From the NCBI GenBank assembly GCA_022646745.1, contig CP060262.1, positions 3,330,001 to 3,362,000 on the forward strand: a stretch of 32,000 nt of DNA. The letters run 5' to 3'. Under the pieces are notes generated by a model. That model ran no database searches and was not told the DNA's origin. It saw nothing but the letters and a program-made list of their open reading frames with translations. Position 1 is the first letter of the stretch; each line of letters starts with the position of its first letter. The DNA comes from Planctomycetales bacterium. Its GTDB lineage: Bacteria; 4484-113; JAFGCY01. The position numbers were made by a program, and so were the translations under genes. Shown here in pieces: positions 1 through 32,000 of the stretch.

Positions 1-140
1 CGGGTTATCGTAATGGCTTACCCCTTCCTACCGGAATAAGGGTCGTAAGAAGGGGCATTTACACGTTCGTCGGAAGGGGTAGACGACCTCTTTCCAGAGG
101 ACTGAGCAGACTCAAAGTAGGTTCGAAGGTCAGCCAGGAG

Positions 141-231
141 GGGCTGCCAACCGGAACTTTCACCGCGCTCCGCGAGGAGCGCGTAAGGCAGAATCCAATC
201 CCAGAGCGCATTTCGGGAATTAACTCGCAGG
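141..231. repeat. IR-L: inverted 91-bp copy of the recombinase 3' end plus the 3'-terminal 9 nt of tRNA-Glu
   Basis: The reverse complement of 141-231 equals 2551-2641 at 90 of 91 positions; the only mismatch is 219 versus 2563. I first noticed it as the shared peptide RNALWDWILPYALLAERGESSGWQP in ORFs 18..470(-) and 1142..2644(+), then checked it base by base. Confidence 0.92.
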
Positions 232-237
232 GTTGGG

Positions 238-266
238 TTGTGCCTTCCTACAGTCAGGCAGATAAT
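238..266 (+). promoter_or_regulatory. Candidate sigma-70-type promoter of the MBL-recombinase operon, just inside IR-L
   Basis: -35-like TTGTGC (238-243), 17-nt spacer, -10-like GATAAT (261-266), 9 nt before ATG 276. This competes with an AGGGG Shine-Dalgarno reading at 269-273; both cannot be functional for the same transcript. Confidence 0.3.
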
Positions 267-275
267 GTAGGGGTT

Positions 276-1145
276 ATGGACATTCGAATCTTTGACGTTG
301 AACACGGCGATTGCATCTTGATTCTGAGTTCCAAGAATGAGGCCGTACTTGTAGATTGTGGTTGGAACCACACAACCGGCTGGAGAGTGTCCGATGGGTT
401 GGCAAAGCAAGGCTTTGGTAGTCGCCGGAAGCTCCATCATGTAATCATCACTCATCCAGACCAGGATCATGTTGCCGACCTACCAAACGTGCTTGAGACA
501 CTCAAGCCAATTCATGTCTGGCAACATCCTCAGTTGTATCTCAAGAACATCGCAGACTTAAAGGCCACGCTCAGTCTGGCGCAGAGTGCCTACCTTGCCA
601 GCCGGAAGTCTACTACGGAGCTTCAACCACTTGAGGCATCCAGACAGTTTCGGACAATGGAACTACACCAGTTCTACCTGCCGGTCGGCTCGGTGCGGGA
701 CGTTAACGACCTGTCGCTGGTAACGTTCCTCAAGGAAGATGGATTCACCGTCTGCCTGCCTGGTGACCTGAATGCTCGTGGCTGGCGTCTGCACTTGCAG
801 AACAAGGCGTTCCAGTACTGGCTTCGAGAGACAAACCTGTTCATTGCCTCACATCATGGCCGGATGTCCGGCTATCTCGACAAGGTGTTTGAATACCTCT
901 CTCCCAAACTGATTGCCATTTCCGACAAAGAGCAGACCAAAGGCAGGACAGTCACTCAGCGCGCGCCATACACTGACCATACCAGAGGCGTGAAAATGAA
1001 GGATGGCAGCTTCCGGCGCGTCCTGACAACCCGTGGCGATGGCAGAATCAGAATTGTCGTCAAAGATGGAAAGTGGGAAGTGGAAACCTCTCGCTCTCAA
1101 ACCAGTTATTCAAAACCATATTCCAACTCTAAGGAAAAACCATGA
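276..1145 (+). CDS. Stand-alone MBL-fold metallo-hydrolase, ComEC/Rec2-type beta-lactamase domain
   Basis: Starts MDIRIFDVEHGDCILI, has the metal motif ITHPDQDH, and a late IASHHG motif followed by P.LIAIS. All are typical of the ComEC C-terminal MBL domain. The stop overlaps the recombinase ATG (ATGA at 1142-1145). The ORF track start of 240 is a GTG; ATG 276 is preferred. Confidence 0.8.
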   Translation: MDIRIFDVEHGDCILILSSKNEAVLVDCGWNHTTGWRVSDGLAKQGFGSRRKLHHVIITHPDQDHVADLPNVLETLKPIHVWQHPQLYLKNIADLKATLSLAQSAYLASRKSTTELQPLEASRQFRTMELHQFYLPVGSVRDVNDLSLVTFLKEDGFTVCLPGDLNARGWRLHLQNKAFQYWLRETNLFIASHHGRMSGYLDKVFEYLSPKLIAISDKEQTKGRTVTQRAPYTDHTRGVKMKDGSFRRVLTTRGDGRIRIVVKDGKWEVETSRSQTSYSKPYSNSKEKP

Positions 1146-2644
1146 GCACTCCATCAGAGAACAAATTGAGATATCTGGCCTACTTCCGCAAATCCACCGA
1201 AAGTGATGAACGGCAGGTTCAGAGCATCCCTGACCAGAAGGATTGGGCTAACAAGGTTACTAACGAGCATCGGCTTACCATCATCAAGAGTAGGGAAGAA
1301 AGCAAGAGCGCTAAGAAGCCCGGCAGAAGTCAGTTCAATCTCCTGATTAAGGACATAGATGATGGCAAAGGCAACGCCGTTGTCGCATACGATGCTTCTA
1401 GACTGGCCAGAAACGCTCTTGATGGAGCCCGTATCATCGACTTGATGGACTCAGGAAAGCTTCAAGCAATCGTTACTGCTACGAACACGTTTCGCAATAA
1501 CAGCTCTGATAAGTTCATGCTGTCCTTCTTCTTTGCACAGAGCAAGCACTACGTTGACAACCTCAGCGAAGTGACATTGCGTGGAATGCGCAGCAAGGCA
1601 AAGAAGGGAGTATTCCCCGGTAGAGCCAAGTTTGGATATCTCAATCACCCTCGTACAAAGGAAATCGTCCCTGATCCAGAAGTATTCCCATACATCAAGG
1701 AACTGTATGAGATCTATGCCACCGGCTACTACGGCTTGCGGGAGATGTCAGAAGTTTCTTATGACATGGGACTCCGCAACTTCTCAGGTGGCATGTTGTC
1801 AAAGTCCCAGATAATGCGAATCCTGTCCGATCCCTTCTACTACGGAGCCTTCCGCTGGGCAGACGAAGACTATGAAGGCGTCCACGAGCCAGCCGTCTCC
1901 CATGAGCTGTGGGAGGCTGTTGAACGTGTCAGAAGCCACAGAGGACATTCAATCTCCAAGTGGCGCAAGCAGTATCCGTTCCTGGGTATGTTCCGCTGTG
2001 AGGAATGTGGAGCTTCCATCACTGCCGAGAAGCACACCAAGAAGTATAAGAACGGCTCCAGCCAGACCTGGCATTACTACCGCTGTACCAAGAAGAGCGG
2101 TACGCTCAAATGCCGTCAGCCCTTCACTAGGGAAGAAGTCCTCAACCAGTCCATTGCTGACCGCCTTCAAAAGATCAGTCTTCGTGAAGACTGCGCGGAA
2201 GCCATGCTGGAGCAGATTGACCGCTGGCAAGCGGAAGAAGGATCACGCGAAAGCGTGCAGATTGTGGAGTTGGAATTTGAAATTGAAAAGATCGAAGCGA
2301 AGCTTCGCAGGCTCACTGACTTGCACATAGATGGGGAGTTGGACATGTCCGACTACAAGAAGCGCAAGAGTGAGCTTATTAAGCAAAAGATCGCGTCGCA
2401 GACGCGCTTGAAGTTGGTTTCGCGAGAGGGGGTACGGGTATGGCTCGAACCCCTGCGAGAGTTAATAAACGCAGTCAGGGAGCGGAATCTCCCGACTGCG
2501 GGAAGTGATCTGCTTGAACTTCGCAACTTTGTTGCGAAGGTTGGCTCGAACCTGCGAGTTAAATCCCGAAATGCGCTCTGGGATTGGATTCTGCCTTACG
2601 CGCTCCTCGCGGAGCGCGGTGAAAGTTCCGGTTGGCAGCCCTAA
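1142..2644 (+). CDS. Large serine recombinase (resolvase/invertase catalytic domain + recombinase domain + zinc ribbon + coiled coil)
   Basis: N-terminal YFRKSTESDERQ places the catalytic Ser in the usual position. DASRLARN is present, as is a Cys-rich zinc ribbon (CEECG...YYRCTKK...KC) and a coiled-coil-like region (EIEKIEAKLRRLTDL). Length is 500 aa. The last 27 codons lie in IR-R and the stop TAA (2642-2644) lies inside the tRNA gene. Confidence 0.9.
   Translation: MSTPSENKLRYLAYFRKSTESDERQVQSIPDQKDWANKVTNEHRLTIIKSREESKSAKKPGRSQFNLLIKDIDDGKGNAVVAYDASRLARNALDGARIIDLMDSGKLQAIVTATNTFRNNSSDKFMLSFFFAQSKHYVDNLSEVTLRGMRSKAKKGVFPGRAKFGYLNHPRTKEIVPDPEVFPYIKELYEIYATGYYGLREMSEVSYDMGLRNFSGGMLSKSQIMRILSDPFYYGAFRWADEDYEGVHEPAVSHELWEAVERVRSHRGHSISKWRKQYPFLGMFRCEECGASITAEKHTKKYKNGSSQTWHYYRCTKKSGTLKCRQPFTREEVLNQSIADRLQKISLREDCAEAMLEQIDRWQAEEGSRESVQIVELEFEIEKIEAKLRRLTDLHIDGELDMSDYKKRKSELIKQKIASQTRLKLVSREGVRVWLEPLRELINAVRERNLPTAGSDLLELRNFVAKVGSNLRVKSRNALWDWILPYALLAERGESSGWQP
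2551..2641. repeat. IR-R: 91-bp partner of IR-L, covering the recombinase C-terminal codons and tRNA-Glu positions 68-76
   Basis: See IR-L. The outer edge of identity is exactly at 2641/2642. Beyond it, taacggg does not match ctcctgg, the reverse complement of the IR-L flank. Confidence 0.92.
2599..2618. repeat. Perfect 8-4-8 dyad CGCGCTCC-TCGC-GGAGCGCG inside IR-R, with an identical copy at 164-183 in IR-L
   Basis: Read directly from the sequence. The arms are perfectly complementary and the 4-nt centre is asymmetric. Confidence 0.85.
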
Positions 2645-2708
2645 CGGGACTCGAACCCGTGTTTCCGCCTTGAGAGGGCGGCGTCCTAGGCCACTAGACG
2701 ATAGGGCC
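2633..2708 (-). tRNA. tRNA-Glu, anticodon CTC, with encoded CCA
   Basis: The manual cloverleaf is GGCCCTA TC GTCT-AGTGGCCT-AGGAC G CCGCC CTCTCAA GGCGG AAAC ACGGG TTCGAGT CCCGT TAGGGCT G CCA. The D arm and 4-nt variable loop resemble bacterial tRNA-Glu. Pair 1-72 is a G-U wobble. Confidence 0.88.
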
Positions 2709-2720
2709 GCGCGGACGATG

Positions 2721-2748
2721 ATGATAACACAATTTCCTGATTTGTGAA
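2721..2748 (-). promoter_or_regulatory. Candidate promoter of tRNA-Glu
   Basis: On the minus strand there is TTCACA (2748-2743), a 16-nt spacer, then TGt-TATCAT (extended -10, hexamer 2726-2721). This lies 12 nt upstream of the mature tRNA 5' end. Confidence 0.4.
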
Positions 2749-2803
2749 GTGCGTTTGAAGATGTCCGGCAGACCCGATCAAATGCACTTTGCAGGCGGCT
2801 CTG

Positions 2804-2832
2804 GTGACCCTCCCCGCCGCCTCCCCTACAAT
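2804..2832 (+). promoter_or_regulatory. Candidate glyA promoter
   Basis: GTGACC (2804-2809), 17-nt spacer, TACAAT (2827-2832). It is followed by a leader carrying AGGAG at 2853-2857. Confidence 0.35.
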
Positions 2833-2866
2833 ATCCATGAGCAGATCGCTCAGGAGAGAGATGACC

Positions 2867-4159
2867 ATGGAATGGTTTTCCGCACTGCGTGAATCAGACC
2901 CGAACGTGTTCAAGGCGATTGCCGACGAGACCTGGCGCCAGCATGAGAAGCTGGAACTGATTGCCAGCGAGAACTTCGTGGACCAGGCCGTGCTCGAGGC
3001 GCTGGGCCAGCCGATGCAGAACAAGTACGCCGAGGGCTACCCGAAGAAGCGCTACTACGGCGGTTGCGAATTCGTCGATGAGGTGGAGAAGTTCGCCCGC
3101 ATCCGCGCCAAGAAGCTGTTCGGCGCGGACCATGCCAACGTCCAGCCCCACAGCGGCGCGCAGGCCAACAGCGCTGCCTATGCAGCCTTCATGAATCCCG
3201 GTGACACCCTGATGGGCATGGAACTCAGCCACGGCGGTCACCTGACCCATGGCCATCCGCTGAACTCCAGTGGCAAGCTGTACAAGATCGTGGCCTACGG
3301 AGTTGATCCGGAGACCGAGCGCCTGAACTACGACATGGTGCGCAAGGTGGCACAGGACAACAAGCCCAAGGTGATCATGGTCGGCGCCAGCGCCTACCCG
3401 CGCTTCATCGACTTCAAGGCGATGCGTGAAATCGCGGATGAGGTCGGCGCGCTGCTGTTCGTTGACATGGCGCACATCGCCGGACTCGTGGCGGGCGGGG
3501 TGCATCCCAGCCCGGTGCCCTATGCCGACGTTGTCACCACCACGGTGCACAAGACCCTGCGCGGCCCCCGCAGCGGCATGATCCTCTGCCGTGAGGAACA
3601 TGCCAAGGCGATCGACATGGCGGTCTTCCCCGGCCACCAGGGTGGCCCGCACATGCATGTGATCGCTGCCAAGGCTGTCTGCTTCGGCCAGGCACTGAAG
3701 GATGAGTTCAAGGCCTACGCTCGCCAGGTTGTCAAGAATGCCCAGGAGCTGGCTGACGAACTGAGCGGACAGGGCCTGCGCCTCGTAAGCGGCGGCACTG
3801 ACAACCACCTGATCCTCGCCGATGTGAAGGGCAGCTTCGGACTGACCGGCAAGGATGCCGAGGAGCGCCTGGACAGCGTCGGCATCACCCTCAACAAGAA
3901 CACCATTCCCTTCGACCAGGAGAAGCCCTTCATCGCCAGCGGCATCCGCCTCGGCACACCGGCGCTGACAACCCGCGGCTTCCGTGAGCCGGAGTTCCGC
4001 CGTGTGGCAGCGCTGATCATCAAGGCGCTGAAGAACGAGATGACTGACAGCCTGCGTGATGAGATCAACAGTGAAGTCAAGGACCTGACAAGCTCCCTGC
4101 CACTCTACCCTGAACTGAACGCGATCCTCGGCGGGGGCAGCGAGAGCGCCGGCGGATGA
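2867..4159 (+). CDS. glyA: Serine hydroxymethyltransferase
   Basis: Motifs [23 protein letters not shown] and [12 protein letters not shown] (PLP lysine region). The start is placed at ATG 2867, 9 nt after AGGAG; ATG 2861 is an alternative. The ORF-track start of 2789 is probably too far upstream. Confidence 0.93.
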
Positions 4160-4974
4160 ACCGTGAAGCCGCACTGAGCAGCCAGGCAAGCATCCTGCTG
4201 GCAATGGCCCGCGTGGGCTTTGCCAGCTACATCGCATACCCGGCGGGCATCTTCATGGTGTTCCTCTCCTACCCGATCATCATCATGATGTACCGCTATG
4301 TGATGCAAGCGCTGTATGCCAACGCGGAGAAACTTGCCGGCTACGACCTGCAGGCGATGCTGACCTACGTCACCGTGAGCTGGCTGCTCAACACCTTCTA
4401 TATGACACCTACCGGGCGTACGCTCGGTGCCCGCGTGCGCGACGGACAGGTGGCAATGGACCTGATCAAGCCCGTCAACCTGATGATGATCTACTTTGGC
4501 CAGAGCCTCGGCCGCACGGCCTTCCGCGCCGTGTTCGCCACCCTGCCGCTGCTGTTCGTCTTCCTGTTCATCACGCGCATCAACGCCCCGGCTGATGGCT
4601 ACCTGCCGATGCTGATCCCCGCAGTGATCCTTGGCTACCTGCTGAACTTCACGATGGACTACATCATCGGCCTGATTGCCTTCTACATCGGCTTCAACAT
4701 GGGCATCCGCTGGGCGATCCGCATGATCATGGGTATCGCGGGCGGGATGGTGATCCCGTTGGCATACTTCCCTGACACGATCAGAAAGTTCTTCGAGCTG
4801 TTCCCGACGCAGTACATGTTCTACCAGCCGATGCAGATCTACCTCGGACGGGTGTCACAGCATGATGCCTGGATCATCGTGCTCAACAGCCTGCTGTGGG
4901 TGCTGTTCCTGGTGCTGTTCTCACAGGTCATGCAATGGGGCGGCCAAAAGCGCCTGAGCGTGAGTGGTGGCTAA
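4156..4974 (+). CDS. ABC-2-type transporter permease (uncharacterised DUF990-like family), about six transmembrane segments
   Basis: Hydrophobic 272-aa protein with a DLIKPVNLM-type motif recalled from this permease family. ATGA overlap with the glyA stop. No ATPase or second permease gene is nearby. Confidence 0.5.
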
Positions 4975-4987
4975 GGCTGTTGCTCGT

Positions 4988-4993
4988 TATAAT
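4988..4993 (+). promoter_or_regulatory. -10 box TATAAT 6 nt upstream of ATG 5000 (leaderless-type promoter for the HicB-like gene)
   Basis: TATAAT-caggat-ATG read directly. No usable Shine-Dalgarno spacing is present. Confidence 0.4.
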
Positions 4994-4999
4994 CAGGAT

Positions 5000-5155
5000 A
5001 TGAAAATCCCTGTAATCCTGAGGAACGGTGAATCCGGATGGATCGTGGCTTCAGCACCAACACTGCCAGGTTGCCATAGTCAGGGCAAGACCCGCGAGGA
5101 AGCGCTCGCCAATATCAAGGAAGCGATTGAGTTTTTTTTTGAGGATGAAGTATAG
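5000..5155 (+). CDS. HicB-like antitoxin family protein (UPF0150), 51 aa
   Basis: MKIPVILRNGESGWIVASAPTLPGCHSQGKTREEALANIKEAIEFF matches the short HicB/UPF0150 pattern (..PGC.tqG.T.EEAl.n.kEAi). No HicA-like partner is present on either side. Confidence 0.7.
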   Translation: MKIPVILRNGESGWIVASAPTLPGCHSQGKTREEALANIKEAIEFFFEDEV

Positions 5156-5223
5156 AGATCTCTCTGCTCTCTGTGGTTAAACCCTCTGAGCCCCCGTTGT
5201 CAGCTTTACAGCTGAGCTCCATT

Positions 5224-5241
5224 GTGCGACTGAAGTCGCAC
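5224..5241. terminator. Hairpin GTGCGAC-TGAA-GTCGCAC between the convergent hicB-like and rnj genes
   Basis: Perfect 7-bp stem 6 nt beyond the rnj stop. There is no adjacent U-tract on either strand, so terminator function is uncertain. Confidence 0.3.
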
Positions 5242-5246
5242 CTCCG

Positions 5247-6938
5247 CTAGCCCCTGACCTTGGCCTCGGCATTCTCCGCATAGGCAACCATTCCGATCAC
5301 AACCGGGTTGATGCGGGTCTGCTGGAAGATGATCTTCTGGATCACGTTCTGCACGTTGTTCGTCAACTGCAGGCGGTACTCCGGGCTGCGCATCTTGTTG
5401 CGGTGGATCGAATTGACAATCCCTTCCTCGATTCGTTCGAACAGGTCAGGTGCTTGGCTCGGTTGCAGGAAGCCGCGCCCCATCAGCTCCGGTCCGCTGA
5501 TCACCTCGCTGCCATCGGCGCTCAGCACCACGTTGAAGAGCAGCAGGCCGTCCTCAGCGAGGGCCAGGCGCTCATTGAGGATACGGCGTGAGACGTCCGC
5601 GCCCTCACCGGCGATGTAGACCTCACCGGCCTTGAATGTGCCATCAAGCTCCCACTGCCCGGGGTGGATCGCATAGATCTTGCCGAGCTCGGAGATGATG
5701 ATGTTCTCCTCGTCGTAGCCCCAGTGCATTGCCAGCTTCTTGAAACGCATCTGGTGGCGGAAGTAGCCATGCGTCGGCAGCAGGTAGTCAGCGTCAGCCA
5801 TCTGCACGTAGCGCTGGATCTCATCCTGGTAACCGTGTCCACTGACATGCACGCCGGTTGAGGTGCCGTAGATCACTTCCGCGCCCTGGCGGAACAGGTC
5901 GTCAATCACCGAGAATATCGCGATCTCGTTGCCGGGGATCGGCCGGGCGCTGAAGATGAACAGGTCATTCTCCATCACGTGGATGAAGCGGTGCTCCTGG
6001 TTGGCAATGCGCGCCATCGCGGCCATCGCCTCACCCTGGCTGCCGGTCAGCAGCACCATCAGCTTGTTCGGCTTGACCGAGTCGATGTCATTCGGGTTGA
6101 TCAGGGTGTTGGGCGGCACCTTCATGTAACCCATGTCCTGGCAGGTCTGCACGTTGTCAACCATCGTGCGCCCGACCACCAGCACCTTGCGCCCCTGGCG
6201 CACCGCGACGTCAATCGCCTGCTGCAGGCGGTGGATGTTGCTGGCGAATGTCGTGATCAGCACGCGGCCGTCATGCATTGCGACGTAGTTGTCGAGGTTC
6301 TCGAAGATCGAGGTTTCGCTCTTGGAATGCCCGGGCTGCTCGATGTTGGTCACATCGATTGACAGCGCCATCACGCCCTCGCGTCCGATGCGCTCCAGCT
6401 TGGCGAAGTCCGTCAGCTTGCCGTCCACCGGTGAGGGGTCGAACTTGAAGTCACCGCTGTGCAGGTACCAGCCCTGCGGGGTCTTGACCGCAATGCTGCA
6501 GGTGTCCGGGATGCTGTGGGTGACTCGGATAGTCGCCACCTGGATCCCGCTCACCTCGAAGTCGTCACCGGGCGTGAACTCGATCAGCTTGACGTTGTCA
6601 ATTGCGAACTCGGAAAGCTTGCGCCGCAGCAGGGCCAGTGTGAAGCGGCTGCCATAGATCGGTGGCGGGCTCTTCAGGTCCTGCAGCAGGTAGGTCAGCG
6701 CACCGATGTGGTCCTCGTGGCCATGCGTCAGCAGGATGCCCTTCAGCCGGTGCTGGTTCTTCACGATGTGGGTGAAGTCCGGGATCACGATGTCGATCCC
6801 GAAGGAATGCGCATCCGGGAAGGACATGCCGACGTCGATCAGGAGTAGCTTACCCTGGATGTCCAGTGCATAGCAGTTCTTGCCGATTTCGCCGACCCCG
6901 CCGATGCTCATCCAGCGCAGGCTGTCCGTCTGGTTCAT
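5247..6938 (-). CDS. rnj: Ribonuclease J (MBL / beta-CASP RNase)
   Basis: N-terminal SIGGVGEIGKNCYALD, metal motif LLTHGHEDHIGAL, 563 aa with a beta-CASP-type middle region. GAGG lies 11 nt upstream of the ATG, inside the sepF 3' end. Confidence 0.9.
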   Translation of the reverse strand: MNQTDSLRWMSIGGVGEIGKNCYALDIQGKLLLIDVGMSFPDAHSFGIDIVIPDFTHIVKNQHRLKGILLTHGHEDHIGALTYLLQDLKSPPPIYGSRFTLALLRRKLSEFAIDNVKLIEFTPGDDFEVSGIQVATIRVTHSIPDTCSIAVKTPQGWYLHSGDFKFDPSPVDGKLTDFAKLERIGREGVMALSIDVTNIEQPGHSKSETSIFENLDNYVAMHDGRVLITTFASNIHRLQQAIDVAVRQGRKVLVVGRTMVDNVQTCQDMGYMKVPPNTLINPNDIDSVKPNKLMVLLTGSQGEAMAAMARIANQEHRFIHVMENDLFIFSARPIPGNEIAIFSVIDDLFRQGAEVIYGTSTGVHVSGHGYQDEIQRYVQMADADYLLPTHGYFRHQMRFKKLAMHWGYDEENIIISELGKIYAIHPGQWELDGTFKAGEVYIAGEGADVSRRILNERLALAEDGLLLFNVVLSADGSEVISGPELMGRGFLQPSQAPDLFERIEEGIVNSIHRNKMRSPEYRLQLTNNVQNVIQKIIFQQTRINPVVIGMVAYAENAEAKVRG

Positions 6939-6941
6939 TAA

Positions 6942-7382
6942 TCAGCTGACCTCTATCTGCCTGATCTTGTCGCCGGCGAGGGCGACGGTGCTCGGGGCAA
7001 ATATGAAGATGTTCCTCGTCACTTCCCAGACGGTGCCGTCAACGGCCGCAACGACTCCGCAGAGGTAGTCCACCACCCTGCGGGCCTCGTCCATGTTCTT
7101 TGCGGCCAGATCATTCACGTCCAGTACCATCGCCTGGCGGGTCATCAGGTAGCCGGCATACTGCTTCAGGCTGAAGTTGCTGCCGCCGTTGTCATCCAGA
7201 GCCGGGCGCACGACGAACAGGGTCGCGTTCTCGGCATCGGGCATGCTGATGATCCGCTCAGCCTCTTTTCCAGATTCCACACTGGTGATGGCAGATGCCT
7301 CACCGGGATACTCGAGCATCGTTTCATGCTCGTGTTCATCCTCGGCGCCAAGCATGCGCCAAACCCCATTCAAGAAACTCAT
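6942..7382 (-). CDS. sepF: Cell division protein SepF
   Basis: 146 aa with a C-terminal DUF552-like core (LFVVRP...AMVLDVNDL...ARRVVDYLCGVVAAVDGTVWEV..NIFIFAP). It sits directly after ftsZ-yggS, and its ATG overlaps the yggS stop (ATGA). Confidence 0.8.
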   Translation of the reverse strand: MSFLNGVWRMLGAEDEHEHETMLEYPGEASAITSVESGKEAERIISMPDAENATLFVVRPALDDNGGSNFSLKQYAGYLMTRQAMVLDVNDLAAKNMDEARRVVDYLCGVVAAVDGTVWEVTRNIFIFAPSTVALAGDKIRQIEVS

Positions 7383-8101
7383 TTTCCCTCCAGCCCTGCA
7401 AAAAGGGCACTGCCAATCCGGATCATGTTCGAGCCTTCCACAAGAGCCAGACGGTAGTCATGGCTCATCCCCTGGGAGAGGACATCGAACGGCATAGCCG
7501 CCGGAAGTGACGCGGATATTCTATCAAACAGCGCCCTCATCTGTCCAAAGGATCGGGCTGTTTCACGTTCAAATTCAGCTTCAGTGGCAAATGACTGCGG
7601 ACCAGCTGGAATTGACATCAGGCCACGGATGAGCAGGCTTGGACATTCCTCCCTGATCCGTGAAATTGCCGATGCAGTTTCATCGATGGCAAAGCCGCTC
7701 TTCTGCTCTTCTGCTGAAATGTTGACCTGCAACAGCACTTCCATGCTGGAACCAGCATCCAACAGTTCCTGTTGCAGCTTAAGCGCCACCTTCATGCGGT
7801 CCAGCGCCTGGAACATGTCGAAGTTACCTGGCATCATCCCGACCTTACGGGACTGCTGGGGACCTATCAGGTGGCGGATGAAGCAGTATCCGCCGCTTGT
7901 TAGCTGCTTGAAGCGCTCTGCGGCAGTGGGAAGCAGGTTCTCCCCGAGCTCATCCGCACCGGCGTCCAGCAGCAGGCGTACATGGTGCAGTTCGGCGTAC
8001 TTGGTGACGCAGACAAGGCGCACCTTCCCGCCGGAGGCGAAACGGTCGATATCCTCGCGGACAGCCTGCAGGTTTGCCGCTATCCGCGAGGCATCTTTCA
8101 T
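7379..8101 (-). CDS. yggS: YggS-family pyridoxal-phosphate homeostasis protein
   Basis: VRLVCVTKY (PLP lysine), about 240 aa, at the conserved position downstream of ftsZ. ATG 8101 is preferred; TTG 8107 is an alternative. Confidence 0.85.
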   Translation of the reverse strand: MKDASRIAANLQAVREDIDRFASGGKVRLVCVTKYAELHHVRLLLDAGADELGENLLPTAAERFKQLTSGGYCFIRHLIGPQQSRKVGMMPGNFDMFQALDRMKVALKLQQELLDAGSSMEVLLQVNISAEEQKSGFAIDETASAISRIREECPSLLIRGLMSIPAGPQSFATEAEFERETARSFGQMRALFDRISASLPAAMPFDVLSQGMSHDYRLALVEGSNMIRIGSALFAGLEGK

Positions 8102-8110
8102 TGCCAATCG

Positions 8111-9298
8111 TTACTTCTTGATGCGACGCAGGAAGGCCGGGATGTCGAGGTCCTCATCGTCGTCCGCTGCACTCGAGGAAGCGGCTGAAGAGGAAGCACT
8201 GCTGCCCTCGGCGGACTTGCTCGGGCTGACCTTGCTGGAGCTGTCCTCGTAGATCAGCTTGACGGCAGGCGACTCAGGTTCCGGCTTCATCTTGTTGATC
8301 TTGGTGCTGCGCGGCTTGCTGCCGGCCTCGAAGGGCTCTATGCGAAAGCCGGTGGCGAGGATCATCACGCGCACGCGGTCACGCTTCTCCTCATCCATCG
8401 TGGCTCCGAAGATGATGTTGGCATCCTCGTCCACACGGTCGCTGATGAGCTCGGCGGCCTGGTTGACCTCCTGCAGGCTCATGTCGCGGCCGCCGATGAA
8501 GTTGATCAGCACGCCGCGGGCGCCGTCGATGCTGCTCTCCAGCAGCGGGGACTGGATCGCCTGATTGACGGCCTGCACGGCGCGGTTCTCTCCTGAGGCC
8601 TCACCGAGGCCGATCAGGGCGGTGCCGCTGTTCTCCATCACCATCTTCACGTCTGCGAAGTCCAGGTTGATCAGGCCGGGCTTGAGGATCAGTTCGCTGA
8701 TGCCGGTCACGGCCTGGCGCAGGATGTCGTCGGCCAGCAGGAAGCTGTCCTGCAGGCTGGTTGTCTCGGAAACGATGTCCAGCAGGCGGTCGTTGGGGAT
8801 CACGATCAGCGTGTCAACCTGTTCGCGCAGCTGGTTGATGCCCTCCATCGCCACCTTGCCGCGGCGACGGCCCTCGAACTTGAATGGGCGGGACACGATG
8901 CCGACGGTCAGTGCACCGGCCTCACGGGCGATGCTGGCCACGGTGGCACTGCCACCTGTACCGGTACCGCCACCCATTCCGCAGGTGACGAAAACGAGGT
9001 CGGAACCCTCGACGAGCTCAGCGATCTCCGCACGGCTCTCCTCGGCGGCCCGACGCCCGATCTCCGGGTTCGAGCCGGCACCTAGGCCCTTGGTCAGCTT
9101 CTGCCCAACCTGCACCTTGTGTGCGGCCTGGCTGCGTCCCAGCGCCTGGTAATCCGTATTGAGCGCGATGAAGTCCACGCCTTCAAGGCCGGATTCGATC
9201 ATGCGGTCCAGTGCATTGCAACCGCCGCCGCCGATACCGACGACCTTGATCCTGGCCTGCAGATCGTGCGACTTGTAGTCGATCGTCGTCACGTCCAT
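8111..9298 (-). CDS. ftsZ: Cell division GTPase FtsZ
   Basis: GIGGGGCNAL, tubulin signature GMGGGTGTGG, NTDYQAL, and C-terminal peptide DIPAFLRR. AGGAGG lies 5 nt upstream of ATG 9298; the ORF-track start of 9349 is probably an upstream in-frame extension. Confidence 0.95.
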   Translation of the reverse strand: MDVTTIDYKSHDLQARIKVVGIGGGGCNALDRMIESGLEGVDFIALNTDYQALGRSQAAHKVQVGQKLTKGLGAGSNPEIGRRAAEESRAEIAELVEGSDLVFVTCGMGGGTGTGGSATVASIAREAGALTVGIVSRPFKFEGRRRGKVAMEGINQLREQVDTLIVIPNDRLLDIVSETTSLQDSFLLADDILRQAVTGISELILKPGLINLDFADVKMVMENSGTALIGLGEASGENRAVQAVNQAIQSPLLESSIDGARGVLINFIGGRDMSLQEVNQAAELISDRVDEDANIIFGATMDEEKRDRVRVMILATGFRIEPFEAGSKPRSTKINKMKPEPESPAVKLIYEDSSSKVSPSKSAEGSSASSSAASSSAADDDEDLDIPAFLRRIKK

Positions 9299-9349
9299 CT
9301 GTTCCTCCTGAGAGTCCGAGAAAAGGTGCATGTCCATGCCCATCATCAC

Positions 9350-9379
9350 ATTATCAACAATTCAGGCACGAAATTTAAA
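9350..9379 (-). promoter_or_regulatory. Candidate ftsZ-proximal promoter in the AT-rich ftsA-ftsZ spacer
   Basis: On the minus strand: TTTAAA (9379-9374), 18-nt spacer, GATAAT (9355-9350). Confidence 0.3.
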
Positions 9380-9386
9380 ACACTAT

Positions 9387-10646
9387 CTAAGGTCTGCCTC
9401 CGCCTTTCACGCGTTTCATGAGACCCTGCACCATGTCGGTGAAGACACTCAGAACCTCATTGAACAGCGATTCATCACGGGTTTTTTTTTGCCCGCCGTA
9501 ACGGGCACCATACAGCAGCAGACCGAGGGTCGCGGCATAGCTTGGTGAGCGGTACTCGTCCAGCAGGTTCGCAATCCCGGTCGGGATACCTACGCGGACC
9601 TGCCGTTGCAGATGCTTCTGCAGGTACTTGCGCAGGTCTCGCAGCAGGCAGCCGCCGCCGACCATCACCACGCCTCCGCTGATGCGCTCCAGCTGTCCGC
9701 TTTCTCGCAGCGCTGTGATGATCTGCTCCACCAGTTCATCGGTGCGCGGCTGCAGGATCTCATACAGCTTGCGGCGCTTGATCTTGTCGTAGTCCGGCCG
9801 GCCGAAGAACTTCACGTCGATGAAGTCCTCCAGTTCATCACTGTCCTCATCGACCCAGGCCCGGCCGTAGCTCTTCTTGATACGCAGGGCCTCGTCAAAC
9901 GAGATCCCGAGGCCATGCTTGAGGTCGTTGTCGTAGTTGTTGCCACCAATGCCGATGCAGTGGCTGTAGCTCAGGGTGCCGCCGTTGTAGATGCCGACAT
10001 TCGTGGTGCCGCCACCGAAATCGATCAGGATGCAGCCTGCTGTCTTGTCCTCTGCGCTGAGCACTGCCTCACCGGCCGCGATCAGGTTGAACACGAAGCT
10101 GTTCACTTCGAGGTCTACCCTGTTAAGAGCACGCTCGATGTTGGCAATCTGGTTGGAGGAGCCGATCACGATGTGGCTCTCCACCTCCAGCTCGTTGCCG
10201 ATCATGCCCACAGGGCTACGCATGGTGCTCACGCCATCCAGCGAGTATTCACGCACCATGCTGTGCACGATGCGCTGGCCCTCGGCGAGGTCCGTCGGCA
10301 TCGTCAGGCGCATCACCTTATCCAGGTCGCGGTCCAGCACCTCGTCATTCTCGTTGGCAATGCTCACGGAAGCGCGACGCGAGACCGAGTACAGGTCCTT
10401 GCCCGTGATGCCGACGAACACCTCATTTGTCGCCAGTCCGGAGCTGTACATTGCACCGGAATAGCTCTTGTCGATGTCGTAGGTCGCCTGGTTCAGGTCA
10501 CGGATGGCACCGCGAATCACCGCCTCGGTCGGCACACTGGACAGGCCTCGCAGGATCAGGCCGCGCGAAGGATGGACCTCCCCGACCACCGAAGTGATCT
10601 TGGTTGACCCGATATCCATTCCTAGTATGATCCTGCTGTTTGCCAT
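9387..10646 (-). CDS. ftsA: Cell division protein FtsA (actin-like ATPase)
   Basis: GMDIGSTKI phosphate-1 motif, IDFGGGTT, VMVGGG, and a C-terminal amphipathic segment LFNEVLSVFTDMVQGLMKRV. Confidence 0.93.
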   Translation of the reverse strand: MANSRIILGMDIGSTKITSVVGEVHPSRGLILRGLSSVPTEAVIRGAIRDLNQATYDIDKSYSGAMYSSGLATNEVFVGITGKDLYSVSRRASVSIANENDEVLDRDLDKVMRLTMPTDLAEGQRIVHSMVREYSLDGVSTMRSPVGMIGNELEVESHIVIGSSNQIANIERALNRVDLEVNSFVFNLIAAGEAVLSAEDKTAGCILIDFGGGTTNVGIYNGGTLSYSHCIGIGGNNYDNDLKHGLGISFDEALRIKKSYGRAWVDEDSDELEDFIDVKFFGRPDYDKIKRRKLYEILQPRTDELVEQIITALRESGQLERISGGVVMVGGGCLLRDLRKYLQKHLQRQVRVGIPTGIANLLDEYRSPSYAATLGLLLYGARYGGQKKTRDESLFNEVLSVFTDMVQGLMKRVKGGGRP

Positions 10647-10685
10647 TTCCCGTCGTGCGCAAGTACGGCCCGAGGCCGTTAAAGA

Positions 10686-11501
10686 CTATTCGTGTCCTTT
10701 CGTCTTCAGGTAAGCAACCTTACCATTTCGTAGATCTATTGCCGTGGCGTCCTTGTATTCGTCACTTATCCGGATCGCCTTGGAAAGTGCGCTGATCCGG
10801 TGCCGCAGCTCCTCTTCCTCGCCCGGAGTGCCAAGCAGTACATCCAGCCCCCTGTCGGTACGCAGGGTGAAATCGCCGGAAGAGCTGACCCTGATACCGG
10901 TCACCCGGCGGTCCAGCATCTCATGGCACAGTCCGGATACAAGGATCAGCATGTCGGTCACAGCGTAGTCCGCATCGATGCCGCTGTCCTCCATGCTGAC
11001 AAGCGGCAGGGTATTCAGTTCCTCAAAGTGCCCTGCGGTGTCCTTCTCCGGATCCCGCAGCACCACTTCGCCGTCACTGCAGATCCAGTAGGCATTGCCG
11101 GCGATTTCAAGTGGCAGCAGCGGCATGCGCTCGTCAACGCTGAGCAGCATGCGGCGGCCCGTAAGCATCTTCGTGCTGTAGCCCTTGATCCAGCGGCTTT
11201 CACCTTCCGGCAGCTCCGTTGAACCAGGAAGCAGTATCGCGCTGTTGATCGCCTGCGGCATGTTGCTGACTTCAAGCACCTCGGCTGCGGCACTGAGCCT
11301 GTTGCCACGCAGGATGATGGTGCGGGGGTAAAGCAGTTCCTCGATGTCCGTTGTCAGCACCAGGCCCGTGCCAACGATGATCAGAGCTGCCAGTATCCCA
11401 AGGCTGCGCAGCAGCACGGCGCTGACAAGCGGGCGGCGCACACCGCGCACCTGTTCCAGCACTTCCGGCTTGAAGCCCAGCGTGATCCTGCCCTGGCTCA
11501 C
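10686..11501 (-). CDS. ftsQ: Cell division protein FtsQ/DivIB (single TM + POTRA-like region)
   Basis: N-terminal TM LGILAALIIVGTGLVL, about 270 aa, located between ddl and ftsA. GTG 11501 overlaps the ddl stop (GTGA). Domain assignment rests on position and topology rather than on a strong motif. Confidence 0.7.
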   Translation of the reverse strand: MSQGRITLGFKPEVLEQVRGVRRPLVSAVLLRSLGILAALIIVGTGLVLTTDIEELLYPRTIILRGNRLSAAAEVLEVSNMPQAINSAILLPGSTELPEGESRWIKGYSTKMLTGRRMLLSVDERMPLLPLEIAGNAYWICSDGEVVLRDPEKDTAGHFEELNTLPLVSMEDSGIDADYAVTDMLILVSGLCHEMLDRRVTGIRVSSSGDFTLRTDRGLDVLLGTPGEEEELRHRISALSKAIRISDEYKDATAIDLRNGKVAYLKTKGHE

Positions 11502-12583
11502 CGGCCGCCCCCTTCCCGCTCTTGCCGTTCCACGGCACACAGCATCAGGATCTCCAGCAGCTCGGCATAGTCAATCCCAACCGCCGCAGCCGCCATTGGC
11601 AACAGAGACAGTTCAGTGAAGCCCGGCAGGGTGTTTGCCTCGAGAAACCAGTGCTGCCCATCCTCATCCAGGATGAAGTCAATTCGGGCAAACGGTTCAA
11701 GTTCAAGCTCTCGGTAGATACTGCCAGCCGCAGTCCGTACCGTATCGGCGATGGCTTCGACAATCGGAGCTGGACACAGGTACTCCGAGGCACCCTTCGT
11801 GTACTTTGCACGGTAGTCGTAGAAACCCTCGCGGGGCCGGATCTCCACCACGGGAAGTCCGACCGGGTCCTCACGCAGCCCGATCCAGCCACATGTCAGC
11901 TCGCGGCCCGAAACGAACTGCTCAACCATCAGGTTGTCAATCCCGGCACAGATCCGGGCCGCCTCAGCCCAGCCGGCGTCGTCATTGTCAAAGATGGAGA
12001 CACCGACACTGCTGCCCTGGTCCACCGGCTTGGCAACGAGTTTCCTGATATCTGCAGGTACGCGCTGGCGGATCTCGCTCAGCACGGCCACATTACGCGA
12101 TGAGCCTGTCCACCACAAGGGTGTAGGGATATCGAGCGTCCTGGCGATGCGCTTCGTCAGCACCTTGTCCATTGCCACAGCACTGCCCTTCACGTCGGCA
12201 CTGATGAACGGCAGTCCCACCAGTCTCAGCAGGCCTTGCCAAGTACCGTTCTCTCCGAGGCTGCCATGCATCATCGTGAATACGACATCATGGCCCCCGA
12301 GTGTGGCGAGGCTGCTGTCAGCCTGCACATGTGTAGGAGTCTGGTCTGAAATGGGCTTACCGTCGCTGAGCGCCTTGAAGTAGTCGAGCGCAATCCCCTG
12401 CTCGCTGATGACGGCAAATGCGGTCCTGTATCCCCTCGATGCCAGGGCGGCAGCAACCGCATTCCCACTCTTGAGCGAGATCTCACGTTCGCTGCTTGAT
12501 CCTCCGGCAAGGACCAGTACGTTCATTCCGAGCAGTTCCTGACGGCGCGCGTTAAGCCGGGAGCGAACTTGCTCTAAGGACAA
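11498..12583 (-). CDS. ddl: D-alanine--D-alanine ligase
   Basis: VLAGGSSSEREISLKSG, ATP-grasp body, FLEANTLPGFT. TTG 12583 is preceded by GGAGGG (12594-12589) with 5-nt spacing. Confidence 0.9.
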   Translation of the reverse strand: MSLEQVRSRLNARRQELLGMNVLVLAGGSSSEREISLKSGNAVAAALASRGYRTAFAVISEQGIALDYFKALSDGKPISDQTPTHVQADSSLATLGGHDVVFTMMHGSLGENGTWQGLLRLVGLPFISADVKGSAVAMDKVLTKRIARTLDIPTPLWWTGSSRNVAVLSEIRQRVPADIRKLVAKPVDQGSSVGVSIFDNDDAGWAEAARICAGIDNLMVEQFVSGRELTCGWIGLREDPVGLPVVEIRPREGFYDYRAKYTKGASEYLCPAPIVEAIADTVRTAAGSIYRELELEPFARIDFILDEDGQHWFLEANTLPGFTELSLLPMAAAAVGIDYAELLEILMLCAVERQEREGGGR

Positions 12584-12588
12584 TTCAA

Positions 12589-12614
12589 CCCTCCAAAGGT
12601 CAGGCAGGATTATA
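12589..12614 (-). promoter_or_regulatory. Internal promoter (extended -10 TGcTATAAT) plus GGAGGG ribosome-binding site in front of ddl
   Basis: The minus strand reads ggTGcTATAATcctgcctgacctttGGAGGGttgaaTTG. The TATAAT is at 12614-12609. Confidence 0.45.
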
Positions 12615-12660
12615 GCACCAAGCTATTAAATGTGGATAGTTTGGGGATAAGTCGAGTGGA

Positions 12661-14130
12661 CTAGTTCTGATCGTCCATCAGGAAGCTGGCTTCGCTCATC
12701 TCCTGGGCGATGCGCTCGAGATCCACGCCGGACACCAGCTCCGCATCGCGGCGGGCAAAGGTCTCAGCCAGGCGGTAGCCGATAGTGTTGACTGTGCCGG
12801 CCCCGACCGTGAGCACGACATCACCGGGACGGCTGGAATCCACCACGTACTGGTATATCGCATCCAGGTCATCGATGCAGCGCAGCTTCATCTCGTCGTA
12901 CTTGGACTGGAAGAAGCGGTTGAGGTAGTCGAGACCAATGCCGGCCATCGGCTTCTCATTGGCGGTATAGATCGGTGCGAGGATGATCTCGTCCGCATTG
13001 ATGAAGGCCGGCGGGAACTGCTGGGCCAAGGCACGGCTGCGGGTGTAGCGGTGCGGCTGGAAGATCACGCGCAGGCGGCCCTTGAAGACCTCGCGAACGC
13101 TGCCCAGCAGGTTCTGGATCTCCGTCGGGTGATGGGCGTAGTCATCAATCACATGCACATTACCGGCATGCAGCATGTCATAACGGCGGTGGATACCCGG
13201 GAAGGTCTCCAGCCCGTAGCTGCAGGTGTCGGTCGTCACGCCGAGGCTGCGGCAGACCGCCAGCGAGCACAGCGCATTCTGCATGTTGTGGTCACCCGGG
13301 AAGCCCAGGTTGACCACGCCAAGCGGGCCTTCGGAACGATGGTGTACTTCAAAGGACAAGCCACCGTTATGCACCCGGCGGCGTACCGCCTGGTACTCGG
13401 CCTCGGGATGCGTGCCATAGGTGATCACGCGGCCCTTGAGCATCGGCATGATGGAACGTACGTTCTCATCGTCCAGGCAGACTACGCTGAAGCCGTCCCG
13501 TCCCGGACTGTTCAGGAATTCCACGAAGCTGCTCTTCAGGTTGGATAGCGAGCCGTGGAAATCCATGTGGTCATAATCAATGTTGGTCACCACGGCAACG
13601 TGGGGTGCGAAGCTGAGCATTGAGTTGTTGCTCTCGTCGCCCTCGCAGATGAACAGGTCGCTTTCACCGTGGCGGGCGGAGCCGATGCCGCGCTTGAGTA
13701 CGGATCCGATCACGAAGCTCGGATCAAGCTGGGCCGCCAGGGCAATGCTTGCAACCATCGAAGTGGTGGTGGACTTGCCATGGCTACCACTGATCACGAC
13801 GCTGCGCTTCTTCTTGGGGTCTGCGAGGTAGGCCATGAACTCGATGCGGGACAGCAGCGGCACGCCGTGCTGCTTGGCATAGCTCACTTCGGGGTTCTCA
13901 TCGGAGATCGCGGTGCTGCGAACAACCAGATCGGCGTGGCGCACATAACGTTCGTCATGTTCGTACCAGATCTGGGCCCCGGCATCCTCAAGCGCGCGCG
14001 TAACCTTGCTGCTCTGCTTGTCCGAACCGGTGACTTCGTACTTCATGTCCAGCATAAGGTGGGCGAGTGCGCTGACGCCAGCACCGCCTATGCCGATGAA
14101 GTGAATGCGTTTAGTTGATCTCTTCAGCAC
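12661..14130 (-). CDS. murC: UDP-N-acetylmuramate--L-alanine ligase
   Basis: IHFIGIGGAGVSALA, Mur ligase P-loop GSHGKSTTTSM, DDYAHHP. GTG start, with TATAAT (14150-14145) 14 nt upstream. Confidence 0.93.
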   Translation of the reverse strand: MLKRSTKRIHFIGIGGAGVSALAHLMLDMKYEVTGSDKQSSKVTRALEDAGAQIWYEHDERYVRHADLVVRSTAISDENPEVSYAKQHGVPLLSRIEFMAYLADPKKKRSVVISGSHGKSTTTSMVASIALAAQLDPSFVIGSVLKRGIGSARHGESDLFICEGDESNNSMLSFAPHVAVVTNIDYDHMDFHGSLSNLKSSFVEFLNSPGRDGFSVVCLDDENVRSIMPMLKGRVITYGTHPEAEYQAVRRRVHNGGLSFEVHHRSEGPLGVVNLGFPGDHNMQNALCSLAVCRSLGVTTDTCSYGLETFPGIHRRYDMLHAGNVHVIDDYAHHPTEIQNLLGSVREVFKGRLRVIFQPHRYTRSRALAQQFPPAFINADEIILAPIYTANEKPMAGIGLDYLNRFFQSKYDEMKLRCIDDLDAIYQYVVDSSRPGDVVLTVGAGTVNTIGYRLAETFARRDAELVSGVDLERIAQEMSEASFLMDDQN

Positions 14131-14257
14131 GCGAGTTGGGGGGGATTATAGCTGAGGTTTGTGGAAACCACCATACATTCCCCTTAAAAACCCGTGGTTT
14201 TTTCTTAAATTTTTTGCAAATGGACTGACATCCAGCGGTGCTATACTCAGCCCTATC

Positions 14258-15793
14258 ATGCGTGATTCCGGCAGGTACAGGCCATGGATCTGGCGACGGA
14301 TACTGCTGTCGGCACTTATCAGCGCCATAGTTCCAGTGACAGTGATCGCGATCCTGCTGTTCACACTATCCGATAACGGCGCAGTATTCACCACTGACCT
14401 GAGCAACAATGTCCGCCAGGAGCTGCAGGACCAGTTCCTGCTGTCCACTGAAGCCCAGGCGGACCAGATCAGCCAGCGACTGGTGAATATCGGCTACAAC
14501 GTGGAGTTACTGCGCGCCTATGCCAATGACCTGCTGACATCACAGGATGCCTACGCACAGGATCCCTGGCATGACCCCGCCAGCGGCAGCTCCGAGCATG
14601 CAGAGCCATCCGCTGGCAACACGGATGCCGGCACCGCATCGCCGGACAAGACAGGCGCTGATCCGGCCAAGCCGGTGCAATACCTTGAGAACCCCATTTA
14701 CTACAGCCAGGGTAGTGACGGGGCAATCCGCAAAATCATTGATGACAACGGGTCCGTGCTGTTCTTCCGCAAGCCGGAAACCAGCCGCGACTTTACCCGC
14801 TATGAAAGACAGAAGATGCAGGTCACTGCCAGGCTGGATTCCCTGCTGAAGGGACCGACCCGCTACGACCAGATGGTCTCGCATGCCTTCATCGTCACCT
14901 CCGACAGCATGCTGCGCGCATATCCCTTCATCGATGTGTCCGGCTGGCCGGCGGACAAGGACCTCACCAAGCCAGCAATGTATGCGTGGAGTCCGGAAAA
15001 GGCCAATGACCGTGGACTGGTCTGGACCTCGCCCTATGTCAGCCACCTGTCGGGCGAATGGGTCGTGGCCTGTCTGGGCCAGGTTGCCATCGGTGAAGGG
15101 GCCACACAGGTTGCAGTCGTGGGCTGCGAAGTGCGCGTCTCGCGCATGATGGATGAGCTGCTCAGCTTCAGCATCGGCCCGGGAGGCATCAGCTGGTTGC
15201 AGCGTACGGACGGCACCCTGCTCAGCGCGCAGACCAGTGCGGTGGACTACCTGCGCGTGATCCCGATTGGTAATGCTGAGCTGCCCTCTGAAAAGCATCC
15301 TGAGCAGGAAATTCGCGATGAGGCCAACATCGAGTCCAGAGGAAATGATGAGATGCTCAAGGTGCTGGCAGAGGTCGACAAGAGCCGCAGCAACGGCCGC
15401 GTCCTTGACCCGCCGAAGGAAGGGCGCTACTTCGTGATCACCCCAGTGGCCGGACTGGACTGGCTGCTGGCCGGCACGATCCAGAGCCGCAGTATTGCGC
15501 TGACCAACCGCCAGAAGGACGAACAGCTTGCAGTTTCTCAGCAGAAGTTCCTGATCGCCGGTGTCGGGCTGGTCATCGGATTGCTTATCGCCTTCCTGAT
15601 GGCGAGCCTCGAAGGCCGCCGCATCCTGTCTCCGATCCGCATAATGATCAGCAAGCTGCAGGACTTCCACCGCAGCGGAGGGACAATCACCGTGGCAATT
15701 GCCGATGAGGGTGAGATCGGCGAACTATCCAACTCAGTACAGGAAGTGGTTGACCGCTATTCACAGGAAGCGACAGGCGATAGCCCGGACTAG
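14258..15793 (+). CDS. Membrane protein with a periplasmic Cache-like sensor domain and a cytoplasmic HAMP domain, no output domain
   Basis: TM1 ILLSALISAIVPVTVIAILLF. This is followed by about 430 aa of extracytoplasmic region with a Cache-like pattern (WVVACLGQV...VVGCEVRVSRM), then TM2 FLIAGVGLVIGLLIAFLMASL. A HAMP-like segment (RILSPIRIMISKL...GEIGELSNSVQEVV) follows, and the protein ends. TATACT lies 10 nt upstream of ATG 14258. Confidence 0.6.
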   Translation: MRDSGRYRPWIWRRILLSALISAIVPVTVIAILLFTLSDNGAVFTTDLSNNVRQELQDQFLLSTEAQADQISQRLVNIGYNVELLRAYANDLLTSQDAYAQDPWHDPASGSSEHAEPSAGNTDAGTASPDKTGADPAKPVQYLENPIYYSQGSDGAIRKIIDDNGSVLFFRKPETSRDFTRYERQKMQVTARLDSLLKGPTRYDQMVSHAFIVTSDSMLRAYPFIDVSGWPADKDLTKPAMYAWSPEKANDRGLVWTSPYVSHLSGEWVVACLGQVAIGEGATQVAVVGCEVRVSRMMDELLSFSIGPGGISWLQRTDGTLLSAQTSAVDYLRVIPIGNAELPSEKHPEQEIRDEANIESRGNDEMLKVLAEVDKSRSNGRVLDPPKEGRYFVITPVAGLDWLLAGTIQSRSIALTNRQKDEQLAVSQQKFLIAGVGLVIGLLIAFLMASLEGRRILSPIRIMISKLQDFHRSGGTITVAIADEGEIGELSNSVQEVVDRYSQEATGDSPD

Positions 15794-17109
15794 GGCAGCA
15801 GGATATCGATCACGGTCCGCCTGGCCGGCACATCCTCACCTTTGTTGAATTGGATCGCCTCGCGCAGTTCCGCCAGGATTTCCTCTTGTTCCTCCATCTG
15901 TTCGTTGCCGATGTACAGTCGAAACAGTTCAACTCCGGCTTCCACATGGTCTCCGATTGAGACATTGCAGACCAGCCCGGCGTCCTGCACGATGATGTCA
16001 TCCTGCTCAAGCCGGCCTGCCCCGCATCGCCTGGCTGCATTGCCGATTTCTGCACAGTCCATTCCGCTGACAACACCGCTGGTTTCCGCAAGCAGGGAAA
16101 CATGATGCACACCCTGCAGTTCCGACTCATCAGCGGGCAGGCGGCTGAGTTGTCCGCCCTGCGCGCGAACCCACTCCCGGAACTTGCTCTTCACATCACC
16201 GTTGTCAATCAGGCCATTTAGGTATTCGGCCGCCGTTTCAGTATCTCCGAACCTTTCCGCCAGCACCAGTTCCACGCTGCCCAGTGCCACGATCACTTCC
16301 CGCAGGTCAGGATAGTCCGCTGAACCCTCCAGCAGGCGCAGGATCTCCAGCACCTCGATCCGGTTGCCGACAGCCCGTCCGAGAGGCTGGTCCATGTCCG
16401 TGATCACACAGGCTACCTTCCGCCCCAGCGGGGCTCCGATGTCCATTGCCAGCCGGGCAAATGCGCGTGCCTCCTGTTCGTCGAGGAAGAATGCGCCGCT
16501 GCCGCACTTGACGTCCAGCACGATGTGCGGTGCCCCGGCTGCAATCTTTTTGCTCATCACGCTGGCTGCCACCAGCCCCAGTTCGCGCACGTTGTCAGTC
16601 GCGTCCCGCATTGCATAGAAGATCTTGTCCGCCGGTACGAGGTGCGCCGTCTGCCCGGCAATCGCGCAGCCCACGGTGGACAAGATGCAGCGGAATTCAT
16701 CCATTCCAAGGGCTGTGCGGAATCCCGGGATGCTCTCCAGCTTGTCGATGGTTCCCCCGGTATGCCCCAGTCCGCGGCCGCTCATCTTGGGCATTGCGAG
16801 TCCCGCACTGGCCACCAGCGGTGCCAGCCCGAGCGTGACCTTGTCCCCCACTCCGCCGGTGCTGTGCTTGTCCACCACGGGACGTGCTATCCCATCCCAG
16901 CTGAGGCTGTCCCCGCTGGCCACGAATGCGCCGGTCATGGATACAGTTTCAGGTACGGTCAGCTTTTCGTAGCACATCACCGTCAGCATTGTTGCTAGCT
17001 GGTAGTCCGGCACCTCTCCGGCAACCACCGCCGACACGAGCCACTGCATCTGTTCATCACTGATAGGCTCCCCCGACTTGCGCTGCTGGATCAGGTTGAG
17101 GATGTGCAT
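15790..17109 (-). CDS. pdp: Pyrimidine-nucleoside / thymidine phosphorylase
   Basis: Motifs DYQLATMLTV, KHSTGGVGDK and SGRGLGHTGGTIDKLE. The start at MHILNLIQQRKSG aligns with known N-termini; the ORF-track start of 17136 is probably too long. Confidence 0.9.
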   Translation of the reverse strand: MHILNLIQQRKSGEPISDEQMQWLVSAVVAGEVPDYQLATMLTVMCYEKLTVPETVSMTGAFVASGDSLSWDGIARPVVDKHSTGGVGDKVTLGLAPLVASAGLAMPKMSGRGLGHTGGTIDKLESIPGFRTALGMDEFRCILSTVGCAIAGQTAHLVPADKIFYAMRDATDNVRELGLVAASVMSKKIAAGAPHIVLDVKCGSGAFFLDEQEARAFARLAMDIGAPLGRKVACVITDMDQPLGRAVGNRIEVLEILRLLEGSADYPDLREVIVALGSVELVLAERFGDTETAAEYLNGLIDNGDVKSKFREWVRAQGGQLSRLPADESELQGVHHVSLLAETSGVVSGMDCAEIGNAARRCGAGRLEQDDIIVQDAGLVCNVSIGDHVEAGVELFRLYIGNEQMEEQEEILAELREAIQFNKGEDVPARRTVIDILLP

Positions 17110-17140
17110 TTCTCGTCCCTTGGGCCACCGTGGCATGCCT

Positions 17141-17146
17141 TAAAAT
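17141..17146 (+). promoter_or_regulatory. -10 box TAAAAT 6 nt upstream of ATG 17153 (leaderless-type)
   Basis: TAAAAT-ctggca-ATG read directly. Confidence 0.4.
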
Positions 17147-17152
17147 CTGGCA

Positions 17153-18091
17153 ATGAGTGACGCCAAGATCATAGTGCACGGAGGCGCTGGCACCATCCGT
17201 CCGAGGCTGTGGGCCGCATACCGCGAAGGCGCGCACGTGGCGGCCTGCATCGGGCAGCAGGTGCTCAACCGCGGGGGCTCAGCCCTGGAAGCGGTGATTG
17301 AGGCAGTCGTGAACATGGAGGATAACCCCGTGTTCAACTGCGGCACTGGGTCCTGCCTGACACTGGACGGCCGGGTTGAATGCGATGCCTTCGTCATGAC
17401 AAATGACATGCGCATCGGCGCGGTGTCCATCGTCACAAATGTTAAGAACCCCGTGCGGCTGGCCCGCATCGTGATGGACCACACCGTGCACCATGTGATC
17501 GCCGGTGAATCCACCAACCGACTGGCTGACGCACACGGGATCGAGAAGATCGACCCGCATGCCCTGATCGTTGATCGCCGCCGCCGCCGCTGGCAGGAGA
17601 TGATGGACCGCGGCCTTGAGTTCATGGTCGACCCGGAGCTGGAAGCCAGTGATGATCCAGCTGACCTGACTGATGAGGACGCGATGGATACCGTTGGCGC
17701 CTGCGCGGTGGACAAGGAAGGCAATGTCGCGGTCGCCGGCAGTACCGGCGGCATCATGCTCAAATATCCGGGCCGGATCGGCGACACGCCGATGCCTGGA
17801 GCAGGCAACTACGCTGGTCCTTCCGGCGCAGTGGCCTGCACCGGGCATGGAGAGGCGATCATGCGTGTCTGCCTGGCCAAGTACTGCTACGACCTGCTTG
17901 AACAAGGTGTTCCCGTAGCCGAAGCGACCAGCCGCAGCATCGCACACCTGACTGACAAGGTGAATGGCTTTGCCGGGCTGATTGCGATAGACTCCGCCGG
18001 CAACCGGGCCTGGGCCACCAGCACGCCGAACATCCCTGTCGGTGTAGCCGAAGGTGCTGTTGACATCAGCAACGGCCAGCAACCTGCTTAG
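17153..18091 (+). CDS. iaaA: Isoaspartyl peptidase / plant-type L-asparaginase (Ntn hydrolase)
   Basis: IIVHGGAG, MDTVGACAVD (autoprocessing Thr region), GSTGG, GRIGDTPMPGAG, TGHGEAIMR. Confidence 0.88.
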   Translation: MSDAKIIVHGGAGTIRPRLWAAYREGAHVAACIGQQVLNRGGSALEAVIEAVVNMEDNPVFNCGTGSCLTLDGRVECDAFVMTNDMRIGAVSIVTNVKNPVRLARIVMDHTVHHVIAGESTNRLADAHGIEKIDPHALIVDRRRRRWQEMMDRGLEFMVDPELEASDDPADLTDEDAMDTVGACAVDKEGNVAVAGSTGGIMLKYPGRIGDTPMPGAGNYAGPSGAVACTGHGEAIMRVCLAKYCYDLLEQGVPVAEATSRSIAHLTDKVNGFAGLIAIDSAGNRAWATSTPNIPVGVAEGAVDISNGQQPA

Positions 18092-18100
18092 GGCACAACA

Positions 18101-19603
18101 ATGAGGATCCTGCTCGTACCGCTAGACAGCCGACCGTCCAACACGCAGTTCCCCCAGCGACTGGCTGACATCGGCGGCTTCGAGCTGCTGATGCCAGCGC
18201 GCGCGAGCCTCGGCGGGCTGCACAGCGGGGCCGACGGGATCGAGCTTGCCCGCTACATCGCCGCCAATGCTGGCAACTGCGATGCCGTTGTGTTTTCCTG
18301 GGATGCCCTGCTTTACGGTGGCCTGATCCAGAGCCGCCAGCCCGAGAGGAGCTTCAACGGTGTCGAGGAGATCCGCGGCATCCTGTCCACCGTGGACTGG
18401 CAGAAGGTACGCGGCTACAGCTATGCCACCCTGCCCCGGCTCGGCATATCCGTTGCCAGCTCCGAGCAGTACGCAACCCATGAAACGGTGCGAGAGTACT
18501 TCATCCTCGCAGAGAGCGGTGGCAATGATGCCGGCGCTGACAAGCGGCTCTCCGAGTTGATGGACGCGCTCGGCACTGACACAGCTGATTCCCTGCTGCG
18601 CTGGCGCCGTCGCAACAGTGGCAACGTCGCTGAAGCGATGGCCGCCGCCGCCGGACTCGGCATGCGGCACTTGCACGTTGCCATCGAGGACAATGCCCGC
18701 CAGGGCCCGCACCTGCGTGAGGAACGGGAACTGAAGGAGCATTCGCTCAAGCTCGCTGCGGACGGCACGCCAACGAGCTTCTCCTTCTTTGACGGGGCGG
18801 ATGAATGTGCCTGCATGCTGCTGGCCAAGGCGGCCAGCGAGCTGTCCGGCAACAGGGTAAGCCAGCTGCAACTGACTGTCCATCCCAAGGTTCCCGGCGC
18901 TGACCAGTATTTCGGCCTGTATGAGTCACGCAGCCTCGGGGACGGACTGGTGGCACTGGGCCAGCTGTTGCATACGGAATATGTCTACGAGGACGCGCCA
19001 CTGCACTGGCTGGTAATCCATGGCGTCCAGCCTCAGCCGGATTACTTCCTCACTCCAAAGAACAAATACCGTGACAATCCCTTCCTGCTGCCGAAGCAGG
19101 TCGTAGGCAAGGCTCCACTGTTCATCACCGACCTGGCCTACTGCAACGGCAGCAACCCACTGATCAGCCAGCACATTTCGCGCATGCCGGACTGCTGGAT
19201 CAACGGGCTGGTCGGTTTCAACACCAACTTCAACAGCCTCGGTGTCAGTGCTGCCACGCTCAAGCTGATGCAGCTCGGGCAGAACAACCTGGCGGAACGC
19301 CGCTTCCTGCTGGAGCGACTGGCTGACGATGTGGTCTACCAGAGCATGGGCCGCTCGCAGGTGATCCGCTACCTGATGAAGCAGGAGCTGGACGTGCTGA
19401 ACTTCAGCAGTGCCCACATGCTGCAGAAGCAGGAATGCCTCAACATCGCCCGGCGTGCCTGGCTGGACTGGATCGAAGGCCCGGGCATCCCCGTGCTGGA
19501 GCGCAGCCGCATCAGTGCCAGGGCCGCCCATGCAGTGCAGTTCAGCTTTCCCTGGGAGCGCACCTTCGAGATCGAGGCCAGCGCTCCCGAGGTGGTCACG
19601 TGA
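18101..19603 (+). CDS. DUF4127 family protein
   Basis: The N-terminal MRILLVPLDSRPSN resembles the L.PLDeRPcN start I recall for DUF4127, and the length is about 500 aa. This call is from memory of the family, not from a search. Confidence 0.6.
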   Translation: MRILLVPLDSRPSNTQFPQRLADIGGFELLMPARASLGGLHSGADGIELARYIAANAGNCDAVVFSWDALLYGGLIQSRQPERSFNGVEEIRGILSTVDWQKVRGYSYATLPRLGISVASSEQYATHETVREYFILAESGGNDAGADKRLSELMDALGTDTADSLLRWRRRNSGNVAEAMAAAAGLGMRHLHVAIEDNARQGPHLREERELKEHSLKLAADGTPTSFSFFDGADECACMLLAKAASELSGNRVSQLQLTVHPKVPGADQYFGLYESRSLGDGLVALGQLLHTEYVYEDAPLHWLVIHGVQPQPDYFLTPKNKYRDNPFLLPKQVVGKAPLFITDLAYCNGSNPLISQHISRMPDCWINGLVGFNTNFNSLGVSAATLKLMQLGQNNLAERRFLLERLADDVVYQSMGRSQVIRYLMKQELDVLNFSSAHMLQKQECLNIARRAWLDWIEGPGIPVLERSRISARAAHAVQFSFPWERTFEIEASAPEVVT

Positions 19604-20877
19604 GCAGTCCGGACCTGCTCGGCTACTCCGATGAGATCGATGTGCTGGTCGTCGGAGCCGGCATGGCGGGCTGCAGCGCGGCTATCGCGGCGAAACGCAC
19701 CGGAGCCCGCGTACTGCTGATTGAGAAGAGCAACTACCCCGGTGGCAATGCCACCCGTGCGATGGTCGCCCCCTGGCAGAGCTACCATGCCTGTGTTGCC
19801 AACCTGGACGGCAGCCTGCCGAAGCAGGTGATCGGGGGCATCGCCCAGGAGTTCGTGGATGACCTGGTCTCCATCGGCGCCAGCACAGGGCACATCACTG
19901 ACCCGATCGGCTTTGCTGGCAGCATCACCCCGGTTGACCCGGACCGCCTGAAGCTGTACCTCGTTGGCAAGCTTGAGGCAGAAGGTGTGCCTCTGGCACT
20001 GGGCACTGAATACAACACTGGATTCTCCGTAACAGCCCGGCAGATTGTCGACGCCAGTGGCAATGCCTCAGCGACGCGCGGGCTGGGTGCGGAGTACATC
20101 ACGCCGGGAAATCCACAGCCGATGACCTGGATGTTCACAATGACAGGCGTTGACTATTGCGCTGTGCGGGAGCAGCAGCTCCAGCATCCCGACCAGTTCG
20201 TCCTGCATCCCGCTTTTGCGAGTCTGCCGGAAGAGCACATCGCCGTGAGCGGCTTCTTTGATCTTGTGCGGGACGCCACTGCGCGGGGTGACTGGACCCT
20301 GCCGCGCGACCGCCTGTTGTTCTTCAGCACCCCAAATCCGGGAGAGGTGCTCATCAACACTACCAGGATCGCAGCGGACCACCCGAATCCGCATGCCGAA
20401 GGCCTGCGCCAGATCCAGGAGCTTGTACGATTCCTGCCGGAACATGTGCCCGGCTTCGCCAATACCAGACTTGGCCGCATTGCAGACGTTGTCGGCCAGC
20501 GCGAAAGCTACCGCTTGGAAGGCACAGCCCGTCTGGGCGTTGCCGATATCACCTCCGGATCGGTTTTTCCTGATGCGATTGCACGTGGCTGTTATCCCGT
20601 CGATATACATGGCGCCAGCAGTTCCGTGCTGGAAACAGATGAAGTCGGTGGGCATGGATGGTATGACATACCTCTCGGTGCGATCCTGTCCCGGGACCAT
20701 GGAAACCTGCTTGCAGCAGGCCGCTGCATCAGCGCCGATCGCGAGGGCTTTGCCAGCGCGCGTGTGCTGCCGATAGCGATGGCTACCGGCCAGGCTGCGG
20801 GCATGGTTGCCGCATGGCGGGCACTTGGAGAGAAAGTTGATACATCAGCTTGCCTTTCACTTGTTTCGCTGGTATAA
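19600..20877 (+). CDS. FAD-dependent oxidoreductase (GIDA/FAD_oxidored-like)
   Basis: Dinucleotide-binding motif DVLVVGAGMAGCSAAIAAKRTGARVLLIEK..YPGGN. GTG 19600 overlaps the DUF4127 stop (GTGA). The ORF-track start of 19435 lies inside the upstream gene. Confidence 0.8.
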   Translation: MSSPDLLGYSDEIDVLVVGAGMAGCSAAIAAKRTGARVLLIEKSNYPGGNATRAMVAPWQSYHACVANLDGSLPKQVIGGIAQEFVDDLVSIGASTGHITDPIGFAGSITPVDPDRLKLYLVGKLEAEGVPLALGTEYNTGFSVTARQIVDASGNASATRGLGAEYITPGNPQPMTWMFTMTGVDYCAVREQQLQHPDQFVLHPAFASLPEEHIAVSGFFDLVRDATARGDWTLPRDRLLFFSTPNPGEVLINTTRIAADHPNPHAEGLRQIQELVRFLPEHVPGFANTRLGRIADVVGQRESYRLEGTARLGVADITSGSVFPDAIARGCYPVDIHGASSSVLETDEVGGHGWYDIPLGAILSRDHGNLLAAGRCISADREGFASARVLPIAMATGQAAGMVAAWRALGEKVDTSACLSLVSLV

Positions 20878-20883
20878 AGTTCT

Positions 20884-20903
20884 GTCCCAAAGACATTTGG
20901 GAC
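20884..20903 (+). terminator. Hairpin GTCCCAAA-GACA-TTTGGGAC 6 nt after the oxidoreductase stop
   Basis: Perfect 8-bp stem with no following T-tract. Confidence 0.3.
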
Positions 20904-21106
20904 TGGTTAAATGGGATTAATGAACAATCGAAAATCTCCTGGGTAGGGTTGAAGCACTGGGTCACAGTCTCCTGTCTTATACAGACACTATGAACCCCAG
21001 CAAGATTTTCCGGTGGGTCGCATTGAATTCGTAGAAGAGGAATCGCGTCACGTTCGTGCGCGCGCATTCACATCTAAACCTGCAACTGCAGGACGGAGGA
21101 GATAGA

Positions 21107-22294
<1,188 letters not shown>

Positions 22295-22314
22295 GAATCA
22301 CAACCGACCAACAC

Positions 22315-22345
22315 GGCCGTCCCCACGGGGGCGGCCATTTTTTTT
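22315..22345 (+). terminator. Rho-independent terminator of rpoD
   Basis: GGCCGTCCC-CACG-GGGGCGGCC gives a 9-bp GC-rich stem, followed by A and T8. Confidence 0.85.
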
Positions 22346-22349
22346 GAGC

Positions 22350-22355
22350 TAGAAT
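22350..22355 (+). promoter_or_regulatory. -10 box TAGAAT 7 nt upstream of TTG 22363
   Basis: TAGAAT-cagagcc-TTG read directly, immediately after the rpoD terminator. Confidence 0.35.
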
Positions 22356-22362
22356 CAGAGCC

Positions 22363-22887
22363 TTGAGCGGACGGTCAAACCCCCGGCATAACATCACCTT
22401 CTGCGGCTTCCATGCAACCGGCAAGAGCTCCGTGGCGCATGTGGTCGCCAGGCGCATGCGCCGGCAGCTGGCTGATTTTTCCGATGAGGTGGAACGCCGC
22501 AGCCGGCTGAACCTCTACACCATTGCCAGGATCGGCCGTAAGCCTGAACAGGAGGATGTGGAAACAAAACTGATCTCTGACTTGTCCTACAGGCGGGAGA
22601 CGGTGGTTGCACTGGACTGCGCCAGTGAGCTGTACCAGGAGGCGGTCGAGGCGATGGGTGAGGTTTCATACCTCGTGTTGCTGGACCCGCCATTTGATGC
22701 TATCTGGCAGCGCATGCAGTTCGACCCCCGCTACCGGGCGCAATGTGAGCGCCTCGGGAGGACAGGAATGTACGAGAAATGGCAGTCACAGGCCTACACA
22801 CGGGACAGTGCCGACCTTGTCATCACTGATGGCAGCCTCTCCATCCTCGATGCATCACGGCTCGTGCTGCACTGCTTCTTCACATGA
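22363..22887 (+). CDS. Divergent P-loop kinase, shikimate-kinase-like
   Basis: Walker A GFHATGKS at the N-terminus, about 170 aa, overall AroK-like layout (LADFSDEVERR). I do not see the shikimate-binding GGG motif. TTG is the only upstream start. Confidence 0.5.
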   Translation: MSGRSNPRHNITFCGFHATGKSSVAHVVARRMRRQLADFSDEVERRSRLNLYTIARIGRKPEQEDVETKLISDLSYRRETVVALDCASELYQEAVEAMGEVSYLVLLDPPFDAIWQRMQFDPRYRAQCERLGRTGMYEKWQSQAYTRDSADLVITDGSLSILDASRLVLHCFFT

Positions 22888-24068
22888 ACTACGAGCTGCC
22901 TGAAAGCTTCTACAGCGAGCGCAAGCGCCGCAGCCTGAACCTGCGACGGCTGCGGGTCTGGTCCATCCTCGTTCTTCTGTTCTGCGTTGCCAACCTGTTC
23001 ACTCCCTATGGACTGATCAGGCGCAACCGCATCTCCGCTGAATTCCCCAACAGTGAGTTCGGCATCCAGCGGGCCTACATCACTGAGGGACGGGAACTGG
23101 TACTTGAGCGCAGGGGTTACGTGGACAGGATGTCAAAGTACGGCTATGACCGCGAGCTTGAACTGTCCGCGTATCGCGAGCACGACTTCTTCAGCGGTAT
23201 TCACGTTGACAGCAATCCCTCGATCTCTTCGCAGTACCGCACTATTGGCGTGGTGCTGGACATCAAGCCCGGCCTGCTGACACTGGAAAAGATCCGCCAC
23301 TCCTCTCACCGCCTGCGCGGCAAGCAGCCTGCGAATGACAGGACCGATACCGGTACGGTGCTGAATGAGGAGGGCGAGGCCGACATCCGCAGCCTAAAGG
23401 AAGTTCACTACGAGGAGCCCCCAATTGACAACCTGCAGCTGCGCTTCATTTCCGAGGATGCCCCGGACCCGATTGTGCTGCTGCCCGGCCACCAGTACCT
23501 GCCCTTCAAGGATGCTCATTGCTATACGGATGAGCTGCTCGGAGAGCAGTACCAATCAGGAACGCTCTACATCACTACGGATGCCCAGCGCTACCTGCAC
23601 CGCATCGAGATCCATGCTGGCCAGGATGAGGATAAGCGGGCCATGCGGCTAGTGACCGTCAGTCTGGCTGACTTAGCACTGGAGCGCCACTTTGACAGCA
23701 GCCTGCTGCATGACCCGGACCGGCCAGAGCTGATACTGCTCAATTCAGATGGTGGCTACTACCGTTTCGATGACCAGTCGCTGGCGTTACTGGATTCCCG
23801 GGTGCTGGATGGGAACTGGCAACGTGAGTATGCCTCCCTGTTCCAGTCGACCGGCTTCTATAGTGAGGACTTCGGCATTCCGCTGGACCGGGTGCAGGCC
23901 TTCCGCATCTATCGCGTACTGGCGGTGCTGCTGCTCCTTTCACTGATCCTGTTGATCCTTGGTTACATGCCCGGCACAGGCCCTGACGCTGCAGACGATC
24001 AGGATGTGGAGAACCCTGACAGTCCAGCGACAGAACCGGAAATCACAGTGTCGCAGCTGCGTCCGTGA
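22884..24068 (+). CDS. Hypothetical membrane-anchored protein (N- and C-terminal TM helices), no recognised domain
   Basis: ATGA overlap with the upstream kinase-like gene. TM1 is VWSILVLLFCVANLF and the C-terminal TM is VLAVLLLLSLILLILGY. Codon usage resembles the neighbours. Confidence 0.6.
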   Translation: MNYELPESFYSERKRRSLNLRRLRVWSILVLLFCVANLFTPYGLIRRNRISAEFPNSEFGIQRAYITEGRELVLERRGYVDRMSKYGYDRELELSAYREHDFFSGIHVDSNPSISSQYRTIGVVLDIKPGLLTLEKIRHSSHRLRGKQPANDRTDTGTVLNEEGEADIRSLKEVHYEEPPIDNLQLRFISEDAPDPIVLLPGHQYLPFKDAHCYTDELLGEQYQSGTLYITTDAQRYLHRIEIHAGQDEDKRAMRLVTVSLADLALERHFDSSLLHDPDRPELILLNSDGGYYRFDDQSLALLDSRVLDGNWQREYASLFQSTGFYSEDFGIPLDRVQAFRIYRVLAVLLLLSLILLILGYMPGTGPDAADDQDVENPDSPATEPEITVSQLRP

Positions 24069-24675
24069 GCACCGCACGGCAGGGTGCGGCCTCGGCCCTG
24101 TCCAGCTTTAGCGGCAGGCATGTGAGGCGGTACAGTCCCGGCTTCACACCTGCCAGGCAAAGATGCTCAAGCAACAGGAAGCCTGCACCAAGAAGTACGT
24201 GATGCACCGGAAAGCTTCCATCCCCGTCGCGCTCGACGGACAGGTAGTCAATTCCCACAAGCCTGGCCTGCCTGGATACAAGGAATCGGGCAGCATCCAC
24301 AGTCAGGGCTGGATGCTCAGCAACATAGTCGCCATCCCCAAGTTCAGATGCATCCGTCAGCAGGAGCACTGCCGTATCGTCCCGGGATAAACGCGCCTCG
24401 AGATGTTCTGCATAGATGTCTTGCATTTCCCTGCAATCAATCACCTCGGCCAGCGGATTGAATGCCTCCAGCGGGAAGTCACCGATCTGTGCCCCGCCCG
24501 CAATGAAATGCCGGGGTGCGTCAAGGTGCGTACCGCAATGGCTATGCATGCTGATGCTCGTGAACGAGTATTCATCCCCCCTGTCCACGTTCGGGCCGCG
24601 CTTCATCACAAACGGCGGGTCCCCCGGGTAGCCAGCCATGCCGCTGCGCATCAGCCTGCTGATGTCAATCATCAT
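24043..24675 (-). CDS. Cyclase-family protein / kynurenine formamidase-like
   Basis: HSHCGTHLDAPRHF matches the putative-cyclase (PF04199-type) H.GTH.DaP.H motif; 210 aa. TATGCT (24687-24682) lies 6 nt upstream of the ATG. Confidence 0.8.
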   Translation of the reverse strand: MMIDISRLMRSGMAGYPGDPPFVMKRGPNVDRGDEYSFTSISMHSHCGTHLDAPRHFIAGGAQIGDFPLEAFNPLAEVIDCREMQDIYAEHLEARLSRDDTAVLLLTDASELGDGDYVAEHPALTVDAARFLVSRQARLVGIDYLSVERDGDGSFPVHHVLLGAGFLLLEHLCLAGVKPGLYRLTCLPLKLDRAEAAPCRAVLTDAAATL

Positions 24676-24716
24676 CGCAGAAGCATATCAGCCAGCGTTT
24701 TCCACTCCCGGTGCAA

Positions 24717-24734
24717 CCAGCAGGCCCCTGCTGG
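24717..24734. promoter_or_regulatory. 8-2-8 palindrome CCAGCAGG-CC-CCTGCTGG in the divergent cyclase / FHA promoter region
   Basis: Read directly. It lies between the two start-proximal -10 boxes (24682-24687 and 24745-24750). Confidence 0.25.
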
Positions 24735-24757
24735 GGTCATAACTTATGATACTCACG

Positions 24758-25657
24758 ATGGTGTTTCTCCTATATAACAAGGTCCTGCTGCGGATCCTCG
24801 TGGCAATCTGCGGCATTGGAGTGGGACTGGCCACATGGCAGTACCTCGCGCTGTCCAGTGCCAAACTCGGCCGGCAGGGCATGGTTGATGCCTTCGCAAT
24901 CATCAGCTTCGTGATCGCGGCGTGGCTGATCATGCTGACTGCAGAGGTGGTGGACAACCACTATGTGCGGGCCTTCGCCTGCCTCAGCATGCTGCTTGGC
25001 TGCGGCGTCAGCTACAAGTGGATATTCGTGCTGGACGGCCCCACTCTCAGGGCCCTGCCCGGTGGACCGCAGGGGATGTCCATCGTCACACTCGGCTTCA
25101 TGCTGGCGTTGCTGCTCAGCCTGTTCATGTTCGTGATCCTTGTGATGCGCCTGGTACGCGATAAGCAGAACCTCGGACGCCTGCCGAATGCCGCCGAACG
25201 CATGGACCAGGTGCTGGCCGGAGCTTCCACTAGTGCCGCATCTGCAATGAAAAAACCTGCCGAACTGGAGCCGATCCCGCTGGACAGTTCACCAATCACT
25301 GCTGCTTCATCCAGCAGTGCCATAACCCCCGCTCCTGCACAATCTGACAGGACCCCTGCCCCGGTTTCCAAGCTCGTTGGCATCGGAGGACTGTACCTCG
25401 GTACTGAGTTTGACCTAGGACCAGGTGAACATGGCATCGGCCGGGCCGACGCCCCGATCCTGCTTGACAAGGACAACCAGGTCAGCCGCAGCCATGCATT
25501 CATCACGGTTGACGATGCCGGCATGGCCAGCCTGCATGACAACGGCAGCACCAATGGCACCTTCCTCAACAATCAGAAGGTGGACAAGACAGATCTCTGC
25601 CCCGGAGACGTGATCCGCATCGGCACCACCCAGTTCCGCCTGGAGGGCCGTTCCTGA
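24758..25657 (+). CDS. Four-TM membrane protein with a C-terminal FHA domain
   Basis: Four hydrophobic helices, then a Ser/Ala/Pro-rich linker, then an FHA signature (IGRADAPILLDKDNQVSRSHA...NGSTNGTFLNNQKV). TATGAT (24745-24750) lies 7 nt before ATG 24758; ATG 24746 is an alternative. Confidence 0.8.
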   Translation: MVFLLYNKVLLRILVAICGIGVGLATWQYLALSSAKLGRQGMVDAFAIISFVIAAWLIMLTAEVVDNHYVRAFACLSMLLGCGVSYKWIFVLDGPTLRALPGGPQGMSIVTLGFMLALLLSLFMFVILVMRLVRDKQNLGRLPNAAERMDQVLAGASTSAASAMKKPAELEPIPLDSSPITAASSSSAITPAPAQSDRTPAPVSKLVGIGGLYLGTEFDLGPGEHGIGRADAPILLDKDNQVSRSHAFITVDDAGMASLHDNGSTNGTFLNNQKVDKTDLCPGDVIRIGTTQFRLEGRS

Positions 25658-27507
25658 TGCGGCTCATCCGCCTAAGCCTGCTACTGCTGGCAATGCTGCT
25701 GGCAATGCTGCTGGCAAGCCTGCCCGTCCATGCGCAGGATCCCGCCACCCAGCAACCCAGCCCCAAAGAAGAGAATGAAGGTGCCCCCAGTGAGCGGGGC
25801 ACGCGACGCAATTCAGATCCGCACCTGCAGTACAAGGAAAACGTCGAGTTGCGGATCTCGCAGATCGAGCTGAGTGAGTTCCCCACAGTGCGGGCATTCA
25901 TCTCCGTAGCCGATGAAAGCGGCATTCCCGTGCGCACCCTGCAGGCTGAGGACTTCGTGATCACGGAGAACAACCAGTCTGTCGAGAATGTGCGTTTTGC
26001 CAACCGGGACGAGCTTGACCTGCCGCTTTCCATCATGTTCGTTGTCGACGTCAGCGGCAGCATGCTTGGCATCAATCCGCAGGAAGGTGTCCCGACTCCG
26101 CTGGACCTCGAAAAGGAAGCCATCCGCGAGTTCGTTTCCCAGCTCAGCCAGCGCGACCGCGTGGGACTCGTCACCTTCTCTGATGCAGCGTACTCCCCGG
26201 TACGCATGACCAGTGACCACCAGCAGCTGCTGGCGGAGCTGGACTATCTTGCCGCCTGGGGCCAGACAACGCTGTGGGACGGCCTGAAGGTCGGCATCGA
26301 GGACCTCAACGCGGACACCACCGAGGCCCGCAAGGCGCTGATCGTGCTGTCGGACGGTGTTGACACCAACAGCCTCGAAACCCTGCAGACCGTGATCCAG
26401 CTCTACGAAGCTGAGGCGATGAGCCAGAACAAGGGATTCTCGATCTACACGCTGGCGCTTGGCGACCAGGTCAATCGCTCCGCGCTGCAGCAGCTTGCCA
26501 AGCGCACCGGCGGCATGCACCTGGACAGCCCGACCGCTGACAAACTCAATGAGGTCTACCAGAGCATCCTCAACCAGATCCAGAATGAGTACCTGATCGA
26601 ATACACCTCTGTTGCTGCAGCTGAGCAGGGCAAGATCATGGACATCTCCGCCAGCCTGAATAATGTGCGCAGCACGATCCCCGGCGAGTACACCTATCGC
26701 AGCCCCGGCCTCGCCCAGGCGCTGGGACGCGCCCTGATCCCGGGACTGGTCGCCATCGCGCTGGTGCTGGTGCTGCTGGTTATTGCCACCATCTACAAGA
26801 TCAGCCGGAGAGTATGGCTGACCATGCAGATCACGGCGCTTGAGGGCAAGGATTATGTGATCGGCACGGACGGGATTGAGATCGGCACCAGCGAACTCTG
26901 CCAGCTTCGTGTTGCCAGTGACCCCGGCATGCTGCCGATGCATGCCAGCATCCGCGAGACCAGTGATGGCTACCTGCTGGAAGTCAGCGATCCCGATTCT
27001 CCGATCCTCTTCGGCGGCGCACTGCTGGCAAAGAAGCTCCTGCGCAGTGGCGACGCATTCATGCTTGGCACCACCAGTTTCGTGTTCAACGAAAAGGAGT
27101 TACGCGAGGGCGAAGGCCGGGTTGAGGAAGCCCGCTACTACCGGGAGGAACAGCTCGGGCAGATCACCGAGCAGGACATGCTGTCCGGCAAGCAATCAGC
27201 CCGTAGCGGCGGCAAACCATCAGCCATGCTGGGTTCAGGTGGTCCTTATGATGGACAGCGCTTCGAACTCGCTGAAGGTGAAAATGTTATTGGCCGCACT
27301 GAAGGCAGCATCGTCCTCGGACAGGATTCACAGGTCAGCCGCAGGCATTGCATGGTCACGCTGACGAAGGACACCGCCAGCATTGTGGACAATGGCAGCA
27401 GCAATGGCACCAGTGTCAATGGTCAGCGCCTGCAGCCAGGCATGTCGCAGCAGGTGAGCCGTGGCGACACACTGACCATCGGCAGCAGCCAGTATCGGCT
27501 AGAATAG
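25657..27507 (+). CDS. Secreted VWA domain - TM - tandem FHA domain protein
   Basis: Signal peptide ending VHAQD, MIDAS motif VVDVSGSM, VLSDGVDT, and TM LIPGLVAIALVLVLLVIATIY. A degenerate FHA (EGKDYVIGTDGIEIG...) is followed by a canonical FHA (IGRTEGSIVLGQDSQVSRRHC...NGSSNGTSVNGQRL). The start overlaps the upstream stop (TGATG). Confidence 0.85.
   Translation: MRLIRLSLLLLAMLLAMLLASLPVHAQDPATQQPSPKEENEGAPSERGTRRNSDPHLQYKENVELRISQIELSEFPTVRAFISVADESGIPVRTLQAEDFVITENNQSVENVRFANRDELDLPLSIMFVVDVSGSMLGINPQEGVPTPLDLEKEAIREFVSQLSQRDRVGLVTFSDAAYSPVRMTSDHQQLLAELDYLAAWGQTTLWDGLKVGIEDLNADTTEARKALIVLSDGVDTNSLETLQTVIQLYEAEAMSQNKGFSIYTLALGDQVNRSALQQLAKRTGGMHLDSPTADKLNEVYQSILNQIQNEYLIEYTSVAAAEQGKIMDISASLNNVRSTIPGEYTYRSPGLAQALGRALIPGLVAIALVLVLLVIATIYKISRRVWLTMQITALEGKDYVIGTDGIEIGTSELCQLRVASDPGMLPMHASIRETSDGYLLEVSDPDSPILFGGALLAKKLLRSGDAFMLGTTSFVFNEKELREGEGRVEEARYYREEQLGQITEQDMLSGKQSARSGGKPSAMLGSGGPYDGQRFELAEGENVIGRTEGSIVLGQDSQVSRRHCMVTLTKDTASIVDNGSSNGTSVNGQRLQPGMSQQVSRGDTLTIGSSQYRLE
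27500..27505 (+). promoter_or_regulatory. -10 box TAGAAT 6 nt upstream of GTG 27512
   Basis: TAGAAT-agcgcc-GTG read directly. It overlaps the stop codon of the upstream gene. Confidence 0.35.
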
Positions 27508-27511
27508 CGCC

Positions 27512-28114
27512 GTGATCATCATTGCCAGCCAGAATGAGGGCAAGGTGCGCGAAGTGGCTGCCCTGCCGGCGGCCAGCGGCCTGGACCTGAGCCCGATTTC
27601 CGCCTTTGGTGCCTGCCCGGATGTTGTCGAGGACGGCACCACCTGTGAGGAAAACGCCGTCATCAAGGCGGTCAAGTACAGCCTCTGGCTCAAGCGCGAA
27701 CATGGCGTCTCAGCCCCGGTGATTGCCGAGGACAGCGGGCTGATGGTCTTCTCCCTGATGGGCTGGCCCGGTGTGCACAGTGCTCGTATTGCCGAAACCG
27801 ACGTGGAACGCAACTGGATGGTTCTTGACAAGCTGTCCGGCAAGCGTGACCGCAGTGCCCAGTTCCTGGCCTACACTGCGCTCGCTGTCAACGGCGTGCT
27901 GGTGGATAGCTGGCGCGGCAGCGTGACCGGTGCGATTGCCGAGGAACCGCGTGGAAACAATGGCTTCGGCTACGACCCGATCTTCATTGACCTGCGCAGC
28001 GGCCGGACTTTTGCTGAGCTGAGCAAGCAGGAAAAGAATGAACTGAGCCACCGCAACCAGGCCTGGACACAGGCCTTTGACTACCTGAAACTGCACCAAT
28101 CCATCGTCAGATGA
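27512..28114 (+). CDS. rdgB: Non-canonical purine NTP pyrophosphatase (RdgB/HAM1 family)
   Basis: IIIASQNEGKVREV, AEDSGL, GFGYDPIF, ELSHRN. Confidence 0.9.
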   Translation: MIIIASQNEGKVREVAALPAASGLDLSPISAFGACPDVVEDGTTCEENAVIKAVKYSLWLKREHGVSAPVIAEDSGLMVFSLMGWPGVHSARIAETDVERNWMVLDKLSGKRDRSAQFLAYTALAVNGVLVDSWRGSVTGAIAEEPRGNNGFGYDPIFIDLRSGRTFAELSKQEKNELSHRNQAWTQAFDYLKLHQSIVR

Positions 28115-29429
28115 GGTTGCGGGCCTTGACCTGCAGGTACTGGTCCACCACGGCCCCATTGAGTTTTTCCGCAGCCACGTTGACGATCAGGCAACCGCGG
28201 CTGCGCAGCTCCTGGATTGACCTGCGCTTCTGCTCCAGCAGCACCTCGGCACTGGCCTTGATGAATGCATCATCCTGGTTGTGCGTGCGCTGTCTCGCCA
28301 TGCGCTCGATCTCCGGGTCGTCAAGGATCACGATCACCGGCAGGTGTGTGCGAGCGAGCCGGCTCAGGTTGGCAACCGCCCGCTTGCTGGACACGCTGTC
28401 AACGAGATCCGTGAACAGCACCACCAGCCCGCGCTTGCTGTGCCGGGAGCGCAGCATGGCCAGTACCCGTGCATAGTCACTCTCCACGAACTCGGCCTGC
28501 AGGTCGAACACGGACTCGATGATCGCATCAAGCTGTCGCGGCCGGCGCGCCGGTGGCACATAACGTCTGGTCTCGCTCGAGAATGCCATCAGGCCCACCC
28601 GGTCCTTCTGCGACAGGGCGAGGTAGGCCAGCTGCACAGCCGCATCAAGGTAACGGTCCAGCCGTGGCCGTCCGGCGATCTCCGTGTGCATCAGGCGGCC
28701 ACAGTCGATCAGCAGCATCAGGTCACGGCTCTGGTCCACCTGGAACTGGTTGACAACGGGCTTGCCGCGCCGAGCGGTGGCCTTCCAGTTCATGCTGCGG
28801 TACTCGTCATCCGGCGTGTAATCACGCAGGTGGTCGAAGTCAGTGCCACGGCCGTACTTGCGGCTATGGTGCTGGCCGATGCCCCACAGCTTACGGCGGT
28901 GCGCGAACAGGTCCCCGCCCTTCAGCTCCTCGATCAGCGGATAGACCCGCACCTTCTGCTGTGGCTCGATCCGCAGCTGGTTGACCCAGAGCTGCAGTCC
29001 GGCGAGGATCCGCAGGCCGATGCCACCGAGGTCCTGTTCGCCGCGGTCCAGGCAGCGCACCACCATGGGCAATTCACAGGTCTCACCCGCCGCCGCGCTG
29101 GCCCAGCCCGGGGCCACGCTCTTGCGGAACTGCGGGAAGCTGTCCTCGAACACGCGGAAGCGGATGGGCATCCGGCTGCCATTGCTCAGCAGGTGCACGC
29201 CGCTGCGCGGCAGCTCAACCGTCACAGTGCCGGGAAAGTCACGATCAATGCTGATCCGTCCCCGCAGCATGCTGCGTGTCGCCAGCAGGTCAACGATTGC
29301 CACCATAATCGCCAGCAGCCCGAGCATGCTGACGATCCCGAAGGCAGGTTGCCAGATGTACCCTGCCAGCGCGAGAGCGACCAGCACCAGGCCGGCCTGC
29401 CCCATCCGCGGCGAGGGGAAACTCAGCAA
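28107..29429 (-). CDS. DUF58 domain protein (VWA-like, two N-terminal TM helices)
   Basis: DFDHLRDYTPDDEYRSMNWKATARRGKPVVNQF is the DUF58 hallmark. TTG start 3 nt after the M20 stop; ATG 29405 is an alternative. Confidence 0.85.
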   Translation of the reverse strand: MLSFPSPRMGQAGLVLVALALAGYIWQPAFGIVSMLGLLAIMVAIVDLLATRSMLRGRISIDRDFPGTVTVELPRSGVHLLSNGSRMPIRFRVFEDSFPQFRKSVAPGWASAAAGETCELPMVVRCLDRGEQDLGGIGLRILAGLQLWVNQLRIEPQQKVRVYPLIEELKGGDLFAHRRKLWGIGQHHSRKYGRGTDFDHLRDYTPDDEYRSMNWKATARRGKPVVNQFQVDQSRDLMLLIDCGRLMHTEIAGRPRLDRYLDAAVQLAYLALSQKDRVGLMAFSSETRRYVPPARRPRQLDAIIESVFDLQAEFVESDYARVLAMLRSRHSKRGLVVLFTDLVDSVSSKRAVANLSRLARTHLPVIVILDDPEIERMARQRTHNQDDAFIKASAEVLLEQKRRSIQELRSRGCLIVNVAAEKLNGAVVDQYLQVKARNLI

Positions 29430-29432
29430 GGC

Positions 29433-30635
29433 CTAGTACTCGGCGAGCAGCCTCTTGGCCACGCGGTACATCAGCTCATTGCCGATGGCCATTGCATCCT
29501 CGTCAATGTTGAACTTCGGATGATGGTGCGGATAGATGCATTCCTTCTCGGTATTGGCGGCACCGACGAAGGCGAATGCGCCAGGCACCTCCGCGAGGAA
29601 ATCGCTGAAGTCCTCGGCACCCATCGTCTGCTGGTCATCCGTCACGTTTTCCGCACCGACGATCGCGATCGCCTCCTCACGCACCAGCTCCGCTACCCGT
29701 GCGTCGTTGACGGTGGCAACCTGTTCATGGGAGTAGTCAATGTCGGCATTGCAACCCAGCGAGTCTGCAATTCCGTTCACCACCTCGTGGATGCGACGCT
29801 TGAGTATCTGGTGCACATCACGCTCGAACACGCGCACGCTCATGGTGAGCTTGGCGAAAGGCGGGATGATGTTGTGTGCGGTGCCGGCATGGAACTCGCT
29901 GACCGTGATCACTGCACTCTTGAGCGGATCGATATTGCGCGACACGACACTCTGCAGCGCCGTGACAATCTGGGCTCCACAGTAGATCGGGTCATTGCCA
30001 CCATGCGGGAATGCAGCGTGCGTACCCTTGCCGTGGATCACGATGTGCACCGTGTCCACCGCCGCCATCACCGGTCCGGCGCTGATCTGGATCTTGCCCG
30101 TCGGGCAACCGGCCCAGATATGCTGGCCATAGCAGACCGTCACGTCCGGCCCTTTGAGCGCACTGTCAGCGATCATCTTCTGTGCGCCGTGGTGCCCTTC
30201 CTCGCCGGGCTGGTACAGCAGCTTGATCCTGCCGCGGCTGATGCCCTCTTCCTTCAGGCGGCGGCTGACAGCCAGCTGCATCGCGGTATGCGTATCGTGC
30301 CCGCAGGCATGCATCTTGCCCACGGTCTTTGATTCATATCCATGCGTGTTCTCTTCGGTGATCGGCAGCGCGTCGATGTCCGCGCGCAGCATCACCGTCG
30401 GTCCCTCGGCCCCGCTGTCTATCATGCTGATCACGCCGGTCTCGGCACAGCGTTTCGCTTCCAGGCCGTAACTCGTGAGTTGCTTCTCAATGTAGGTGGC
30501 CGTCTCATGTGTTTCCATCCCGACCTCGGGATGCTCATGCAGGTAACGGCGGTTGCTGACGACGTCCGGCTGGGCAGCGCGGGTGACCTCGTCAATGTTG
30601 ACTCCCGGTAACAGGGATTCCTTGATTGCAGACAT
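29433..30635 (-). CDS. M20-family amidohydrolase (N-acyl-amino-acid amidohydrolase / hippuricase type)
   Basis: RYLHEHPEVG, MHACGHDTH, YQPGEEG, about 400 aa. Confidence 0.88.
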   Translation of the reverse strand: MSAIKESLLPGVNIDEVTRAAQPDVVSNRRYLHEHPEVGMETHETATYIEKQLTSYGLEAKRCAETGVISMIDSGAEGPTVMLRADIDALPITEENTHGYESKTVGKMHACGHDTHTAMQLAVSRRLKEEGISRGRIKLLYQPGEEGHHGAQKMIADSALKGPDVTVCYGQHIWAGCPTGKIQISAGPVMAAVDTVHIVIHGKGTHAAFPHGGNDPIYCGAQIVTALQSVVSRNIDPLKSAVITVSEFHAGTAHNIIPPFAKLTMSVRVFERDVHQILKRRIHEVVNGIADSLGCNADIDYSHEQVATVNDARVAELVREEAIAIVGAENVTDDQQTMGAEDFSDFLAEVPGAFAFVGAANTEKECIYPHHHPKFNIDEDAMAIGNELMYRVAKRLLAEY

Positions 30636-30641
30636 GTATTG

Positions 30642-30647
30642 ATTCTA
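30642..30647 (-). promoter_or_regulatory. -10 box TAGAAT 6 nt upstream of ATG 30635 (leaderless-type)
   Basis: The minus strand reads TAGAAT-caatac-ATG. Confidence 0.4.
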
Positions 30648-30711
30648 GCGCTATCCGGCCCTCGTTACAGCGCACGGCCACCGTCCGGCCAGTTACTATA
30701 CGGATGTAAGC

Positions 30712-30717
30712 TATAGT
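30712..30717 (+). promoter_or_regulatory. -10 box TATAGT 8 nt upstream of GTG 30726
   Basis: TATAGT-acttagcc-GTG read directly. An in-frame TAG at 30714-30716 bounds the ORF. Confidence 0.3.
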
Positions 30718-30725
30718 ACTTAGCC

Positions 30726-32000
30726 GTGGCAAGGGCCAAGCTGGAAATCGGAGGCAAGGACGGACGTTCCGTGGTGTTCCGCGGCAACCGCAAGTACCTG
30801 CCGGCCATGATCCGCGCTGTGGTCAACAGCCATTTCAGTAACTGGAACACGCTTAAGGACATCTCCCAGTGGCCGGCGCTGCTCAGGGAACTGGCCGAGG
30901 TCAATGCCCACAAAACCTTTGAGGGCACTGACTGGCAGGCTCTCAACAGCTTCTACGACGAGGAGATGAAGCGCTTCTCCGTGCTCATCCACGGGGGCAT
31001 CGAAGCAGACCGTCCCTTCTTTGAGGTTCGCACCCTTGTAAAGGATTGCGCCCTGCGCATCCGCCAGCTGCGCACGGAGTACTGCAATGCCGAAGGACGG
31101 CTCCTTCACAACCACGACATCTGGCAGGTGGAGAAGCTGCTGCGTCGGCATGCAGCCAAGGTGAAGTTCTCGCCGGACTTCATCCCGGTGCTGAAGGTGT
31201 TTGCCACCGATGCCGTCAGCGTTGAACCATCACTGAGCTTCTTCCGCCAGATCCAGGTCTACCACAACCCGCAGTTCCTCAGGCCCGAACTGCTGGCAAT
31301 CATCGCCCCGCACATTGACCGCGTGCATACCGTAGCTGACCCTACCCAGCTGGAAGGGATGATTGATGCGCTGGACAAGGCGGGAGCAAAGCTGCGGGTC
31401 GATCCCGGCATAGCCGACATCATCCAGCACTACAACCGCCTGCGGCAGGTTGCCAGCGATTCCGAGTATGACCTGGCGGTTGCCAATGTGCTGAAGGACC
31501 GCCTCAAGGCAAGCCTGTACGGCTACCAGCGGGAGGGCGTCGGCTTCCTCGTGCACAACCGCCGCGCGCTGCTGGCTGATGACATGGGCCTCGGCAAGAC
31601 CCTGCAGGCGATGGCTGGTGCCCTCTACCTCAAGGATGTCGGTGATGTCAGGCGGGTGCTGATCGTCTGCCCGTCTTCGCTCAAGTACCAATGGCAGTCG
31701 GAGATCCGCAAGTTCACCGGTGAGCGTGTGCAGGTGATCGGCGGCAGCAAGCAGGAACGGATGGCGCTGTATGAAGCGGCCACCAGCGGCGGCGGCGGCC
31801 TGCTCGGCCTTGACGACACCCCCTTCTTCAGTGTGATTAACTATGAGCTGGTGCACCGCGACATCGAGCACCTGATGCAGCTCAACCCGCAGCTGCTGAT
31901 CCTCGATGAAGCGCAGCGCGTGAAGAACTTCCGTACCAAGACCGCCCAGGCCGTATTCTCCATCCCAGCAGCCAACGTGTTCGTGCTGACCGGCACGCCG
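30726..32000 (+). CDS. SNF2-family helicase, 5' portion (open to the window end), with an unassigned N-terminal region of about 260 aa
   Basis: Absent from the ORF track because there is no stop within the window. My manual translation of the frame starting at 30726 is uninterrupted for 425 codons. It gives LYGYQREGVGFL, motif I LADDMGLGKTLQ, VLIVCPSSLKYQW, motif II LILDEAQRVKN and motif III VLTGTP. The minus-strand ORFs 30720..31151 and 31230..31871 are its antisense shadows. The start codon is uncertain. Confidence 0.85.
   Translation, partial: MARAKLEIGGKDGRSVVFRGNRKYLPAMIRAVVNSHFSNWNTLKDISQWPALLRELAEVNAHKTFEGTDWQALNSFYDEEMKRFSVLIHGGIEADRPFFEVRTLVKDCALRIRQLRTEYCNAEGRLLHNHDIWQVEKLLRRHAAKVKFSPDFIPVLKVFATDAVSVEPSLSFFRQIQVYHNPQFLRPELLAIIAPHIDRVHTVADPTQLEGMIDALDKAGAKLRVDPGIADIIQHYNRLRQVASDSEYDLAVANVLKDRLKASLYGYQREGVGFLVHNRRALLADDMGLGKTLQAMAGALYLKDVGDVRRVLIVCPSSLKYQWQSEIRKFTGERVQVIGGSKQERMALYEAATSGGGGLLGLDDTPFFSVINYELVHRDIEHLMQLNPQLLILDEAQRVKNFRTKTAQAVFSIPAANVFVLTGTP

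Follow-up and report, generated by a model that had tools for sequence, protein, structure and literature searches.

The window is a stretch of 32,000 nt from a Planctomycetales bacterium (assembly GCA_022646745.1, contig CP060262.1, genome positions 3330001-3362000), and its start falls within a 33.8-kb island. Near this start, a metallo-beta-lactamase-fold (MBL) gene and a large serine recombinase (LSR) gene are overlapped at the recombinase start codon (ATGA) and together sit in a small recombinase module, and a tRNA-Glu(CUC) gene is found on the opposite strand at the 3' end of the recombinase. The pair is enclosed by a 91-nt inverted repeat, in which 141-231 (IR-L) is the reverse complement of 2551-2641 (IR-R) with 90 of 91 positions matched (99%). 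The features are listed below.

1..140, continuing to window -66, minus strand: P' arm of a spare inverted attP; 217-bp, 100% match to the attL copy
codons 140 to 21, stop at 18-20, minus strand: silent tail LLADLRTYFE..., 40 aa, inside the spare P' arm
141..150, minus strand: spare-attP crossover core, minus-strand reading TTGGCAGCCC; common to attL, attR and the attB of genome G001
141..231, minus strand: IR-L, spare-attP P arm, duplicating the final 30 recombinase codons (LRVNSRNALWDWILPYALLAERGESSGWQP); 91 nt, 1 mismatch
276..1145, plus strand: MBL gene; Pfam Lactamase_B, 5e-9
1142..2644, plus strand: LSR, short form, 500 aa; assigned by Pfam domains, alignment A1 and the fold of a homologue
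2551..2641, plus strand: IR-R, attR P arm and 3' coding end of the recombinase; assigned by the inverted-repeat match
2632..2641, plus strand: core TTGGCAGCCC at attR, right boundary of the island; direct repeat at genome 3298804-3298813 (attL)
2633..2708, minus strand: tRNA-Glu(CUC), the integration target; assigned by ARAGORN

An earlier note made from the sequence had described an inverted repeat with an in-frame extension on the minus strand, and this was verified. A minus-strand ORF spans 18..470, and the recombinase frame is read from 231 through 21 to the stop at 18-20. The upstream arm encodes the same 30 residues as the recombinase tail peptide, as had been stated, with one residue different. 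The sole mismatch between the arms gives N in the upstream arm (LRVN...) and K in the recombinase gene (LRVK...), and the N variant agrees with the near-identical homologue P0003. The open frame behind the arm also stood; its length was corrected from 41 codons to 40 sense codons plus a stop (LLADLRTYFESAQ...SGRKG). The plus-strand frame over 3-140 is open and contains many AGA/AGG/ATA/CGA codons when read from the sequence, in agreement with the same note. Similarly, the present short form indeed ends with ...SSGWQP at a TAA (2642-2644) provided by the tRNA-Glu(CUC) gene. The core at 141..150 includes the reverse complement of the tRNA 3' end GGGCUGCCA, and the last 9 nt of the tRNA, CCA included, come from the core of the element. 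The spare attP is located 45 nt upstream of the start of the MBL-recombinase operon.

The 500-aa recombinase was searched against Pfam, and the Resolvase (PF00239, 3.6e-20), Recombinase (PF07508, 2e-10) and Zn_ribbon_recom (PF13408, 5.5e-10) domains were found. The Y-x-R-x-S motif is nearly invariant at Y14, R16 and S18 in alignment A1, which places the protein among the LSRs. AlphaFold2 was used to model a long-form homologue, P0013, which is 49% identical to the window protein (pLDDT 86.8). The model matches the LI, SPbeta, Bxb1 and phiC31 integrases, with VIA-align Z values of 15.4 (4kis), 14.6 (9dxf), 12.8 (9iu9) and 12.0 (9rah). The coiled-coil and C-terminal-domain fold, with long helices at 201-300, was found on this homologue model and not on the window protein itself. 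The tail appears in the model as a confident extra C-terminal helix (350-364), beyond the portion aligned in most rows. This indicates that the truncated resident protein keeps all of the canonical integrase domains. The architecture differs from that of a small invertase, which has about 190 aa with a catalytic domain and a helix-turn-helix, and the domain set is that of a serine recombinase rather than of a tyrosine recombinase of the SSV1 type. The analogy to Gin/Cin drawn in the earlier note was dropped on enzyme type: small invertases work with an enhancer, whereas this large serine recombinase has an attP/attB system.

The island and its three sites

The region from window -66 to 150 includes the tail with its core and another 84 bases. 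All of its 217 bp (100% identity) recur, inverted, at genome 3298804-3299020. The inverted repeat with its extension is far outside what chance would give. The second tail copy lies in direct orientation to the recombinase gene at the far end of the island, 31 kb upstream of the copy in the window. The claim that the tail can be expressed only by inversion of the cassette is incorrect, because of this directly oriented copy at the left end. Three related sites were identified.

Site A, genome 3298804, plus strand: host flank, TTGGCAGCCC, tail
Site B, window 231 to -66, minus strand: last 30 codons, TTGGCAGCCC, tail
Site C, window 2551-2650, plus strand: last 30 codons, TTGGCAGCCC, tRNA-Glu

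Sites A and C are in direct orientation and have the form of attL and attR. An empty attB was found in a genome of the same genus (G001, L015:1505-1560), which reads ...GGTGATCTCTGCCGGGA, TTGGCAGCCC, TAACGGGACTCGAACC and is composed of the left flank of site A, the core and the tRNA. The same tRNA-Glu is present at this unoccupied site (L015:1534-1609). The empty site and the direct orientation of sites A and C define the insertion as 33.8 kb, genome 3298804-3332641. The element is bounded by attL and attR, and the same 10-nt core is common to attL, attR, the spare site and the unoccupied attB.

The cargo contains a type I restriction-modification system (HsdR and HsdM), a 2186-aa RHS protein (RHS toxin), a TraG/VirD4-like (coupling-protein-like) ATPase, a Replic_Relax (relaxase-like) protein, a class-V aminotransferase and an ATP-grasp enzyme. 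This predicted gene content marks the island as an integrative, mobilisable one and not as a prophage. Among IMG/VR viral contigs, the recombinase has no relative. Among plasmids, only a relative with 29% identity was found, and a free circular form was not recovered from the viral and plasmid sets.

The arrangement is most probably explained by an LSR-mediated insertion of the island into the 3' end of tRNA-Glu(CUC), by which the LSR gene itself was split; 1-231 is then a spare, inverted attP. The sites show that the attP crossover of the LSR is placed within its own gene, about 40 codons ahead of the natural stop. Recombination between attP and attB has split the gene, with the body at attR fused to the tRNA and ended by the immediate TAA, and with the natural C-terminal tail (LLADLRTYFE...) moved to attL, 31 kb upstream in the same orientation. 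Since the crossover is inside the recombinase frame, integration has cut off the natural C-terminus and left the tail at attL. Since an identical, directly oriented tail is found at attL, excision would rebuild the long protein without inversion. The excision product of attL and attR would restore the full-length gene in frame. The full-length protein would be the form of the free element, and the truncated protein the resident form.

The segment 1-231 is neither attL nor attR. It is a second complete attP (the last 30 codons, the core, the tail and 84 bp) in inverted orientation, and more than the C-terminal exon proposed earlier. The spare is expected to be a working attP, usable for integration in place of the gene-proximal attP. 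The free circle would hold two inverted attP copies of about 300 bp, which would divide a small recombinase module from the cargo. The short and long isoforms proposed in the earlier note can be kept in part: the long form would indeed result if the segment between the 91-nt arms were inverted, but integration explains the short form and excision the long form. Homologous recombination across the identical arms could also flip the recombinase module, and the long form would then be produced without excision. LSRs do not pair attP with attR (PMC3783163), and flipping would thus need host homologous recombination or an unusual activity. A canonical recombinase-mediated inversion between attP and attR is deemed unlikely for the same reason.

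A single-stranded DNA hairpin attP, as in the CTX phage, was also considered and rejected by reasoning, because cutting of a hairpin stem by a serine recombinase would leave the chromosome with two hairpin ends.

Conservation of the layout and constraint on the tail

A sister island is found in the same genome at 3790277-3822705 (loci L008 and L009). It carries an MBL gene and a recombinase with 52% identity to that of the window. Three sites were similarly identified: the MBL-recombinase pair is enclosed by an 88-nt repeat, the spare and the far-end site share a repeat of 389 nt, and the core has 8 nt. Its spare reads ...SSDWW followed by ALLHELRTYFEDSMNDM. The sister island is inserted at a non-tRNA site with the core ATTGGTGG. 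Four related genomes were examined for the empty form of this site, and none of them showed it. A sequence resembling the unoccupied target is located at genome 3742027-3742062.

A block of about 35 nt, AACCCGCTTCC[T/A]GACTGTG[C/T]AAACAGGCTGT, is conserved between both islands near the outer end of the P' arm (window -40..20; in L009 around genome 3819850-3819890), where the neighbouring P' DNA has diverged. This block could be an accessory site or part of the promoter region of the operon. A small XRE-type helix-turn-helix gene adjoins the spare attP on the cargo side in L018, L034, L046 and this island (about 3328715-3328936), and it is a candidate regulator of the recombinase module.

The layout was examined in two sets of 80 loci each. 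The first set came from species-representative genomes, among them Patescibacteria, Omnitrophota and Planctomycetota, and 75 of its loci were able to show the repeat; the second set came from metagenomes, with 74 such loci. The inverted repeat between the LSR 3' end and an upstream arm was found in 64/75 genome loci and 66/74 metagenome loci (130/149 together). The median length of the repeat in the genome set is 92 nt and the median identity is 98.7%; the upstream arm ends at a median of 91 nt before the start of the LSR match (65 genome loci). An antisense tRNA abuts the gene in 55 genome loci, and an abutting tRNA is present in 47 metagenome loci. Wherever 10 kb of upstream DNA was covered, a third site with a second P' copy was found, 1.2-8 kb away. 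The small elements contain only the XRE-type helix-turn-helix gene and the cargo beyond the recombinase module, with no directionality factor identified among their genes. At least 15 tRNA types were seen as targets, and in related planctomycete genomes as many as five copies were found, at different tRNAs.

Whether homologues end at the short position or carry the tail, as asked with the original observation, has a mixed answer. In most of them, ...W runs straight into an antisense tRNA, which gives the short form. A minority carry a contiguous long form (P0013, P0022, P0026, L081, L152, L163, L178 and L182).

The upstream arms of 37 elements were aligned in the recombinase frame, and a conserved ending, ...W-x-x-[LIV]-[LY]-x-[EK]-[IVL]-R-T-[FYH]-[FY]..., was identified. 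These endings are usually 15-20 residues long, and the tail here has 40 aa. Over the six codons before the Arg, the information content is 1.46 bits at position 2, and 0.52 and 0.57 bits at positions 1 and 3. The codons also vary synonymously, with Arg written as CGA, AGA, CGG or CGC and Thr as ACT, ACC or ACG. Together, the periodicity and the synonymous variation are the signature of a protein-level constraint on the predicted tail. The metagenomic relative P0002 keeps the tail frame through a 4-codon deletion. The suggestion that the tail is genuine coding DNA is borne out by the position-2-dominated periodicity and by the conservation of its first ~11 residues in the clade; only these (LL..LRTYFE) fall in the conserved motif, and the other ~29 are low-complexity and unconserved.

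Part of the conservation of the tail is at the DNA level, as indicated by an invariant CGAAC and near-exclusive use of the CGA codon, and so the protein-level argument rests on the remaining tail codons. The invariant Arg-Thr codons spell CGAAC, which is the complement of G53-T54-T55-C56-G57 in the tRNA T-arm. In 45/46 of the target tRNA arms, the first base of the pentamer [CT]GAA[CT] is nt 20 counted from TGG, the complement of CCA. Counted likewise, the start of CGAAC is at nt 25 (nt 25-29) both in the window and in the majority of the 37 P' arms that were aligned; TGG is at the fixed codon -8 in 30/37 of these arms. The pentamer is thus placed 5 bp further outward in the P' arm than in the tRNA arm. 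Rutherford et al. 2013 (PMC3783163) showed that serine integrases have the same zinc-ribbon-domain motif in attP and attB, with the motif 5 bp closer to the centre in attB. The att sequences here fit this 5-bp rule exactly. The shift supports the assignment of the tail DNA as the P' half-site and of the tRNA as the B' half-site. The recombinase would be expected to bind the pentamer motif.

Two loci of genome G003, L101 and L103, have the same spare reading (...EEWW followed by SLLSDLRTLWEDTA), and their targets are tRNA-Ala versus another tRNA-like end. This comparison of sequences suggests that general features of the tRNA 3' end are recognized rather than one tRNA, and the shared tRNA-end motif explains how near-identical recombinases are found at different tRNAs. 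In L169 (4095-5903), a contiguous long-form recombinase reads into a tail before the contig end, and a spare attP is also present. The two tails of this locus are not alike, CLLDEIRTFFDENPDC and CLFEKVRTHFAENPEN, which would fit a junction of the gene with the P' arm from another element.

Use of the spare site and alternative readings

The duplicated stretch is 300-470 bp, near-identical and far longer than an att site, and such near-identity points to recombination or gene conversion between the copies. The P-arm differences are 17 synonymous and 42 non-synonymous (pN/pS 0.71), which is almost neutral, so there is little sign that the spare arm is regularly translated. In L067 and L070 (2/160 related loci), the upstream arm rather than the gene 3' end is fused to a sense tRNA. 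In two further loci (L076:3775-5637 and L085:5397-7190), the recombinase lies between two different inverted tRNA-Ser genes, one per repeat arm. Since both attP copies are joined to tRNAs in these two, a chromosomal rearrangement between the two tRNA genes is implied. The tRNA is on the gene 3' end in about 100 loci versus the upstream arm in 2 (plus 2 with both), and the contiguous long forms number roughly 10. This bias fits two readings: a strong preference for the gene-proximal attP, or the departure of elements that regain the long form.

An invertible MBL-recombinase switch could instead be the main function of the repeat, and the 91-nt arms would then toggle between short and long isoforms of different activity. 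One example would be an active long form that leads to mobilisation and a locked short form. This is considered possible, at a confidence well below that of the split by integration. Inversion would yield the long form in frame, the near-identical arms in almost every element suggest ongoing recombination or conversion, and the overwhelming truncation of integrated elements would fit the loss of those regaining the long form. However, integration alone explains the short form and excision explains the long form, and the nearly neutral arm differences (17/42) give little sign that the spare is translated. The two loci with a sense tRNA on the upstream arm, which the switch would account for, could equally be derived from integration through the spare attP, and both contigs end before the 3' end of the gene. 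The enzyme is also not an invertase-type recombinase.

It is unlikely that the spare attP serves mainly as a regulatory operator, bound by the recombinase 45 nt upstream so that its own transcription is repressed or tuned, with the coding content incidental. The conserved position of the arm, whose end precedes the LSR match by a median of 91 nt in the 65 genome loci and the start of the MBL gene by 45 nt here, would agree with such a role. About 50 bp would suffice for an operator, yet the near-identical duplication reaches 300-470 bp, and the spare has recombined with tRNAs in other genomes. In addition, the surroundings of the spare attP were scanned for terminators and, among promoter types, for the simple sigma-70 consensus, and neither was found.

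The weakest reading, that 18-231 is a frame open by chance or the decaying 3' end left over from another recombinase gene that was deleted, could appeal to its lack of a start codon or an upstream gene of its own and to its antisense position to the MBL leader, and is held to be extremely improbable given the 90/91 identity to the live gene, the 217/217 identity to attL, the end of the repeat exactly at the crossover core, and the same arrangement in the diverged second island and in 130 of the 149 testable homologous loci. The pseudogene or chance-ORF candidate is refuted by the conserved three-site layout.

Returning to the split of the gene by integration, a wider and tentative proposal can be made, to which we give low credence. 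The DNA state would set the form of the enzyme: the free element would encode the full-length protein with the C-terminal helix, integration would remove the helix, and a flip mediated by the spare site would regain it. The presence or absence of the tail might then serve as a built-in switch of direction or activity, in place of a separate directionality factor. If so, this might hold across a very large tRNA-targeting family in CPR bacteria, Omnitrophota and Planctomycetota.

Comparison with known systems and implications

The recombinase resembles the Listeria A118/LI, Bxb1, phiC31 and SPbeta SprA integrases in its resolvase, recombinase and zinc-ribbon domains and its coiled-coil fold. Like the large serine integrases of phages and islands, it would integrate through attP and attB with a short identical core. 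Unlike those integrases, the elements here target the CCA end and T-arm of tRNAs, their attP lies inside the integrase coding sequence so that the enzyme is truncated by integration, and a second complete, inverted attP is found upstream of the gene. In literature searches, neither a natural doubled inverted attP nor a serine integrase with attP inside its own gene was found to be described.

The SSV1-type integrases of archaeal viruses are tyrosine recombinases with attP within the int gene, and their gene is intact only in the free element. As in that type, integration would partition the integrase gene and would target a tRNA gene; here, the crossover falls inside the integrase ORF after ...SSGWQP, with the in-frame tail at attL. 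Unlike in that type, the enzyme belongs to the serine superfamily, and only the last ~15-40 codons would be removed, against a large part of the gene in the SSV1 type. A spare inverted attP is absent from SSV-type elements and present in the elements here. The recombinase is SSV1-like only in the partition of its gene by integration and is not a member of the SSV1 type.

The Salmonella Hin H segment and Gin/Cin are similar in that a recombinase gene lies between inverted sites and inversion would swap a C-terminal coding end. Unlike in those systems, the enzyme is a large serine integrase and not a small Fis- and enhancer-dependent invertase, the sites are an attR and a full attP whose arms span 91 nt, inversion is only predicted, and the gene that would change is the recombinase itself.

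The yeast 2-micron plasmid (FLP) is comparable in another respect. The predicted circle would have two long inverted repeats, each holding a recombinase site, which would split it into a small recombinase module and a large cargo module. Unlike the 2-micron plasmid, the element here is integrative, FLP is an unrelated tyrosine recombinase, and isomerisation and a copy-number role would be hypothetical for the element.

Serine integrases are core tools of genome engineering, and the choice of direction is an active structural question. The clade invites tests on this point, since the attP sits inside the integrase gene and integration would edit the enzyme. It would recognize the universal CCA end and T-loop of tRNAs, and the predicted 5-bp shift between attP and attB can be read from natural sequences. 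In addition, the clade regularly retains a spare inverted attP. The questions raised include the control of activity or direction by the C-terminal helix and the need for two inverted attP sites. The 5-bp outward placement of the zinc-ribbon-domain motif in attP is shared with the phage and island integrases (PMC3783163).

For this genome, the analysis defines the 33.8-kb island with its cargo, together with the sister island. For annotation, it explains integrase genes that seem to end oddly inside tRNA genes and the contig breaks around them. Contigs often end within a repeat arm, as in L020, L021, L035, L041, L058, L074, L079, L090, L095 and many metagenome contigs, and the elements of this family are a systematic cause of assembly breaks beside tRNA genes in CPR and related genomes.

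Follow-up and report, generated by a model that had tools for sequence, protein, structure and literature searches.

Why does the gene for a large serine recombinase (LSR) lie between two long inverted copies of its own 3′ end, and does the segment between them change orientation? The arrangement is found at the left end of a 32,000 nt stretch of DNA from a Planctomycetales bacterium, analysed here as a whole and called the window; its features are collected in Table 1. A repeat search returned the same figure as the earlier note on this DNA, with the left (IR-L) and right (IR-R) arms being reverse complements over 91 nt at 90/91 positions (99% complementary; blastn E ~3e-42) and the sole mismatch falling at 219 versus 2,563; within the first 4 kb, the runner-up inverted pairs were of 21 nt and ≤81%. 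The GC content between the repeats, judged by eye to be lower, is 51.8% (positions 141–2,641) versus 60.4% (positions 2,709–32,000). Additionally, the right junction, on the side of the recombinase, the tRNA and glyA, was found again in three independent ENA contigs with 99.4–99.9% identity. A fold-back or chimeric assembly artefact, which had been put forward as an alternative, could be suspected from the start of the window, which appears to be a contig end situated 140 nt from IR-L, from the contigs of several relatives that stop at the same place, and from locus L098, where a 91-nt repeat sits exactly at the contig start. However, the repeat is internal to long contigs from differing assemblers and samples (L088, L090, L114, and L194), the arm copies show single-base differences, and four proteins from independent calls in NCBI and SRA-derived data (P0126, P0127, P0185, and P0193) span IR-L. 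The long contigs and the independent protein calls led us to rule out an artefact, whose probability is close to negligible; chance is likewise dismissed, and the 91-bp inverted repeat is real.

Table 1. Coordinates of the features at the left end of the window (nt; position 1 is the first of the window).
Feature	Position	Strand	Basis or remarks
Conserved element sequence left of IR-L	1–140	+	Alignment with the flanks of relatives
Small palindrome	~17–62		In the left flank
Putative P′-type half-site	~111–146		Right part of the left flank
T-loop look-alike, GGTTCGAAG	120–128		
IR-L	141–231	+	Copy of the tRNA 3′ end (GGGCTGCCA, 141–149), then P arm
GC hairpin of IR-L	164–171, loop 172–175, 176–183		Within the P arm
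MBL-fold (ComEC-like) hydrolase gene	276–1,145	+	289 aa from ATG 276; Pfam, NCBIfam, and PDB matches
Large serine recombinase (LSR) gene, 500 aa	1,142–2,644	+	Resolvase, Recombinase, and Zn_ribbon_recom domains
Terminator-like hairpins	2,176–2,406	-	Antisense strand of the recombinase gene
IR-R	2,551–2,641	+	P arm of the attR-type junction S2; within the last 30 recombinase codons
Hairpin of IR-R	2,599–2,618		
tRNA-Glu(CUC), intact	2,633–2,708	-	ARAGORN and Rfam; host half (B′) of the junction

As had been noticed, the MBL and recombinase genes are the only ones between the arms and are translationally coupled, with an ATGA overlap at 1,142–1,145. The longest MBL ORF begins at GTG 240, and the family consensus MDIRIFDVEHGD identifies ATG 276 as the real start. 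The deduced product matches Pfam Lactamase_B (5.6e-9), has ComEC MBL domains as its closest named relatives, and is 69–81% identical among relatives; its gene is confined to a close LSR subfamily, the same one that holds every MBL-linked inverted-repeat locus. Searches of plasmid and viral collections yielded no close relative of either the MBL protein or the recombinase. The latter contains a resolvase catalytic domain (PF00239, E = 3.6e-20), a recombinase domain (PF07508, 2e-10) and a zinc ribbon (PF13408, 5.5e-10), in the order common to the phiC31, Bxb1, A118/LI, SPbeta SprA, and SCCmec Ccr integrases. An alignment with 23 homologues showed that R16, S18 and further residues of the catalytic region, as well as the zinc-ribbon cysteines C286, C289, C315, and C324, are invariant. 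The window protein is thus an LSR by its catalytic Arg and Ser, its recombinase domain and its four-Cys zinc ribbon. Its best named matches were CcrB, CcrA, and XisF, all under their cut-offs, and among structures those of SPbeta and A118; the region with the zinc ribbon resembles the structure of the A118 integrase C-terminal domain.

The earlier note described IR-R as the 3′ end of the recombinase gene together with part of tRNA-Glu, and this was borne out: the arm falls within the last 30 codons, the final three of which (W-Q-P) lie on the tRNA sequence GGGCTGCCA. The codon TGG of Trp498 (2,633–2,635), invariant in the LSR family, is the antisense of the tRNA CCA, and the T-loop GGTTCGA (2,657–2,651) begins 22 nt ahead of CCA. 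Genes of this family invariably lead, in antisense, into a tRNA or tmRNA gene at its 3′ end, and an intact tRNA or tmRNA with its 3′ end supplied by the element occurs at 30 or more related loci as well as here; an Rfam scan of the whole window retrieved only the tRNA. Since the LSR gene crosses the junction in antisense, its last codons are the tRNA 3′ end; and since it runs into this end with TGG matching CCA, IR-R can be assigned to the element-side P arm of attR. An element 97% identical at the amino acid level, from another host (L004/L092), is located at a different tRNA-Glu, and the likeness ends at 2,641; junction comparisons place the probable crossover in the last 6 nt of the tRNA. 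The hairpin in the arm shows covariation and synonymous-codon identity is elevated in LSR codons 361–390 and 421–498, two signs of constraint on the DNA itself. Together, these junctions identify the LSR family as predicted integrases that target the 3′ ends of tRNA and tmRNA genes. The repeat had been considered odd for an LSR; for IR-R, the ordinary P arm of attR, this does not hold, whereas the second, inverted copy, IR-L, is indeed unusual.

What, then, is IR-L? Window positions 1–140 align with the equivalent flank in 10 relatives from unrelated hosts, and in nine of nine elements the T-loop look-alike contained in this flank starts exactly 27 nt before CCA (147–149 here), versus 22 nt for the GGTTCG-type motif in the tRNA or tmRNA of the same nine. 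The outer zinc-ribbon motif of serine integrases is shifted by 5 bp between attP and attB half-sites, as described for the LI integrase (PMC3783163), and the spacings of 27 and 22 nt in the att arms of the window family fit this same shift. The zinc ribbon presumably binds at the T-loop-like motif. By its sequence, IR-L plus the left flank has the make-up of a complete attP-type site, designated S1. With S1 as an attP-type site and S2 as an attR-type site, the MBL-recombinase cassette lies between two unlike sites in inverted orientation. Consequently, the idea that the repeats bound a self-contained module could not be kept: the repeat is a conserved feature of the family, but the 140 nt to the left of IR-L are conserved too and would complete attP.

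In the relatives, S1 is located in the divergent intergenic region between a TraD-like gene and the MBL-LSR operon. This resembles res of the Tn3 and gamma-delta resolvases, which precedes the recombinase operon in a divergent control region, and autoregulation of the recombinase operon via S1 is possible by analogy; unlike res, the window repeat reaches far past an operator. Scans for sigma-70 promoters found none inside or next to the cassette, nor in the flanks of the window, L007, L010, and L114, so that nothing was found there to make the orientation of the cassette regulatory. The proposal that a flip redirects the cassette promoter found no support.

The search for homologues that the earlier note had called for revealed that the association of the MBL gene, the LSR gene and a near-perfect inverted repeat of 76–100 nt is shared by at least 10 diverged relatives and, in four of these, lies within contigs of 82–218 kb (relatives with the repeat include L007, L008, L010, L011, L012, L085, L093, L114, and L194). 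The recombinases sharing this layout are only 47–63% identical and come from Patescibacteria, Planctomycetota and other MAGs. The left and right arms are 97.5–100% identical within an element, versus a median of 76% between elements, and both positions at which L011 differs from L012 do so in IR-L and IR-R alike. This pattern points clearly to arms that are kept alike through continuing exchange. Inverted duplications of about this size arise spontaneously, and the repeat could be a functionless inverted duplication of the 3′ end of the gene, produced by an error of recombination or replication and awaiting decay. This is highly improbable, given that the architecture is kept across recombinases of such low identity, from Patescibacteria to Planctomycetota, that the arms co-vary and their partner motif keeps a fixed spacing, and that the divergence of the related loci excludes the recent transfer of one element. 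Conversely, in the broader LSR family (33–40% identity, without the MBL gene) a sensitive search did not find inverted copies of the P arm above the level of shuffled controls; L098 is a putative exception. At loci L014 and L015, the MBL gene is present and IR-L is absent within 119 nt. Full-text searches of the literature yielded no description of this architecture.

Relatives extend leftward from the cassette into a mobilizable element of at least 10 kb with a coupling protein, a relaxase-like gene and defence cargo. L088 and L090 carry a TrwB_AAD_bind/TraG-D_C coupling protein and Replic_Relax to the left of the cassette, and TraD-like genes occur at 37 related loci, the window ending before the corresponding region. 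The GC content of the TraD-like, relaxase-like and cargo genes of relatives is foreign to the host. The distal attL end was not met within 9–10 kb in L088, L090, and L194, and a second copy of the P′ flank is absent from the 9 kb leftward in L088 and L090. Positions 1–2,708 of the window may be the integration module at the tRNA end of a mobile element that has inserted here; this reading belongs to the explanation to which we give an even chance of being correct. Alternatively, the cassette might be an autonomous 2.5-kb element with 91-bp terminal inverted repeats, whose circle would carry a perfectly palindromic attP, as the earlier note had considered. The identity with the copy from the other host ends exactly at the outer boundary of IR-R, the outer end of the left arm of L087 (IR-L′) adjoins unrelated, host-like DNA, and cassette-only contigs of 2.3–2.7 kb come from many assemblies, all of which would agree with such an element. 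Nevertheless, what lies outside IR-L in the window family is not host DNA: it is element sequence conserved in unrelated hosts, with its fixed 27-nt spacing, that runs on into the backbone genes, and short contigs are expected of any inverted repeat in short-read assembly graphs. An autonomous element is therefore improbable, and a mini-element bounded by terminal inverted repeats was rejected on account of the conserved left flank and of the backbone genes that follow it.

Does the cassette change orientation within the larger element? In a sister metagenome (P0123/L087), an identical LSR gene reads into the reverse complement of window positions 231–1, with 230/231 matching positions; the frame continues beyond the repeat, on the strand opposite 140–1, and the recombinase reaches 540 aa. 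The claim that a flip alters the C-terminus of the recombinase thus found its counterpart in a flank-joined form of an identical enzyme. At position 219, L087 has the allele of IR-R, and its left half is a different variant of the cassette, ~82% identical to the left of window position ~850 and 100% identical rightward; with such divergence, L087 may come from a chimeric scaffold or from another copy, and not be the window locus flipped. The MBL-proximal site also has a breakpoint exactly at the CCA block (P0127 versus L087). Four clades, that of the window and three others, each contain both tRNA-joined and flank-joined recombinase genes, and the L086 cassette faces the other way with respect to the TraD-like gene than do those of L007, L010, and L114. 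Among homologous cassettes, either end can be found next to the flank or next to foreign DNA. The reciprocal junction, a real tRNA followed by the repeat and the MBL gene, was not among the contigs found, and a query with a C-terminal peptide, aimed at more flank-joined recombinases, yielded just a fragment of 97 aa (P0214) and added none to the flank-joined recombinases. L085 has flank arms at both sides, in repeats of 172 nt, and suggests that some molecules contain two attP-type sites, both complete.

The same junctions could also be explained without inversion. S1 would then be either a second attP that stays static or an operator for autoregulation, bound by the recombinase ahead of its own operon as res is by Tn3 resolvase, the repeat would derive only from the P arm shared by S1 and attR, occasional gene conversion would keep the copies alike, and the flank-joined contigs would be excised circles or other copies of the element. 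The location of S1 in the divergent region agrees with this, as do the short length of all the flank-joined contigs (1.5–4.8 kb), the two-site forms suggested by L085, and the canonical rules for serine integrases, which exclude recombination between attP and attR (PMC3783163). Nonetheless, an operator or attP needs ~50 bp, whereas perfect identity extends here for 76–100 nt, 60 nt past a normal half-site. Moreover, in L086 the flank and the TraD-like gene are downstream of the recombinase gene, opposite to L007, L010, and L114, and in the absence of inversion this orientation would require duplicated backbones. The 9 kb leftward in L088 and L090, as said, contain no second P′ flank. We regard a static S1 as possible, if rather unlikely.

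The explanation that we consider best, with about equal chances of being right or wrong, is that the attP-type/attR-type inverted cassette changes orientation relative to the backbone of the element. The geometry of the 91-bp arms would permit inversion with the tRNA staying intact. This could happen by in situ inversion between the arms or through a free element with two inverted attP sites that integrates through either of them. Both routes would preserve the tRNA and the S1 and S2 sites, and would toggle the recombinase between the 500-aa tRNA-joined and the 540-aa flank-joined forms. Either host homologous recombination or the recombinase itself, perhaps with help from the MBL nuclease, is a candidate catalyst. 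In situ inversion at the tRNA-Glu locus is plausible but unproven, as the reciprocal junction appeared in no contig; the flank-joined genes could derive from free or excised forms, and L085 cannot be obtained from a simple mix of two flip states. The earlier proposal of a self-inverting module consequently stands for the geometry and the flank-joined product and not for the reaction itself; with no reciprocal junction, no promoter, and attP and attR barred from recombining by the canonical rules, self-catalysed switching at the window locus is what we infer and not more. It is a doubtful extension that uncultivated bacteria harbour widespread, undescribed serine-integrase modules with crossover at the universal tRNA CCA and with the attachment arm present twice, inverted, at either side of the integrase operon, which flip their own gene between tRNA-joined and attP-joined forms, possibly with the MBL protein as a novel accessory or directionality factor, or integrate in either orientation.

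The comparison with known systems shows a mixture of traits. In contrast to the LSRs of phages and islands, the window family targets tRNA and tmRNA 3′ ends with the gene itself crossing the junction, has a second, inverted P arm by which the integrated element seems to retain an intact attP-type site, and has as its partner an MBL-fold protein and no known directionality factor. As in tRNA islands and in ICEs and IMEs with tyrosine integrases, insertion is at a tRNA 3′ end restored by the element, the integrase gene is tRNA-proximal, and relatives of the window have an ICE/IME-like backbone with coupling protein, relaxase-like gene and defence cargo; here, however, a serine recombinase takes the place of the tyrosine enzyme, and the tRNA-end copy close to the integrase is an inverted instead of a direct one. 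With Hin, Gin, Cin, and Pin it shares a serine recombinase and a segment between inverted sites whose flip would give alternative C-termini or orientations. Those invertases have ~190 aa, a C-terminal HTH, equivalent sites of 26 bp and a Fis-dependent enhancer, whereas the window enzyme has 500 aa, its arms are of 91 nt (76–100 nt in the family), and the sites are unlike, attP-like and attR-like, their outer halves being P′-type flank and tRNA, respectively. In intragenic invertons, a repeat arm lies inside a coding sequence and inversion recodes the C-terminus (PMC10028968); here the recoded gene would be that of the recombinase and the arms its own attachment sites. The yeast 2-micron plasmid has a recombinase gene between long inverted repeats that hold its own FRT sites, with two isomers expected, and L085 is similar. 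This is an analogy only, as FLP belongs to the tyrosine recombinases and its two sites are identical; a role in copy number is not evident here.

Serine integrases are valued as genome-engineering tools because of their simple, directional site logic. If tRNA targeting, an arm within the gene and a second intact attP-type site hold, this natural family would widen that logic and supply parts; it would also offer a handle on the movement of mobile defence islands in Patescibacteria, Planctomycetota and other uncultivated lineages, and the conserved MBL nuclease partner gains a testable role. Self-flipping, if true, would make it a self-toggling integrase that breaks the rule of attP recombining with attB only. 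Should the repeat be only a passive by-product that gene conversion keeps alike, the family would still be a well-defined new set of integrases and att sites, though an ordinary one. Incidentally, the antisense strand of the recombinase gene contains six terminator-like sites, versus 2.6 ± 2.2 expected, and the hairpins among them listed in Table 1 may stop read-through from the tRNA gene.

The near-perfect 91-bp inverted repeat described in the earlier note was recovered, and its arms (IR-L and IR-R; see table) differ solely at 219/2563. The other inverted pairs in the first 4 kb do not exceed 21 nt at 81% identity, which excludes a chance origin of the repeat. The note was also right that the arms enclose only two coupled genes, an MBL-fold gene and that for a large serine recombinase (LSR), which are translationally coupled, and that this segment is lower in GC (51.8% for the cassette vs. 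60.4% for the remainder of the window). The true start of the MBL gene is ATG 276, and the closest named relatives of its product are ComEC nuclease domains; the 500-aa LSR contains resolvase, recombinase and zinc-ribbon domains. The remaining window holds core chromosomal genes (glyA, RNase J, sepF, ftsZ, ftsA, and murC); just downstream of an ABC-2 membrane gene, at 4964–5155, there is a small ORF whose translation resembles, by eye, a HicB-type antitoxin. The window ends 140 nt to the left of IR-L, with the element backbone of this copy lying beyond view.

Coordinates of features in the window and inverted repeats from related loci
Feature or locus	Location	Strand	Repeat length	Remarks
Inverted repeat	141–231 / 2551–2641		91 nt	90/91 complementary
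tRNA-Glu(CUC)	2633–2708	minus		intact
Terminator-like hairpins	2176–2406	minus		antisense to LSR gene; six vs. 2.6 expected
L007	within 218-kb Patescibacteria contig		82 nt
L008			82 nt
L010	within 185-kb Planctomycetia contig		76 nt
L011, L012			96 nt	100%
L085			172 nt	including flank; P arm ~79 nt
L093			76 nt
L114	within 158-kb contig, at tmRNA		77 nt
L194	within 82-kb contig		100 nt

The terminal codons of the LSR gene (W-Q-P-stop) are the antisense of the 3′ end of tRNA-Glu, GGGCTGCCA, and this junction was found again in three independent metagenome contigs; that the repeat is an assembly artefact is extremely improbable. Likewise, in related loci the LSR gene enters the 3′ end of an opposite-strand tRNA or tmRNA, the targets of the family including tRNAs for Glu, Gly, Pro, Gln, Ala, Phe, Val, Leu, Arg, and His, as well as tmRNA. 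Residue Trp498 is invariant in 23 close LSR homologues, and past it their tails diverge (e.g., RESNPR, PDSNWR), being antisense translations of tRNA T-arms. In a host of lower GC, an LSR 97% identical to that of the window is located at another tRNA-Glu(CUC), and identity between these elements ends exactly at 2641. Because LSR genes abut tRNA or tmRNA ends and identity stops at this position, IR-R, which lies within the integrase gene, is the P arm on the element side of an attR junction, a situation ordinary for an integrative element except for the enzyme class and the gene overlap. The domains and att geometry of the protein place it among the large serine recombinases, and the element appears to work like tRNA-targeting integrative mobilizable elements. 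Hin/Gin-type invertases and transposons with terminal inverted repeats (TIR) were also considered and rejected, their defining features not being found here. In contig L003, from a sister sample, positions 1711–1757 diverge from the window (2750 onwards) at a point ~40 nt upstream of tRNA-Glu, so that the other neighbour of this tRNA differs between strains or loci.

The inverted repeat recurs in relatives with LSRs merely 47–63% identical. Left and right copies are 97.5–100% identical within an element, with a median of 76% between elements, and the comparison of L011 with L012 revealed two substitutions, one of them synonymous, both mirrored in each copy. These identities and mirrored changes show that the two arms evolve in concert, which fits repeated exchange; a functionless duplication is very improbable. 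The outermost 6–10 nt of each IR-L are a copy of the 3′ end of its own target tRNA, and junction comparisons place the crossover among the six 3′-terminal nucleotides of the tRNA. Additionally, the sequence outside IR-L is not host DNA, and aligns among elements from unrelated hosts. This flank (window 1–140) has a T-loop look-alike, GGTTCG(G/A)AG, whose start lies exactly 27 nt ahead of CCA in 9/9 elements, whereas on the opposite side the T-loop of the real tRNA or tmRNA starts 22 nt before CCA. In the LI serine integrase, attB half-sites differ from those of attP by a 5-bp inward shift of an outer motif (PMC3783163). Since the 27- versus 22-nt spacing matches this shift, we read window ~111–175 from its sequence as a putative complete attP-type site (P′-core-P; S1), and the right site as attR-type (P-core-B′); the T-loop-like motif may be what the zinc-ribbon domain binds. 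The geometry considered odd in the earlier note is so only in part: IR-R is an attR arm, and the unusual feature is its second copy.

The element extends beyond the repeat-bounded segment. To the left of the flank, relatives carry genes for a TrwB/TraD-like coupling protein, a DUF2958 protein and a Replic_Relax protein, as well as defence-type cargo (Bub-like ubiquitin system, GNAT, Gabija-like and restriction-modification genes); the TraD-like gene is linked to the LSR family in 37 loci, and GC in L007 is 58.5% in the left region vs. 42.9% on the host side. These backbone genes, and the conservation of DNA outside IR-L across unrelated hosts, argue against a mini-element delimited by TIRs, which we consider improbable. 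The MBL gene is restricted to the subfamily of closely related LSRs (≥43% identity), to which all the MBL-linked repeats belong, and L014 and L015 contain it with no IR-L within 119 nt. In L098, the gene for a distant LSR (35% identity), which has no MBL partner, is directly preceded by an inverted copy of its own 3′ end (91 nt, 100%; 1–91 and 1590–1680); this copy is exactly at the contig start and could be an artefact.

Reading the minus strand through IR-L adds 40 residues (LLADLRTYFES...) to the LSR. The altered C-terminus that the earlier note predicted upon flipping exists in P0123 (540 aa, contig L087), whose residues 1–500 are identical to the window LSR and are followed by exactly this 40-residue tail. 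L087 is from a sister sample of contigs with the tRNA-joined form; its positions 4509–4739 are the reverse complement of window 231–1 at 230/231 positions, the sole difference being the IR-R allele at 219, and it runs 67 nt past window position 1. P0007, P0015, P0025, and P0038 likewise end in flank-type tails (LRT[YH]F...), each within a clade in which the other members have tRNA-type tails. P0024 and P0029, from different clades, share an identical 33-aa tail, WLTTQDEFRTWLKSADPYELSMIADAMDALQSV, neither tRNA-type nor flank-type, pointing to a third, shared junction partner. Downstream of the LSR gene in L086 come P′, the flank, the same G/C-rich stem-loop and a TraD-like gene in the same orientation, an arrangement that mirrors L007, L010, and L114. 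Protein P0127, from a Planctomycetales MAG, reads through an S1-type site, as supported by P0193; L087 shares the IR-L′ of this locus, and its sequence becomes unrelated at the CCA block and beyond, from which the MBL-proximal site also appears to be active.

In situ inversion of the cassette is, however, not proven. L087 is ~82% identical to the window left of position ~850 and 100% to its right, and L001–L003 break at this same point (starting at window 958, 844, and 1040). With its left half from a different cassette variant, L087 is another element copy or a chimeric scaffold rather than the window locus flipped. Of the self-inverting module postulated earlier, the alternative junction was found, but none of the contigs joins the tRNA via the repeat to the DNA upstream of the MBL gene. 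A static second attP site, or an operator, is an explanation that we hold to be rather unlikely. L085 has flank-type arms on both sides, with mismatches confined to the hairpin of the arm. Because a mixture of two flip states would produce branches at both ends, which no unitig could span, it is probable that molecules exist in which two complete attP-type sites lie in inverted orientation.

The best explanation, for which we see about an even chance, is a dual-arm, orientation-switching integrase cassette; the observation of the earlier note is confirmed and its interpretation partly supported. In the free element, two inverted attP sites would bracket the cassette; when the element integrates via the LSR-proximal one, this site would become attR and the repeat would be reduced to the P arm that both sites share, and the window would represent this integrated state. 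Flipping between the long repeats would be expected, by host homologous recombination or by proteins of the element. Canonical rules for serine integrases exclude attP x attR recombination (PMC3783163), so self-catalysis, if true, would be new for these enzymes. The second inverted P-arm copy would be an intact attP-type site inside an integrated element. In the literature we found no description of a serine integrase spanning a tRNA junction with an inverted P-arm copy and an MBL partner; what is apparently new is the combination of a junction-spanning integrase gene, an intact inner attP-type site and a dedicated MBL partner.

A GC-rich hairpin is conserved 14–34 nt past CCA; its stem occurs in three variants, all fully complementary (GCGCTCC/GGAGCGC, GCGCCGC/GCGGCGC, TCCTCGC/GCGAGGA), which impose different amino acids (LLAER, PLARR, ILASR). 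Synonymous-codon identity among homologues rises from ~0.40 to 0.65–0.75 in codons 361–390 and 421–498. The antisense terminator-like hairpins, which fall where synonymous sites are more conserved (codons 361–420), may stop tRNA read-through, and may be replacement terminators for a tRNA gene whose downstream region was displaced. The flank yielded no promoter consensus.

The two cassette variants are 100% identical from ~850 through the LSR gene and ~82% in the 5′ half of the MBL gene and IR-L, which indicates mosaic exchange between cassettes; a third combination, an 89% identical MBL with an identical LSR, is present in the Planctomycetales MAG at NCBI. MAG SJ870 (JADZFO01) contains at least five cassettes (L005, L011, L012, L014, and L015), at tRNA-Glu, tmRNA, tRNA-Ala, tRNA-Phe, and tRNA-Val, each at a contig end. 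L194 and a 269-kb JGI contig share an identical MBL protein and host locus (tRNA-Ala, carA) and differ in their interior: one has Gabija-like, methyltransferase/restriction and DUF2779 cargo, and the other a TraD-like gene directly adjoining the cassette. Independent short-read contigs (L008, L011, L012, L089, L091, and L085), like the window, whose position 1 may be a contig start, end 93–140 nt to the left of IR-L, where there is a small palindrome (window ~17–62); other assemblies of the same elements (L088, L090, L114, and L194) pass through it. This points to a repeat, or to heterogeneity of the population, at this site; candidates are an oriT, a cargo junction, or a second inverted copy of the flank at the far attL.
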